This document shows positions 1-64,000 of a stretch of 64,000 nt of DNA, one piece after another. This stretch comes from Candidatus Bathyarchaeia archaeon (GTDB taxonomy: Archaea > Thermoproteota > Bathyarchaeia > Bathyarchaeales > Bathycorpusculaceae), in the NCBI GenBank assembly GCA_050015395.1, contig JBEKBM010000015.1, positions 11,544-75,543 on the forward strand. Reading direction: 5' to 3'. The notes beneath the pieces were generated by a model. That model was not told where the DNA came from. It worked only from the letters and a program-made list of their open reading frames with translations, and ran no database searches. Position 1 is the stretch's first letter. Every line of letters begins with the position of its first letter. A program made the translations under genes and the position numbers.

Positions 1-350
1 TGAAACATTAAGAAAACCACTGCGGCAACAATAACTACCGCAACTACCGCCCCAATCATAATGGGTAGAGTGTTAGACGACGTAGGTGAAGCCCCAAAAG
101 CATAAGCGCTGCCGTCATCTGAGCCTACGTAGACCACGCCGTTGACAACAGCAGGACACGAATCAACCCAGTTGCCTGTGGTGTATTTCCAGAGCAACGT
201 GGAAGTAAGCACCGGATTACCTGTGCCTGCGCCGCTGTGAGACGGGTCCGCGTGGAACATTATCCAGTCCGCGTTCGCAAACGGAATCAAAACTAAGCTG
301 AAAAGAAAAATCGTGCAAACTACTGCCGCTACCACACGCAACCTGTGCAT
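1..350 (-). CDS. Small membrane-anchored protein with a single PQQ-type beta-propeller blade (3' end runs off the window)
   Basis: Not in the ORF track; translated by hand. Signal peptide MHRLRVVAAVVCTIFLFSLVLIPFANA, then DWIMFHADPSHSG...LLWKYTTGNWVDSCPAVVNGVVYVGSDDGSAYAFG, then a hydrophobic anchor LPIMIGAVVAVVIVAAVVFLMF. GGTGA RBS upstream. Confidence 0.8.
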   Translation of the reverse strand, partial: MHRLRVVAAVVCTIFLFSLVLIPFANADWIMFHADPSHSGAGTGNPVLTSTLLWKYTTGNWVDSCPAVVNGVVYVGSDDGSAYAFGASPTSSNTLPIMIGAVVAVVIVAAVVFLMF

Positions 351-488
351 GTGAATAAATCACCATCTCGTCTTTCAGCGTTAAAGAACTATTAAAGGTC
401 TTTTGCTATCGGCTCTCTAAAGTACTTCCACGGCTAAAACAGTAAATAAAGAAGCATTTATTTAGTTTATTAAGCGATTTCCAAAATT

Positions 489-1859
489 TTATGCGTATTC
501 TGGTTCAATATGAACTGTGACAACCGCGTTTGCAAAGCGCTCTTTTGTTTCTTTCTCAACCTGTGAGGCAATCCTGTGAGCTTCTTTTATATGAATCTGC
601 TTGGTGAAGCAGCAGTCGATGTTAATGTAACGTTTACCCTCAGCAGCGTAAGTTACTATTCGTTTTATGCGCAGGTTACCTTCGATGCCTTTGGCAACTT
701 CGTAAATGACTTTTCTAAGCTGTGCCTCATTTACTTCGGCGGCAGGAACCGCCATACCTGAAGGCTCTATATGTACAGTGACGTTTTCAAGCGGCTTAAT
801 TTCAGCCTGCATTCTTCGCTCGATAGTTTCAGCTATTTTATGTGCTTCTTCAACTGACAGTTCAGGATCTACGTAAGCGTGCAAAGTAATGTAGAATTTA
901 CCGCCAGTGTAAATAGTGGAGATTTCATGCACCTCTTTTACGCCCTCCACCGTTGCCAGTTTTTCTACTAGCTGATCCATTTTTGTTTCTTTTTCTGATG
1001 GTTCAATATGGATGGTGGCGTCTACATTGCCAAGGGCTTGCTTCAAGTCAGCCTCAATCGTAGATACTAAAGAATGCGCCTCTTCCAAGGGCATATGGCT
1101 TGGAACTTGTACGGATGCATCTATGAAAATTTTAGAGCTTACTTTGCGAACTTTGAGGTTTTCAATTTTCACAATGCCCTCACGTGAAAGAATCACTTTT
1201 CTTGTTTTCTGAACAAGCTCCTTTGATGCCGTATCGCTGAGTTCCATCACGCTGGATCGCACGAGCTTAACGCTCAAATAACTAAGCATAACTCCGAGGA
1301 AAATTGACGCCAAAGCGTCTCCATAATTAAACCCTAAAGTGGCTAAGCCAAACCCCAAAAGAGCTAGCAAAGTTGAGCTTAAATCTGAAACAGCGTCGTA
1401 AAAACCTACTTTCATAGAAGGGCTTTGGATATGCTCTGTTTTCCTGAAAACCGTAACTCTTAAAGAAGCAATAAAAAGAGCGTAGCCGATTGCGATGAAA
1501 CCCGCAAACTCTACTCCTTTAACAATCTGCGTGTTCTCTATCAATCTTATTGCGGCTTCGTAAAAAATTAAGAATGCCACTGCAATTAAGACTACTCCAC
1601 CAATTAGTCCACCTATGGTTTCAAACTTCTCATGTCCGTAAGTGTGTTCCTCGTCAGGAGGCTTAATTGAAGCGCGAACCGCAAAAAACAACATGATAGT
1701 TGACACAACATCAAGCAATGCATGTAAACCGTCGCTCTGTATAGCTAAACTCCTAACAATCCAGCCTATCGAAAGCTCAACTATTACAACGCTGAAGATT
1801 GCAATAGCTGAAATTTTCAATGCTTTAAGTTTGTATTTTCCTTCGCCAGAGCCTTGCAT
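489..1859 (-). CDS. Cation diffusion facilitator (CDF) transporter with three tandem C-terminal metal-binding/dimerisation domains
   Basis: SLAIQSDGLHALLD and KPPDEEHTYGHEKFE signatures, TM helices, and three repeats of EAH...xHIEP. Confidence 0.92.
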   Translation of the reverse strand: MQGSGEGKYKLKALKISAIAIFSVVIVELSIGWIVRSLAIQSDGLHALLDVVSTIMLFFAVRASIKPPDEEHTYGHEKFETIGGLIGGVVLIAVAFLIFYEAAIRLIENTQIVKGVEFAGFIAIGYALFIASLRVTVFRKTEHIQSPSMKVGFYDAVSDLSSTLLALLGFGLATLGFNYGDALASIFLGVMLSYLSVKLVRSSVMELSDTASKELVQKTRKVILSREGIVKIENLKVRKVSSKIFIDASVQVPSHMPLEEAHSLVSTIEADLKQALGNVDATIHIEPSEKETKMDQLVEKLATVEGVKEVHEISTIYTGGKFYITLHAYVDPELSVEEAHKIAETIERRMQAEIKPLENVTVHIEPSGMAVPAAEVNEAQLRKVIYEVAKGIEGNLRIKRIVTYAAEGKRYINIDCCFTKQIHIKEAHRIASQVEKETKERFANAVVTVHIEPEYA

Positions 1860-2047
1860 TTTATTAATCTAAATATGCTCTTTGCAAGGGCGATTTAAGA
1901 ATTGCGGGAAAAATGAACCAATCATTTTTGAATCAAACGCTCTTTTCGCCGTTCTTAATTTAAATATGCTTGAGCCGATTACATAAGCATAATGAAGTTG
2001 GCAGCGCTTTTTCGCGGAGACTCAGTCGTTCTTAGAGGAAACTTGCT

Positions 2048-2065
2048 AACTTATAACATTAAGTT
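2048..2065. promoter_or_regulatory. Inverted repeat AACTTA-N6-TAAGTT between the divergent CDF and asnS genes
   Basis: Perfect 6-bp arms seen in sequence; the regulatory role is inference only. Confidence 0.25.
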
Positions 2066-2173
2066 GGATAATAATGTTCTTTGCGCAGCCGATCAAATGT
2101 ATCTAAAAGTTAAAAGCCTAAAATCGATAGGCATTTAGGTTTGAAAATAAGTATTAATGGAAACGGTTGATGC

Positions 2174-3460
2174 TTGATGGCTTTGGTAAAAATAAGCAAA
2201 GTCTTAGAAGGATGCTGTCCAGACCAGAAAGTAGCTGTACGCGGCTGGGTTTACCGTAAACGTGAAGGAAAAGAGCTTGTTTTCCTAGTAATCCGCGATT
2301 CAACAGGAGTAATCCAATGTACAGTAAAAAAAACCAGCCCATGCTGGAACGAAGCACTGCGCTTAACAATTGAATCTTCACTAACGCTTGAAGGCACCGC
2401 CAAAGAAGATAAGCGCGCCCCAGGCGGATACGAAATAAGTGCAGAAACCATAACGATTATCGGGTTAGCAGAAACCTTTCCAATAGCGAAAGATAAAAGC
2501 GAAGAATTCATCCGCGACATGCGCCACCTTTGGCTTCGCAGCCGAAAAATGAATTTAGTCATGAAGGTTCGCGCTGACGTGCTAGAAGCAACACGTCAAT
2601 ACTTCAAAAGCCAAGATTACACTGAGGTTTCGCCGCCAATGTTTATTTCAGCAGCAGTTGAAGGCGGCTCAACACTTTTCGGCTTAAAATATTTTGATCA
2701 AGACCTTTACTTAACGCAGAGCTCTCAGCTTTATCTGGAAATTCTAATCTACTCTTTAGAAAACGTCTACTGCATCGCTCCATCGTTTAGAGCTGAAAAA
2801 AGCAGGACAATCAGGCATTTAACCGAGTACTGGCACATTGAAGGAGAATGGCCCTTTGCGGATATGAATGATTTAATGAAGTTTGAAGAGGGCTTAATGG
2901 CGCATGTTTGCCAAAGCATCGGCGACAAATGCCAAAAAGAGTTTGCAGAGTTAGGCGCTGACATACCAAAGCTGAAAGCAGTAAAGACTCCGTTTCCAAG
3001 GATAACTTATGCAGAAGCAATCAATAGGCTTAAAGTTAAAAATCAAGCGTTGAATTGGGGTGTTGATTTAGGTTATGAGGATGAGAAGGTTTTAGCTGAG
3101 GATTTCGGCAAACCCTTCTTCGTTTATGATTACCCTACAGCGATTAAGGCGTTTTATTGCAAGACGTACCCTGACCATCCTGAAGTTGCAATGTCGGTGG
3201 ATATGATGGTTCCACGAATAGGCGAAATCAGCACAGGCGGAGCAAGGGAAGAAGACAAGGACATACTTATTCAACGTATGAAAGAGCAGGGCTTGAAACC
3301 TGAAGATTACGAATGGTACCTTGACTTAAGACGCTACGGCACCGTGCCCCATGTTGGCTTTGGCATGGGACTAGAGCGATTGATAACTTGGATGCTTGAC
3401 CTCGACAACATCATCGACGCTATTCCGTTTCCAAGAACAACCCGCAGGTTCTACCCATAA
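2174..3460 (+). CDS. asnS: Asparagine--tRNA ligase
   Basis: N-terminal OB fold (VRGWVYRKR...RDSTGVIQC), VEGGSTLF, YLTQSSQLYLE, motif 2 FRAEKSRTIRHLTEYWHIEGE, WYLDLRRYGTVPHVGFGMGLER, IPFPR. Confidence 0.9.
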   Translation: MMALVKISKVLEGCCPDQKVAVRGWVYRKREGKELVFLVIRDSTGVIQCTVKKTSPCWNEALRLTIESSLTLEGTAKEDKRAPGGYEISAETITIIGLAETFPIAKDKSEEFIRDMRHLWLRSRKMNLVMKVRADVLEATRQYFKSQDYTEVSPPMFISAAVEGGSTLFGLKYFDQDLYLTQSSQLYLEILIYSLENVYCIAPSFRAEKSRTIRHLTEYWHIEGEWPFADMNDLMKFEEGLMAHVCQSIGDKCQKEFAELGADIPKLKAVKTPFPRITYAEAINRLKVKNQALNWGVDLGYEDEKVLAEDFGKPFFVYDYPTAIKAFYCKTYPDHPEVAMSVDMMVPRIGEISTGGAREEDKDILIQRMKEQGLKPEDYEWYLDLRRYGTVPHVGFGMGLERLITWMLDLDNIIDAIPFPRTTRRFYP

Positions 3461-3471
3461 TATTTTTTTGT

Positions 3472-4182
3472 TTACGGGTAACCCGTAAAATACTCAAGTT
3501 TTAACTGTGCCTTCTGCAAGCCGATGCTTACGACAAGTTCCTCCATCGCTGCAACCATCGGCGGCGGTCCACAAACATAAAACACGTTTTCCAGGTAATC
3601 AGGTAGTTCCTTCTTAATAATGTCTGCAGTGATTACGCCGGTTGCGCCTTTCCATTGACTGGTTGCTTCGTTAACGATAAAAACGACTTTTAAATTCTTG
3701 TTTTCTTCTTGCATGTATTCAAGTTCTTGTTTGAATGCTATGTCATTTTCAGTGCGGCAACCATAGAAGAGCGTAATTTTCGAATTCAAGCGTTTGTCTG
3801 CGGCGTATTTGCATATGCTCACAAATGGGGTTATTCCTATGCCTCCTGCAAGCAATGCGATTTTGGGATACTCACCCTCAAAGGTGAATTGGCCATATGG
3901 TGCGTCTATTCTTGCCCAGTCGCCTACTTTGGCGGCTTTTAGCGCCATTGAATATTCATGGTCAGTCAGTTTTTTAGTAAATTCAAAGTGTTCTTTTTCT
4001 GTTGGGCTGCTGCTAAAACTAAAATGTTTAGTTAACTCTTTGTCGCCCTGTTCTATAGTTATGAAAAAGTATTGCCCCGGCTTGTAAGTTAATTCAGGTG
4101 GTCTGGAAAACCTGTAACTGATTACATCAGCAGTTCTAGGTATAATTTCTTTGATTTTTGTTTCCAGCTTCATAAAAATCAT
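3472..4182 (-). CDS. Ferredoxin-NADP reductase-like FAD/NAD(P)-binding oxidoreductase
   Basis: YKPGQY, FSFSSSP, APYGQF, LLAGGIGITPF, YVCGPPPM motifs. Confidence 0.9.
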   Translation of the reverse strand: MIFMKLETKIKEIIPRTADVISYRFSRPPELTYKPGQYFFITIEQGDKELTKHFSFSSSPTEKEHFEFTKKLTDHEYSMALKAAKVGDWARIDAPYGQFTFEGEYPKIALLAGGIGITPFVSICKYAADKRLNSKITLFYGCRTENDIAFKQELEYMQEENKNLKVVFIVNEATSQWKGATGVITADIIKKELPDYLENVFYVCGPPPMVAAMEELVVSIGLQKAQLKLEYFTGYP

Positions 4183-4239
4183 ATCGCTATTTAGAATGGG
4201 CGGATTAGAGTATAATTATAGATTACAATAAACTTTGCG

Positions 4240-4503
4240 CTAACTCATTTTAAGAAGACAGTATATGAATCTAAAACATGGTTTAAAGCAAAGATCTTCA
4301 ACGCTAGAAGTTTTCGGGCGACCCTTTGGCTTTTCTTTAAGTCCGCTTTCCTCTTCCGTCTGGCAACGGTTCCACCAGCGATAGAACAGGTCCCTGCTTA
4401 TCTTGGCAGAAGTGAAGATTTCAGTAACCGAGCAACCTTGCAGTTTCTTCCTGATAATCGACGCTTTCAGCTGATCTAAATCTCTGTATCCAACTCCCTT
4501 CAC
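4240..4503 (-). pseudogene. Truncated IS transposase remnant (N-terminal helix-turn-helix only, IS481/IS630-like)
   Basis: SVTEIFTSAKISRDLFYRWWNRCQTEEESGLKEKPKGRPK is a typical transposase HTH plus GRP motif; no DDE domain follows. Confidence 0.7.
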
Positions 4504-4604
4504 CCGTGCACTGATATCCTTGCAGGAGTGTAGGGCATTTTCCAGATAGAACAAACCCCACGTAAAAAGCGAAAGGTTAATGAAGGAAAGCTGATGTGTA
4601 TTGC

Positions 4605-4730
4605 TGGGTTTGCCGGTCAAAGGGCACGGGTTCCACCTGATCCCATTCCGAACTCAGAAGTTAAACCGTGTTCCGTTTCCAGCTGTAGTGTGGTCTTAGG
4701 CCATGCGAACCTGGGAAAGCTGGTAGCCCA
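4605..4730 (+). rRNA. rrf: 5S ribosomal RNA (unlinked)
   Basis: Conserved CACCTGATCCCATTCCGAACTCAGAAGTTAAAC core. The 5' TGGGTTTGCCGG pairs with the 3' CTGGTAGCCCA. BRE/TATA-like GAAAGGTTAATGAA at ~4571-4584. Ends approximate. Confidence 0.95.
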
Positions 4731-4810
4731 CTTATACCTAAGAAAATTTAGGTAGATTTGGCATAGCTTTATAACTAACCGTTAATAGTTTTTTGGAAGT
4801 GGTGTAGACA

Positions 4811-5914
4811 TTGAGTCTTCTTTCAGGAAATAACACGCTTCTTCAGGTACTGAGCCTGGCTTCATACGGGTTCTTTATAGTCTTAATTTTCTATGGTCAA
4901 AGAATCCAAATGTACGTTATGATCCGAGAGGTAGAAAACTCCCTTCATAAATTAAAGTTCATAAAAGAGGAAGGGCGAAAAAACGCCATAGATGCCATAA
5001 AAGAAGTTGGCAAACCACCAGCTGACCCTACGGCTCGTGTCGACCGCTATTTAGAGTATTTCACTATCGGTCCACAGAGCATGGATCCAGCAGGCATCGT
5101 TTACAAGCTTGATCATATCCTTGATGTTAGAGATGCACGGTTGAAGGATGAAGTTAAACTGATGGCGCCCGGATGCGATGACGTCCAAGTGAATAATTTA
5201 GAAAACACTTTGGAAGCCGCGATGGCGTTGAACTTTATCTACAAAGTGGTACGGCACTATTACATTCAAGGTAAAAAGACTCTGAGTCTCTATGTAATAA
5301 TGCAGATACAAATGATATTGCCAATGATTATGAAAGAAGCCGAAGCATACGCAAGCGCTCTGAAAGCGTTCGCTTTTGGACAACCAATCGGCGATGGCGC
5401 AGGACCATTAGTAGCTGCAAAACTAATGCACGGCTACGAAATCCGCAAATTGCCAAAAGACTGTGTCATGGCTACAGTCCCAATTGAAGGACGCACTGCT
5501 TTAATAATAAAGGCTGAAGGTCCCGGCGGAAATGTTGGCAAACCAGGTGATGCTGTCGAAGCAGTCATTGAAGAAAATGAGGGTAAAATTGCTAATGTAA
5601 TAATGATTGATGCTGGGTTAAAACTTGAAGGCGAAACACTAGGCGAAGTCGCAGATGGAATCGGCGCGGCAATCGGTGGACCAGGCGTAGACCAGTACAA
5701 GATTGAGGAAAAACTCACAAAATATCATATCCCGATAAACGCTATAATAGTCAAAGAGGACATCGGCGATGCAGTATCACCACTGCGCAAAGAGATCAAC
5801 GATGCCGTTGACAAAGTCATTGAACGCGTCAAAGCCGTCATCTTAGAGCAAACCAAAGAAGGAGACAAAGTTATAATCGTAGGCGTCGGCAACTCCATCG
5901 GAGTTGGACAATAG
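4811..5914 (+). CDS. DUF1512-family conserved archaeal protein
   Basis: N-terminal TM helix; GQPIGDGAGPLVA, MIDAGLKLEGE, GIGAAIGGPG, VIIVGVGNSIGVGQ. Confidence 0.85.
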   Translation: MSLLSGNNTLLQVLSLASYGFFIVLIFYGQRIQMYVMIREVENSLHKLKFIKEEGRKNAIDAIKEVGKPPADPTARVDRYLEYFTIGPQSMDPAGIVYKLDHILDVRDARLKDEVKLMAPGCDDVQVNNLENTLEAAMALNFIYKVVRHYYIQGKKTLSLYVIMQIQMILPMIMKEAEAYASALKAFAFGQPIGDGAGPLVAAKLMHGYEIRKLPKDCVMATVPIEGRTALIIKAEGPGGNVGKPGDAVEAVIEENEGKIANVIMIDAGLKLEGETLGEVADGIGAAIGGPGVDQYKIEEKLTKYHIPINAIIVKEDIGDAVSPLRKEINDAVDKVIERVKAVILEQTKEGDKVIIVGVGNSIGVGQ

Positions 5915-5925
5915 GAGGATAAAAA

Positions 5926-6369
5926 ATGACTCAAAACCAAACATCAGCAGGAACCCAAAAAATCTCAAATTACATCATGATGATAGTCTTAATTGTTCTA
6001 GCGCTTTCCGTAGTTTCTCTATTATTAGCGGTCAGCGTCTACTTAAACGGTGTTTCCACACCAAGCCAAGCCGGAACAGACGATTTAGCAGCGGGTTTCC
6101 TAGCGATCGTTGGTTTAATCGCTCTGACCATGTCAATGTTCACACTATACCAGTCACGGAGGCAAGCAGCAGAAATGAAAATTGAAATACCCAAAGTAAT
6201 GACAACCGTCGAGTGCAAGAAATGTGGGACCAAAACCGTGCGAGAATTCCAACGCGGTGATTATGTCTATAAAGAGCTTGACGCATGCCCGAAATGCCCT
6301 GACACAAAACAGTTAATCACTGCGGTTTACAAGGAAGTCAAAGAGAAAGAAAAAACATACAATGTCTAA
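5926..6369 (+). CDS. Two-TM membrane protein with C-terminal zinc ribbon
   Basis: Two hydrophobic helices, then ECKKCG...REFQRGDYV...CPKC; GGAGG RBS. Confidence 0.85.
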   Translation: MTQNQTSAGTQKISNYIMMIVLIVLALSVVSLLLAVSVYLNGVSTPSQAGTDDLAAGFLAIVGLIALTMSMFTLYQSRRQAAEMKIEIPKVMTTVECKKCGTKTVREFQRGDYVYKELDACPKCPDTKQLITAVYKEVKEKEKTYNV

Positions 6370-7268
6370 GTCAAAACTTCACAGCCATCATCTTTTAAAA
6401 GCACCGTGTGCTCGGCTTGAGCAACGGGTTTTTTGCTTACTTCAACGAATACTGGATAACTCATAATCGCTTTTGACGCAAGCAACTCCTTGAATGCAGC
6501 ATGGTACTGCTCTTTGGGAACCACGCCCGTTAGCCATCGTTCAGCAAAAGGCAAAGTTCTAAAATTAGACTCAATGTACTTGAGTAGTTTTTTGGCAGAA
6601 TCATTTTTTACTGATTTTGCTTTAAGTAAGCGGTAAATGGTTGTTTGCGGTGAGTCATCGACGCGTCCAACCGCTTCAGGCAATGTGACGAATGGTTCAA
6701 TGGCGTAAACTTCGCCTGTTTTCACTTTCGTGAGTGACACTTGAGCCACGTTAGGTATAGATGTTCCCGCGTGAATTAGGTATCTTCCAACCGAGTGACC
6801 CGTCAGGTTTGAAATGGGTTTAAAACCGCGGTTTTTTATCGTGGTCTCTATTAAGCTCCCAATTTTGCCCAGCGCCATGTCGCCATGAATGTTTTCTATC
6901 ACAGTTTTCAAAGCTTGTTCAGCAGTGTTTGCCATGCTTCTGCCTTCCGGATTGAAAGAAGCCGTGAATGCAGTGTCGGTGACGTAGCCGTCCACATGGG
7001 CACCTAGGTCTACTTTAACCGTGGACCCTTCAGGTATCCTTACCGTATCGTTGGGGGGTGAAGTGTAATGTGCGGCTACCTCGTTGATGCTGACGTTGCA
7101 GGGGAAAGCTGGTTTGCCGCCTTTAGCTCGGATTAATCCTTCGGTTTTCTCGCAGACATCGATGACTAGCATGTTTTCTTTGACGTAAGTTTTCATTTCT
7201 TCTCTTGTTTCACGCAGGATCCGTCCTGATAAGCGGAATTTTTCAAGTTCTTCTTTGTCGTATAGCAT
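6366..7268 (-). CDS. map: Type II methionine aminopeptidase
   Basis: AFPCNVSINEVAAHYT, KVDLGAHVDGYVTDTA, NLTGHS, YAIEPF, QAEHT. Confidence 0.96.
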   Translation of the reverse strand: MLYDKEELEKFRLSGRILRETREEMKTYVKENMLVIDVCEKTEGLIRAKGGKPAFPCNVSINEVAAHYTSPPNDTVRIPEGSTVKVDLGAHVDGYVTDTAFTASFNPEGRSMANTAEQALKTVIENIHGDMALGKIGSLIETTIKNRGFKPISNLTGHSVGRYLIHAGTSIPNVAQVSLTKVKTGEVYAIEPFVTLPEAVGRVDDSPQTTIYRLLKAKSVKNDSAKKLLKYIESNFRTLPFAERWLTGVVPKEQYHAAFKELLASKAIMSYPVFVEVSKKPVAQAEHTVLLKDDGCEVLT

Positions 7269-7375
7269 CTTGTTTCACTTTGCTGTGTTAGATTGGATTA
7301 TTGCGTGGATGCTTAAATGCGTAACTTATCCTGCTAAGGAGCCTATCGAAAACTTGACTTTACATCGTAGGTTTT

Positions 7376-7936
7376 TTAGGGCTTGTAGATTTTTGGGTCA
7401 AGGATTGCAAAGTTGTTGCCGCCCGCGTGATAGAGCATCCTTGCCTTTTTCAGGTCATAGCTTTCCGTAAAGACGCCCATGTCTGCGTAGGCTTCAAGTA
7501 TTTTGCCCACGAAAACCGTGTGGTCGCCTGTTGTAAATTTGCTGTCAACACTGCATTCCAGGTGGGCTATGCACTCGCGTATTGCTGGCGCCTTGACCTT
7601 TTTACCGGGCATCGGTGTCAGATTTGTTTTTTTGAATTTGTCAAAGCTTCTGCCCGTCAAGGAGCCGCATGCGTAGACGGCTTGCAGTGTCTCCAGTGTT
7701 GGAATATTCACAATGAATTCCCCTGACTCCTCAATTAGCGTGTGAGAGTGGCGGGTCGGCGCGAGGCTGATGGCTAAAAGCGGCGGGTTAATGGAGGTTG
7801 GCATAGCCCACGCGAGTGTTGTAATGTTTGGTTTGCCTGCTTTTCCACTACATGAAACCAAAACGGTGTGCATTGGGTGAAGAAGCCTATATGCCGAGGC
7901 AATGTTTACTTGAGTTTTTGCGGACACATAAATCAC
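7376..7936 (-). CDS. Flavin reductase-like (flavoredoxin) protein
   Basis: KPNITTLAW, SINPPLL, GEFIVNIP, AHLEC, GDHTVFVG. Confidence 0.9.
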   Translation of the reverse strand: MIYVSAKTQVNIASAYRLLHPMHTVLVSCSGKAGKPNITTLAWAMPTSINPPLLAISLAPTRHSHTLIEESGEFIVNIPTLETLQAVYACGSLTGRSFDKFKKTNLTPMPGKKVKAPAIRECIAHLECSVDSKFTTGDHTVFVGKILEAYADMGVFTESYDLKKARMLYHAGGNNFAILDPKIYKP

Positions 7937-8073
7937 CTAATTGTAATAACGTAATAGTGGTGAAGCACCGCACTTATTTCTTTTTTCTTTAGAGAAGTAA
8001 CTGTTTTTTGCGTTTTATTTACGAAAGAGTTTTTATCTAAATTACTTATTTACAGCAGAGAAATGGTGAGTTT

Positions 8074-8389
8074 ATGGGCAGCATATTGATTGGTGCTTTC
8101 GCAGGTTTCATTGTAACCCTACTGTTAGGCGTACCTCTTGGTTTGTTGCTGCCTTTCGTGGGCGTCCTGATTGGTATGCTTGTCGGCGGGTTTGTTGCTG
8201 GAGTTCAGGGAGGACTTAGAACCGTTGCAGACCGCCATATTCCTTGTTGTTGCTGCAGAAGCCGCCGTGAACATGACGCTTGAATACCAAAATCTCCTAT
8301 CGGGCAGAGGCTTAAGTAAAGATGATTACTTGCAACGTTCAGTCGCTTTAATGTTGCAAGGTATAGCTTCTAGCAACCTTAAAAAATGA
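8074..8389 (+). pseudogene. Fused fragments: N-terminus of a small Gly-rich membrane protein joined to an unrelated C-terminal fragment
   Basis: MGSILIGAFAGFIVTLLLG...GMLVGGFVAG breaks at ~8205. A different frame then reads REDLEPLQTAIFLVVAAEAAV...ALMLQGIAS, reminiscent of a TetR C-terminus. Confidence 0.45.
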
Positions 8390-8503
8390 AGCGCCTAAAA
8401 GTCAAGTTTACAGTGGGTTTGGCGGTTTATCAACATTTTTTATACTGTTCTTTCTCGGGAGCTGTCAGTAATCATAAATTTGATGCGGGAGATTGCTGGC
8501 GTT

Positions 8504-8668
8504 TTTTTTACTCTTAGGGTTTCCTTCAAGTCATTGTATTGGGTGTCGATTTGCTTTTTTTGCGCCTTTAACGTTTCCTGTTCTTTTTTACTCTTAGGGT
8601 TTCCTTCAAGTCATTGTATTGGGTGTCGATTTGCTTTTTTTGCGCCTTTAACGTTTCCTGTTCTTTTT
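8504..8668. repeat. Exact 80-bp tandem duplication
   Basis: 8504-8588 equals 8584-8668 (period 80); it frameshifts the last codons of the 8568-10334 gene. Confidence 0.95.
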
Positions 8669-10334
8669 GTTGTCGTTCTTCAAAGAATTTTTCCCTTTTT
8701 CCCTCAGCTATTTTCAGTAGCGTGTTTACGGTGGTGAGGACTTTAGTGTAGTGAGATTCTGGTATTAATTCCCCATTTCTTTTCTCCCAGTCAAGGTAGG
8801 ATGTTACGTAATCTTTAACTGTTGATATCAATGCTTGTTCAGTTTCTTGATAATGTTCCGGAGAGTCTTTAAGGTTTTCTAACTTTTCTTGCAGTTTGAC
8901 AAGAACTTCTTGCAGGAAAAGGACGCCTTTTGATAACATTTCAAGATGGGCGATTCCATCCGATTGTTGTAATTTAACAACCTTGCGGCTGAAGTCCTCG
9001 ACTTCTTTTTCCGCTTTATCGAAGCTTACAGCTTGGCTTATTAACAGAGCCTTTGTCTCTACTCCTTTTGAAGTGTAGAAGTCTATGTCAGCCATAATTC
9101 CCTGTACGTCAGTTTGAGTAATGAGTGCATCAATCACCTTGCTGGACCCCCAATACCCTGAAATATCGTTCGATGACATTTGTGTTCTGGTTGTTATTGC
9201 TTCTTTTAATTTGTTATTAGAAACTTTTATGTTTCGCAAAACATCCCCAGAATAGTTTGCAAGGCATTTGGATACTTCATTTGTTGAGATATCAAGCGCA
9301 TTAACTGAGTTTCTGTCCAGGAACGGACAATTCAACTTAAAGTTTTCTTCGTATTCGTTCAGGTTTAAATCTATGTTTTTTAAGTCCTGGGGGATTGGTA
9401 GTTGTTTATTAGCGACCTCTTGAATCAAGTTAGCAAGATTAGAGCGATTTTTTTCTTGGTTGATTTTTATTTGTGGTCTTTCAGTCGAGTATTTTTTTAT
9501 GAATTTTTTTAATAATTCCTCGATTTCACCTAAATCTATATTATCGATGATAGCAAGGTTTACAGATGTGGGAAACGTTATTTTCTCGGCAATTACATAC
9601 GCCAAAAACCGCTCGACAAGGTCCTCTTGATTTTCTGAACGCAGCTGAAAGACGTATTTGGGGGGTTCAGGGTCCATCTGAGGTTTTGAGGGTTGACCGT
9701 ATATTATTACGATGTTTTCTCGGTATTCTTCATCCAACGGTGTCAAGATAGCTGAGAATGACCATCTTATAACATTGGGGCTGAGCATTAAGTTGTTTAA
9801 ATCGTTCAGTCCCTCTTCGAGTGTTGTCACGTACTTCTTGATTTTGCTCCCTCTGTAACCTACGCATTCTTGAAGTACATCGTACTCAGAAACGTTATTT
9901 TCGATTGTTTCGTTTGTTTCAACAGTCACTTTTTGAGGAGTAAGATTCAAGTCTGTTTGGCTCTTTGAGAATATTTCTTGATAGTTAGTGCCGTTTTCTT
10001 TGAAGAACTTTTCAAAGTTCATACTGTATTTGAAGGCGTCGGATAGGTTGATCGCGAAGTATTGGAGGAATGGAACCAGAATGGTTTCCCTTCCCGGCTG
10101 CTTTGAACGAACTATCTCTCCGCTTCCGAATACTTGTTTGTTGCCCAGATGCGTTTTAACTGGGTACACAAAATAGAATTTTTGGCCTGGTTGAAGTAAA
10201 TATGAGTATTTTTGCGCGCTTAATAATTCAGCTATGTGGTTATCTGCATCGAGTTCTGATGGGCGGGTGTCCCCCGAAATTAGGTATTTGTAGCCGCTGG
10301 TTGAATGAAAGTTTATTCCTTGTATGAACTCCAT
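8568..10334 (-). CDS. Large GTPase-associated protein (globular N-terminus, helical/coiled-coil C-terminus), function unknown
   Basis: Start re-assigned to ATG 10334 (MEFIQGINFHSTSGYK) because it overlaps the stop of the upstream GTPase pseudogene as TAATG. The C-terminal half is rich in E/K/Q/L helical sequence. Confidence 0.8.
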   Translation of the reverse strand: MEFIQGINFHSTSGYKYLISGDTRPSELDADNHIAELLSAQKYSYLLQPGQKFYFVYPVKTHLGNKQVFGSGEIVRSKQPGRETILVPFLQYFAINLSDAFKYSMNFEKFFKENGTNYQEIFSKSQTDLNLTPQKVTVETNETIENNVSEYDVLQECVGYRGSKIKKYVTTLEEGLNDLNNLMLSPNVIRWSFSAILTPLDEEYRENIVIIYGQPSKPQMDPEPPKYVFQLRSENQEDLVERFLAYVIAEKITFPTSVNLAIIDNIDLGEIEELLKKFIKKYSTERPQIKINQEKNRSNLANLIQEVANKQLPIPQDLKNIDLNLNEYEENFKLNCPFLDRNSVNALDISTNEVSKCLANYSGDVLRNIKVSNNKLKEAITTRTQMSSNDISGYWGSSKVIDALITQTDVQGIMADIDFYTSKGVETKALLISQAVSFDKAEKEVEDFSRKVVKLQQSDGIAHLEMLSKGVLFLQEVLVKLQEKLENLKDSPEHYQETEQALISTVKDYVTSYLDWEKRNGELIPESHYTKVLTTVNTLLKIAEGKREKFFEERQQKEQETLKAQKKQIDTQYNDLKETLRVKKNRKR

Positions 10335-11246
10335 TATTCCACTCCGAATGTATCTCTTAACCACTCTAATAGGCGCACGTACTCTTGCCCGTTGTATTCA
10401 ACTATCTTTATGTGCTTACGGTTATTTGTATATAGTGTACTTTGGACAGCCATCTCTATCTATTTCTTCCTTTAATTTGGAGTAAAAAATTTTGAAAACC
10501 GTTCCATCACGCTTGCCAAAACGTAAAATATAATCGTATACTTTGGGAAGATGTTTTTCAGCAATTTCTTGTAGTTGCGTATCACTTGGATTTTCATAGC
10601 CTGGCAACATGAACTTATCATATTTAGAAAATAACAATGCTATGCCTCTTAGATTTCGTCCATGTGCGATGGCGTACTGATTAAATGTATCAAGATACGA
10701 TGCTAAAGCAATGTCAGGGGATTCTCGTTGAGCTAATAGGCTGGAATCTGCCACTAGAATTATCCCTTTTGCTGTGAGCACATTGTTGGTTAAATACTCG
10801 GCGTCTTCTTGTTGTAAACCAGCCTCTAGCAATTTCTGTTTAACTTGATCTGGACTCAACAAAAATTAATTCTGGGAATACCTTAATTAGCGTACTAGTA
10901 GTCTGTCCGCTCATATCTGCGAAAATTAGTCTAATGCTCCTTTTTGACATCAAGAATCGTTGTTTAAATTCTATGTTCAATTGGACTTTTGTATCCTTGT
11001 CACTGTTAGAAGAAAAAATGGAGCTCTTCCATCCAATACGAGGTTATATGCCTCGTGATATAGGTCGAATCCTTGAGCTCTTACAAAAGGCGTGTAGATG
11101 CATTTGAACTCGTCTCAATAATTAACCAAAGTTTGGTAGAGTAAAATTAGGCTTGTTGTTTTTCCAGACGACCGAGGTCCTATAAAGATGACGGTTGCTG
11201 CTGTATCATGTCTATTATCTCTGTTACCTTGTGCGCTACTGCTCAT
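10334..11246 (-). pseudogene. Second TRAFAC-class GTPase paralog, disrupted
   Basis: Reconstructed by hand: GPRSSGKTT; in-frame TGA at 11115-11117 where the paralog has Arg; frameshift near 11015; IFADMSGQ; frameshift near 10861; KGIILVADSS, LLFSKYD; frameshift near 10430; VEYNGQEYVRLLEWLRDTFGVE*. Colinear with 11376-12293. Confidence 0.88.
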
Positions 11247-11375
11247 TTTTGGGTCGCTCTTTTCTTTGGTTAGAGGGTATCCTTCATTATACGGCGAACG
11301 CTGGTCTGGAATGTAAGTGCCCAAGTTAGGGGTTCTTTGAACCCTGTTTGAATTAGGGCCAGATCCTTTGGTTAA

Positions 11376-12293
11376 CTATTCACCAAAGGTGTCTCTAAGC
11401 CATTCGATAAGTTGCCGGTATTGTTGTACGCTGTATTCAACCCTGTTTTGGTGGCGCGCATTGTTGGTATTCACTACAAAAAGGCGCCCACCTTCAGCAT
11501 CGTCTTGTGGCTTCAATACGGAATAGAAAATCTTGAATAGTGTTTTGTTATTTTTAGTGAAATTTGACGCATAATTTTCAGTTTGACACAGGTAGTTCTT
11601 TGCCAGTTCTCTTAATTTTTCAGCCTTTGGGTTGCCGTAGCCAGGAACAGAAAACTGGTCAAATTTCGTTAGTAACAAGGCAAACCCTTTTGGTGCTTCA
11701 CCGTGCATTTCTGCATACTGATAAAGGTTGTTTAGGTATTTCGCTAACTCAGGGTCTGGAGACTCTGGGGTCCCAAGTTTACTCGCGTCTGCGACTAGGA
11801 TTACTCCTTTTGATGAAAGCAGCGTATGTACTAAGTAATCGACATCTTCTTGGTTTATGTTAGCCTCTTCGAGTTGTTCTCGAACCTTTTGTGGGCTTGA
11901 GTTGATGAGGGTTGGAAAAACTTTCATTAATGTTTTGCTGATTTCTCCGCTCATATCGGCAAAGAGCAGTTTGACCTTTTTCTTTTTGTGTATAATGCCG
12001 CCGTCGAATTCGATGTTGAATTCAATTCTTGCGTCTTTTTTGCTTGGCGGCGTCGGTGTAACTGAAATTCCATTGAGTATGAGGTTGTTTGTTTCTACAA
12101 ACAGGTCTAGTGCGTCGTTTTTAATCGATGGAGTGTAAGTACATTTTAAATCGTCTCGGTAATCTATGAGTGTTTGGTGAAGTAAAACTATGCCCGTGGT
12201 TTTTCCTGACTTTGATGGTCCGACGAAGATGACGCCTGCACCTTCCCCTTCGTTATCTTTATTATCTTTACTTATTGGTACTTTAGTGCTCAT
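11376..12293 (-). CDS. TRAFAC-class P-loop GTPase (double-GTPase/GAP-system-like)
   Basis: G1 GPSKSGKTT, candidate G2 Thr in VTPTPP, G3 FADMSGE, G4 LTKFD. Confidence 0.88.
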   Translation of the reverse strand: MSTKVPISKDNKDNEGEGAGVIFVGPSKSGKTTGIVLLHQTLIDYRDDLKCTYTPSIKNDALDLFVETNNLILNGISVTPTPPSKKDARIEFNIEFDGGIIHKKKKVKLLFADMSGEISKTLMKVFPTLINSSPQKVREQLEEANINQEDVDYLVHTLLSSKGVILVADASKLGTPESPDPELAKYLNNLYQYAEMHGEAPKGFALLLTKFDQFSVPGYGNPKAEKLRELAKNYLCQTENYASNFTKNNKTLFKIFYSVLKPQDDAEGGRLFVVNTNNARHQNRVEYSVQQYRQLIEWLRDTFGE

Positions 12294-12342
12294 TTGTCCC
12301 CCTTAACCTCCTCCTCTAACAAGTCTTGTATAGTCAGGTTTT

Positions 12343-12410
12343 TGGATATAAGATTATCGTATTAGCGCTAACCTGATGGATATAAGATTATCGTATTAGC
12401 GCTAACCTGA
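12343..12410. repeat. Exact 34-bp tandem duplication in the GTPase promoter region
   Basis: TGGATATAAGATTATCGTATTAGCGCTAACCTGA twice. The unit contains the palindrome TTAGCGCTAA and a minus-strand TATA-like TTATAT. Confidence 0.95.
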
Positions 12411-12476
12411 AAGAGCATTTGAGAGCTAAAAAAATTCATGTTTACTCATGTGGGCTATCATTTGCAACGGTCTGTG

Positions 12477-13583
12477 TTAGCGTTTTATGTGGTATTGTTC
12501 GATTACGTCTTTGGCCTTTTCCCGTCGTTCCCTGTGCTGTTCGAGGAACTTGTTGAGTTTTTCTGCTATGTCTTTTTTGCATTCGCCGCATAGCATTTCG
12601 CCTGCGCGGCATTTACGTTCACGTTCCGAGAGCTTCCCAGAATCCTCTTCGAAAAGGTAGAAGTAGTATTGGAAGATGCTGCAGACTGTTGGGTCAGCCC
12701 CTGTTTTTCGTTGTTCTGCGGCTGTGCCTTTGCCTCCTGTGAAAGCGTTCCAAATCTTCTTCTTCACCACGTCGGGTGGGTCAATGGTGAATATGCTGGT
12801 TTCGGGCATGCTGGCGCTCATTTTTCCGCCTGCGCCGAGCCCAGGTAGGAAGCGGCAGTGGATCTGCGCGGGCTTATAATAGCCGAGTTTTTGGGCTATA
12901 TCGCGTGTCACTCTCCAGTAGGGGTCTTGGTCGATGGCTGCGGGGATGAGGGCTGGGACATTTTCGCCTGTGAGTTTTTTGTGGATGAAGCATGGTGCGG
13001 CTTGGATGGCTGGCCAGAATACCCAGCCGATGTTGGTGCTGTCTTGGAAGCCAAAGCTGCTGCGGGCGGTGCTGTAAGTGATGCGTTTGGCTACTTCAAG
13101 TGTAATGTCGTACAGTAAATCGATATCTTCGGTGTCATAAATGATGAAAGTGTTCTCTGGTTTGAATCCCAGCGCTATGAGATCTAGGGCGTTTTCATAT
13201 GCGTATTTGCGCGTTTCTTTCAGGTTGGCGTCGTCATCTATGAGGTATTTTTCGTCGTCTGTTAGCTGGAAGTATAATCGCGTATTGAATTTTTGTTGAA
13301 TGTGAAGCGTGAAAATCCATGGAACGAGGTGCCCGATATGCACGGGACCAGATGGTCCCCTGCCAGTGTAAAGGACGAATTTTATGCCTTTATCGTAAAG
13401 ATCCAGAACAGTGTCTAGGTCACGGTGGCTGAAGAATATTTTTCTTTCAAGTTGAACGTGCAGTTTGCCTGTGTCTTTTTCCATTTTCTCAAGAAGTTGG
13501 GTGGTTAATGGTTGGGTGCCGAATTCGCGTATTAAACGTTCGTAGTCTAATTTGCCTTTTACTTCCCAAGGTGTGACTACCAT
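12477..13583 (-). CDS. trpS: Tryptophan--tRNA ligase (archaeal/eukaryotic type)
   Basis: VTPWEV, YTGRGPSGPVHIGH, AIDQDPYWR, KMSAS, AFTGG, CGECK. Confidence 0.96.
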   Translation of the reverse strand: MVVTPWEVKGKLDYERLIREFGTQPLTTQLLEKMEKDTGKLHVQLERKIFFSHRDLDTVLDLYDKGIKFVLYTGRGPSGPVHIGHLVPWIFTLHIQQKFNTRLYFQLTDDEKYLIDDDANLKETRKYAYENALDLIALGFKPENTFIIYDTEDIDLLYDITLEVAKRITYSTARSSFGFQDSTNIGWVFWPAIQAAPCFIHKKLTGENVPALIPAAIDQDPYWRVTRDIAQKLGYYKPAQIHCRFLPGLGAGGKMSASMPETSIFTIDPPDVVKKKIWNAFTGGKGTAAEQRKTGADPTVCSIFQYYFYLFEEDSGKLSERERKCRAGEMLCGECKKDIAEKLNKFLEQHRERREKAKDVIEQYHIKR

Positions 13584-13781
13584 TTCGTTATTGTTTTCTT
13601 CAGCGTTGGATGAAGCCGTCTTGTATCACCAGTCCTATAGTCAAGAGAAAACGCGTTTTATCATATATGCTTTTTCGGTGAGGACGCTATTCTGCTGTTG
13701 GCAGCTGTATGGTTCTGGTTGTATCTATCCGAAAAGTTTAATTTTTCTGGTGATTTACTTATTATTCGGTAATTCAGAAAA

Positions 13782-14015
13782 ATGCAAGAAAGTCGAGTGG
13801 GTTCCAAAGGAGAGCTATTTCCTCCCAAGGAAATGAGAGAAAAACTAGGGCTTAAAGCTTCCACTAAGGTAATATTCACAATCGAATCAGGAAGACTTAT
13901 CGTTGAGCCTGTTCCCACCATAAAAGAACTTATTGAGGCAGGCACAACCATTGAAATAACTCTGGATGAATTTCATAAGGACAGAAAAGAGCTCTCCAGG
14001 CTGGCTGAGGCTTGA
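13782..14015 (+). CDS. AbrB/MazE/SpoVT-family antitoxin
   Basis: RVGSKGELFPPKEMREKLGL...VIFTIESGRLIVEP; overlaps the PIN gene start. Confidence 0.88.
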   Translation: MQESRVGSKGELFPPKEMREKLGLKASTKVIFTIESGRLIVEPVPTIKELIEAGTTIEITLDEFHKDRKELSRLAEA

Positions 14016-14482
14016 AACTTCTACTGGATACAACATATCTTCTTCCAAGCGTAAGCATTGCTATCAAAGAAGTTTCTAAAGACGCAATAATCAAGCTAAA
14101 CACGAAAGGGTATAATATAGTCGTTAGCCGAATAAGCATTTTCGAACTTTTAGCAAAAAGCTCTAAATTCGTTGTCAAAAATGAGCTTTCGCCCGAAAGA
14201 GCAGCGCTCGGCATAAGAGCGATACTTTATGACGATATTATTGAAAAAATATCAACTGACAGTAGCAAAGTCATGTTAACAGCGTTCAAACTACGAAGCT
14301 TGATGAATGACTTTATCGATTGTCTCATAATTTCAACTGCTCTCAACAACTGTGATGCCTTAATAACAGAGAACCAAGACATTCACAACCTAAAGAAAAA
14401 CAAGAAATACCTCGAACTAGTAGCAAGTATAAACCCAAACTTCAAAATCCAAACTTTAGCCCAAATTTGCAGCCAGCAATAA
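14012..14482 (+). CDS. PIN-domain (VapC-like) toxin
   Basis: LLLDTTYL, SIFEL, DFIDCLIISTA, LITENQD. Confidence 0.9.
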   Translation: MKLLLDTTYLLPSVSIAIKEVSKDAIIKLNTKGYNIVVSRISIFELLAKSSKFVVKNELSPERAALGIRAILYDDIIEKISTDSSKVMLTAFKLRSLMNDFIDCLIISTALNNCDALITENQDIHNLKKNKKYLELVASINPNFKIQTLAQICSQQ

Positions 14483-14550
14483 CTTTGGTTCTATGGTTGT
14501 GCAATAGCTTTTTTAATCTTCACTTTTAACTTTATTCGCGGTGCATAAGT

Positions 14551-15579
14551 ATGGCTGAAGATATTTGGGTTCCGATGGATGGAGACACCTTCGTAACTAA
14601 AGACGGCTTCATACTCAACACTTTTGGATACGAGCATCCGGACGACCGCGTTTTTGCATTTCTCAAGTACATTCCAGCGAAATTCAAAGAACTCTTTAAC
14701 GTTGAAATGCTGGAGAGAACCTGGAAATTCGGCGAGAACCAGCTTTTCAGAGCAGAAAAACTCTACACGGCTAAAAACTACCAGACTTTCATTGAAGCCT
14801 TCCGCAAAAACTTTCCAGACTACCTGTACTACTGCCCTTTCCGAAACAAGGAGTTAATAACTGCACCGTTCGAGTTAATCCAGCAGGTTTTTGTCCCTAA
14901 AGACCGTTTGGTCTGGCTGGAAAACCTGCCGAAACGTGATAAGCTGCAACAAATGGCTTTAGACCTCATCCATTTAATATCCAAAGAATCAAACGTGAGC
15001 TTAAGCGATTTTGGGGTTCACGGCTCCATCGCTTTGAACATGCATGCGCCAGAATCAGACATAGACTTTGTTATTTACGGCACAGAAAACTTCCGCCTAG
15101 TAGAAGAAGCCATAGCAAGACTTGTTAACACTGGAAAACTAAGCTACATTGTTGGCAACCGCTTGGAAGCCGCAAGAAAATTCCAAGGAAAATACCAAGG
15201 CAAAATATTCATGTACAATGCAACGCACAAGCCAGAAGAAGTCAAAGCGAAATATGGAGCGTATCGCTATATACCGCTTGACCCAGTGCTCTTCCAAGCC
15301 ACTGTTTGCGATGACACTGAAACCATGTATCGGCCAGCCACCTACAGAATCTCAGGCTACAAACCCCAAGACGACCAATCAGAACTTGACTTGGACAAAA
15401 TTCCCACCCAAGTTGTCTCAAACATCGGCTGCTACAGAAATATCGCCCGCAAAGGCAGCGAAATCAAAGTCGCAGGCAAACTAGAAAGAGTCGAATCAAC
15501 AACTTCAAACGAAGTCTTCTATCAAGTGGTTGTTGGAACAGCAACCTCAGAGGAAGAATACATTTGGCCAACAACTTGA
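14551..15579 (+). CDS. Archaeal pol-beta-superfamily nucleotidyltransferase (COG1665-like), paralog 1
   Basis: FGYEHP N-terminal motif, GVHGS...[10 protein letters not shown]-terminal beta-rich [20 protein letters not shown]. Confidence 0.85.
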
Positions 15580-16637
15580 AACTTCGCGACCGCGATGCAA
15601 TCCAGACAAGTGAAGGCTTAATCTTCCGCGTCTTCGGCTACTCCCACCCACCAGACGCTTACATCTGCGATGCGGAATATGCTTCAGCAAACATTTTCGC
15701 GTCAACCGACCCGAGAGCGCCAAGAACCGGCAGAAACCAGCTTTACTACAAGTTCTATAATGACGAAGGCATGAAGTTGGTAGCTAAGAAGTATCCTCAG
15801 TACTTGGTTTTTCATGAGATGCTTGGGCTAAAAATTGTGGGCGTAAACCAGAATGCTATCATGGAGGCAAGAAAACCTGAGGAGCAACTAGAGGCTTTGC
15901 TTGAGGCTGGGCCAACGGACGAGCTGCTGGGTGCAATGGAACGTGTGCTTAACATAGCAGTTGAAAATTCGGGGTTAAATGCGCGAAATTTTGGAGTTTT
16001 CGGCTCCATGCTTCATGGTTTCCATCACCCAAAGTTTTCAGACATAGACCTGATAGTTTACGGCAAAAAAGAAAACTCCAAAATGAGAAAAACGCTTGAA
16101 GCACTATACGGCGATAAGAGTTCAGGGTTGCATAACGAGTTTGAGTCAGACCGAGCCATGGCGGGCAAGGAGTGGCGATTCAAAAATTTCACTGTTGAAG
16201 ACTTCGTTTGGCATCAGCGAAGAAAGCAAATCTACGGTTTATACGACGATAAAGCCAGTGGAAGAACCATAAAAGCCGAGCTTGAACCTGTAAAGACTTG
16301 GAGCGAAATCAAATCAGAATACGACCCCAAAACAAGAATCCAACAGAAAGGCTGGGTTAAACTCAAAGCACGCATAACAGCGGATGACGAAGCACCTTTC
16401 ATTCCATCAATCTACGGCATTGAGCCAATGGAAGTGTTAAGCGGCGGACCAGAAGCGCTTGAAGCTAAGAGGATTTTCTCTTTCATGGAAGAGTTCCGTC
16501 AGCAAGCACAAAAAGGCGAAGTGGTAATTGTTGAAGGCAACCTCGAAAAAGTAGTGTCGCCAACAGAAAGCTTCCGTCAGGTTACTTTGACTTATTGCCC
16601 ACGCTACTACGAGCAAACCTTGAAAGTGCTGCATTAA
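15564..16637 (+). CDS. Archaeal pol-beta-superfamily nucleotidyltransferase (COG1665-like), paralog 2
   Basis: LRDRD...FGYSHP, GVFGS...[29 protein letters not shown]. Confidence 0.85.
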
Positions 16638-17653
16638 ACATGTGACAGAACCATGTAATCCGACGGCTTATTGCCAAGAATCAAACGGTAATATTCGCCA
16701 CCGCTTTTCTTATTGGTTACCAATTCAACTTTTCCCTGAGCCTCAACCGCTTCACCGTTCTCTGCTTGTTCACAGAACCTGCCGCGGAAAGAAACAATCT
16801 CAATTATTGGCTGCAACTTGGGTCCTTCAACAATTCGGACATTTTCAACCTTGTAGGTGCAGGGTGTGAAAAGCGAATCGGTGCTGTCTGCTATTTTGGC
16901 TGTTATTTTTGCGTAGCCGCTGTTCTTGAAGCACACGTCCCCATACTGCTCGTTTACTTCGCTCCAATCTTTCACAAAACGGATAAAATAGTCTGTTCCC
17001 ATGAACTTGCCCTGAAATGCTTTGCTGCTTTCGACTAAAACGAAGTCTTCGAAGCTCATCTGGGTGTCTTTCGAACGGAAATCGAATAGCTCCTGCAGCT
17101 CCGCTCGTGTATAAGGCTTGAACCCCGAATCTTTGCTTTTAAGCAATCTCTGCAACGCGGCGTAAGCTTTTCGGCAGTTATCAACACCGTAAACCAGCGG
17201 GTCAATGTCTGATTTCTCAGTTGTTAATCCTGCCATTATCGAGCCTGAAATGCCTATGCTGCTCCAAGGGATGTTCGCTTCTGCCTTTAGGGTTTCAGCC
17301 AGACGCACCGCCTTACTCTCTAATGTCGTAAGGTGCTTGGATAGTCGTAGTGACGCAAGCTTTTCTGGAGGCTGATAATGCTCAGCTATGTCTGCAATTG
17401 GGACTTCACAAAGCGTTTCACCAAAGACTGGGTCAAAAACTATGAGGTCAGGGTGATTTTGTTGCAGGTACTTGAATCTGTCACCAAGGCTGTACACTTT
17501 GCCGTAAGTGCCTTCTTTGCCTTGCCTTATGCCCTGTGGCGATGGAATAAAACGTGGAAACGCAATAATCTTGAACAGGGGGTGAACTAAGCCTTTAACA
17601 TCAAAAACCACGTTACTTTTAGTCTTAATCAAGTCTCCTTCACGTGCCCTCAT
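16634..17653 (-). CDS. Archaeal pol-beta-superfamily nucleotidyltransferase (COG1665-like), paralog 3
   Basis: AREGD...VKGLVHP, GISGS...SDIDPLVYG, FCEQAENGEAVEAQGKVELV. Confidence 0.85.
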   Translation of the reverse strand: MRAREGDLIKTKSNVVFDVKGLVHPLFKIIAFPRFIPSPQGIRQGKEGTYGKVYSLGDRFKYLQQNHPDLIVFDPVFGETLCEVPIADIAEHYQPPEKLASLRLSKHLTTLESKAVRLAETLKAEANIPWSSIGISGSIMAGLTTEKSDIDPLVYGVDNCRKAYAALQRLLKSKDSGFKPYTRAELQELFDFRSKDTQMSFEDFVLVESSKAFQGKFMGTDYFIRFVKDWSEVNEQYGDVCFKNSGYAKITAKIADSTDSLFTPCTYKVENVRIVEGPKLQPIIEIVSFRGRFCEQAENGEAVEAQGKVELVTNKKSGGEYYRLILGNKPSDYMVLSHV

Positions 17654-17730
17654 CCAAATCCCCCTTACTTAAGCATAGACTACTTGTAGTTTTTCACAAA
17701 CTTAAATAAACGTTTTTTGAACCACTTAAG

Positions 17731-18690
17731 ATGGACACGCCAATGAGCAACCAAGAAAAAGCACAACACATCTCAAAATGTTTACAACTAGCGATACTGC
17801 TTGAAGTCAGCGCAGAAAAACCAGGCAACGTCAACTTCACCACGGGCTTTGAGGGGACAACATGCCAGCATTTCTTGGCTTCAGCCATTGCTGCAGGACC
17901 ATCCTTCCAAAAGGCTGCTTACCGTGGGGTTTCAGTGGCAGAAAACAAACTTGGCATAAGCGAGGTTGGCTTGGGACAACTCATAAAGACCTGCGCCAGC
18001 GATGTTAATGCTTGGCAAAGGGGCGGAAACACCATCTTGGGCACAATAATGCTTTTTGCGCCAATCGCTGTCGCCGCAGGCATGACGCCAACCAACAAAA
18101 ATTACCTTTTTGATTTTTCTGTTTTGCGCAAAAACGTTGACTTGGCAGTTAAATCAACCACAGCGTTGGACTCAGTGCACCTCTATGAAGCAGTGGACAT
18201 TGCCAGCCCAAGCGGTCTTAATGACGCGCCAGACCTTGACGTTACCGACCCGCACTCCAAAGAGCGCTTAATAAAAGAGAATGTTACTTTGTATGAAGTT
18301 TTCAAAATCGCCTCAGCATACGATGACATTTGCGCTGAATGGGTACACAATTACCCAGTAACATTCGACTTAGCTTATCCTTACTTGATTGAGCAGCTCA
18401 AAAGTAAACCTTTGAACATGGCAGTCGTTCACACATTCCTAAAAATCCTCTCAGAACGCCCTGACACTTTTATAGCAAGAAAAGTAGGGAAAGAAAAAGC
18501 ACAAGAAATATCGTCAGACGCTAAGGCTGTTTTGGAGCTTGGCGGATTAGAAACCGAGAAAGGCAAAAAAAGCCTCACAGCATTTGACAAGAAACTACGG
18601 CTATCCCAAAACAAGTGCAATCCCGGAACTACCGCGGATTTAACAGCGGCTGCTTTGGCGCTTTGCACCCTTAGCGGATACAGGCCTTAG
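17731..18690 (+). CDS. citG: CitG/MdcB-family (triphosphoribosyl-dephospho-CoA synthase-like) protein
   Basis: LEVSAEKPGNV, NTILGTIML, PDTFIARK, NPGTTADL. Confidence 0.85.
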   Translation: MDTPMSNQEKAQHISKCLQLAILLEVSAEKPGNVNFTTGFEGTTCQHFLASAIAAGPSFQKAAYRGVSVAENKLGISEVGLGQLIKTCASDVNAWQRGGNTILGTIMLFAPIAVAAGMTPTNKNYLFDFSVLRKNVDLAVKSTTALDSVHLYEAVDIASPSGLNDAPDLDVTDPHSKERLIKENVTLYEVFKIASAYDDICAEWVHNYPVTFDLAYPYLIEQLKSKPLNMAVVHTFLKILSERPDTFIARKVGKEKAQEISSDAKAVLELGGLETEKGKKSLTAFDKKLRLSQNKCNPGTTADLTAAALALCTLSGYRP

Positions 18691-18761
18691 GCTGAAGTTA
18701 GGGTTTTCTTTAACGTTAACTTTCTATAGTGGATGGCTTTTTTGGGAAGGTTTATGTGTTT

Positions 18762-18781
18762 TGTAAACAGTACTGTTTACA
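18762..18781. promoter_or_regulatory. Perfect 20-bp palindrome, probable autoregulatory operator of the RHH/RelE module
   Basis: TGTAAACAGT|ACTGTTTACA lies immediately downstream of a TTTATG box and directly before the RHH gene. Confidence 0.7.
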
Positions 18782-19009
18782 GTGACTGTGATGGCTCAGG
18801 TGCAACTTAGACTGCCAGAAAAAACGTTAGAAGAGATTGACCGTTGGGTAGCAGAAGGCAGGTTCAAAAGCCGAAGCGACGCTATTAAAAGCATCATTAG
18901 CTTCTATGAGGAACGGGAGAAAACACGCGAGTTCTACAAGATGCTGCTTAAGCGCAGCCAAGAAGCCAAAGAGCACCCTGAAACGCTTGTTTCCTTAGAG
19001 GAAGCGTAA
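18782..19009 (+). CDS. Ribbon-helix-helix (CopG/MetJ-like) antitoxin; likely start ATG 18791
   Basis: QVQLRLPEKTLEEIDRWVAEGRFKSRSDAIK. Confidence 0.88.
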   Translation: MTVMAQVQLRLPEKTLEEIDRWVAEGRFKSRSDAIKSIISFYEEREKTREFYKMLLKRSQEAKEHPETLVSLEEA

Positions 19010-19010
19010 C

Positions 19011-19278
19011 TTGCTATTTAAAGTGCTTATGCATCCTAAAGCTGCTAAGGCACTGCAAAAATCGGATGCGCCGGACAAGGTGAGAATAAATGAGGCGCTT
19101 AAGGAACTTGCTGGTGATCCAACGAAAGTTGGGAAACAATTGAAGCTTTCGGATTTTTGGAGTTTAAGGATAGGCGATTACTGTGCCATTTATGAAATTG
19201 ATAGAGAAAAATCAGGTAGTGGTAATTTTCATTGGGCATCGAAAGAACGTTTATAATGACTTCTCAAAAATGTTATAG
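19011..19278 (+). pseudogene. RelE/ParE-family toxin, frameshifted
   Basis: LKLSDFWSLRIGDYCAIYEID (usual DYR is DYC). A frameshift in the A-run at ~19207-19211 moves the expected tail NQVVVIFIGHRKNVYNDFSKML* into another frame. Confidence 0.82.
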
Positions 19279-19902
19279 CAGAAAATGATAAAGGAAAAGT
19301 CGGCATGCAGAAGGCCAGTCGAGATGCTGATGCTCGGAAAGTCTTGAAGCAAATTGAAGCAAAGCAAGGGCTGGGGCTAACGCGTACAGTGATACTTTAT
19401 TTTCCACCTTAAAATTTTTTCACGTTTTATGCATAAACATGATAGATTTGTTTTCACTTGGGGTCATTAACCGCTTTGCGTTCGAACTTGAAAATTTGTA
19501 GACCTATTTTTGAAAACAATTTATTTGCGAGTTCCGATAAGATTAAATCTGTATCAGACTCACAGGTTATTCTCATGGATGTCAGCCAAGAGGAAAAGCA
19601 GCTAAGATGGCTTGAAGCAGCAAAAGCTCTCCAGCAAAAAGACAACTTACTGCGAAGGTTATCCTGATTGATTTAAGCAGAAAAAAGCAAAAATAGTATA
19701 AGAAAACAAACTTGCACTAATAGATCTTGCTAAGTAAAATCATTTAAATCAACTAGGCGCATATTGAAGAATAGGGCTAGCCGTTGTGGTTGAAGTGGTT
19801 TTAGTTATTTCAGTCCTAGTTTATAGTGGGTATCGAAAAGGCAGAGTGCCTTAACTTGGTTTTTACGAGCCTTTGTAATGAGATAACGCAAAAAATAATG
19901 GG

Positions 19903-20478
19903 TTAAGTGTTTAGTTTTTTGAGAAGCCACGCCATGTTCCTTCCTAAATCTTTCATGGTTCGCATGCCTTCCTTGTCTTTTTCTACGTCGCCCTTGTTTC
20001 GTCCTATGCCAACGTTCCAATACGATGAGCCTGGAATAATCATTTGACTGATTAGGAAGAAGTGGTTTATCGCATCAAAAGTCGGTATTCCACCCGCCCT
20101 TCGCACTGCCACGACCGCAGCGCCCACCTTTCTCTTAAACAAATCAGAATTTGCTCGCGCAACGAATCCTGCACGGTCAATAAGCGCTTTCATTTCAGGA
20201 GACATCATCGAAAAATACGTGGGTGAACCAAGAATTATTCCATCTGCCTCAGCCATCTTCTCAATATACGTGTTAACGTTATCGTTTACAATTTTACATT
20301 GTTTATTTTTGAGTTTCCGGCAAGTTCCACATGCCATGCAACCGTGTATTTGCTTACCTGCTAGCTGAATTAGTTCAGTTTCTATTCCTTCTTTCTCAAG
20401 AACCTGAAAAACACGACGAATCAAAACCGCGGTATTACCGTCTTTTCTTGCACTCCCATTAAAAGCAATAACCTTCAT
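19903..20478 (-). CDS. Iron-sulfur flavoprotein / multimeric flavodoxin family
   Basis: [17 protein letters not shown]...C, GSPTYF, AVRRAGG. Confidence 0.92.
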
Positions 20479-20596
20479 TTTGAAGCCTCAATTGTATCTC
20501 TTAGCTTGGTATTAAAAAGTATTGTTAGAACTTTACGCTTTATTCACTTGCGGAATTACCGTTGGTAGCTTTATAGTGTCACGTTTGAGGACAAGG

Positions 20597-21961
20597 CTAG
20601 TCAAAGTTGTATGCTTCTTCTCCATGCTGGCTAAGGTCTAAGCCGTCTTCTTCTTCTTTAGGACTTACTCTTAGTGGCGAGAAGAAATCTACTACTTTCA
20701 AAAGCGCGTAAGAACCGCAAAATGCAAAGGCAGACACGACTAATACAGCGAGCACTTGGATGCCGAGCTGAGCAGCGTTGCCAGAGAATAATCCTTGCAC
20801 GGCAGGATTAACTGCGGCGGTTGCGAATAAGCCTATTGCGACTGCGCCGATGATGCCGCCGATTCCGTGGCATGCGAAAACGTCTAATGTGTCATCTATT
20901 CTTGACCTGCCGGCTCGCCAGTTAGCCACCAAGTTGCAAACTATCCCTGCAACCAAACCAATAATCACTGCTGCAGTAAAATTAACGTAGCCCGAAGCTG
21001 CTGTAATGGCTGCCAAACCACATACCGCACCCACTGCAATGCCTACTGCTGAAGGCTTACCCTTGATTAACCAATCCATTATCATCCAGCTTACGGCTGC
21101 GGCGGCGGCTGCCAAGTTGGTTGCCACAACGGCAGAGACAGCAATGTTGTCGGCTGCTAATGCGCTGCCACCGTTGAAGCCGAACCAGCCGAACCACAGT
21201 AAGCCTGCGCCTAAAATTACGTAGGGAATGTTGGTTGGTTTAAACTCAGTTGCCGCTGATGCTTGTTTGCTTGCGCCTTTTTGGTCTAAGGCTTTGAGTT
21301 GATCTTTCCAGTAAACGTAGCCTTTTCTTCTGCCAACAACAAGCGCCGCTGCCAATGCAGATAATCCTGCAGTCGTGTGTACAACTATGCCGCCTGCAAA
21401 ATCCACCGCGCCCAAAACGTGTAACCACCCGTTGGGGTTCCACATCCAACAAGCGATGGGCGAGTAAATGAAGGTTGACCACAAAACGACGAAGATCAGG
21501 AGTGATTTGAAACGGATTCTTTCTGCGCATGCGCCTATGATTAGTGCTGGTGTGATTGCGGCAAACTTAAGCTGGAACGCGAAGAATAGTATTTCTGGAA
21601 TGGCTGGCGCGTTAGGGCTAACGGTATTTATGGTTATGCCGTTTAATCCGACGAGAGACAAGTTGCCTATTATTCCACCTATGCTTGGTCCATAGACGAG
21701 GCTATAGCCCCAAAAGAACCATATGAGACTGACCACTGCAAAAATGATGATGCATTGGACTAGCGTCGAGACAAGGTTCTTTCTTCGGACTAAGCCGCCG
21801 TAAAAGAAAGCTAAGGCTGGGGTCATTAGCATTACAAGAGTTGTTGACATTAGAACCCAAGCGATGTCTGCTGCTCCCACGTTTGTTCCCTCGATAGCGT
21901 TATTACAGCTTATTTGTTCTTCTTTCTTGGCAAAACTAATATTTAAACTATGCATTCGCAT
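20597..21961 (-). CDS. amt: Ammonium transporter (Amt) paralog 1
   Basis: LVMLMTPALAFFYGGL, DFAGGIVVH, LWFGWFGFNGGS, DDTLDVFACHG, GLDLSQHGEEAY. Start uncertain. Confidence 0.95.
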   Translation of the reverse strand: MRMHSLNISFAKKEEQISCNNAIEGTNVGAADIAWVLMSTTLVMLMTPALAFFYGGLVRRKNLVSTLVQCIIIFAVVSLIWFFWGYSLVYGPSIGGIIGNLSLVGLNGITINTVSPNAPAIPEILFFAFQLKFAAITPALIIGACAERIRFKSLLIFVVLWSTFIYSPIACWMWNPNGWLHVLGAVDFAGGIVVHTTAGLSALAAALVVGRRKGYVYWKDQLKALDQKGASKQASAATEFKPTNIPYVILGAGLLWFGWFGFNGGSALAADNIAVSAVVATNLAAAAAAVSWMIMDWLIKGKPSAVGIAVGAVCGLAAITAASGYVNFTAAVIIGLVAGIVCNLVANWRAGRSRIDDTLDVFACHGIGGIIGAVAIGLFATAAVNPAVQGLFSGNAAQLGIQVLAVLVVSAFAFCGSYALLKVVDFFSPLRVSPKEEEDGLDLSQHGEEAYNFD

Positions 21962-22160
21962 TGATTATTAGGCTAAATATTGATAAATGTCCAATTAACC
22001 GTTTATAATCCTGATATTCATAAAACATTTAGCTAAAAAAAGTTTGGTAATCGTAAACTTGTCCAAAAAATGGCGTTAATGCAATAGCTTGTCAAATAGC
22101 CTGTTAAGCCTAAAGGTTTCGGCTAATACAAAATAGAGAAAAAAGAGCCTTGGTTATGCT

Positions 22161-23432
22161 CTAATCTAGTTGAAAGGCCTCTTCGCCATGTTCGGCTAGG
22201 TCTAAACCTGCATCTTCTGCTTCCTCGCTAACACGTAGTGGCGAGAATACGTTCACAAATTTAAGCAGTAAGTAGGAACCGAAGAATGCAAACGGCACCA
22301 CCACGCCAATTGCTACCAACTGAGCAACCAGTTGGCCCGGGTTTCCGAAGAATAAACCGCTTGCACCGTTTATCGCTGCTGATGCGAATAAGCCTGTTGC
22401 GATTGAACCCCAAATTCCGCCGACGCCATGGCATGCAAACACATCCAGTGCATCGTCTATTCGTGATCTGCCTGCTCTCCAGTTAGCCACCAAGTTGCAG
22501 ATAACTCCTGCTACTAAACCAATTATTAATGCCGATGGTATGTTGACGTAGCCTGATGCAGGAGTAATTGCAACTAATCCAACAACGGCGCCAGCAGCGA
22601 TACCTACTGCTGATGGTTTCCCTTTAATTACCCAGTCTGCAAGCATCCAGCTTATAGAGGAAGCCGCTGCTGCTAAGTTTGTAACTACAAGCGCTGAGAC
22701 AGCTAAGTCGTTTGCGGCTAATGCGCTGCCAGCATTGAAGCCAAACCAGCCAAACCACAGTAACGCTGCGCCTAGCAGTACATATGGGATGTTGGTTGGT
22801 TTGAATTCTGCTGCATGGTTTTTTTGATCCAAAGATTTCATATGATTCTGCCATGGGACAGCGCATCCTTTTCTTCTGCCTACTACAACTGCTGCTGCTA
22901 ACGCTGAAATGCCTGCTGAAATGTGTACTACTATGCCTCCTGCAAAGTCAATGGCGCCAAAGACGTGAAGCCAACCGGTTGGATTCCATACCCAGCAGGC
23001 TATTGGGCAATAGATAAGTGTAGACCAGAGTACCATGAAGATAAGTAGTGACTTGAATCGGAATCTTTCTGCGCAAGCTCCAATGATTAGTGCTGGTGTT
23101 ATGGCTGCGAACTTGAGCTGGAATGCGAATTGTAATAGTTGAGGAATTTGTGGTGCAAGTGCAGTGTTAACCGTATTTATGCTTAGGTCGTTCATGCCTA
23201 GTAGGCTTGGGCTCCAGCCGATCAAGCCGTTGACGCTGTTGCCGAACACAAGGCAGTAGCCCCACAGTGCCCAGACTATGCTTACGACTGCGAATATTAC
23301 GAAGCATTGAACAATTGTTGATACCAGGTTTTTCTTTCGCACTAGGCCTCCGTAGAAGAATCCTAGTGCTGGCGTCATTAGCATGACTAGTGCTGTTGCC
23401 GTTAGGACCCATGCTATGTCTCCTGCTGCCAT
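22161..23432 (-). CDS. amt: Ammonium transporter (Amt) paralog 2
   Basis: Same signatures including both pore histidines (DFAGGIVVH, DVFACHG). Confidence 0.95.
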   Translation of the reverse strand: MAAGDIAWVLTATALVMLMTPALGFFYGGLVRKKNLVSTIVQCFVIFAVVSIVWALWGYCLVFGNSVNGLIGWSPSLLGMNDLSINTVNTALAPQIPQLLQFAFQLKFAAITPALIIGACAERFRFKSLLIFMVLWSTLIYCPIACWVWNPTGWLHVFGAIDFAGGIVVHISAGISALAAAVVVGRRKGCAVPWQNHMKSLDQKNHAAEFKPTNIPYVLLGAALLWFGWFGFNAGSALAANDLAVSALVVTNLAAAASSISWMLADWVIKGKPSAVGIAAGAVVGLVAITPASGYVNIPSALIIGLVAGVICNLVANWRAGRSRIDDALDVFACHGVGGIWGSIATGLFASAAINGASGLFFGNPGQLVAQLVAIGVVVPFAFFGSYLLLKFVNVFSPLRVSEEAEDAGLDLAEHGEEAFQLD

Positions 23433-23920
23433 TTTTTATCTTCCTCTTTTTGACATTTGTTTACTTGTTTATTTTTTACCTGTACAGCTATTGTATAGTT
23501 ATATTTAAAATATACGCATATGAAACATATTGTTGTTTAATGATGTACGTTTGTTTATTTTATCAATGTATCAGGTAATGTTCATCCAATTTTTCACCTA
23601 AATATAGCCTGATAATAAAAAATCGTTCAAAATTACGCCTATAATTGAAAGTTTCTAAGCTATGGAAATAGGGAAGTTTCTGCAAACCTTGCACAAATTT
23701 ACAGGTTTAAGTTAAAATAATGGAAAAAACTGCATAACAATTGGTACGAGAAACCAGTTAGCATATTAAAAACCAAGCACCCGACTGTTGCACAAACCCC
23801 AGTAAGTTTCTTAATTCTATACAAACTTATTTCTAATTCTTAAATCTGGTTAAAATTAAAAACCAGCGGTTCTTCTACATTACACAAAAACCTTATAACA
23901 TTACAACCGATTCTTTTGGG

Positions 23921-24844
23921 TTGAAAAAGGCGTACTGGATGAAGCTTGGCACATATACGTTTCAACCTGAAAAGGCGCAAGGATTTGATTTCCATGTTTT
24001 ACGTGTTAAAACAGAAACTGGCATAAGGATTCCGCCCGTGCAGGATATGTATAGTAATGTTGCCGTTTTCGCAGACAACATTGCCGTCCGCAATCATCCA
24101 GATTGGATATCTCAGTCACCGCTGGGACTGGCGAAAATGGGGAATAACAACTTCAACATTTACTGGGACGTTGTATGCGCCACTCAGCCGGAGCATAGGG
24201 CTGAACAATTAAACTACCTAGCAGACGTCGATAGGCACTCACCTGGTGTGTGGTTAAACAGCCAATATTTTGCGGATCAGGGACACTGCGTTTGCCCACG
24301 CTGCGACATGCTTTGGAAGAAAAGTGGTTTAAGCTGGCTTGAATGGCGCAGAAATGAAGTTACCGAGTACATTGCTCAAATCCGAGAAAAAGTCAAGAAA
24401 GAACTAGTTTTATGTATTCAACCTGACCCTGTAAGCTCTTTTGAGCGTTACGGCGTAGACTTCGATGACCTTGCAAAGTACGCTGACGCCTTCAACGTTG
24501 TAATGTTCAGCAAAAACTATGCCACGCCGTGGTATTGGGAAATGCTTGCACGCGCCTTCAAAAAGCTGCTGAAAAAGCCATTTTACATTAGCTTTTACGT
24601 TTTGGGTCCAGGCGACAACCCTAAAGACGTACCATCCGCCTCAGAGTTGCTTACTGTGAGTGTTCGCTGTGCAAGAGCAGGCGCCGATGGGTTCCTATAC
24701 CTAACTGATAACGCCAGCCAAATTCGATCTTTCCAGAAAGCAGCAGTTGAGATGGTTGAGCTTAGAGAAAAGCTAAGGAGTTATGGCGGCCAGCCAGTGC
24801 AAGAATTTTTGGATTTTGTTGAAAGCTGGGAAAAAATTATTTAG
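23921..24844 (+). CDS. Hypothetical glycoside-hydrolase-like TIM-barrel protein with CxCxxC motif
   Basis: HPDWIS, GHCVCPRC, WLEWRRNEVT, YGVDFDDLAKYAD resemble uncharacterised GH-like barrels; no signal peptide. Confidence 0.6.
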   Translation: MKKAYWMKLGTYTFQPEKAQGFDFHVLRVKTETGIRIPPVQDMYSNVAVFADNIAVRNHPDWISQSPLGLAKMGNNNFNIYWDVVCATQPEHRAEQLNYLADVDRHSPGVWLNSQYFADQGHCVCPRCDMLWKKSGLSWLEWRRNEVTEYIAQIREKVKKELVLCIQPDPVSSFERYGVDFDDLAKYADAFNVVMFSKNYATPWYWEMLARAFKKLLKKPFYISFYVLGPGDNPKDVPSASELLTVSVRCARAGADGFLYLTDNASQIRSFQKAAVEMVELREKLRSYGGQPVQEFLDFVESWEKII

Positions 24845-24970
24845 GTTTTTAACGTTAAATCTCTTTAACTAACTTATTTGCTTCGAGGTCATGTTATTTT
24901 TGATTCTTAAAGCCGTTACGTTTTTATCGACTCAGCCTTAAGTCTATGATGCGTCTGGAGCAGTGCTAGT

Positions 24971-25558
24971 TTGGATTTCATCACAGATTTAACTAGAGCC
25001 ACTATGGCTCTATTCATCATAGTTGACCCTTTCGGTAATATTCCCATTTTTATGGGGTTAACCGAAAAGATTCCAGATGCCCAGAGAAAGAAAGTGTATA
25101 ACACCGCAACGCTCGTCGGCTTTGCTTTGCTTCTTGTTTTCGCATTTACAGGTCAAGAAATCTTTTCGCTTTTTGGGTTATCGATTTACAGTTTCGAGGT
25201 TGCCGGAGGTATTCTACTACTAATTATTGCAATTAGAATTTTGATTACAGGCAGCATGCATGAGAACGTTGAATCTCCGGAAAGCTTAGGTGCTGTTCCC
25301 ATTGCGATGCCTCTTCTCGTGGGTCCGGGAGCCATCACCACAACCATATTTACCCTTCAAACTTACGGTACAATTCTAGCGATTCTGGCAGTTTTGATTG
25401 TGTTATCCTTAACATGGATCATTCTCAGGTTCATAAACGGCATTTACAAGGTTTTAGGCAAAACAGGCTCCTTAGTTATAGCAAGAGTCATGGCGTTACT
25501 TATTGCTGCCATCGCAATCCAATACATTTTAACTGGCGTAACTCATTTTGTAATTTAA
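24971..25558 (+). CDS. MarC-family membrane protein
   Basis: LFIIVDPFGNIPIF, VAGGILL, VPIAMPLLVGPGAIT. Confidence 0.93.
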   Translation: MDFITDLTRATMALFIIVDPFGNIPIFMGLTEKIPDAQRKKVYNTATLVGFALLLVFAFTGQEIFSLFGLSIYSFEVAGGILLLIIAIRILITGSMHENVESPESLGAVPIAMPLLVGPGAITTTIFTLQTYGTILAILAVLIVLSLTWIILRFINGIYKVLGKTGSLVIARVMALLIAAIAIQYILTGVTHFVI

Positions 25559-25655
25559 CCAAAGCTATGTTATGGTTTGGGAAATATGGTTTATATACTT
25601 CTAGGTTTTTTCTTGTTTAAAAAGGGAGGGGGCTTCGACGCTTGAGTTTCGAAAA

Positions 25656-26867
25656 ATGAACCGCCACAAGCAGTTCTTCATGTTTTTAGCAGTATTCCTA
25701 ATTGTCGGATTATTCTGTGTCCAAATGGCAGCCGCAGCAACAGATGGCTGGGTAGAGTACCCAACAAATCCCGTTTTTGCTCCAGGTAAGGCGTACTATC
25801 CAAGCGTGCTTTACGATGCAAACAAGTTCAGCGGCCACGGCGATTCGTATTACTACAAGATGTGGTACTACACAGGGAGCCCATCCATAAGGCTCGCCTA
25901 TTCAAACGACGGTATAAATTGGGTTAACGAAGGTGGAGACTTGGGCGTGCTTACCAACGCGGCTCATCCAGTCGTGCTTTATGATGCTGGCGGCTTTGGA
26001 GGAAGCGGATACTACTACAAGATTTGGTACTGGGACGGAACGCAAGAGGGACCAGGCGCGATACGATATGCGGAATCCACCGATGGCATCCACTGGACGA
26101 ATGATCAAGCGATTGGACAGGACTCATCGGCTCCTCTTGTGACTGGTCTGGATAGCGATTACGGTACATGGTTCTATCATTCATACGGTCCTGGAGCAGT
26201 CTTATACAACCCGAGCGGTTACACGTCTCCCAACACGGCTGATCCGATGGGCAACAAGTATGTCATGTACTATGACGCCGCAAGTGAATCCGCTACTACG
26301 GTCGACAAGGAAACCATTGAAAATACAGCACTTGCGATTTCGGCTGATGGCATAACCTGGACAAGATACGGATCTGAACCGGTTTTTGAGGCCAGTGGAG
26401 GTTCCCTCACAGGTTCTTGGGACAGCCGTTATGCTTATGTTTGGACTGTACTGAAAATCGATGGACAGTACCAAATGTGGTACAGTGGAGGTCAAGGGGG
26501 CTCCAATGCTGGCATGGGGTACGCGGAGTCCACGGACGGCATAACGTGGACAAAGCAAGTTGACCCCGTAATGTCCGTCAGTGACGGCATAGCATGGCGG
26601 TCAGACCGAACCTACACCCCGCTTGTACTCTACGATGAAAACCAGTTTGGCGGTCACGGAGACACAGCATACTACAAGATGTGGTACACAGGCGTAGACG
26701 TAACAGACTCTTACTACGCCGTTGGCTACGCATGCATCCCAACCTCATCAGCCACGCCAGAATATCCCCTCGGAGACTTCGCTGGTCTGCTTGGATGCTT
26801 GGTTGCCTTAGTCGTATTTAAAAGCCTCAAAAGCCCGCGCTCTTTGCAGTCACGACTGAAGACTTGA
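25656..26867 (+). CDS. Secreted beta-propeller glycoside-hydrolase-like protein with C-terminal TPEYP-TM sorting signal
   Basis: Signal peptide; five blades of P-VL...YKMWY...YAxSxDGIxW; ends TPEYPLGDFAGLLGCLVALVVFK. Confidence 0.82.
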   Translation: MNRHKQFFMFLAVFLIVGLFCVQMAAAATDGWVEYPTNPVFAPGKAYYPSVLYDANKFSGHGDSYYYKMWYYTGSPSIRLAYSNDGINWVNEGGDLGVLTNAAHPVVLYDAGGFGGSGYYYKIWYWDGTQEGPGAIRYAESTDGIHWTNDQAIGQDSSAPLVTGLDSDYGTWFYHSYGPGAVLYNPSGYTSPNTADPMGNKYVMYYDAASESATTVDKETIENTALAISADGITWTRYGSEPVFEASGGSLTGSWDSRYAYVWTVLKIDGQYQMWYSGGQGGSNAGMGYAESTDGITWTKQVDPVMSVSDGIAWRSDRTYTPLVLYDENQFGGHGDTAYYKMWYTGVDVTDSYYAVGYACIPTSSATPEYPLGDFAGLLGCLVALVVFKSLKSPRSLQSRLKT

Positions 26868-27793
26868 ATGAAAACTTGAAAGCATTTTCTCTTTTTCTTT
26901 TGCAATGCTTTGAAACGTCACCCAAAAGCAGAAAGCGGACTTAAAACCATTTTGCACCATTTTAGGAACACGCATAGGCGGGAGAAGACAAAGGCTTCAA
27001 TCCTGCTTTCGAGGAGAAAGGGAAAGGGTATTTTTTGCACTTTTTAAGTCTCGTTGTCTTGTTGAGGCTTCGTTCTGGTTGTTTGTTTTTGGTTTTCAGC
27101 TACTCTAGTATTAGTGCTTGAAGCAGTTGGGTTTGCTTGATCGTACTATTTTTTTTGCGGATCAGAATCTGGAATGGTGAATGGTACGCTTTTTTTGGGC
27201 TGAAGGTTGTTTCCTGTTCGGTTCCATCCATACTCTACGTTGTGTTTAAGCAAAACGCTTAAAAGACGTCGCAATGAGAAATGGTGGTTATGCTTGTCTG
27301 GGGATGATAGTAGCGGCTTAAAGTCCAGTTAGAGTTCCCTCTGCTTCAGGTCCACTTCCTTCAGGAAGGGATATGATAGAGTTGGCTCTAACTGTTGCTT
27401 TGTTTCTGGAACAGCTTATCTGGTTTGAGTTGTTTGTGGGACTTTGTCGGGTAATAGTCTTGGTCGCGTAAAGCATTATGCAGCTATTTTGACGCTGCAA
27501 ATTTTGGCCTGCTCCAATTGAGTTGGTTGATAGAATCTGCGTTTATGTGCTTGTGTGTGTTTAACGATATGAAGCTAAAGTTATACCGCCTAGGCCTTTG
27601 GTTTCTGGAAAGAAGAAAAATAGTTCATCATCAACAACAAGCTACCTCTAAGTTGTTTAGGGAAAAAGAAAAGAACATACTAAACAACCTGAAAGAAAAA
27701 TACATAACTTAATACGCACATGTGCTTAAATTTATAAGGCTTGAAAGTTAACTTTCCGCTTATTCGAGGGAGAAAGGGGAATTGGAAAATCGG

Positions 27794-28264
27794 ATGCGAC
27801 CTAGAAGGATAATTGCAGTATTAATTTGCTTTATTATATTTGCTTAGACGGTTAGTCTTGTTTATGCACAGGCTGCCTCTTTATGGACTTCGTACGATAA
27901 TAACCCGAACGATCATCAAAATACGTTTGCTCCGGGTCAAACAGTTTATATATTTTGGAGCCCAAACGGATCCAGCCAAGATATTCGCATATATGATGTT
28001 AATAATGATCTGCTAAAAGATTTTGGAATAGTTAGCAGCCAACCTGCAGAGTGGCAAATACCTAATGACGCTGTCGCAGGGACGGTATATTGGATTATTA
28101 TTCCTGGAGTTTCCGTACCATACCCAATTGCAGTATCAACAATTTATGTTACGCCGGAAAGCAGCTGAGGAACCTTAACTGTAACGGCTGCAGGATTTGC
28201 GGCGTTTGGTGCATTTGGCATATTCAAAATAAGCCGCAAAAAGCAAGACAAGGAAATAGAATAG
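27794..28264 (+). pseudogene. Small secreted protein with VTPES-TM sorting signal, two in-frame stops
   Basis: One continuous 157-codon frame: MRPRRIIAVLICFIIFA*(TAG 27845)TVSLVYAQ...STIYVTPESS*(TGA 28166)GTLTVTAAGFAAFGAFGIFKISRKK. Confidence 0.75.
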
Positions 28265-28460
28265 CCAAATAAAGAGTGTTCAGTTAATGCGACGTGCATA
28301 TTCTTTATGCTTTTAGTTTTCCTTTTGGAGAGACTTTTTGGTTCCACTGCGTCTTTCTTTGTTTGTCTTACTATTCTGTTATAATACGAAATTAGTAATA
28401 TTAAAAACTCGTAATAATGGATATATTAATACTCGCTACAGTTGTTCTTTGGCGAACAAA

Positions 28461-29321
28461 ATGAGCAAAGAACACACCGCAAAACAGTCCGTAATAATGA
28501 TTGACAAGAAAGCAAGCACTTGCACTTGTGAACAAGAAAGCGTTATTTGTCTTCAGCCCATTAATGGAGCTTTAGCCTCTTTGCCCGAGCAATCTGAAAC
28601 CCCTGACGTAAGCGTCATAATACCAGCCTACTGCGAAGAAGAGACTATAGCAGAGGTTTTACAAAGGGTAATTAAAGTTAGTTGGTCTTTAGGCAACGTA
28701 GAAATCATTGTTGTTGACGACGGATCAGCGGACCGTACTAGTGAAATAGTTGCAGCGTTTCCATTTGTTAAATGCATCCGGCATAAATATAATCTGGGTA
28801 AAGGCGCGGCGATACGCACTGGCATCAAAAATGCGCGTGGCAAGGTACTTGTAATTCAGGACGCAGACTTAGAGTACGCGCCTGAGTATATTCCTTCGTT
28901 AGTAAAGCCCATCTTGGATAATTCATCAGATATTGTTTACGGTTCAAGATTTAAAGGCGACCCCGATGGGATGAGCTTTTCTCATTTTGTCGGAAACTCA
29001 ATATTGTCGTTAGTTGCCCAATTTCTGTATCGCGTACAGATCACAGACATAATGACTGGGCAAAAAGCGTTCAAACGATCTGTTTTGGATTCCGTTGAGT
29101 TAGAAGAAAATGGCTTTGCAGTTGAGGTAGAAATGACCTGCTTGGGTTTCAACGGTGGTGATCGAAGATTTACGGAAATTCCTATTCCCTATTCTTACAG
29201 ACGTAATGGCGTTTCTAAGATAGCAAATATTGACGGCTTTAGGAGTCTTGTTAAATTGTTAAAAATTTTCATAAGAGCAAGCGCTTTAAGCGAGACAAAA
29301 CCTGCTGAACCTCAACCTTAG
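28461..29321 (+). CDS. GT2 glycosyltransferase (dolichol-phosphate glycosyltransferase-like)
   Basis: VSVIIPAYCEE, VDDGSAD, NLGKGAA, QDADLEY, VYGSRF; start re-assigned to ATG 28461. Confidence 0.9.
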   Translation: MSKEHTAKQSVIMIDKKASTCTCEQESVICLQPINGALASLPEQSETPDVSVIIPAYCEEETIAEVLQRVIKVSWSLGNVEIIVVDDGSADRTSEIVAAFPFVKCIRHKYNLGKGAAIRTGIKNARGKVLVIQDADLEYAPEYIPSLVKPILDNSSDIVYGSRFKGDPDGMSFSHFVGNSILSLVAQFLYRVQITDIMTGQKAFKRSVLDSVELEENGFAVEVEMTCLGFNGGDRRFTEIPIPYSYRRNGVSKIANIDGFRSLVKLLKIFIRASALSETKPAEPQP

Positions 29322-29438
29322 CACAGAGACAAATGCCTATTGTTCTTGGCAAGCTGTGCCCCTCATCCCATCTAATGAGAAAATCGTCAAGTTTGCGTTC
29401 TTTAGTGTGCGTGCGTAGGCGGTGAGGTAGGGGTCGTT

Positions 29439-29475
29439 TTTGTTTATACGGTTTGTTTATACAATTTGTTTATAC
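29439..29475. repeat. Three copies of TTTGTTTATAC at 13-bp period
   Basis: Copies at 29439, 29452 and 29465, about 145 bp upstream of the GT4 cluster. Confidence 0.85.
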
Positions 29476-29618
29476 AGTTAGCGAGTGTTTTTTGGTTAGT
29501 GTTTGCAATAGGCTCCTAAAATTACATTTCAAAGGTTAAACGTAGCTGTTGTGTTCAAAGGTAATTTCCTATAGTTCTAATTTTGTTTTGTAGAGATTGA
29601 ACGTTTTGAGGTTTTGCT

Positions 29619-30788
29619 GTGAATCTGTGTTTTACAAGTCACCGTTACGCCCCTCAAGTTGGTGGTTACGAGAACCAAATAAAACTGCTCGCTGAGAGCC
29701 TCAGCAAATTCTTTCCTGTCAAAGTGGTGACTTTCAACTTAACCAACAGTCCCGCTGCAGAGTCGATTAACAATGTTGAAGTTTACCGCGTGACGCCTCA
29801 GCTGGTCTTTTTTCGTGTCCCGTTTTCCGTAACTTACCTCAAAAAACTCGGCGACATGGATTTTGATATATTGCATGCTCATGGTTTCGTGCCTGTCGTC
29901 TCTGACCTCAGCGTCGTCTACGCAAAATCAAAAAATAAAACTGCCGTTTACACTCACCACTTCGACGGCAACGTCCAAGACGCCAAAGCATGGAATATCC
30001 TCGCTGAAACTTACAACAAAACCGTTGCCCGCTTCAGCTTCCAGTTCGCAGACGCTCTCATTGCAACAACCAAAAGCTATGCTGAAACATCCTCCGCCCT
30101 AAAGTCACATCTTGATAAAGTGCGCGTCATTCCTTGCTTTGTGGACTGCAACCGCTTCAAGCCCCAGTCTCCTTCGCAGGTGGAGAAGTTAAGGCGGCAG
30201 CTTGGGTTAGACGGAAAAAAGACGGTGCTTTTCGTGGGCAGAATCGTGCCCTACAAGGGCTTAGAGTATTTGATTAAGGCACTGGAGCACGCGAAGAATG
30301 AGCAGGGCGAAGAACTTAACCTGCTACTGGTAGGCGGCGAAGAAGGAAAAAACATAACCGACAAATCAGAATACTACCAACAAATCCTTCAACTCGCAGA
30401 GAAAAGCAGTGTCCGTGAGAACATTCACTTCTTGGGTAGAGTCGAAAACAGCCAACTAGCCACATACTACAGCCTCGCTGACGTTATCGCGCTTCCCTCC
30501 ATCATGCGCGGAGAAGCCTTCGGCAGTGTCCTTCTCGAAGCCTTGGCATGCGGAACACCAGTAGTTGCTTCAAGCATACCTGGCGTAAAGGATGTACTAA
30601 AGGGTAATGACTCAGTTGGCAGCTATGTTCTTCCGAAAGACAGCCTCGCCTTGTCCGAAACATTAGTAAAAAACGCCCACCGGAAAAAAGATGTAACTGA
30701 ACGTTGCAAGCAATTCGCCTTTGACAATTATCGTGTAGAAAAAATCGTGAAGGATTATGTTGAACTTTACTCTTCGCTGATCTCTTGA
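29619..30788 (+). CDS. GT4 glycosyltransferase
   Basis: GGYENQ, LFVGRIVPYKG, EAFGSVLLEALACGTPV. Confidence 0.93.
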   Translation: MNLCFTSHRYAPQVGGYENQIKLLAESLSKFFPVKVVTFNLTNSPAAESINNVEVYRVTPQLVFFRVPFSVTYLKKLGDMDFDILHAHGFVPVVSDLSVVYAKSKNKTAVYTHHFDGNVQDAKAWNILAETYNKTVARFSFQFADALIATTKSYAETSSALKSHLDKVRVIPCFVDCNRFKPQSPSQVEKLRRQLGLDGKKTVLFVGRIVPYKGLEYLIKALEHAKNEQGEELNLLLVGGEEGKNITDKSEYYQQILQLAEKSSVRENIHFLGRVENSQLATYYSLADVIALPSIMRGEAFGSVLLEALACGTPVVASSIPGVKDVLKGNDSVGSYVLPKDSLALSETLVKNAHRKKDVTERCKQFAFDNYRVEKIVKDYVELYSSLIS

Positions 30789-30817
30789 TTGCGGTTGCTT
30801 GTGTTATCGATTGCTGA

Positions 30818-30864
30818 TTGTTAACTTTAAATAACAGTTGTTAACTATTATTAACATATGTTAA
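30818..30864. promoter_or_regulatory. Repeated TTGTTAACT boxes and a palindrome over the MNT start codon
   Basis: TTGTTAACT at 30818 and 30838; TTAACATATGTTAA at 30851-30864. Probably autoregulatory (inference). Confidence 0.5.
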
Positions 30865-31385
30865 TTAAAGATAACAATTACAAGGTTATGAAGTTATTTT
30901 TTGATAACCCTGATGGGAAATTTCACATCAGAGAAATAGCTCGGCAAACCAACTTATCAGCGCCCGGCGTCCTTAAAATATTAAAGAAACTCAAAAAAGA
31001 AACTCTCTTAGTATCAGAAAAAGAAAACGTTGTTGAGAACGTCAAGGCTTCAAGAAATGAAAAATTCTTTTTGCTTAAAAAATGTTACAATTTTCTTTCA
31101 TTTTATGAGTCAGGTTTACTTGACTTTCTCAAAGATAAGTATGAAGAACCAGAGGCAATAGTTGTTTTTGGAAGCTATTCGGATGGCGAAGATACTTCTG
31201 AGAGCGATATAGATGTTGCAATTGTAACGAAGAAGTCAGTTGAGTTAGATCTTAAGCTGTTTGAAAGTTTACTAAAAAGGAAAATAAACGTATTAGAAAT
31301 TCAAATAGGTGAAAGCGGGAAGGAATTTTTGAACAACTTAGCAAATGGAACTGTGGTATCCGGCTTTTTGAGGGTGCTGCAATGA
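30858..31385 (+). CDS. HTH + minimal nucleotidyltransferase (MNT) antitoxin
   Basis: FHIREIARQTNLS HTH; VVFGSYSDGEDTSESDIDVAI. Confidence 0.9.
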   Translation: MLIKDNNYKVMKLFFDNPDGKFHIREIARQTNLSAPGVLKILKKLKKETLLVSEKENVVENVKASRNEKFFLLKKCYNFLSFYESGLLDFLKDKYEEPEAIVVFGSYSDGEDTSESDIDVAIVTKKSVELDLKLFESLLKRKINVLEIQIGESGKEFLNNLANGTVVSGFLRVLQ

Positions 31386-31813
31386 TTGAACGTTTTCAGT
31401 ACTATTTAGATGCAAAGTTGGTTAGAAAAGAGAAAGTTGATAAAGAAGAAGCTAAATCCTTGATGAAAAAAGCTGTGTATCGCTTGAATTATGTCAAGAA
31501 ACAGGAGATAAATGAGGATACAGCGTCTTTTATTTTTGAAGATGTATACGAGAGTCTTAGGGAAGCTTCTCAATCTTTAATGTCCTTGAAGGGTTATAAG
31601 CCATACTCTCATGAAGCTTTGATTTCGTTTCTAAAAGAGTTTTATAATTTTTCAGCGTCAGAAATCTCGACTTTTGATCGTTTTAGAGCTTTGAGAAACA
31701 AGACTGTTTACTGTGCGGTTTTTGTTTCCGTGGAAGTTTGTCAAGAAGCTTTGGATTTTTTGGAAGATTTCTTGCCTAAATTAAGAAGAGAATTTGAAAG
31801 TTCCAATGTTTAA
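31382..31813 (+). CDS. HEPN-domain protein (partner of MNT)
   Basis: ATGA overlap with MNT; GYKPYSHEALI, FRALRNKTVY (Rx4Y variant). Confidence 0.82.
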   Translation: MIERFQYYLDAKLVRKEKVDKEEAKSLMKKAVYRLNYVKKQEINEDTASFIFEDVYESLREASQSLMSLKGYKPYSHEALISFLKEFYNFSASEISTFDRFRALRNKTVYCAVFVSVEVCQEALDFLEDFLPKLRREFESSNV

Positions 31814-31819
31814 CTACCA

Positions 31820-32269
31820 CGAAGAAGGAAGAAACATAACGGACAAACCAGAATATTACCAACGAATCGTGCAACTCGCACAGAAAAGCGGTATCCGAGA
31901 AAATATCCACTTCTTAGGCAGGCGAGAAGAAAGCCAGCTAGCCACTTACTACAGCTTGGCCGATGTTGTTGCGCTTTCCTCCGTTATGCGTGGTGAAGCC
32001 TTCGGCAGCGTTCTCCTCGAGGCTTTGGCTTGCGGGACACCGTAGTTGCTTCAAGCATACCAGGCGTGCAGGACGCCCTAAAAGGCAACGACTCCGTAGG
32101 CAGCTACGTTCCACCAAAAGACAGCCTAGCGCTATCCGAAGCCTTAGTCAAAATCGCCTATGTGAAAAAAGACGTAGCTGAACGCTGCAGGCAATTTGCG
32201 TTTGACAATTATCGCATAGAAAGGATTGTGAATAATTATGTTGAACTTTACTCGTCGCTAAACTCTTGA
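31820..32269 (+). pseudogene. Orphan 3' third of a GT4 gene, a diverged duplicate of 30338-30788
   Basis: EEGRNITDKPEYYQ...EAFGSVLLEALACGTP, a 1-bp deletion at ~32041, then VVASSIPGV...YVELYSSLNS*. Confidence 0.9.
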
Positions 32270-32291
32270 TTATCCACTATGCGTTGTTTGT

Positions 32292-33473
32292 TTGGCTCAA
32301 AATTTGGTGTCTTTGATGAAGATTTTTCAGGTTGTGCCTTACTATCCTCCTCACGTAGGCGGCATGGAGTTTTATGTGCAGAGTCTTTCGGAAGAGTTAG
32401 CTGCGCGGGGTCACGACGTTACCGTATTTACTTCATCCAACATGGCTTCTCCGTCTGTGGGCAAGGTTAACGGCGTCAAAGTATGTTCGTTAAAAACGAT
32501 GACTAAAGTTTACAATGTGCCCATAGTGCCTTCCCTTTTTTGGAGACTACTGGACGAAGAAAAACCAGACATAATACATGCCCACCAGTATCCAGTCTTT
32601 TTCTCCGACGTGTCCGTCGCAGTATCTTGCTTAAGACATATCCCGCTACTGTTGCATGTTCACGTAGTATCTGAGGCCAAATCCGTCATGTCAGGGTTCG
32701 TTTCCGACCTGTATTATTCAACCCTTGGGCTACGCACACTCCAAACTGCAGACGCCGTGGTTGTTCCAAGTTTAGCGTACAAATCAAAACTCCTCAAAAT
32801 GCACGTTAAACCTGACAAGATACAAGTCATCCCCTACGGCATCGACACGAAAAAATTCCACGCCAAAACCGAAGGCGAAGAATTCAAAACCCGCTACCAT
32901 TGCCAAGGGTCAAAAGTCATCCTGTCAGTAGGGCGATTAAACTACCAAAAAGGCTTCCAATACCTTATCAGAGCCATGCCGGCTGTGCTGAAGCAGATCC
33001 CAAACGTGAAACTCATAATAGTCGGCGAAGGCGAACAGCTCGCTTACCTCAATAAGCTTTCAAAATCGCTTGGAGTAAGCGAATCGGTCATTTTCACAGG
33101 CGCCATAGGTCCAGCGGAGATTCCTAACGCGTATTCTGCGGCTGACGTTTTTGTTTTGCCTTCGTTTTTTGAATCATTCGGCATAACATTAATTGAGGCG
33201 CAAGCCGCAGGGAAACCCGTTATTGGCACGCGAGTCGGAGGGGTACCTGAAGCCTTAGTTGACGGCGAAACCGGTTTTCTCGTAGAGCCAGGCGACCCCA
33301 AGCAGCTTGAGATAGCAATTATACGAATTTTATCAAATAAGGACTTAGCGCTGAAAATGGGTGGAAAAGGGAAAAAGTTTGTTGAAGCACGATTCGACAT
33401 TCAAAGTGTAGTAAGCTACATTGTTAACGCTTATGAAAAATTAAGCGATTCAACGATAGATAGAATAGATTGA
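32292..33473 (+). CDS. GT4 glycosyltransferase
   Basis: YYPPHVGGME, SVGRLNYQKG, ESFGITLIEAQAAGKPV. Confidence 0.93.
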   Translation: MAQNLVSLMKIFQVVPYYPPHVGGMEFYVQSLSEELAARGHDVTVFTSSNMASPSVGKVNGVKVCSLKTMTKVYNVPIVPSLFWRLLDEEKPDIIHAHQYPVFFSDVSVAVSCLRHIPLLLHVHVVSEAKSVMSGFVSDLYYSTLGLRTLQTADAVVVPSLAYKSKLLKMHVKPDKIQVIPYGIDTKKFHAKTEGEEFKTRYHCQGSKVILSVGRLNYQKGFQYLIRAMPAVLKQIPNVKLIIVGEGEQLAYLNKLSKSLGVSESVIFTGAIGPAEIPNAYSAADVFVLPSFFESFGITLIEAQAAGKPVIGTRVGGVPEALVDGETGFLVEPGDPKQLEIAIIRILSNKDLALKMGGKGKKFVEARFDIQSVVSYIVNAYEKLSDSTIDRID

Positions 33474-33575
33474 TCAATTTAGCGCGTAAAGCCATTATTT
33501 ATTGAATGCGAGAAAAATGGTGGCGGCTTTTATTAATCAAGATTGGCAATGTTGGATTAGTGCCAAGCTCAGGAA

Positions 33576-34691
33576 ATGGGGAGCTATTCTTTGGATTTGA
33601 AAGTTGCGATAGGCACTTGGGAAGCGCCTCCAGCGTTAGGTGGACCAGCATACTACATTAAAGAATTAGTGGAGAGACTTTCCAACTATGTTGATGTAGA
33701 GCTTATCATTCCCAGTTATGCATCGGTCAAGGAAAAAGATGGGTTGGTAACTCGAAAGATTGCTTCAATAGATATTCCCATTGTAAGAGTTTGCATGTTC
33801 GCCGCAAGAGCAAGCTTACTGGTAAAAAAGCTTGGTGTGGACATAGTTCATGATAATGGAGTTTTAGGTTTTAGCAATTTTTCACCCTTTATAGAAACAT
33901 GGCATCACAGTAACGTCGACGACCGGCGATATCTTTCTGCTTCAGCATATTATCTTTCATTCTATAGGGAATTGTTAACGCTTAGGGGAATAAAAAAAGC
34001 TGATTCTATAATCGCTGTAAGTTCAACTGCGAAAGCTGACCTAATTAACCACTATTTCATCCCAAGTTCCAAGATTCACGTTGCACCACTCGGTGTAGAC
34101 GTAGACTTCTTCAGACCTCTCCTCGCCAGCAAAATAAGCGGATACTCTAAACAAGACGGCAAAATTTACCTGCTCTATGTAGGTGCATTAGGCTCAAGAA
34201 AAAATGTTGGCTCTTTAATTCGAGCACTAAAAATAATCGTGAACAAACGAAACAATGTACATCTTTTAATCGTTGGGGCTGGCGGTGAGAAAAACCGTCT
34301 GCAGGAACTTACTGAAATTTTGAACTTGACAAAGCATTTGACCTTTTTAGGTGCTGTTTCACGAGAACATTTACTTGAACTTTACAATATAGCCGATTAT
34401 GTTGTTCTCCCTTCATACAAAGAAGGCTTCGGAATGACTATGCTCGAAGCATTAGCCTGTGAAAAGCCCGTGATAATGACCCCTGTGGGCATAAGCGACA
34501 TAATCAAAAGCAACAACTTGGGAATAGTCGCCGACAACTTCACCCCATCAAGTCTTGCTTACGCGATAGAAGCCGCCATTAGCGAAGGCGAATTCAACAA
34601 CCTTAGAACATTCGTAACAGAGAATTTCAGTTGGTCCAAAACGGTAGAAACAACCCTTCAAGTCTATAAACAAACATTGGAGAATTGCTGA
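33576..34691 (+). CDS. GT4 glycosyltransferase
   Basis: LYVGALGSRKN, EGFGMTMLEALACEKPV. Confidence 0.92.
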   Translation: MGSYSLDLKVAIGTWEAPPALGGPAYYIKELVERLSNYVDVELIIPSYASVKEKDGLVTRKIASIDIPIVRVCMFAARASLLVKKLGVDIVHDNGVLGFSNFSPFIETWHHSNVDDRRYLSASAYYLSFYRELLTLRGIKKADSIIAVSSTAKADLINHYFIPSSKIHVAPLGVDVDFFRPLLASKISGYSKQDGKIYLLYVGALGSRKNVGSLIRALKIIVNKRNNVHLLIVGAGGEKNRLQELTEILNLTKHLTFLGAVSREHLLELYNIADYVVLPSYKEGFGMTMLEALACEKPVIMTPVGISDIIKSNNLGIVADNFTPSSLAYAIEAAISEGEFNNLRTFVTENFSWSKTVETTLQVYKQTLENC

Positions 34692-34722
34692 TTCGTTTCT
34701 CAAAATCGCAGATAAAGGGGGG

Positions 34723-35919
34723 GTGAACAGAATCAAAGTTGTCTTCTTGTCCTCCATATTTGGGCCCCTAGCGGGAGGCGGAGAAATTTCAACAAAACTG
34801 CTGTTCAATGAATTAAGGCATGCTGGACACGACGTATACATAATAACAACGAGGAAACAATCGAGTTTCGACGGTTGCATCACGTTAAATCATCTAGACG
34901 CAATCCCATTAAAGTTACTCGTTCCCGGAACCCCGATTACCGATCTCATCTTGGCGAAATACATAAACGAAAAACTTAGGGAAATAAAACCTGACGTAAT
35001 CCATATTCATGATCCATTTACTCTTCCAGCTTCAATCCTTGCAAATAGGAAACTGCGAGTGCCTTGCGTTTACACTTGCCGTAGTGCCGTCTTGCCTCAC
35101 CCTACTAGGTCAGTAACCGCTAGAGGGCATGCTGTTAACGCCATGTTTGAGATAAGAAACCGAGTTGGCATAAGATATCTACAAAATGTTGATGCCGTGA
35201 TTTCAATAAGTGAATTCATAAAGCGAGAACTAATAACAGTTGGAGTTGATAGCCGTAAGGTACAGACAATATACAATATTCCTTCTAACCTGATTAAGAA
35301 TATTCAATTGAAACCTCCAAGCCAAATAAAGAAAAAACCTGAAATCACCCTGTTTTCAGCAGGAAGATTAGATTTGGATAAGGGCTTTGATACTGTTGTG
35401 AAGGCAATGAGCATAATTCATAAGAAAAATCCTGACATTGATATCCTGCTAATAATCGCGGGTAACGGACCAGAAATGCGGAATCTCAAAAAAGCCATAA
35501 TCACTTATCAGCTTGAATCTTTTGTAATGTTGACAGGTTGGGTTTGTCACGATGAGGTTATGCGGTTTTATGCTAATTCGGATATTGTTTTTTTGCCCTC
35601 GGTTTACCCTGACTCTTTTGGTAGGGGGTCGATTGAAGCGATAAGTTTTGGTAAGCCTGTGGTTGCGAGTGATATCGGGGGGATTAGTGAGGCTGTGGTT
35701 GATGGTGTTAATGGTTTTTTGGTTCCTGCTGGGGATGTTGATGCGTTGGCTGAGGCGGTTTTGCGGCTTGTTAGGGATCGTTGTTTGCGGGAGCGTATGG
35801 GGCAGGCAGGGCGAGAAATATTAGAGAAACAGTTTAATCGCAAGGAAATCGTTCGTCAAACGATCAAACTCTATGAAAATGTAATATGCTCTTGTGCTAA
35901 GACAAAAACTATAATCTAG
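34723..35919 (+). CDS. GT4 glycosyltransferase
   Basis: GGGE, AGRLDLDKG, DSFGRGSIEAISFGKPV. Confidence 0.92.
   Translation: MNRIKVVFLSSIFGPLAGGGEISTKLLFNELRHAGHDVYIITTRKQSSFDGCITLNHLDAIPLKLLVPGTPITDLILAKYINEKLREIKPDVIHIHDPFTLPASILANRKLRVPCVYTCRSAVLPHPTRSVTARGHAVNAMFEIRNRVGIRYLQNVDAVISISEFIKRELITVGVDSRKVQTIYNIPSNLIKNIQLKPPSQIKKKPEITLFSAGRLDLDKGFDTVVKAMSIIHKKNPDIDILLIIAGNGPEMRNLKKAIITYQLESFVMLTGWVCHDEVMRFYANSDIVFLPSVYPDSFGRGSIEAISFGKPVVASDIGGISEAVVDGVNGFLVPAGDVDALAEAVLRLVRDRCLRERMGQAGREILEKQFNRKEIVRQTIKLYENVICSCAKTKTII
35616..35807. repeat. Copy 1 of a near-identical ~190-bp G/T-rich segment shared by three GT4 paralogs
   Basis: Matches 37006-37197 and 46000-46183. Confidence 0.9.
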
Positions 35920-36121
35920 TCAACTGGCAGTTCAAGATCCCAAGAACTGCTGGTTAATCATAAGCGAACCCAAAAAAAGCCCAAGCAAGTGAAAAACAAC
36001 TTTGTGTTCTCTATGTGTAACTATCTATTTCTTCACAAATCCTTACTGAGCTAATAATGGAAAAGTTCATTCAAATGCAAAAAATTCAGGATAACCTGAC
36101 TCATATTTATTATGCAGAAAA

Positions 36122-37309
36122 GTGAGTAAGCAAATGAAAATCGTCTTTTTGTCTTCTGTATTTGGTTCTCCTGCCGGCGGTGCAGAGGTTGCTACAGAAC
36201 TATTGTTTAACGAGTTACGGAATGCTGGTCATAGTGCTTATATAATGACAACAAGGAAACCCATGTTAAATTCAGATAGCTTGGTTACATTAGGCTATAT
36301 ACGCCTAATACCAACAAAGTTTCTAGTTCCAGGAACTTTCATAACTGATCATATCATAGCTTCTAGAATTGCTAAAAAATTGAAAGAGATAAAACCAGAT
36401 GTAATTCATGCTCAAGATTCTTTTATACTTCCTGCCACCGTTATCGCAAATAGAAAATTGCACTTACCCTGTATCGTTACTTGTCACAATACCGTTCTAG
36501 ATCAAACAACGAAGTCAGCATCAGCCAACGACCAAATCGTTAGCCATATGTTTAAGGCGCGAAATAAGACGTACTTAAAATTTATAAAAAATGTTGATGC
36601 TGTGATTTCGGTAAGTAACTACATAAAAAAGGAACTGATCTTCAAAGGTATTGAGAGCAGTAAAATCCACGTAATATACAATATTCCTCCTGATAGCATT
36701 AATTTTAAAATGGCGAGCTTAAACAAGACAAAAACGACCATCACACTGTTTATGCAAGGAAGATTAGTTCAAGACAAAGATTTTGATACTATCATAAAAG
36801 CAACGAAATTGATTACCCAGAAAGAAAGGTCACTCAAGCTAATAATAGCGGGAAATGGTCCTGAAATGCCCAGGCTTAAGAAGCTTGTCAATACCCTTGG
36901 GCTTGAATCTTATGTTTTATTTACAGGGTGGGTTTGTCAAAGTGAGTTGATGAGGCTTTATGCTGGTTCGGATATTGTTTTGTTGCCCGCTGTTCCTTCT
37001 GAGGCTTTTGGTAGGGGGTCGATTGAGGCTATGAGTTTTGGTAAGCCTGTGGTTGCTAGTAATGTTGGGGGGATTAGTGAGGCTGTCTTTGATGGTGTTA
37101 ATGGTTTTTTGGTTCCTGCTGGGGATGTTGATGCGTTGGCTGAGGCGGTTTTGCGGCTTGTTAAAGATCGTTGTTTGCGGGAGCGTATGGGGCAGGCTGG
37201 ACGGGAAATTTTAGGAAAACGATTCAGTAGTGAGGAAATTGTTCGTAAAACCATCAAACTTTATGAAGAAGTAATCCGCGCCCACACCCAAAGACCGAGA
37301 AACATCTAG
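36122..37309 (+). CDS. GT4 glycosyltransferase (paralog of 34723-35919)
   Basis: GGAEVATE, EAFGRGSIEAMSFGKPV. Confidence 0.92.
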   Translation: MSKQMKIVFLSSVFGSPAGGAEVATELLFNELRNAGHSAYIMTTRKPMLNSDSLVTLGYIRLIPTKFLVPGTFITDHIIASRIAKKLKEIKPDVIHAQDSFILPATVIANRKLHLPCIVTCHNTVLDQTTKSASANDQIVSHMFKARNKTYLKFIKNVDAVISVSNYIKKELIFKGIESSKIHVIYNIPPDSINFKMASLNKTKTTITLFMQGRLVQDKDFDTIIKATKLITQKERSLKLIIAGNGPEMPRLKKLVNTLGLESYVLFTGWVCQSELMRLYAGSDIVLLPAVPSEAFGRGSIEAMSFGKPVVASNVGGISEAVFDGVNGFLVPAGDVDALAEAVLRLVKDRCLRERMGQAGREILGKRFSSEEIVRKTIKLYEEVIRAHTQRPRNI

Positions 37310-37354
37310 GATTATTCTCAGCGATCACTCACTCTGTCTTTCGACAAATTAGTT

Positions 37355-38419
37355 TTGATATTAATGAACCAAACAGTTTTCGTCAATCACTCCTTGAGTG
37401 AGCACGCACATTTTTCAATCGATGTCTCAATAGTTATTGTAAACTATAATGGCGCTAAATTTCTAGAAAAACTGTTTAGTTCGTTATCTATTCAGACATT
37501 TTCTAACTTTGAAGTAATTTTTGTGGACAATCATTCCCAAGATAACAGTTTAGAAGTGTTAGAAAAAACATTGGCTGTCAAGTCTATTCAGAATTTGCGT
37601 ATTAAGATTTTCAAAAACAAAGAAAACTTGGGGTATTGCAGAGGAAACAACATTGGTTTGAGCAGCTCAGATGGAACATATGTGGTATTTTTAAATAATG
37701 ATACATATGTTTCCGAAACTTGGTTGGAAGAGCTTGTTAATGTAATGAATGCTGACTCAATGATTGGTGCTTGTCAGAGTAGGCTTATCCAGCCAGATAA
37801 TGGTTGTGTCCAAAATGATGGGCATGTCTTGGATTTTTTTGGTTGGTCTCAAAGTATAGTCGTTGAGTCAGCTGATGTAATGGTGTCCGATGCTCCGGTT
37901 TTTGTTTCTGGGGCTTCGTTCATTGCTAGGAAAAATGATTTGGTGAGGATCGGAGGTTTTGATGGGGAACTCTTTCTTGGGGATTATGATTTATGCTGGC
38001 GGCTTCGGCTTTTAGGATACAAAATGGCGGTTGCCTTGCGGTCAATCTGTTATCATTACGGCGGATCTACAATGGTTAATAGTACTTTGGCGTCTCAAAT
38101 CAAAACAGCCTACCATTACGAAAAAGAAAGGCCAAGAGTACTCTTGAAAGTATATTCAAAAGGGCACCTAATTAAGCGTGCACCTGTATTAGTTGCTTTA
38201 ATGAACCTAGAAACAATTTCAACATCACTCAAGTTTAAGAATCCATTGTTTATTTTGGGCTTTGCGAAAGCTTTGGGATGGAATTTAAAAGAAATTCAAA
38301 GCACCCTTTTAGCTCGCTTTAAAGTGCAAAGAAGCCGTTTAATAAATGACAGGGATATTGAGCGTAAAATGCCTCACTATATAATTTTACTAACAAGGCA
38401 GTTGGTAGTTAAAAAATAG
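37355..38419 (+). CDS. GT2 glycosyltransferase (WbbL/rhamnosyltransferase-like)
   Basis: VSIVIVNYNG, VDNHSQD, NLGYCRGNNIG, FLNNDT, DYDLCWR. Confidence 0.9.
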   Translation: MILMNQTVFVNHSLSEHAHFSIDVSIVIVNYNGAKFLEKLFSSLSIQTFSNFEVIFVDNHSQDNSLEVLEKTLAVKSIQNLRIKIFKNKENLGYCRGNNIGLSSSDGTYVVFLNNDTYVSETWLEELVNVMNADSMIGACQSRLIQPDNGCVQNDGHVLDFFGWSQSIVVESADVMVSDAPVFVSGASFIARKNDLVRIGGFDGELFLGDYDLCWRLRLLGYKMAVALRSICYHYGGSTMVNSTLASQIKTAYHYEKERPRVLLKVYSKGHLIKRAPVLVALMNLETISTSLKFKNPLFILGFAKALGWNLKEIQSTLLARFKVQRSRLINDRDIERKMPHYIILLTRQLVVKK

Positions 38420-38514
38420 GGCACCCTAAAATCGGAGGCACGTAGACTTGCATTTTAGATTGCAGGTACCGGCATAGGAATGAATATTTCATTCGGTGCA
38501 TGATATTATGGTAG

Positions 38515-39150
38515 GTGTGGCGTTTGCAAACCTTTAGCCGCAGACTTAGCCATAATCCACTTATGCAGTATAAACGTAAACGTGGTAATTCTAAAATCCT
38601 GATTCCATACGGTAGACACAGCTATGGGCCCCAACCAGAACTTTTAGGTACAATGCCTTGGCTTCTCAAGAAGGCGCGAGGTAGCCGCATTGGCAATTTT
38701 TGTTCAATAAGCCCTGGCTTGCGCTTTTCTTTCCTTGGAAAACACAACTATCAATGGTTACAACTTATCCATTTTATGAATTATATGAAAAATGGAAATT
38801 TGATGTTCCACCGTTGTGGCGTAAGGGTGCCCCTGACATGGCGAAAATCGAGCCGACGCCCATCATCGTAGAGAACGATGTATGGATGGCATCCAATGTC
38901 ACCATTAAAGAAGGCGTGCGAGTCGGTAATGGGGCAGTTGTTGCTATGGGTTCTCTTGTAACAAAGGATGTGCCTCCTTATGCTCTAGTCGGTGGCAACC
39001 CGGCGAAAGTGATAAAATTCCGCTTCAGCGAGAAGCAAATTGAAGAACTGCTTAAAATAGCGTAGTGAACTGGAGTGACGAGGAAATTGCGCCAAACGCT
39101 TCCTTTGCTCTTGCCAGATGATATAGACGCGTTTATCCGCGAAAAATAGA
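38515..39150 (+). pseudogene. CatB/Vat-type hexapeptide-repeat O-acetyltransferase, disrupted
   Basis: GRHSYG...IGNFCSISPG...HNYQW, frameshift at ~38757, then TTYPF...VENDVWMASNV...DVPPYALVGGNPAKVIKFRF...LLKIA. TAG stands in place of the usual WWNW and is followed by a further 1-bp loss. Confidence 0.85.
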
Positions 39151-39248
39151 TGAGGCTTCAACTTCGTCCACTTACTCTGCACTATTCGTGTTACTGTCTC
39201 CTCGACATTCCTTGTGCGAAGGCACTTTTAAATACTCAAACAAAAAAC

Positions 39249-39689
39249 ATGGAAAGAGAGTGGCAAACAGTGAAGATTGATCAATGCCGAATAATTAATT
39301 TTCCAAAAATTGCCGAAGCGAGAGGTAACTTATCTTTCATTGAAGGAAATAATCACATACCTTTTCCAATCAAGCGCGTTTACTACCTTTATGATGTTCC
39401 CAGCGGAGCAACCAGAGGCGGGCATGCCCACAAAACTCTGTCCCAGATTATAATCGCGTTAAGCGGAAGTTTTGATGTCTTGTTAGATGACGGGAAAGAG
39501 AAGAAACTGTTCTTCCTCAACAGACCCCATTACGGGTTGTATATTCCTCCAGGTGTATGGCGGGAGATGGAAAATTTTTCATCGAACTCGGTAGCTCTTG
39601 TGTTAGCCTCTGAACTTTACAACGAAGAGGACTACATAAGAGACTATAGCGTCTTTAGGAAAATGGTCGAGGAAAGTGAGTTAATATGA
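39249..39689 (+). CDS. fdtA: dTDP-4-keto-6-deoxyhexose 3,4-ketoisomerase (FdtA/QdtA-family cupin)
   Basis: RGNLSFIE, KRVYYLYDVP, RGGHAH, VLASELYNEEDYIRDY; start re-assigned to ATG 39249. Confidence 0.88.
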   Translation: MEREWQTVKIDQCRIINFPKIAEARGNLSFIEGNNHIPFPIKRVYYLYDVPSGATRGGHAHKTLSQIIIALSGSFDVLLDDGKEKKLFFLNRPHYGLYIPPGVWREMENFSSNSVALVLASELYNEEDYIRDYSVFRKMVEESELI

Positions 39690-39821
39690 AGAGGCGTTTT
39701 AAAGTTTTGATATGCATTTGCTAAATTTTGGCAAGCCCGTCAGCATTTATTAAGTATGTGCATCGCTTCTATGGTTTATCTGAAGTGCTGTGTGACATAT
39801 GATTATGAATAGGAAAGATAT

Positions 39822-40784
39822 ATGACGGAAATAAGGAAAGCGAAAACCTTCATAAAACGTGCAGCTGTAGAACATATTCAAGATAGTGTTACGCTTCATT
39901 GGCCTAGCTTGCATCGCTTGTTCTATAAGCGGCCTAGGGTGGTTTCGACTGAATTAACCAACGATTGTAATTTGAACTGCAACATGTGTTATAGGGGCAA
40001 ACGTAGGGCTGGTGTTGGATACATGGACTTTGACTTGTTCAAACGCGTTGTTGATGAAGCTGCCCAAATTGGGGATGTTACCTTAAGCCTATTTTTAGGT
40101 GGTGAACCTACGCTGCATCCACGATTTGATAAGTTAATTGAATATGCTATGAGTCATCGGAGGCGCCTTTATGAAGTGGGCTTTGACACCAATGGAATGT
40201 TAATGGACAAGCGAAAGAGCGAGTGTATAGTGAGGTCGGGCGTGGACTATGTGATTTTCAGCTTGGAAGGGATTGGTGGTTTAACTGAGAACATACGGTT
40301 AGGAAGCGTCTACGAGGTTGTTGAGCGAAACATTCTGAATCTACTTGACATTCGCGGAAATCATACGAAGCCCAGAGTTTCAACAAACACGACTATTTCA
40401 GTTCAGTCTGACAGTGAGTTGAAAGCAATTTATGATAGGTGGCATGGGAAACTTGACGCTGTTAGCTTCAACGCTTGTCTGGACGAAAATTTCAGAATCA
40501 TAAATTGGAGCACTTTGCACAGGTGGAATCCAAGGTATAAGTTGCCTCAATTCTGTACGATGCCGTTCTACCAGATACATGTGTTGTGGAATGGTGACGT
40601 AACCTATTGCTGTCATGATATTAACAGTGAAGGTATCGTAGGCAATGTGTACGATAATAGTCTGATAGACATTTGGCGTGGAGACAGACTTGCAGCTATC
40701 CGTCAAGGCATCTTGTGTGGTAAGAAGGTTGGGCTCTGTAGCAAGTGTATGAAGTTCAACAATGAAAATGAATTTGACAATTAG
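39822..40784 (+). CDS. Radical SAM protein with SPASM/twitch domain
   Basis: CNLNCNMC, GGEPTLHP, CTMPF...NGDVTYCC...GNV...CSKC. Confidence 0.92.
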   Translation: MTEIRKAKTFIKRAAVEHIQDSVTLHWPSLHRLFYKRPRVVSTELTNDCNLNCNMCYRGKRRAGVGYMDFDLFKRVVDEAAQIGDVTLSLFLGGEPTLHPRFDKLIEYAMSHRRRLYEVGFDTNGMLMDKRKSECIVRSGVDYVIFSLEGIGGLTENIRLGSVYEVVERNILNLLDIRGNHTKPRVSTNTTISVQSDSELKAIYDRWHGKLDAVSFNACLDENFRIINWSTLHRWNPRYKLPQFCTMPFYQIHVLWNGDVTYCCHDINSEGIVGNVYDNSLIDIWRGDRLAAIRQGILCGKKVGLCSKCMKFNNENEFDN

Positions 40785-40987
40785 TTTAACACGATTCTAT
40801 TGGCATTGTTAGAGATAGGCGGTACTTACACTTTGGGATGAGCGTCTTCTTTACTGTTCTGACAATGTTAAAGGCGGTTCTGTTAACTGTCGGCGCTTTT
40901 GGATTCAAGTTTTTTAATATAAGGCACTGAGTTTAGGTTAACCCTTAATCCATTTTTTTCACAACATAAAATGGTTAATATGGTTAG

Positions 40988-41482
40988 TTGTCTATGCCAA
41001 CTTTAAAGCAGTTATGGAATAAGCTTTGCTTTATCTTGCAAATTCCATTTGATACTTTAGCGAAAAGGCTATTTAGAGACTACTTCTTTAAGCATTATCA
41101 TGTTTATGGAGATCCAACTAGACTAAAAATTGCAAGCACAGCCGTGGTTAGCAATGCATCCTTTAACTTATCCTCTGGAACTATCTTCATAGAAGATTAT
41201 GTTTTTTTCGGTTCTAACGTCAGCGTAATAACTGGAATTCATGACATAAAAAAGATGGGACTAGAAAGGCAACTAGCGGTTCCCACGTCTGGCAGAGATA
41301 TAACTATAAAGAGAGGGGCTTGGATAGCAAGCAACGTCACCATCTTAGGACCATGCACGATAGGCGAGAACGCCGTAGTTGGAGCCTGTTGTCTAATACG
41401 TCATGATGTACCAGCAAATACAGTATGCTATGCAAAGGATACAATCATTTTGAAGCCTCTAAGCTTGCCACATACAAATTAA
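40988..41482 (+). CDS. Hexapeptide-repeat (LbH) acyltransferase
   Basis: IEDYVFFGSNVSVITGIH, IKRGAWIASNVTILGPCTIGENAVVGA. Confidence 0.9.
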   Translation: MSMPTLKQLWNKLCFILQIPFDTLAKRLFRDYFFKHYHVYGDPTRLKIASTAVVSNASFNLSSGTIFIEDYVFFGSNVSVITGIHDIKKMGLERQLAVPTSGRDITIKRGAWIASNVTILGPCTIGENAVVGACCLIRHDVPANTVCYAKDTIILKPLSLPHTN

Positions 41483-41621
41483 CGTGTGCTTTTTTAAGCA
41501 AACACTGCTGAACACATATATATTCCAGCTTGGTAGAACATCCGACGAAATTTCACATGAACCCAAATCCGACGAAGACTTCAAAGTACCGAAGGAAATT
41601 ATTTTAAAAGGGCGATAGGGT

Positions 41622-42596
41622 TTGAAAAAAAACCTTAGAGTTTTAATAACAGGTGCAGGTAGTACTACTGCTATTTCAGTTATGAAAGGGTTGAGAAAGC
41701 AACGCGAGTTTGAGGTTTTTATCGTAGGGACAGATACTAATGAACGAACCGACATAGCAGGGTCGAACTTTTGTGATAAATTTTACACTGTGGCTCAAGC
41801 AACAGCGGAAAAGAAGTACCTGAAAACTCTGGAAGATTTAATCAAATCGGAACTTATTGATTTGCTTATTCCAATTGTTGATAATGAACTTGAGGTAATC
41901 GCTCGGAATCGATATATCATTGAGCGAGCTACTTTTTTGCTTTTGTCTTCTTATGACACAATATCAACGTGCTATGATAAATTTAAAACCTATGAATTCT
42001 TTAATAATTCCAACATACCAACGGTGAAAACGATTTTGGTTGACCAAAATTGCGACATCGAAAGTCTTGTTCAAGATATAACTTTTCCAATAATCTTAAA
42101 ACCTAGAATGGGAGTGAGTAGCCGAGATGTGTATGAAATCAAGAACAAAGACGAACTTTTCCTTTTGAAACGAGTGAAAAATCCTATTATTCAGGAAATG
42201 GCTAAAGGGCAGGAATACACAATAGATATTTTTTACGATGGCAAGAAAATAATTTCAGCTGTTCCTAGAAAGAGGATAGAAACGAGAGCGGGAATTTCCT
42301 ATAAGGGACAAACTGAGAAAGATGAAACACTCATAAATTATGCCTGTCAGATAGCTGAGAAATTGAATATTAAAGGTCCAGCTAATATTCAATGCTTTAA
42401 AAATGGTGATGAGATACGGTTTATTGAGATAAACCCGCGTTTTTCAGGAAGTTTGCCTTTGACAATAGAAGCGGGAGTGAATATGCCTTTGTTCACGCTG
42501 AAAATGGCTGTGGGCGAGGAATTAGAACCTGTTGAAGATTTCAAAATAGTCAAAATGTGTCGATACTGGGAGGAGATATTTTATAGTGAATGTTAA
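41622..42596 (+). CDS. ATP-grasp protein (carbamoyl-phosphate-synthase-like)
   Basis: VLITGAGS, DKFKTY, PIILKPRMG, QEYTID, IEINPRFSG. Confidence 0.9.
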   Translation: MKKNLRVLITGAGSTTAISVMKGLRKQREFEVFIVGTDTNERTDIAGSNFCDKFYTVAQATAEKKYLKTLEDLIKSELIDLLIPIVDNELEVIARNRYIIERATFLLLSSYDTISTCYDKFKTYEFFNNSNIPTVKTILVDQNCDIESLVQDITFPIILKPRMGVSSRDVYEIKNKDELFLLKRVKNPIIQEMAKGQEYTIDIFYDGKKIISAVPRKRIETRAGISYKGQTEKDETLINYACQIAEKLNIKGPANIQCFKNGDEIRFIEINPRFSGSLPLTIEAGVNMPLFTLKMAVGEELEPVEDFKIVKMCRYWEEIFYSEC

Positions 42597-42796
42597 GGGA
42601 TTGAAAGTTCTTGTTACAGGTGGTGCAGGCTTTGTGCGGTTACAAAGTATCCCATAGGGAGGGAATATTCTTAAAGCCCTTACCTAACTTCATGATGATG
42701 AATCTAAATGAGAAAATAATAAGAGGGTTTTTTGAAATAAGTAAAGAACTGCCAGATTATTGTGCCCACATTTTTGCGGCTTGTGAACAAAAATGA
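42586..42796 (+). pseudogene. Stub of an NAD-dependent epimerase/dehydratase gene
   Basis: GTG 42586 reads MNVKGLKVLVTGGAGFV, then loses similarity and stops within a few codons. Confidence 0.6.
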
Positions 42797-43437
42797 AGCG
42801 GTCCATTTTTTTTGATCTTGATGGGACGTTAATTGATACTTCATATCGACATTACAGAGTATATAAAGACATTTTAGATTTTCTCAATGTGCCTTCTGGT
42901 CTTTCAAAGGAAGAGTTTTGGAGTCAAAAGAGACAGGGTAAGAAAACAGTAGATCTTCTTCCCATCAATTGTCCTAAAGAATTCGTTCAGGAATTTATGG
43001 CTGATTGGTTAAAAAGAGTAGAAAGCAGAGAATACTTAGAATGCGATAACCTTTTCCCAGAAACTCTGAATGTGCTGTCGCGGCTGAAAGAGAAATCTGA
43101 ACTAATACTTGTAACGTTAAGAAATAATAGAGAAAATCTTTTCAGGGAACTTAGCAGTTTTGGGTTAACTACATTCTTTAGCGAAATATTAGTTGGCTCG
43201 CCTTTGTTAAAAAATAAAGTGGTATTAATGGAAAAATATTTTAAAGCAAATTCTGGAAAAAATAACTGTATTATTGTGGGTGACTCTGAGGTGGACCTGT
43301 ATACTGGAAAGGAAATTGGAATTTTTACGGTAGCTGTCACTTACGGCATCAGGTCCAGGGAATTCTTAAGTGAGATAAAACCCAACGTTTGTATAGATCG
43401 CCTTTCAGAAATTTTTGAGATTTTACAAGGAGTTTGA
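42793..43437 (+). CDS. HAD-family hydrolase/phosphatase
   Basis: FFDLDGTLIDT, IVGDSEVD, VTYG. Confidence 0.92.
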   Translation: MKRSIFFDLDGTLIDTSYRHYRVYKDILDFLNVPSGLSKEEFWSQKRQGKKTVDLLPINCPKEFVQEFMADWLKRVESREYLECDNLFPETLNVLSRLKEKSELILVTLRNNRENLFRELSSFGLTTFFSEILVGSPLLKNKVVLMEKYFKANSGKNNCIIVGDSEVDLYTGKEIGIFTVAVTYGIRSREFLSEIKPNVCIDRLSEIFEILQGV

Positions 43438-43446
43438 TACTAATCC

Positions 43447-44541
43447 ATGATACCCTTTGTAGATTTGAAAAGCGAATATTCCGAAGTTGGTGAAGAAGTA
43501 TCACAATGTATTCAGAGAGTTTTGAAAAGTGGATTGTTTATTTTAGGAGATGAACTTGAAAAGTTCGAGATTGAGTTCTCAAAGTACATTGGAACGAAGT
43601 ATGGAATAGGCGTAAATTCGGGCTCTGATGCTCTTTTGATTGCTCTTAATGCACTTGGAGTTGGTAAAGGGGATGAGGTGATAACTGTAGCTCACACATT
43701 TATATCTACAGTTGATGCTATTACAAGAAATGGCGCGAAACCAGTATTCGTAGACATAGATCCTGAAACTTATACAATCGACGTTACACAGGTTAAAAGT
43801 AAAATTTCAAGCAAAACAAAAGCGATATTGCCTGTTCACTTATATGGGCATCCTGCTGATATGAAGCCACTTATGGATATTGCTGCGGAATACGGTTTAT
43901 TTGTAATAGAAGATGCCTGTCAAGCGCACGGCTCAGAGTATCAGAAAACTAAATTGGGCGCCATAGGGCATGTTGGTTGCTTCAGTTTTTACCCTACTAA
44001 AAATCTTGGCGCCTATGGCGATGCGGGTATAATAACTACAAATAATCAAGAACTAGCATACAAAATCAAGAAAACGAGAAACTATGGGCAATCTAAAAAA
44101 TACTACCATGACTTTATGGGTGTAAACAGTCGGCTTGATGAGATGCAGGCAGCAATACTTAGGACAAAACTGCGTTATCTTGACAATTGGAACGAGAAGA
44201 GACGAAAACTCGCTAAGCTCTATAGCGAGTTATTGAAAAATACGGCGGTTGTAACGCCAATAGAAAAAGAATACGCAAAACATGTGTACCATCTTTACGT
44301 GGTGAGACATAAAGAAAGAGATAAACTCCAACAATATCTGCTTAACCACGGAGTCCAAACTCTTATACACTATCCTATTCCGGTTCACCTGCAGGAAGCA
44401 TACAAAATTAATGACAAATTACCTGTCACAGAGAGAATCTGCAGTGAAATACTCTCCTTGCCCATGTTTCCTTGGCTAAGAGAAAGCGAAGTTGAGTATA
44501 TATCAGAAAACGTAAAGCAATACTTTCGCAGCAGTTACTAA
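43447..44541 (+). CDS. DegT/DnrJ/EryC1/StrS sugar aminotransferase (FdtB-like)
   Basis: [39 protein letters not shown]. Confidence 0.93.
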
Positions 44542-44561
44542 AGGTCTAATGGTGAAAGTTT

Positions 44562-45512
44562 TTGGTCTTAGTCAGCGTCCTTCTGCCATCTTACAACCAT
44601 GAAAAGTACATCTCCGAATCGATTGAAAGCGTTCTGAACCAAAGCTTCAAGGATTTTGAGTTAATAATAATTGACGATTTCTCCAAAGACAATTCAAGAG
44701 CCATAATTGAAACCTATCAAAGAAAAGACAAAAGAATTAAAGCCTTTTTCCACGAAAAAAACATGGGCATCGCGTCAACCCTGAACGATTTGCACTCGAA
44801 AGCATCGGGTAAATACGTTGCGTATGTTGCTTCTGACGATGTTTGGGATAAGCTGAAGCTTGAAAAGCAACTGGCAATATTGCAGAAGAATGATTCGTTT
44901 GTTGTTTGGTCTGAAGGTGAGATAATTAATGAAAATGGTTCTCCCACAGGCCAAACGTTTACTCAGATGCATTTGGCCTCTAACAGAAGAAAGAGCGGTA
45001 AAATTTTTGAAGAACTATTAAACGGAAATTATGTTTTTGGAACTAGTTTGATTTACCGAAGAGACTTTGCGCTTGACCTTCGGTATGATGAGAAGCTAAA
45101 ATACCTTAATGACTATGAATTTATGGTAAGCTTGGCAAAAGAGCATGAATTCTTTTTTATTCCTGAGTTCCTTGCAAAATATCGAATTCACGGTAAAAAT
45201 TCTATATTATATAACAATACTAAATGGAACCAAGAGCGAATTTTTATTTACAAGTATTTTCTAAGCAAGTACAGCAGAGAAATTACCAAAGAAACAAGAG
45301 CCGGCCTGAATTTTAACCTGTATAGATGTTATCACGACTCAAACGAGAAGATACTTGCCAATTTCTTTCTCCTTAAGGCACTAAAAAGTAGCTGGTTATT
45401 GTATGAAGTAAAATCTGCGTTAACCAAAGACAAAAACAGCATCAATAACCTTCGCTATTTCATGAGTGCTGAAATAAGAGGGACCCTGACAAGTCTTCGC
45501 TTTAGATTTTAG
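44562..45512 (+). CDS. GT2 glycosyltransferase
   Basis: VSVLLPSYNHEKYI, IDDFSKD, VASDD, KYRIHG. Confidence 0.92.
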   Translation: MVLVSVLLPSYNHEKYISESIESVLNQSFKDFELIIIDDFSKDNSRAIIETYQRKDKRIKAFFHEKNMGIASTLNDLHSKASGKYVAYVASDDVWDKLKLEKQLAILQKNDSFVVWSEGEIINENGSPTGQTFTQMHLASNRRKSGKIFEELLNGNYVFGTSLIYRRDFALDLRYDEKLKYLNDYEFMVSLAKEHEFFFIPEFLAKYRIHGKNSILYNNTKWNQERIFIYKYFLSKYSREITKETRAGLNFNLYRCYHDSNEKILANFFLLKALKSSWLLYEVKSALTKDKNSINNLRYFMSAEIRGTLTSLRFRF

Positions 45513-45666
45513 AACTTATGAATTAAATGCAATAGTTATTACCAAGAAGCTAACTTTTGACACAATATTATTTTTAATCATTCTTAATCGCAAAATTATT
45601 TAGCCTTGAATTGATTATCTTACGTTAACTGTAGGTGAGCTTGAATGTTACACAAAAGAGGTAACG

Positions 45667-46295
45667 ATGCTGAAAATTGTCTTTTTATCTACGGTATTTG
45701 CTTCTCGTAGCGGTGGCGCAGAAGTTGCAACCGAATTGCTCTTTAAACAGTTAAAGAACGCTGGGCATACAGTTTACATTATTTCAACAAGAAAACCAAC
45801 GAGTAATTTCGACGGCTTAATCACATTAGATCGTATAAGCACGCGCGAACCAGAGCTACCAAAACTCAAAAAACTCACCAATACGCTTGAACTTCAATCT
45901 TGCGTAACATTCCCAGGCTGGGTTAGCCAAGAGGAAATAATGCAGTTTTATGAGAATTCGGATGTTGTTCTAATACCTTCCATCTATCCAGAATCGTTCG
46001 GTAGGGGGTCGATTGAGACTATGAGTTTTGGTAAGCCTGTGGTTGCAAGTAATGTTTGGGGGATTCGTGAGGCTGTGGTTGATGGTGTTAATGGTTTTTT
46101 GGTTCCTCCGGGGATGCTGATGCGTTGGCTGAGGCGGTTTTGCGGCTTGTTAGGGATCGTTGTTTGCGGGAGCGTATGGGGCAAACTGGACGAGAAATTT
46201 TAGAGAAACGGTTTAATCGTAAACAAATTGTTAGTCAAACAGTCAAACTTTATGAAGAAGCAATACGCACTTGTGCCCAAAGATCGAAGTATTGA
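45667..46295 (+). pseudogene. GT4 paralog with large internal deletion and frameshift
   Basis: The N-terminus (GGAEVATELLF) jumps at ~45845 directly to PELPKLKK, missing about half the gene relative to 36122-37309. Frameshift at ~46108; the natural tail ends at TGA 46295. Confidence 0.88.
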
Positions 46296-46359
46296 TCTTA
46301 CCTAATATTGGTAATAAACAGCATTATTATGGATGCCTAATTTTAAAAGAGGGGGTTGT

Positions 46360-46520
46360 TTGAGAATAGCTATTGTATCGCCTTTAAGATTTACCAGCGT
46401 TTATGTTATCACAACAAAATTATTTCAAGCTTTAAAAAAAGAGAACTTTGATGGCGAAAACTATGAACATGAACGCTTTTAAACCGGATTTTTATATTTG
46501 CCATAGTATTACAACGAGTA
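46360..46520 (+). pseudogene. Possible N-terminal remnant of another glycosyltransferase
   Basis: GAGGGGG RBS, MRIAIVSPLRF..., then out-of-frame AFKPDFYICH. Confidence 0.35.
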
Positions 46521-46778
46521 AAGCCAATGGAACAGAGATGGAGAATTCGACCTTTTTGGGCATGTTACATCTGATTGAACGCTTTGCAAGTTAGCTTTAA
46601 ACACCGTGTAATAATTATAAGATGTCTGAGAAAAATTCCGAGAATTACTTATTATCCATGCGAGCGTGCTAAGGGTTCTGTGCGGAAACGTGGTTGAGGA
46701 GCTATTAATGTCGATATTTTAGAGGCAATTTTACCTCCTCAGAAAAAGACGAGAATAATGTATAAGGCGTGAAACTGG

Positions 46779-47990
46779 GTGAGAACAACATTGCAATCTG
46801 ACAAGGCTCTCATGGTGCACTTCATCAGCAACGCTTGTGAAGAAGGGAGGCTGGACACGCAGAGATTAAAACTTCTTTCGAAAGACGCGGGATTCACATG
46901 TACAAACAATGTTAGGCAGGCTGATTTCATCCTGTTCTACGCATGCGGGCACATCATCGCGTATGATGTTGACTCTGCACGAATTATCGAAAGGATAAAC
47001 AGGCTGAAAAAACCCTCAGCCAGACTCATAGTGTGGGGCTGTCTTCCCAAAATAAACCCTGGGGCCATCCAAGAAATTTATGACGGTCCCCTCGTCGGTC
47101 CAGAAGAGTGGGACTTCTTCGCCGACCTTTTCAATCAACCGAGGGGAAGAATTAACCAGGTTTTTGCCAACGACCTGTGCTCTTATGCAAACTCTCATTC
47201 AAAACTCACCAAGCCCCAACGAATAATCGACTTAATGCTTGAGAAGATCTACAGTTACATCGACTGGAGGTGGTACATAAAAATAGTGAGTGGGTGTAGG
47301 AACTGTTGCACCTACTGTAGTGATCGTCTTGCCTATAAATGGACAAGAAGCGTACCCGTCGAAACAATTCTCAGGCAGTTCGAACTTGGACTGAAAGCAA
47401 ATTGTAAGCATTTCTTTTTCATCGGAAGAGATCTTGGTTCTTACGGCTATGACATAGGCTTAACTCTGGCTGACCTACTGAACAAAATAGCAGAGACATA
47501 CCCAAACCAGACCTACAAAATATCAATATGTAGCGTGTCCCCAAATTCCTTAATCGACCTGTACCCCAAACTAGATCAAACATTATTATCCAAAAGGATA
47601 TTCGAGATCGGCAGCCACATTCAGGTGGGAAGCGAGAGAATACTGAAACTAATGGGCAAGACGTTTAAACTCGACGACTGGAAAAAAATCATACAAGACA
47701 TCGACAAAAACTACCCGAACATACGCGTAAACACAAGCATAATGCTGGGGTTCCCAGGAGAAACAGAAGAGGACTTCAAAAAAACAATAAATCTACTCAT
47801 CAACCTACTTTTCGACAGGATTGATGTGTACACATATTGTGAAAGACCGAATCTTCCATCATTGAAATTGAAAGACCGTGTGCCAGAGGCAATCAAAATG
47901 AGAAGAACGAAAAAAGCTCAAAACTTGGCGAGAGTTAACACCCTCAGGAAAAGGATTAAAAGAAATCGAATCCTACACTTGGGAACATGA
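46779..47990 (+). CDS. MiaB/RimO-like (methylthiotransferase-family) radical SAM protein lacking a TRAM domain
   Basis: N-terminal Cys triad (NAC, YACG, WGCL), GCRNCCTYC, DLGSYG, QVGSERILKLM, MLGFPGETEEDF; ends shortly after the barrel. Confidence 0.85.
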   Translation: MRTTLQSDKALMVHFISNACEEGRLDTQRLKLLSKDAGFTCTNNVRQADFILFYACGHIIAYDVDSARIIERINRLKKPSARLIVWGCLPKINPGAIQEIYDGPLVGPEEWDFFADLFNQPRGRINQVFANDLCSYANSHSKLTKPQRIIDLMLEKIYSYIDWRWYIKIVSGCRNCCTYCSDRLAYKWTRSVPVETILRQFELGLKANCKHFFFIGRDLGSYGYDIGLTLADLLNKIAETYPNQTYKISICSVSPNSLIDLYPKLDQTLLSKRIFEIGSHIQVGSERILKLMGKTFKLDDWKKIIQDIDKNYPNIRVNTSIMLGFPGETEEDFKKTINLLINLLFDRIDVYTYCERPNLPSLKLKDRVPEAIKMRRTKKAQNLARVNTLRKRIKRNRILHLGT

Positions 47991-48147
47991 TGAACCGTGC
48001 GCACGCGCTCATTATTGGGATTGACTGAATTCTGCTTTTTATTGCAGGGAATAACTCGCGCGCTAGTAATGTTATGCAAAAAAACACCGATATACAGACG
48101 GCATAAATGAATAGCGTTTTTTGCTATATTTGGGTTTGGTGAATTAT

Positions 48148-48772
48148 ATGAGTACTTCTCTACAAATAAATTTGGAAATAATAACCATTTTCGATCATTT
48201 TACAAAGGAAAGCAAAAGCGCTCACTTTATACTTGACATAGGTTCAGGTTTGGGGCAAAATGGTTTTCTGTTAAGGTGACATGGGTGGAGCGAAAATCTT
48301 TCCTTCAATATTATTGGAGTAGAGATATGGAAACCGTACGCGTTGGCTGTAAAATCTACTCGCGTCTATTGATGATTTAGTTATTGCTGACGCTAGGCGC
48401 CCTCCTTTTAAAGAAGATACATTCGACGTAATCGTTGCGAGCGAGATCTTGGAGCATATGAATAAGCAGAATGGTGTCAAAATGTTATGCGAAATGGAAA
48501 AGCTATCAAAAAGCAGCGGTTTACTAATAACTTCAACGCCACAGGCAGAAGTGGAGCAGGGCGCCATTCACGGAAATTCTTTCCAGATTCATGTTAGTAT
48601 ATGGACTAAGAAAGAATTGGAAAGATTTGGTTACAGCGTAATCTTTAGTCCTTTAGCAATCCGGTTTCCGAGAATTGGTCATGTGTTCTTGCCGGCAAGA
48701 AACTTTAACCGAAATGTTACTGTTAACCGAATCGCTAATGTCGCATTTTTCTTTTTTTGGCTTGCTTTCTAA
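48148..48772 (+). pseudogene. Class I SAM-dependent methyltransferase, disrupted
   Basis: ILDIGSGLG, in-frame TGA 48277, IGVEIW, +1 frameshift at ~48370, ADARRPPFKEDTFDVIVASEILEH, ITSTP. Confidence 0.85.
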
Positions 48773-49032
48773 TGTTCTACCTGTACTTAGCGGTCAAATG
48801 ATTGCGTACAAAATTGTGCACAAAAATGTTCCCAAGCCAAATACAATAATCTGAGAGCATTTGGGCAGGTATAGATGAAGCGCGCGTTGTAATTGTTATT
48901 AACCAAAAGTGCTATTTTTTCCGTGAGATTAATCCGAGCGCTTTTTCCGCTTTTTTTATGTTTGAATGCTTTTGTATAGGTTAACACTTTCTTTGGCATT
49001 CTTGTCTAAAAAGATAAAAAGTATCGCTGGGA

Positions 49033-50475
49033 ATGATACAACAAGAGGGGAACATGTTCCACTTAGAATCAGTAAAGAGAATTACGCGGCATCCACTATT
49101 TATGTTGGCAGTGGTAATTGTCGCGTTTCTCGTTGCTTTTGTCTCCGTTTTATCCGAACCCAGAGTTCAACAGATGGGTTCTGATCCATATTTTATTTTC
49201 CAAGTTATTCCAGTGCCATATTGGATTGGGATTTCAGTAATTGTCTGCACTCTGTTTTTTATGATTCCGCATTTGAAAGAAAACCGTTTTAGAGCCTTGT
49301 TTATTTTTTCGTCAATAGCGCTGGTAATCTGTTTTAGAATGGTTTTTCCCATAATTTTCACTACTGTTCCCGCATACGAACCTGACGCCGCAAATTATAT
49401 GAATATAATGAGCTCATGGGTTACGCGTGGGATAGATTTTGGCATACCAGGAAACTATCAGTACGATTTTCCTATGTCCTTTCTCGTTGCTTTTGCATTC
49501 GTAAAACTTGGCGTTCCCTTAGACACTTTTTACCGTGTTGCACCTTTCGTTATCTACGCCTTAGACATCATATTCTTGTACCTATTAGTAGAAAAGGTGA
49601 TGCCGGAAAATAAGAAGAGTGCCATTCCCGCTTTGTCGGTTTTTTTGTTCTCTTTTTCATCCCTGGGCTATTGGGTCACCGTACACTACTGTCCTGATTT
49701 ATTTGGGTCATTAATGTTTTTTGTTTGTTTGTACCTTGGCGTTAGGTTTGCTAAGGCTGGCGAATGGAGCGTCAAGTCTCTGCTGCCAGTTTTTGTGAGC
49801 CTTTTTGTTCTAATTCTTTCCCATCATTTGAGCACTTTGTATCTTATCGTAACATTTTTTGGTCTTTCGCTTTCAGTCTGGTTCTTTAAACCAGTTCAGT
49901 TTAAGAGGGGTCCTCTTGCCTTCTTCATCTTGGCAATTTTCACTTACAGTGTTTGGTTCGTTTATGGTTCACTCATGTACCCATCTTTCTTTGATGTTTA
50001 CGTTTACTTCAGCGGTTTCGGAAGTGTAACTACGCAATCAGCCTCAGCAGGTTTGTCTATCAACCTGAATTTTGTCATTTATCCGTTTTTCATTTTTGTT
50101 CTTTTTGCCATAGAATTCTTAAAGGTCCTACAGATACAAAATCCCCTGTCGCTGTTCAAGCACATACGAGAAAAACTGCGCGAAATTCGGATAAGAGAAT
50201 CTGGCAATACCCTCTTAGTGTTCTCGGTGGGCTTTATTTTTGTCTTTGTTCTTTTCGTGGTAGGTCTTGGTGTTCCAGTGCTTTTCGGCACCAGAATCCT
50301 CGAGGTACTTTTCATCGGTTTATATCCCCTTGCAAGCCAAACATTGCTTAATCTTGCCGATGGCAATTCTTCAAGGAAGAAAAAGGCGTTCATATTTGTG
50401 ATTGTACTCTTAGTGGTCTTAGGGAGTCTTTTCAGGTATTATAATCAAATTCAGAGACGAGTGATTTTGCTATAA
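49033..50475 (+). CDS. Polytopic membrane protein (possible GT-C-fold glycosyltransferase or glycan polymerase)
   Basis: About 12 hydrophobic helices; loop YEPD and SHHLS motifs; lies in the glycan locus. Function is inference. Confidence 0.65.
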   Translation: MIQQEGNMFHLESVKRITRHPLFMLAVVIVAFLVAFVSVLSEPRVQQMGSDPYFIFQVIPVPYWIGISVIVCTLFFMIPHLKENRFRALFIFSSIALVICFRMVFPIIFTTVPAYEPDAANYMNIMSSWVTRGIDFGIPGNYQYDFPMSFLVAFAFVKLGVPLDTFYRVAPFVIYALDIIFLYLLVEKVMPENKKSAIPALSVFLFSFSSLGYWVTVHYCPDLFGSLMFFVCLYLGVRFAKAGEWSVKSLLPVFVSLFVLILSHHLSTLYLIVTFFGLSLSVWFFKPVQFKRGPLAFFILAIFTYSVWFVYGSLMYPSFFDVYVYFSGFGSVTTQSASAGLSINLNFVIYPFFIFVLFAIEFLKVLQIQNPLSLFKHIREKLREIRIRESGNTLLVFSVGFIFVFVLFVVGLGVPVLFGTRILEVLFIGLYPLASQTLLNLADGNSSRKKKAFIFVIVLLVVLGSLFRYYNQIQRRVILL

Positions 50476-50555
50476 ATGAACAACTTTAGTGGTGCGTTTA
50501 GGGTAAAAGAAACCGTAACAGCCCCGTTCAGTAAAGCAATTTTGAGGAAATTCTT

Positions 50556-51719
50556 ATGAATATTTGCATGTTTAGTCCTTTTTCATTCTCGATGGCGTCA
50601 AGCACTCATCGGTTGGTATCTTTTGCTGAAGAATTGGTCAAAAGCGGTAATGAAGTTTGCATAGTCTTACCGAGTTTTGATAGGCATTCAAATTTTAAGA
50701 TGCAAAAACTTGATTCTTTTCATGGCGTTCGCCTCATTCAGCCATATCAACCCCGAATTCATGCAGTCGAGTTATCAACCATGCCATATATCGTAACATC
50801 ATTTTTGAAAGAGTTTCCTATAAATTACGATGTCATGCATGTCCTTAAGCCTCTGCCCATTACCTGCGCGCCTTATCTTTTAAAGCAGCTAAAACGGACT
50901 CCGATTGTCCAAGACATGGACGATTTAGATCATAATGTGATGATTGCAGAAAAACAGTCACGATCAAGAGTTCAACTTGTGGAGTATTGTGAAAGGATTT
51001 TACCTAGGCTTTCCGACCACATTACCACCTGTTCTTCTTCCTTAAAACAAATTTATGTCAATATAGGTTTTAAAAATGAAAAAATTACTTGGATTCCCAA
51101 CGGAGTTAAAACTTCTGATTTTGATATAAATCCGCAAATATCTCTAAAAAAAGAGTTCGCGTTGAGAGATAAAGTGGTGGTCTATTTGGGATCGCTAAAT
51201 AATCAAGTTCAAGTTTATCCTTTGATTAAAGCAATGGAACTCGTTGTAAAGGAAAGAAATGACGTTTCCTGCATGATTATTGGTGATGGTACGGCAAGAT
51301 CCTTTTTTGAGCAACTGACTGAAAATTTGCGCTTGTCCGACTACGTCAAATTTACTGGACATATACCCTATGATGACGTTGCGAGGTATCTTTCTGTATC
51401 TGATGTTGGCTTTGCTTGCTTTCCTCCTCCGCTTGCAAGTACTGGCGGTGCCTTGAAAGTATTCATGTATATGGCGTCCGGACTCCCTGTTATTGTGAAT
51501 CCAGTGGGTGATTTGCCCTACTACATTGACTTTGGCAAAGCGGGAATCGTATCTCAACTGAATCCGCAAAGCCTATCTGTTGCATTGCTTGAGCTTTTGG
51601 GTGATGATACGATGAGAAGAAAGAAGGGGCAATATGCTCGAGCTTACGTAAGAGAAAACTTTGACTGGTCCGTCTTGACTACGCGGCTTTTGAAAATATA
51701 CCGTGATCTTAGCGGTTAA
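50556..51719 (+). CDS. GT4 glycosyltransferase
   Basis: DMDD, IPNGV, YLGSL, LKVFMYMASGLPV. Confidence 0.9.
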   Translation: MNICMFSPFSFSMASSTHRLVSFAEELVKSGNEVCIVLPSFDRHSNFKMQKLDSFHGVRLIQPYQPRIHAVELSTMPYIVTSFLKEFPINYDVMHVLKPLPITCAPYLLKQLKRTPIVQDMDDLDHNVMIAEKQSRSRVQLVEYCERILPRLSDHITTCSSSLKQIYVNIGFKNEKITWIPNGVKTSDFDINPQISLKKEFALRDKVVVYLGSLNNQVQVYPLIKAMELVVKERNDVSCMIIGDGTARSFFEQLTENLRLSDYVKFTGHIPYDDVARYLSVSDVGFACFPPPLASTGGALKVFMYMASGLPVIVNPVGDLPYYIDFGKAGIVSQLNPQSLSVALLELLGDDTMRRKKGQYARAYVRENFDWSVLTTRLLKIYRDLSG

Positions 51720-51769
51720 GCGGGTCGGTTTGTCGTACAGCGTTGATTCGGGGTGTAATCGAGTAAACT

Positions 51770-52924
51770 ATGCATGTTTATATGATAGGGTCTCCCAACT
51801 TTTTGTTTCCAGAGCCACTAGGAGCCATTGAACGCTACGTCTACGGGCTGTCAAAAGAGTTATCAAAGAAAATTTACGTCAGCGTTTCTGGGTTCGGAAG
51901 TGGTGAGGAAAAATCTGGAACCTTTTCTCTGAAAACATACTCATCGAGAAGTTTTATGGCATTTAGTCATTTCCCTGAGGAACGATTGCGAGGGATGAGT
52001 TGTGGGGCAATTCATAATGCATACGCGTTTAGAGACATTCTCAGGGTTCACAAGAAACGCCCGATAGATATCATTCATGCCAATACCATATACTCTGTTC
52101 CTATAGCTACAGTCTGCAAGATAGCTCTTGGCATCCCGTTTGTTTGCAGCGTCCACAATGAACTGTTGACCGCCCAGCCCTTTTGCACCTGTGATAGAGT
52201 GCTACCGGTCAGCAATTATTTAAGGCGCTTTATAAGCCAGAAGAGCACACTTTCTGATAGAATGGATGTTCTACCTGATGCTATCGACACCAGTGCCTAC
52301 AACGCTACCACAAGCATTGAAGAGGCAAAAAAAGAACTTGGGCTCTCAAATCGTAAAATCATCCTTTTTGTTGGGCGAAAATGTCCTGAGAAGGGACCTC
52401 AAGTTTTGGTTGAAGCGCTTCAATCTGTGGCTAAGTGCTATTCGGATGTACTTGGCGTTTTTTTAGGTCCAGACAACTATTTCGGTTCACAGTCATCAAG
52501 CTACACCGAACGTCTGCTTGCGCAAGCAAGAAGATGCGAAGTAGAGAAGAACTTGCTCTTCAAAGGATACGTTTCTGAGCATGAACTTCGGCTTTATTAC
52601 AGTGCAGCTGACGTTTTTGCCTGTCCATCTATCTGGAATGAGCCTTTTGGCATGGTTTTGTTGGAAGCGTTGAGCTACAGAAAACCTGTGGTGGCTAGCA
52701 AGGTCGGAGGAATTCCTGAAATAATCAAGGATGGAAAAACTGGCTTTTTGTTTTCACCCGGTAACTCTCAGGAATTAGCTGAAGCCATAGTTCGGTTGTT
52801 GAATAATCCAGTTTTTGGAGAAGATTTAGGTGCAAATGGTAGAAGGCTGGTGGAGGCGCAATTTAGTTTTGAGGCAGTTGGTAGCCGTTGTCTTGAAATC
52901 TATAAGAAAGTGCTAAGTGCATAG
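51770..52924 (+). CDS. GT4 glycosyltransferase
   Basis: GAIERY, FVGRKCPEKG, EPFGMVLLEAL. Confidence 0.92.
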   Translation: MHVYMIGSPNFLFPEPLGAIERYVYGLSKELSKKIYVSVSGFGSGEEKSGTFSLKTYSSRSFMAFSHFPEERLRGMSCGAIHNAYAFRDILRVHKKRPIDIIHANTIYSVPIATVCKIALGIPFVCSVHNELLTAQPFCTCDRVLPVSNYLRRFISQKSTLSDRMDVLPDAIDTSAYNATTSIEEAKKELGLSNRKIILFVGRKCPEKGPQVLVEALQSVAKCYSDVLGVFLGPDNYFGSQSSSYTERLLAQARRCEVEKNLLFKGYVSEHELRLYYSAADVFACPSIWNEPFGMVLLEALSYRKPVVASKVGGIPEIIKDGKTGFLFSPGNSQELAEAIVRLLNNPVFGEDLGANGRRLVEAQFSFEAVGSRCLEIYKKVLSA

Positions 52925-53026
52925 GAATGTATACAAGCGATTTTAACTTGGACTCATGCGAATGGGTATCTTTGTAGGCACCAAAATATGTAGACTAAAT
53001 ATGCTTAACCATTAAGGTGGATACGC

Positions 53027-53812
53027 ATGGGAACAATTGATATAGCTGAAAACATTTTTGCACAGCAGAAATGGGTACGTAAAGTAATCTTGAGAGCTTA
53101 TGAAGCGTCAGCACTTCAGAATGTTTTCGTAAACCTTGCAGTTCGTTCAGGTGTAAAGTTAAGGGCTGAGGCGAGTAAATACAGCAACATAGCTGATTTA
53201 GTGAATTTAGCGTTTAATTATGTAGACATCCTATTCACCATAACACCTGTCCAAGTGAAACAAGAAATTTCTGGTCTCCTGAAAATTTTGGCTGCAAGCA
53301 AGCCGAAGTTTGTATTGGAGATAGGTACTGCAAGAGGCGGGACCTTGTTTCTGTTTACCCGCGTTGTAAGTCCTGATGCTGTGGTAATCAGCTTAGACCT
53401 TCCGCAAGGTGAAGGTGGCGGCGGTTATTATTCCGATTGGAAAATTCCTTTTTACGAATCGTTTGCGGTGCACAAGCAAAAAGTGCATCTTGTTCGTCTA
53501 AATTCTCATGCAGCTTCAACTTTAAATGCGATTAAACGTATTTTGGGAGATAACCTACTCGATTTTCTTTTCTTGGACGGAGATCATACTTACGATGGTG
53601 TTAAAGCGGATTTCGACATGTATAGCCCACTTGTACGCAAAGGCGGTTTAATCGTTTTCCATGACATTTGCATGGAAAGTTTTGCGAATTATACTGAGTT
53701 GGAAGGTGGAGTGAACAAATTTTGGAACGAAATAAAGCGTTCCTATCAACACGAGGAAATAATTAGTACCCCTGACCAAAAAGGGTTCGGCATCGGCGTG
53801 CTTTACACTTAA
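53027..53812 (+). CDS. Class I SAM-dependent methyltransferase (sugar O-methyltransferase-like)
   Basis: VLEIGTARGGT, DFLFLDGDHTY, GGLIVFHD. Confidence 0.9.
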   Translation: MGTIDIAENIFAQQKWVRKVILRAYEASALQNVFVNLAVRSGVKLRAEASKYSNIADLVNLAFNYVDILFTITPVQVKQEISGLLKILAASKPKFVLEIGTARGGTLFLFTRVVSPDAVVISLDLPQGEGGGGYYSDWKIPFYESFAVHKQKVHLVRLNSHAASTLNAIKRILGDNLLDFLFLDGDHTYDGVKADFDMYSPLVRKGGLIVFHDICMESFANYTELEGGVNKFWNEIKRSYQHEEIISTPDQKGFGIGVLYT

Positions 53813-53971
53813 TGTTCTTTCTTTAGGAACAACCCTTTAAAAGTTTAATTCTTCTTTAAGAGAATTGAATTTCCACCTATGCAAGTATTTACGATTGCTT
53901 TCAAAACACCTAAAATTCACATTTCATAGTTTGCCTGAATGTAGCTTGTCGAAAAGGAAGGTTAAATCCGT

Positions 53972-54709
53972 ATGTTTAAAGAAAAATATGAAAAATCGTA
54001 TCTTAACCAACAGGACAGAATAAAAGAAGAGATCAAAGAAAAGGCAATTGTTCAAAGGGACAAGTTTCATTTGCTCAAATCAATGTTGCCTGAGCGTTTT
54101 GATTACAAAATAGTCCTCGATGTTGGAGGCGGTGCCGGTGCTTTAGCTGTTCAGATTGCGGCAGAATCTCAATGCGCATATATTACTATAGATATCTCGT
54201 TTGTTGCCTTGAAGCTGGCTAAGCTACTTTCAAAGAAGTTGAATGTTACTGATAAAGTTGATTTCATTGTGGCGGACGCCCATAGATTACCTATAAAGAC
54301 TGATAGTGTAGATTTGGTAATTTTGACGGATGTTCTTGAGCATGTAATGGAGCCTCAAAATGTGCTGATTGAAGCCCGAAATGCGTTATGCAACAGGGGA
54401 TATCTCTATCTTACGGTTCCATATGCTTTTGGCCCAGAAACTATTCTGATGGATGATGTAATCAGGCTCACTTATGCGCTTAAGCTTAAGAAAGCGGTGC
54501 CAACACATCTTTCATCTTATACTGAAAGGCGATTAAGGGCTATGCTGGCATCAAGTGGCTTCAAAAGCATGGAATCACGATTTTATCCAGCATCCTATAC
54601 CCTTTTTATTTTAGGTGGTTTTTTCTCCTCCTATTTCAAGAATGCCTTGGAAAAAACTGTCTTTCAAAGAAGTTGTCTGGCTATGTATGCTCAAGCTTCA
54701 GAACATTAG
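53972..54709 (+). CDS. Class I SAM-dependent methyltransferase
   Basis: VLDVGGGAG, ADAHRLP, DVLEHV. Confidence 0.9.
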   Translation: MFKEKYEKSYLNQQDRIKEEIKEKAIVQRDKFHLLKSMLPERFDYKIVLDVGGGAGALAVQIAAESQCAYITIDISFVALKLAKLLSKKLNVTDKVDFIVADAHRLPIKTDSVDLVILTDVLEHVMEPQNVLIEARNALCNRGYLYLTVPYAFGPETILMDDVIRLTYALKLKKAVPTHLSSYTERRLRAMLASSGFKSMESRFYPASYTLFILGGFFSSYFKNALEKTVFQRSCLAMYAQASEH

Positions 54710-55121
54710 CTGTCTTAGTCTTCTTTTTATCAAGTGGGTGGACTTGAGATGATCCTTTATCTTATAATAAACCGTATTTATGTTCTGATCTGGCTGAATA
54801 AGGTGCGTTAATAGTAAAAAATTGGTTTGCGCATTAAGTTCGTGGCTGAATTACTAGTATGTCGACCATGCCTTTGAGGGTAACTTGAACGCTGTCCCAG
54901 CTTGAAACATTTTGGCAAAATCGGCCAGCTATTTACTTAAGAGTGTTGAGGTTACGAAAGAACTGGACGAAAATGGAGAAAAACGGTTTTAGGTAGATTC
55001 CACTTTGAAAAGTGGGCGAATCAGTGTGTAGCGAAATATTTTTTAAAAAAAAAATAGTCGATGAAGCATTGCTTAATGCTGGATAGTCAGATTTGGCAGT
55101 TTTTAGCCTCCGATGAAGTAA

Positions 55122-57545
55122 TTAGTTCGGCGAAATAACGAGCACATCAGCGCCACCATTAAGCGTAACGGTGACAGAGCCAGAGCTTGACAGTGGCATA
55201 AGCGTGTTCGGCGCGCTTTCCCAATACACAGAATAATCCTGTGCGGGTTGAGTCAATCCGAGCGCGGTTGTATTAATGGTTAACGTTGTTGAGATCGAAC
55301 TTGGAATTGTGAACGAATCACCTACATCGTATTGATCAGTCATAGGAATTATTATGTTGCTGTTAGCAGCTTGAAAGATTTTCAGGTCTATAAGAGATTT
55401 TGAACTGACAACAGGGCAATTATTGGCAGAGTACATTTGATTGTCTATAGATTCGGTAGTTCCACTCCACGGCAAAGTCGCACCAGAAAGCACCGTTCCC
55501 ATTTCTGAGTTGTACGTATTATACGCATAGTTGTCTGCCCACGTCCACTGAGCTATGCTGTAATTCATGTAGGTGAACGCGAAGTTTGGACCCACGTAAC
55601 CATCTGGTATTGTGTATGTTGGTCCAAGCCAAACTGGGTTAGCATTCTGCAAAGATGCTATTGTCGAGTTGATAAAGCTAAACAGAGAGTTCATATCTGA
55701 TGCACTCCATCCAGCCCAACCTGTAGTATTAGGGTACTGCATCATTATCACGTTTGGAACAGAAACTTGATAACGTATTCCATTGTACCACACGTAATTG
55801 ACTGCTTGGGAAAGATACTCTTGTTCAACTTCCCACAGAGGATACGGGGTTTCTAGCCAGTTAACTGGTTGCAATCCTATAATTGGGTTTAAGCTGGGAT
55901 TCTGCATTTTTATTGTTGCGCCGACGAAAGCTTGTAGTGGTCCTAAATCGTATGTTCCAAGACCCCAACTTGCGCCTTCTTGGTCACAGTAAATGTAGTC
56001 TAAAGAGTTATACTGTGCCATATCAGTCATGTTGTACATTCCTGCTGGGCTAAGATTGCCCCCGCCATCAGGCACTGAAGATGTATCTGCACTGCCGATA
56101 ACGTGGAAAGTGTTCGGTGATTCTCCCGCGTTGATGAAGGCTTGTTTTATCTGTGCATATTCCTGAGCAAAACGTCCTTGCCAATATTCATTCCATGGAT
56201 TTAGATATTGGTTTATTATAAGTGATGCTTGCTGAGTTGTTGATATCGAACCCCATGAACGAGTCTGGTTGTTGTATGCAGCATCGATAGTTACGGAGGT
56301 TGATGAGGATGTTGCGGTTCCGAACGGATTAGAAAAAGCGCCAAAAGTATTAGAGTTATCTACCATAGTCTCAGTAACTCCTGAATAATATAGTCCTATT
56401 GTAGCACTACCTTCAACTGATAACCAATAATCTTGTCCCGCAGTGACAGCTACAGAACTAGTAAGGTTAGAACTGTACCACTTTGCAGTGTTACTGGCTG
56501 GCACTGAAACCGAGTTTGTTTGTCCAAGAAGTGATTCTGGAGTAGTTGAAGTCCCGCTATATATTGCTAACTTAACGTTAGCTCCGTTTGGCGAATAGGT
56601 AAAAGTGTTTAAAGCAGTTAGGGTGCCTGTTGCAGTGCATTGAAAGACTGCAGCATATTTAGTTCCACTAACTTCAGCGTTTACATAGGCAGGAATAGGG
56701 CTTGCTACGCCGAGAACATTGTATATTGTAACCATGCTTGATGAAGTTATGCCTTGCGATGTTGCCCATTCGTTTATTTCTTCTTGGCTAAAACTGTAGC
56801 AAGCTGCTGGGTTAGAGCTGTCCCATGAGTAACCTTCAAGGTTAAGTCCGTTCCAGCCATCTGTTCCAAACCAGAAGTCCCATGACAAACCATCCTTAAT
56901 CATCTGCGTTAAACGGGTAGTGTAAAGGTCTATTAATCGTGTTCCTGCAGTGATATTGTTCACTGGGTCTGGCGTGGCAAATACAGCAAATGGATCTGGG
57001 ATAATATAGTTTGTATTATTGTCTGTAACGGCAGCACTCACGCCATTTGCATTTGTAAACGCTAACTCAGGATGCAAAGTTTCAATATAGTTGTATTCTT
57101 GCTGTCCTTCCCATGCTATTTCAGTGGTTTCAAGCCCAACTTTCCAGCCATCATAATGAAATCGGTCAATTAAGGTTTCAAGCTGCTGGAATGTCCAACC
57201 CATCCAAGTGCCTTTTGTCTGGCTGAAACTGTATCCGTACCACCAGATGCCATACTGATGCATGTCACTTATGGTCACCGCATTGGCATAGCTGTGATTT
57301 GCAACATAACTGTCAACCCATGCGCTAATGTTCATCTGATTCGGATTTAAGTCAGTAATGCAGATGCCCCTTAAAATCACCGTCAACGGAGCAGAACCCG
57401 TCGATGTAGCAGAACTTCCTTGTGTAATTGTTCCGCTTGATTGAAGCGTGATAGCTGTTTGCGAGGAAGCGTTGCCCACGTTTATGAAAAGGGCTGATAT
57501 CAAGAAGATGCTGACTGCAAGAGCTGCGAAGATCTGATTTTTCGT
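55122..57545 (-). CDS. Large secreted glycoside-hydrolase-like protein with an inserted beta-sandwich; apparent start codon is ACG
   Basis: The frame extends upstream of the called TTG to ACG-KNQIFAALAVSIFLISALF...ASSQ (signal peptide) behind a GTGAGGGA RBS. W/Y/N/S/T-rich. Insert VKLAIYS...PESLLGQT...VAVTAGQDYWL. Confidence 0.75.
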   Translation of the reverse strand, partial: TKNQIFAALAVSIFLISALFINVGNASSQTAITLQSSGTITQGSSATSTGSAPLTVILRGICITDLNPNQMNISAWVDSYVANHSYANAVTISDMHQYGIWWYGYSFSQTKGTWMGWTFQQLETLIDRFHYDGWKVGLETTEIAWEGQQEYNYIETLHPELAFTNANGVSAAVTDNNTNYIIPDPFAVFATPDPVNNITAGTRLIDLYTTRLTQMIKDGLSWDFWFGTDGWNGLNLEGYSWDSSNPAACYSFSQEEINEWATSQGITSSSMVTIYNVLGVASPIPAYVNAEVSGTKYAAVFQCTATGTLTALNTFTYSPNGANVKLAIYSGTSTTPESLLGQTNSVSVPASNTAKWYSSNLTSSVAVTAGQDYWLSVEGSATIGLYYSGVTETMVDNSNTFGAFSNPFGTATSSSTSVTIDAAYNNQTRSWGSISTTQQASLIINQYLNPWNEYWQGRFAQEYAQIKQAFINAGESPNTFHVIGSADTSSVPDGGGNLSPAGMYNMTDMAQYNSLDYIYCDQEGASWGLGTYDLGPLQAFVGATIKMQNPSLNPIIGLQPVNWLETPYPLWEVEQEYLSQAVNYVWYNGIRYQVSVPNVIMMQYPNTTGWAGWSASDMNSLFSFINSTIASLQNANPVWLGPTYTIPDGYVGPNFAFTYMNYSIAQWTWADNYAYNTYNSEMGTVLSGATLPWSGTTESIDNQMYSANNCPVVSSKSLIDLKIFQAANSNIIIPMTDQYDVGDSFTIPSSISTTLTINTTALGLTQPAQDYSVYWESAPNTLMPLSSSGSVTVTLNGGADVLVISPN

Positions 57546-58115
57546 TTATGTGTTCCCTCACATTGGGTCGGCGTTTTGTTTTTTGGACACTGAGAACGTA
57601 TCTGAAGATTTACGATATAATAAACTTACGGATTAATGAACCTGACACTAAATCTGGACAACACAAATACAGAACAACAGACTGCTTTCCTTGAAAAAGG
57701 CTTTAATTGAATACTTTGTGCTTGTTGGTGCTTTATAGCTTTATCAAGTGCCACCATTAGTCAGCCACAGGTCGAGATTTAAGCATTTGTGACTTCAATC
57801 TCACAACAACTAGTATTTGTGCCAGTAATGCGCCCCGTACAAAAACAAGGTCAAAGTTACTTGGAAAACGATGTTACTGGAAAGCCGTAGGTTAAAATTT
57901 TAGCTAGCTAGTTTTTATCCGATTTTTAGCGTTTTTGTGGTCCTTTTTGAGCAATTTCGGCTTTTTGTCATTTTATTAGCATGCTAGCGTACGCTATAAA
58001 ACTTAAATCTCCTGTTGATAAATAATGAAACCCTGATAAATAGAAGCTTTCCGCTGAAATTCTCAGACTCAAAACAGGAAAAATCAAAATGATACTAAGC
58101 CACTAAAAAAGCATT

Positions 58116-58427
58116 ATGAAATTTGATGGCTTTCCAGAAGAAAAGACAAACTTATCCTTCAAGCTAACAAATGGTGTAGGCTGGTTAACCACTTATCGCC
58201 TCATCATTCAACAAGAGAAGCATAACCCGCGCCTCAACATCATGGAGAGGCAAGACCCTGAAATGTACCTTTTACGCGATTTTGAGAAAGCCGAGATAAA
58301 AGGCGAAACGCTCACCTCATATTTCAAGGGCAGGCAGAAAGCGGAGATTCGGTTTGAGTTTTATTCGCCTGCATTACTTCAAGAGATCAAAGGCTGTATC
58401 GAGCAAACAGCAAAACACTTCAAGTAA
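58116..58427 (+). CDS. Small hypothetical protein (possibly PH-like fold)
   Basis: ATG start; GWLTTYRLII resembles the LTxxRli core of prokaryotic PH domains. Confidence 0.6.
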   Translation: MKFDGFPEEKTNLSFKLTNGVGWLTTYRLIIQQEKHNPRLNIMERQDPEMYLLRDFEKAEIKGETLTSYFKGRQKAEIRFEFYSPALLQEIKGCIEQTAKHFK

Positions 58428-58613
58428 GAACGCTTTTACAGAATATCAATTCGAATTAATCTAACCCGCGCCTTATCTTTTTATCTATCTTTGTCGCTTC
58501 AGCTTGCCAGTTTTCTTTTGACAGCAAATTTTCGAGAAGTTTTTTCTCCATGACCTCTTTTTGTATGTATTGATTTATTCCTAAGCTTTGATATAATTCC
58601 GTTATGGGACTGC

Positions 58614-59204
58614 TTAGTTGAGATTTGTCCATGGAAGGCGTAGCGTAAAATCGAAGTTTGTGAAAACCCTAAAGTCTACTCCGATTAGTTCTTTTTCCAA
58701 TGCAATAATCAACGTTTTTGAATTGCTAATCTCTATTATCGCGTCATGTTGGAACATATCCTTGGCTTTGCACATTCCAAAGAACGATTGCGGCGGGTTT
58801 CTTAAATCTTCAACCAGCCTGGGGATTTGCTTTAAGAGGTTTTTGGTGTTGATTACATGTGTGATTTCTGTTTTTGTCGTTTTCTTTTGGATGAGAGCTT
58901 TGATTAAAACATTAAACCAATCTTCGAATTTTCTTGTTAGATAAAATATGTCTTCTGACAATTGGTCCTGCGAAAGCTGAAAGACCATTTTGTTATCTAC
59001 TAATGATTTGAATCTCTTTGAGAACTCTTCGACATTGCTTGGAGGGAAATACTGTTTTTTCTTAGAAGAGTTTTGGGAAGTTATATGAGCAGCAATATGA
59101 GCCCACATCTGCTGCTGCTTAGGAGTTTTAAACCCCACCCTACCGTCAACGCTGCCGCTGGTTGACACGGGTTGTTGAGCTACGAGTAAACCTGCGGTTG
59201 CCAC
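58614..59204 (-). CDS. Hypothetical protein, possibly chimeric or truncated
   Basis: 196-aa ORF; the frame stays open upstream through a hydrophobic stretch (PLIPIAALVFVGIALSVATAG) with no clear start codon. Confidence 0.4.
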   Translation of the reverse strand: MATAGLLVAQQPVSTSGSVDGRVGFKTPKQQQMWAHIAAHITSQNSSKKKQYFPPSNVEEFSKRFKSLVDNKMVFQLSQDQLSEDIFYLTRKFEDWFNVLIKALIQKKTTKTEITHVINTKNLLKQIPRLVEDLRNPPQSFFGMCKAKDMFQHDAIIEISNSKTLIIALEKELIGVDFRVFTNFDFTLRLPWTNLN

Positions 59205-59478
59205 CGAAAGGGCGATTCCGACGAAGACTAATGCGGCTATGGGAATTAGAGGTGCTTTTTGGAATCTCTGGTTTACCGAGAAGATAATGTGTGTAGTAAG
59301 TCTTAATAAATATTATTCATTTCGAATCCCAAAAAATGCGCGGGTTTTAAGTGGCATATTGCCTGATTATTCTGCAGATGGAAAAATAGAAGCAAATATC
59401 ACATAAATATATATATGTTACTAGCAGAAAAGTAAACCAATTTATTCGTTTGAGGTGTAATTTAGGAGAAGGATCGGT

Positions 59479-59685
59479 GTGCGGAGAGTTCAGCTAGCAG
59501 TAGTGGGAATGCTATGCTTTTCAGCAACGTTTGGCATATTCCAGTTTTTGAAATATTCAAGTTCTGGAAACGTCACATATATCATGGTATCTGGCTCTCC
59601 CACTACAACCCGACATAATGAGCCCTACCTCTACGGAGGAGCTCAAATCTTAGTCAACACGAAATATAAGGATAAAAAAACATGA
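59479..59685 (+). CDS. Small putative membrane protein coupled to the large surface-protein gene
   Basis: AGGAG upstream, hydrophobic N-terminus, ATGA overlap with ATG 59682. Confidence 0.35.
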   Translation: MRRVQLAVVGMLCFSATFGIFQFLKYSSSGNVTYIMVSGSPTTTRHNEPYLYGGAQILVNTKYKDKKT

Positions 59686-62600
59686 AGAAACTACTGAACA
59701 AAAAAATATCTTTAATAATCATTTCAACTCTGCTGCTTCTAGGCATGACTGCGATTCTAATAGATATTCCAGCTGTTCATGCTTCAAGCCAGTTGATTTT
59801 GCGCCCTGATGCTAATGGCACTTACCAGCAGTTTTCTGAGGTGCCATCCAGCGTATTCTTGTTTGGAGACTCGTTTGAAAGTGGAGATATAAGCGCATGG
59901 ACAGGAACAGCGAGTGCAGGTGGTTCTTATGCGGTTGTTACTTCTCCCGTTTATTCTGGAAATTATGCTTACCAAAGTTATTGTGGTTTGGGGTACATGC
60001 AGCTTTACGAGAATTTTGCAACTTCTTACCCAACGCTTTATTTTCTTGCTTATGTTCAACTTGGAACGTTGCCCCCTCCAGGTAAATACGTTACTACGCT
60101 TTGGATAACGAACAGCGTCCGTTCCCAAAATATCGTCGATGGGCAAGTCATTAATATTGGTGGGACTTTATATTGGCGACTTACTTATAGTGACAACAGC
60201 GGGACGCATAGCATAACAACTGCTACTCCTACCCCAACAACTGGCGTATGGTACTGCATAGAAATCGATATCGTTCAGGGAAGCGGTTCAGGCTCAGTTG
60301 CTATGTATCTTAATGGTGGTAGTAGTCCACTTTTAAGTGCTACGGGGTTGACTAATACTAATTATGCGCCTCAAACTGTTGTTTTGGATAATGAGGCTGG
60401 AGACAACGGTTACATGTATTATGACGATGTTGCTGTTTCAACCAATAACACTGCAGCACATTACAGTTTAGTTAATGACCAAAGCGACAACACTGCCTTG
60501 CAAGCTAACAGCACTACAGAGCAAGAAACTGAATTGCTTGCAACTACGTCTCAGACGGGAACGATAAACAGCGTAGTCGTGAACATGGTAGCTTTAGCAT
60601 CAACGTCTGGATGCAGTGCTGAAACCTTATGTTATACTCACAGCACACCTTACGATGGCGCGTCAACGTCAATCGCAAGCGGAACACTCTTAAGTAGCGG
60701 CGGAGCATCAAACACAAACGGGTTTAGCACTTACTCAACAACTTATACGACTAACCCGAACACTGGTTTACCGTGGACATGGGCGGAAGTTAACGCACTG
60801 CAAATCGGTGCTCAAGCAACAACTTTACCGAGCGGAGACACAATTCAGTTTAGCCAGTTTTACGTAGTGGTGAATTATGCTTCTCAGTTCCAGGTGACTT
60901 TCGCCAGTTCTGGTCTTGGCGCTGATGCTACTGGAAACTTAGTGAGTTACAGCGTTAACGGCGGTGCTGCCAGCTCGATTGGCGTGTCTGGCGGTTCCAT
61001 CTTGGTTGATTCCGGTGCGATCGTTACCTACAGCTTCAATACTGTAGCGAGCAGCAACACTGGTGAGCAGTATCAGCTTGTCAGTGTTACTGGTCCTGCT
61101 TCTGGATTCACTGTTTCTGGCCCTACCACGTTAACAGGCAACTATGTGACACAGTACGAGGTTACTTTCTCCAGTTCTGGTCTTGCTGCTGATGCTTCTG
61201 GGAACTTGGTGACTTTCAGCGTTAGCGGCGGATCATATTCTGGTGCTACTAGCCCGATTAGCGTGTCTGGCGGTTACATCTGGGTTAATAATGGCGCGTC
61301 TGTTACCTACAGCTTTGTTAATCCTGTTATGAGCACCAACACTGGTGAGCAGTATCGGTTTGGCAGCGTTACTGGCCTTACTTCTCCGATCAGTGTTTCC
61401 GGCGCTTGCACGGTGACTGGCAACTATGTGACACAGTATAAGGTGACTTTCTCAAGCAGCGGTCTTGCTGCTGATGCTTCTGGGAACTTGGTGACTTTCA
61501 GCGTTAGCGGCGGATCATATTCTGGTGCTACTAGCCCGATTAGCGTGTCTGGCGGTTACATCTGGGTTAATAATGGCGCGTCTGTTACCTACAGCTTTGT
61601 TAATCCTGTTATGAGCACCAACACTGGTGAGCAGTATCGGTTTGGCAGCGTTACTGGCCTTACTTCTCCGATCAGTGTTTCCGGCGCTTGCACGGTGACT
61701 GGCAACTATGTGACACAGTATAAGGTGACTTTCGTTGTTAGTCCTTCTGGAGGCGGTTCGACTAGTCCGTCTGGTTCTAATGTTTGGGAAAATGCAGGTT
61801 CTCTTAGTATATCTGCCTCAGCGAATAGTGGTTACTCGTTCTTGTCTTGGTCAAGCAATACTGGGTCAATCACTATTACCAGTACAAGTTCTGCTTCTAC
61901 GACGGCGACGATAAATGGAGTTGGCACTATTACAGCAAACTTCTTGGGTAATCTGGATCACTTCGTGTTTAGCTCTGTTGGTTCTCAGATTGCGGGTACC
62001 CCGTTTACCATAACGATTACGGCTGAGGACGCTTCTGGCAACACGGTTACAAGCTACAGTGGCACACCGACTTTGACGTATTCAGCTGGGTCTATCAGTC
62101 CGTCTTCTGCAACTGGCGGCTTCATTAATGGTGTTTGGACTGGTTCAGTCACGGTTACTGCTGCTGGTTCAAGCGTTACTCTTGGTGTGAATGATGGCAA
62201 CGGCCAAACTGGAACAAGTAACCCATTCACGGTTACTCATGCTTCTGCGGTGTCTTCTCTAACGGCTTCTTTGAGTCCGACGTCGGTTGCGACTCCGGGC
62301 ACGGTGACTGGGTCGGCTACGGCATATGACGCGTATGGCAACACTTGGGACGTCAGCACTTTGGCGACTTGGAGTATTCCCGCTGGCGGCGACGGCGGCT
62401 CCTGGTCAAGCAATGTTTACACTTCGCATACTGCAGGCACCTACACTGTTCAGGCTACTTATTTAGGCAAGACTGCTACGGCTTCTTTGACGGTTACGGC
62501 GCGCGCGCTGAATCTTACTATTTCTGCTTCTGCTGGTGCTAATGGAACGATTAGCCCAAGTGGTTCTGTAAGCGTCAACTATGGTGGTAATCAGAGTTTC

Positions 62601-64000
62601 GCTGTAACGGCGAGTGCTGGCTACCACATTGTTGATGTCGTTGTGGATGGTGTTTCTCAGGGTGCGGTTTCGTCTTACACCTTCACCAACGTCCAGGCAG
62701 ATCAAACGATCACTGCAAGCTTCGGGATCAACACCAACACAACAAAGACAATAGTTGGAATAGTATACAGCATATCCAACACCACTACCATAATTCCCAT
62801 CACAAAAGAAGGAAACATAAGTTTTCAGCAATTTTTGACGAATGTCACATTCGTACCATACCCACACACCACGTCAACCCTAGTGTCCTTCACAATTACA
62901 GGACCAAGCGGAACAGTGGGCTTTAGCAACATGACCCTTCCGAAAACTGCCATACCCTACGGAACAATTCCACTCGTATACATAAATGGCACGCTGGCTG
63001 CAAACCAGGGCTACACACAAGACGCCACTAACTTCTACGTATGGTACACAACACACTTCAGCACACACCTAGTGACAATACAAGTCACAACACCAACGCC
63101 GTCACCAACACCATTGTATCTCATACTCGCTGCCGTCTTAGCCGCCGCCGCAATCCTCCTTTTAATCTTCCTAATCCTCCTATTGATTAGAAGACGAAAA
63201 ACTACTCACTTGGTGGTTTCAAGTGGGACTTCTCAGGTTGCTGGTACGGTTTTCTATATGACGGTTACGGCTAAAGACGCGCGTGGAAATACGGTTACGG
63301 GCTATACTGGTACGGTTCATTTCAGCTCTTCAGATTCTGGGTCTGGTGTTAGTTTGCCAAGCAACTATACGTTCCAGCCTAGCGATAAAGGTATTATGTG
63401 TTTCTCGGTTACGTTGGTGACGCCTACTGGTACTGGGTCGATTACGGCTACTGACACGGTGACTAGCTCGATTACTGGTTCTCAGACTGACATAACGGTG
63501 AATGCTGCTTCTGCTACGCGGTTGGTTTTTGTAGGTGTGCCTTCTTCTTTGGATGCTGGCGTGACTTCTGGGGCGATTACGGTTCAGTTGCAGGATGCTC
63601 ATGGTAATCCTGTCAATGCTGAGTCGGCTGTTATGGTTGCTTTGTCTCCCAGTGGCAAGTGGTATTCAGATTCTGACGGTAGCACATTGATTTCGAATGA
63701 TCAGATTACGATAAGTGCAGGCTCGAGTAGTAGTTCAAGTTTCTATTTCAAGAGTACTGCTGCTGGGTCTGTTTCGTTGGGTGCTTCTGGCGGCAACTAT
63801 ACGTCAGCATCGGCTAGTTTGACGGTTACCCCAAAACGACCGCAAAGCCGTTCTCGACACACTAGAAGGGCTACTGCTCTGGATCACATAGTGATTAGTC
63901 CGGGTGCAGCGTCGATTACTGCTGGTGTTTCTCAGGACTACTCTGCTGAGGCGTTTGACCAGTATGGTAACAGCTTGGGCAGTGTCACCGCTACCTACAG
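59682..64000 (+). CDS. Very large modular cell-surface protein (signal peptide, LamG/ConA-like domain, Ig-like repeats, internal TM anchor, further Ig-like modules); partial
   Basis: Absent from the ORF track because it has no stop in the window; hand translation is open for 1439 codons. Motifs: MKKLLNKKISLIIISTLLLLG, DSFESGDISAW...WYCIEI...YYDDVAVS, TNPNTGLPWTWAEVNALQIG, AxDxxGN Ig modules, YVWYTTHFSTH, TM at 63114-63188 followed by RRRK. Confidence 0.92.
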   Translation, partial: MKKLLNKKISLIIISTLLLLGMTAILIDIPAVHASSQLILRPDANGTYQQFSEVPSSVFLFGDSFESGDISAWTGTASAGGSYAVVTSPVYSGNYAYQSYCGLGYMQLYENFATSYPTLYFLAYVQLGTLPPPGKYVTTLWITNSVRSQNIVDGQVINIGGTLYWRLTYSDNSGTHSITTATPTPTTGVWYCIEIDIVQGSGSGSVAMYLNGGSSPLLSATGLTNTNYAPQTVVLDNEAGDNGYMYYDDVAVSTNNTAAHYSLVNDQSDNTALQANSTTEQETELLATTSQTGTINSVVVNMVALASTSGCSAETLCYTHSTPYDGASTSIASGTLLSSGGASNTNGFSTYSTTYTTNPNTGLPWTWAEVNALQIGAQATTLPSGDTIQFSQFYVVVNYASQFQVTFASSGLGADATGNLVSYSVNGGAASSIGVSGGSILVDSGAIVTYSFNTVASSNTGEQYQLVSVTGPASGFTVSGPTTLTGNYVTQYEVTFSSSGLAADASGNLVTFSVSGGSYSGATSPISVSGGYIWVNNGASVTYSFVNPVMSTNTGEQYRFGSVTGLTSPISVSGACTVTGNYVTQYKVTFSSSGLAADASGNLVTFSVSGGSYSGATSPISVSGGYIWVNNGASVTYSFVNPVMSTNTGEQYRFGSVTGLTSPISVSGACTVTGNYVTQYKVTFVVSPSGGGSTSPSGSNVWENAGSLSISASANSGYSFLSWSSNTGSITITSTSSASTTATINGVGTITANFLGNLDHFVFSSVGSQIAGTPFTITITAEDASGNTVTSYSGTPTLTYSAGSISPSSATGGFINGVWTGSVTVTAAGSSVTLGVNDGNGQTGTSNPFTVTHASAVSSLTASLSPTSVATPGTVTGSATAYDAYGNTWDVSTLATWSIPAGGDGGSWSSNVYTSHTAGTYTVQATYLGKTATASLTVTARALNLTISASAGANGTISPSGSVSVNYGGNQSFAVTASAGYHIVDVVVDGVSQGAVSSYTFTNVQADQTITASFGINTNTTKTIVGIVYSISNTTTIIPITKEGNISFQQFLTNVTFVPYPHTTSTLVSFTITGPSGTVGFSNMTLPKTAIPYGTIPLVYINGTLAANQGYTQDATNFYVWYTTHFSTHLVTIQVTTPTPSPTPLYLILAAVLAAAAILLLIFLILLLIRRRKTTHLVVSSGTSQVAGTVFYMTVTAKDARGNTVTGYTGTVHFSSSDSGSGVSLPSNYTFQPSDKGIMCFSVTLVTPTGTGSITATDTVTSSITGSQTDITVNAASATRLVFVGVPSSLDAGVTSGAITVQLQDAHGNPVNAESAVMVALSPSGKWYSDSDGSTLISNDQITISAGSSSSSSFYFKSTAAGSVSLGASGGNYTSASASLTVTPKRPQSRSRHTRRATALDHIVISPGAASITAGVSQDYSAEAFDQYGNSLGSVTATY
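61179..61733 (+). repeat. Identical intragenic tandem repeat, 273 bp at 282-bp (94-codon) period
   Basis: 61179-61451 equals 61461-61733; a diverged third copy lies at ~60890-61170. Confidence 0.92.

Follow-up and report, generated by a model that had tools for sequence, protein, structure and literature searches.

The locus analysed here, from a soil archaeon, contains three paralogous Pol-beta-type nucleotidyltransferase genes, NT1, NT2 and NT3, beside a CitG-like gene. From gene neighbourhoods and distribution across genomes, we give an even chance to the reading that these four genes form part of the side-chain ('tail') pathway for methanopterin or a methanopterin-like C1 cofactor, using chemistry like that of CitG and CitX. 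Methanogenesis, anaerobic methane oxidation, the archaeal Wood-Ljungdahl pathway and bacterial methylotrophy use methanopterin as a carrier of one-carbon units. To our knowledge, no enzymes have so far been assigned to the ribose-phosphate-hydroxyglutarate end of the methanopterin side chain, and in the literature we found no paper on this nucleotidyltransferase (NT) family, on CitG in methanopterin synthesis, or on assigned enzymes for the ribosyl-phosphate-hydroxyglutarate tail.

Within the window, i.e. the whole stretch of 64,000 nucleotides that was analysed, NT1 (14551–15579, plus strand, ORF of 342 aa) and NT2 (15564–16637, plus strand, 357 aa) overlap by 16 bp at 15564–15579, the start of NT2 lying over the end of NT1. 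NT3 (16634–17653, minus strand, 339 aa) meets NT2 at overlapping stop codons with the common letters ttaa at 16634–16637, and is divergent from the CitG-like gene (17731–18690, plus strand, 319 aa) across a spacer of 77 bp at 17654–17730. This layout agrees with the preliminary description of the locus. The spacer holds an A/T-rich box, ttaaataaa, at 17702–17710, 21–29 nt upstream of the citG ATG, which may be the archaeal TATA element of a leaderless or short-leader citG mRNA. Contigs from peat RNA libraries are 90–95% alike to NT1, with 34 of the 40 listed differences at third codon positions, and RNA-library contigs of two studies bridge the NT1/NT2 junction; such contigs span only parts of the stretch, at 90–95% likeness, so that uncovered parts carry no meaning, and presence in an RNA library is no proof of transcription. 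No further methanopterin gene was found near the four-gene cluster within the window. The cluster is flanked by the toxin-antitoxin pairs MazE/PIN and RHH/ParE, and 4 of 122 aligned family members have weak MntA matches, which would suit MNT-like nucleotidyltransferases of a defence or toxin-antitoxin system. Such a role is nevertheless very improbable, since the proteins are about 340 aa long with three domains, no HEPN partner is present and the neighbours are paralogs and CitG. Vertical conservation over whole families with stable synteny, and the concentration of differences from relatives at third codon positions, likewise argue against it, and the distribution is not seen to be patchy or mobile.

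The three NT proteins share 23–26% pairwise identity in full-length alignments (BLASTP E 5e-17 to 3e-26), far beyond chance, and all carry the GxxGS...SDID and N-terminal G..HP motifs, which bears out their earlier description as diverged paralogs. In the family alignment of 122 sequences, G134, G137, S138, D149, D151, G156, G307 and E310 are invariant (NT3 numbering) and G21, H24 and P25 nearly so; GS and DxD are present in 218 of the 220 family ORFs examined. The AlphaFold model of NT3 (pLDDT 97) predicts a beta-rich domain at the N-terminus, followed by a Pol-beta palm at residues 105–230 and an OB fold at 240–339, the latter in agreement with the OB-like C-terminus suggested previously. 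In VIA searches, residues 105–230 matched Pol X 3au2 with a Z of 8.0 (88 residues, rmsd 2.8) and TUT7 with a Z of 7.9, the range for Pol X, TUTases and Pol beta being 6.9–8.0, and nearly all of the best 50 structural matches to the palm region were NTase-fold proteins. By their GS loop, DxD and predicted palm fold, NT1, NT2 and NT3 are placed in the Pol-beta superfamily of nucleotidyltransferases. PF01909 (NTP_transf_2) is matched by 100 of the 122 family members (NT1 with 23 bits, NT2 with 27 bits) and weak MTPAP-like central-domain matches occur in eight; no family-specific model was found in Pfam or NCBIfam, which gave generic NTase matches only. A match of NT3 to TIGR00535, with 19 bits where the cut-off is 233, was taken to be noise. 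Homologs of NT3 at 79–91% identity, some of them from Bathyarchaeia MAGs, are named only 'predicted nucleotidyltransferase' or 'hypothetical'. A Foldseek search of the PDB with the full NT3 model returned nothing at E<=1e-3, and a sequence search of solved structures with a profile of the three paralogs gave 0 matches at E<=1. The N-terminal domain of about 100 residues had no match among the best 50 of the VIA searches, and its predicted fold is unclassified.

The structural matches also bear on whether the NT proteins act on RNA or tRNA in tailing, repair or modification, with the OB fold binding nucleic acid and the linkage to C1-cofactor genes incidental. The C-terminal domain (residues about 240–339) resembles the OB domains of SSB, RPA, the MCM N-terminal part and the editosome with a Z of about 8, and the palm resembles those of Pol X, TUTases, TRAMP and CCA enzymes with Z values of 5–8. 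These values, however, lie in the range that VIA terms a common arrangement, and no RNA-processing genes recur beside the NT family. Its distribution tracks CitG and the methanopterin genes rather than RNA functions of a universal kind: the family was not found in 150 of 301 Thermoproteota genomes, nor in 128 of the 133 genomes sampled from a Thermococci-type phylum. We therefore consider an RNA-acting role improbable.

On sequence grounds, the family is composed of four old subfamilies, A to D, with NT3 belonging to A, NT2 to C and NT1 to D; subfamily B is missing from this locus. The assignment of NT1 was made by sub-HMM with a margin of 445 bits, and subfamily D forms a clean split with support of 1.0 in a tree of 137 sequences. 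The possibility that subfamily D copies are dead enzymes was considered and rejected, as they carry PDxD with both aspartates kept. The strand flagged in the preliminary description as the expected site of the third catalytic acid indeed differs among the paralogs (FMYNA, AELEP and YFIRF), yet it is conserved inside each subfamily: all 18 NT1-type sequences carry N223 and A224, and all 20 NT2-type sequences carry K237, E239 and P242. Subfamily C has an acid on this strand, the invariant E239, and no acid is present in D (N223, A224) or A (F-F-I-R-x-V-K). The invariant E310 of the OB domain might substitute as the third carboxylate.

The fourth gene is, by its profile match, clearly a member of the Pfam CitG family (PF01874; ATP-dependent triphosphoribosyl transferase family), with an E-value of 2e-67 and 228 bits against a cut-off of 27 over profile positions 2–283 of 284. 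Its product falls below the NCBIfam CitG/MdcB equivalog cut-off (56 versus 280 bits, with the C-terminal third alone aligned), and its closest solved chain is 3h9p. The gene is single-copy. The absence of an acyl carrier protein of citrate lyase or malonate decarboxylase, noted before for the window, holds for the whole genome, which is 98.9% complete and in which neither PF06857 nor CitX (PF03802) was found; the three NT proteins and the 122 family members gave no match to the CitX or MdcG families at E<=0.01. The CitG-plus-transferase logic of citrate lyase and malonate decarboxylase would favour a true CitX/MdcG-like system, in which a CitG-made phosphoribosyl group is moved onto a serine of an unrecognised carrier protein, and either the OB or the N-terminal domain might serve as a docking site for a protein. 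Against this, the genome lacks a citrate-lyase-type ACP and CitX, no conserved small carrier-like gene was seen beside the module across lineages, and the neighbours are enzymes of small-molecule cofactors. We judge a carrier-protein acceptor to be hardly probable, marginally less so than action on RNA.

The linkage of the NT family to CitG is conserved. Of 16 genomes sampled from the same taxonomic family, 14 have CitG no more than about 1.1 kb away from the NT cluster according to match coordinates; in a genome of the same genus (G077) it is on a separate contig. One NT copy abuts CitG in many other taxonomic families (15 genomes), as does the single NT in all five genomes of a distant family. 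The abutting copy is of subfamily A, that of NT3, and CitG is often overlapping or near-abutting. NT genes also occur inside or beside methanopterin clusters with MptA, MptD, MptE, MptH-like, DmrX-like, DUF447, FTR and MCH genes. Four loci contain DmrX-like/MptD/MptE/MptA/DUF447/CitG/NT-A/NT-B clusters with a radical-SAM pterin methylase nearby, Asgard operons have the order DmrX, MptH-like (Pterin_bind), MptA, NT-A, NT-B ... CitG, and FTR or MCH directly abuts NT-B or NT-D in 15 loci. In a set of 80 loci found with an alignment of seven sequences, which is biased to proteins carrying DIDLIVYG, a CitG or methanopterin gene lies within 300 bp of an NT gene in 22. The gene table published for Methylomonas sp. 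DH-1 has mch, an alpha-L-glutamate ligase gene and a gene of CitG type in adjacent positions (PMC11533326), and the same trio is found in one of our loci (L137).

The linkage is not uniform over the paralogs. Thermoproteota and Asgard archaea both keep A-B and D-C as gene pairs, and the D-then-C order, overlapping or close-set, recurs in 17 loci. In Asgard archaea and several Thermoproteota lineages the D-C pair is apart from CitG, the Asgard pair being surrounded by unrelated genes (enolase, LarA-like, KTI12-like, ThiD/ThiN). The initial picture of three paralogs locked to citG thus needs correction: it stands for NT3, whose subfamily is the widely conserved neighbour of CitG, but not for NT1 and NT2, a separately conserved old D-C pair, and CitG is also found without the NT family.

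Co-occurrence was counted across genomes. Among 301 Thermoproteota genomes, 128 carry NT and CitG, 10 NT only, 13 CitG only and 150 neither, so that CitG is present in 128 of 138 NT-positive genomes; a better profile recovered NT matches in 8 of 10 'CitG-only' genomes that were searched again. NT is present in 74 of 80 FTR-positive genomes and absent in 6, and a match to RFAP synthase (MptG) at E<=1e-10 is absent in 41 of the 138 NT-positive Thermoproteota genomes. An ECF-S-like transporter was tried as a salvage marker for the MptG-less genomes and failed, as one genome (G162) has both and several MptG-less genomes do not have it beside the module. In a sample of 91 Asgard genomes, CitG occurs in 58 of 62 NT-positive genomes (hand count), and NT is absent from 14 of 72 CitG genomes. 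Of the 133 genomes of the Thermococci-type phylum, 123 have CitG and 5 have NT, at least 118 having CitG without NT, and FTR occurs in 4, all among the 5 NT-positive ones. CitG does not need the NT family. The genome of the window itself has MptA, MptE, MptG (two copies), DUF447, pterin methylase, FTR (two copies) and MCH. Relatives reached from a Theionarchaea member and a protein atlas belong to uncultured lineages only.

The same context evidence is equally applicable if the NT family acts at another step of methanopterin-type synthesis, by adenylylating or otherwise nucleotidylating an intermediate or an acceptor acid so as to activate it, or by a lineage-specific tail decoration, with CitG only loosely coupled. 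The wide occurrence of CitG without NT points this way, the presence of two to five paralogs in one genome speaks for more than one kind of reaction, and the module is accompanied by other genes without assigned function, which encode a wHTH-PfkB kinase, an ECF-S-like membrane protein, a TiaS-TCKD-domain protein and a protein about 160 aa long. Subfamily A, however, has no neighbour as tight or as widespread as CitG, and a hand-over of the CitG product therefore fits better than an unrelated step. We regard action at another step as unlikely, while the most serious of the alternatives. Of the broader proposal of a CitG-plus-nucleotidyltransferase system, the cofactor branch, with methanopterin, fits the neighbourhoods and the co-occurrence counts, whereas the branches of protein phosphoribosylation and of action on RNA have no support from context.

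What the analysis shows is the gene family with its predicted fold, its conserved catalytic residues, its genomic linkage and its co-occurrence; for the tail pathway, we infer which substrates are used, in what order the steps run and whether a heteromer forms, as follows. The CitG-like enzyme would take ATP, displace adenine and place an alpha-ribosyl-5-triphosphate onto the ribitol hydroxyl of the pterin-aminophenyl-ribitol intermediate. The ribose-5-triphosphate would then be handled as an NTP-like donor by a nucleotidyltransferase of the family, whose two-metal site of GS and DxD residues would link the alpha-phosphate to a hydroxyl acceptor with release of pyrophosphate; in classical methanopterin this acceptor would be 2-hydroxyglutarate. 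NT3, of subfamily A, is the candidate CitG-coupled enzyme, and NT1 and NT2, the D-C pair, may form a two-subunit enzyme, add a different head group or use a related donor. Several points count against the tail pathway, besides the exceptions in linkage and distribution given above and the failure to detect sequence similarity to CitX or MdcG: classical methanopterin has one phosphodiester, which leaves two to five paralogs unexplained, and OB folds are seen more typically in proteins that bind nucleic acid. As a tentative extension, less probable than the tail pathway in general, A-B and D-C could be two old two-subunit phosphodiester-forming transferases that, with the CitG-like enzyme, are the missing enzymes of the ribosyl-phosphate-hydroxy-acid tail, the second pair leading to an undescribed tail variant in Bathyarchaeia, Asgard and related archaea. 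The methanopterin derivatives of these archaea would then be structurally new. The module offers expressible candidates, a single CitG-like enzyme plus one to four nucleotidyltransferases, with a specific chemical prediction. Should the tail pathway prove true, a textbook cofactor pathway would be completed, CitG/CitX-type chemistry would be known for a free cofactor as well as for the prosthetic groups of proteins, and markers would be available for the form of cofactor that uncultured archaea such as Bathyarchaeia and Asgard make.

The closest known systems are CitG with CitX (citrate lyase) and MdcB with MdcG (malonate decarboxylase), in which ATP yields a ribose-5-triphosphate adduct, whose phosphoribosyl unit is then passed on to a hydroxyl while pyrophosphate is lost. 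The likeness lies in the genomic coupling of a CitG-family gene to a protein of nucleotidyltransferase fold, and the logic proposed here, adduct formation from ATP followed by phosphoribosyl transfer to a hydroxyl, would be the same. In contrast, the NT proteins are not members of CitX/MdcG by sequence and differ in their architecture of three domains, one of them a predicted OB fold, the CitG-like protein lies far below the cut-offs of true CitG/MdcB equivalogs, and no ACP acceptor was found in this genome, the proposed acceptor and donor being small-molecule cofactor intermediates. With Pol X, TUTases/TENTs, CCA-adding enzymes, CD-NTases and MNT, the NT family shares the palm fold, GS loop and DxD, but matches end at the palm; among the matches listed, none of those families showed the roughly 100-residue N-terminal domain or the fused OB domain, in which a G..E motif is invariant. 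With the RNA-specific enzymes (CCA-adding, TUTase/PAP), too, the palm alone aligns with NT3, and the predicted OB fold could bind RNA. Operons and genome distribution are shared with MptA, MptD, MptE, MptG, MptH, the pterin methylase, DmrX and MptN; none of these methanopterin enzymes is known to make the ribosyl-phosphate-hydroxyglutarate portion of the tail, for which the CitG-like enzyme and its neighbouring nucleotidyltransferases are candidates.

The preliminary description placed four open reading frames in one cluster, and our ORF calls reproduced their coordinates and strands exactly. These are three paralogous three-domain nucleotidyltransferases (NT), namely NT1 (14551-15579, forward strand, 342 aa), NT2 (15564-16637, forward strand, 357 aa) and NT3 (16634-17653, reverse strand, 339 aa), and a CitG-like gene (17731-18690, forward strand, 319 aa). 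The junctions read from the sequence were likewise borne out: the end of NT1 and the start of NT2 share 16 bp, the ttaa at 16634-16637 supplies overlapping stop codons to NT2 and NT3, and a spacer of 77 bp separates the divergently oriented NT3 and citG. This spacer contains an A/T-rich box (ttaaataaa), 21-29 nt upstream of the citG start, which is a putative promoter of citG. The genome (98.9% complete, 42 contigs, 2.59 Mb) encodes no further copy of NT or CitG, and near-identical homologs carry the label Bathyarchaeia. In two peat metatranscriptome libraries, contigs span much of NT1 and parts of the other genes, and the NT1/NT2 junction is bridged by a contig in each of the two studies; presence in such a library is not proof of transcription, and the contigs, being only 90-95% alike, derive from relatives. 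By our own count, 34 of the 40 listed differences are in third codon positions of NT1, a bias that fits purifying selection.

Two type II toxin-antitoxin pairs assigned by Pfam, MazE-like with PIN and RHH (CopG) with ParE-like, lie one on each side of the cluster (13782-14482 and 18782-19256). The stretch at 8568-12293 includes a 598-aa protein without Pfam match, a DO-GTPase-like P-loop protein with weak PF19993/PF19975 matches (11376-12293) and a short degenerate paralog ORF (11115-11324). Two tandem membrane-protein paralogs of 454 and 423 aa (20597-23432) are putative ammonium transporters, judged by eye. A long sugar-modification island recognized with Pfam (28338-54709) contains many GT1, GT2 and GT4 glycosyltransferases, along with FdtA-like, DegT aminotransferase, radical SAM/SPASM, ATP-grasp, HAD, hexapeptide transferase and methyltransferase proteins. 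Inside this island, the gene for a small Polbeta/NTP_transf_2 protein (175 aa) overlaps the next ORF, which has 143 aa and no Pfam match (30858-31813); the two may be a toxin-antitoxin pair of the MNT type, with no relation to the three-domain NTs.

NT1, NT2 and NT3 align pairwise end to end with 23-26% identity (E 5e-17 to 3e-26). NTP_transf_2, a generic Pfam domain, is recognized above its cut-off in NT1 and NT2; NT3 has no Pfam match, and neither Pfam nor NCBIfam holds a family-specific model. The family profile matched 1,464 clusters at E<=1e-3 among 1.84 billion cluster representatives. A profile of the three paralogs found no relative among PDB sequences at E<=1. The AlphaFold model of NT3, for which 122 members of the family were aligned, reaches a mean pLDDT of 97 and consists of three parts. 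A Pol-beta palm spans residues 105-230, with Pol X 3au2 (Z 8.0 over 88 residues, rmsd 2.8), TUT7 (Z 7.9) and Pol beta (Z 7.6) as its best matches. Residues ~240-339 form an OB fold, which VIA placed closest to MCM N-terminal domains, SSB, RPA and the OB domains of editosome proteins (Z 8.0-8.6). The N-terminal ~100 residues, which carry a near-invariant G..HP motif, had no match among the top 50 rows of the fold searches, and Foldseek with the NT3 model yielded no whole-chain relative. Invariant across the 122 sequences are G134, G137, S138, D149, D151, G156, G307 and E310. The catalytic site, with its GS and DxD residues, is thus kept in all paralogs, and the G..E motif of the OB domain is conserved as strongly as the active site. 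GS and DxD are also kept in 218 of the 220 family ORFs collected. The two exceptions are Hermodarchaeota copies of subfamily B with DxN (loci L073:9078-10109 and L083:9015-10046), which may be catalytically impaired partners of the neighbouring subfamily A proteins. As the preliminary description suspected, the strand expected to carry the third catalytic acid differs among the paralogs; it does so by subfamily and is conserved inside each.

Four subfamilies (A to D) were delineated by the agreement of a 38-member maximum-likelihood tree, sub-HMM assignment and a 137-member tree. The last combined every C (29) and D (23) member with random samples of A (45 of 100) and B (40 of 64), and recovered every subfamily as a clean split (supports 0.99, 0.80, 1.0 and 1.0), with labels taken from HMMs seeded on the 38-member tree. 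NT3 belongs to subfamily A, NT2 to C and NT1 to D, and no subfamily B member was found in the window's genome. A adjoins B in 37 of 80 loci from GTDB species genomes, Asgard lineages among them. D-C is a conserved unit of its own, with D upstream and frequently overlapping C, in several Thermoproteota families and in Asgard genomes. The four subfamilies are old, and the triplet of the window is thus an A gene set beside an old D-C pair, and not a recent local triplication. The A-B and D-C pairing suggests two-subunit enzymes or different acceptors.

The CitG-like protein is a clear member of the Pfam CitG family (228 bits), and scores 56 bits against the NCBIfam models of genuine CitG/MdcB, far below their cut-off of 280. 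Judged by match coordinates in 16 sampled genomes of the window's taxonomic family, CitG and the NT cluster are separated by less than 150 bp in 10 and by about 1 kb in four; the two are on different contigs in one genome of the window's own genus (G077), and CitG was not found in one further genome of the family that is 90% complete (G300). In many other families, one NT copy adjoins CitG, subfamily A in every classified case; in another, distant family the only NT is divergent and overlaps CitG in all 5 genomes. The linkage does not hold for the Asgard D-C pair, which is surrounded by unrelated genes.

Among 301 sampled Thermoproteota genomes, 128 have NT and CitG, 10 NT alone, 13 CitG alone and 150 neither, and a larger profile applied to 10 of the "CitG-only" genomes gave NT matches in 8, three of them at E<=1e-40. 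Of 91 sampled Asgard genomes, 62 have NT and 72 CitG (both 58, NT alone 4, CitG alone 14, neither 15, counted by hand from two tables), and CitG is present in all 5 NT-bearing genomes of other labelled lineages. The Theionarchaea/Thermococci-type phylum (that of genome G301) differs: of its 133 genomes, 123 have CitG and just 5 have NT, so that CitG works without the NT family there. FTR, a methanopterin/C1-pathway marker, was found in 4 of the 133, all within the 5 with NT; the 123 CitG genomes stand in a phylum nearly without NT and FTR. The four-subfamily framework, the assignment of the window genes to D, C and A with an apparent loss of B, the phylum-scale counts and this counter-example of CitG without NT are what the present analysis adds.

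Within the window, no methanopterin genes were found near the NT/CitG cluster; the known pathway genes are present in the genome, scattered over other contigs. Neighbour maps based on Pfam annotation and purpose-built HMMs revealed a closer association elsewhere. Compact clusters in four compared loci (L008, L009, L013 and L015) hold a DmrX-like flavoprotein with Fe-S domains, MptD (DHNA), an MptE-like protein, MptA (GCHY-1), DUF447, CitG, NT-A and NT-B, and close to them are a radical-SAM pterin methylase (HMPTM zinc ribbon), DUF1152 and DUF22. Asgard operons in L139 and L141 have the order DmrX-like, MptH-like (Pterin_bind), MptA, NT-A, NT-B, with CitG 3-4 kb beyond. The genes between NT-B and CitG (L139:3138-5319, L141:7150-9336), encoding a TrmB-wHTH protein with a TiaS-TCKD domain and a 350-aa protein without Pfam match, are additional candidates. 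In many loci, FTR or MCH directly adjoins NT-B or NT-D. CitG or a methanopterin gene lies within 300 bp of an NT in at least 22 of the 80 loci fetched with a 7-sequence alignment, a lower bound given many short contigs and helper HMMs built on few Thermoproteota sequences.

In Thermoproteota, NT is present in 74 of 80 FTR-positive and in 97 of 110 MptG-positive genomes (MptG being RFAP synthase). The six FTR-positive genomes that lack it include two with CitG (G183 and G240), which gave no NT match even with the larger profile. Conversely, FTR is absent from 64 NT-positive genomes, and the NT family thus tracks pterin-cofactor genes more broadly than the methanogen-type C1 pathway. MptG had no match at E<=1e-10 in 41 NT-positive genomes, 34 of which carry NT and CitG; in these 34, either MptG is too divergent to be detected or a precursor is salvaged.

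Several other genes recur at these loci. An ECF-S-component-like membrane protein with weak ECF-ribofla_trS matches lies directly beside NT-A or CitG in L005, L007, L019, L031-L033, L036, L038, L040, L042, L044, L045, L050, L054, L090, L093, L094, L096, L100, L130 and L137; in the 80-locus set it occurs in 16 loci, adjoining an NT in 12, and might import a cofactor precursor. A ~470-aa winged-helix and PfkB kinase protein and a related stand-alone ~160-aa protein without Pfam match recur beside NT-A, CitG or the D-C pair (L017:10678-12060, L137:8098-9531, L090, L093, L100 and L055; also L005:8898-9389, L006:6414-6905, L007:5348-5827 and L019:11204-11683). No homologs of the ECF-S-like protein or of these two proteins were found in the window's genome. 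In Hermod/Promethearchaeota loci L059, L061, L063 and L065, the A-B pair is preceded by a conserved ~480-aa protein of no clear family and followed by a small Molydop_binding protein of FwdD-like size, next to which a membrane H+-pyrophosphatase is encoded in the first three.

CitG and MdcB displace the adenine of ATP to give an alpha-glycosidic ribose-5-triphosphate adduct. From this adduct, CitX and MdcG place the phosphoribosyl unit on a hydroxyl group, and pyrophosphate is released. The tail of methanopterin consists of ribitol, alpha-ribose-5-phosphate and 2-hydroxyglutarate. Chemistry of the CitG/CitX type applied to a free cofactor is, by this analogy, the best-supported reading, with about an even chance of being right: the CitG-like enzyme would make the alpha-ribosyl link, and an NT, with the triphosphate serving as its NTP-like donor, would then create the phosphodiester. 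Such a mechanism would account for the position of A beside CitG and for the conserved catalytic site, but would not explain why two to five paralogs are required or why there is an OB domain. That the NT family acts at another step of the same pathway appears unlikely. Carrier-protein roles share the remaining probability with RNA-acting and toxin-antitoxin roles; neither a citrate-lyase ACP nor CitX was found in the window's genome. A CitG homolog (orf7) was reportedly linked to dephospho-methanopterin synthesis in older Methylobacterium genetics papers. Our search of paper texts found none that deals with this NT family or with a role of CitG in making methanopterin.

Locus L137 has the order FTR, NT-B, NT-A, ECF-S-like protein and PfkB kinase, with MCH, a RimK-type ligase and CitG further on. 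The last three correspond to a trio listed in a published gene table of Methylomonas sp. DH-1, in which mch, an alpha-L-glutamate ligase and a CitG-type gene likewise stand together (PMC11533326).
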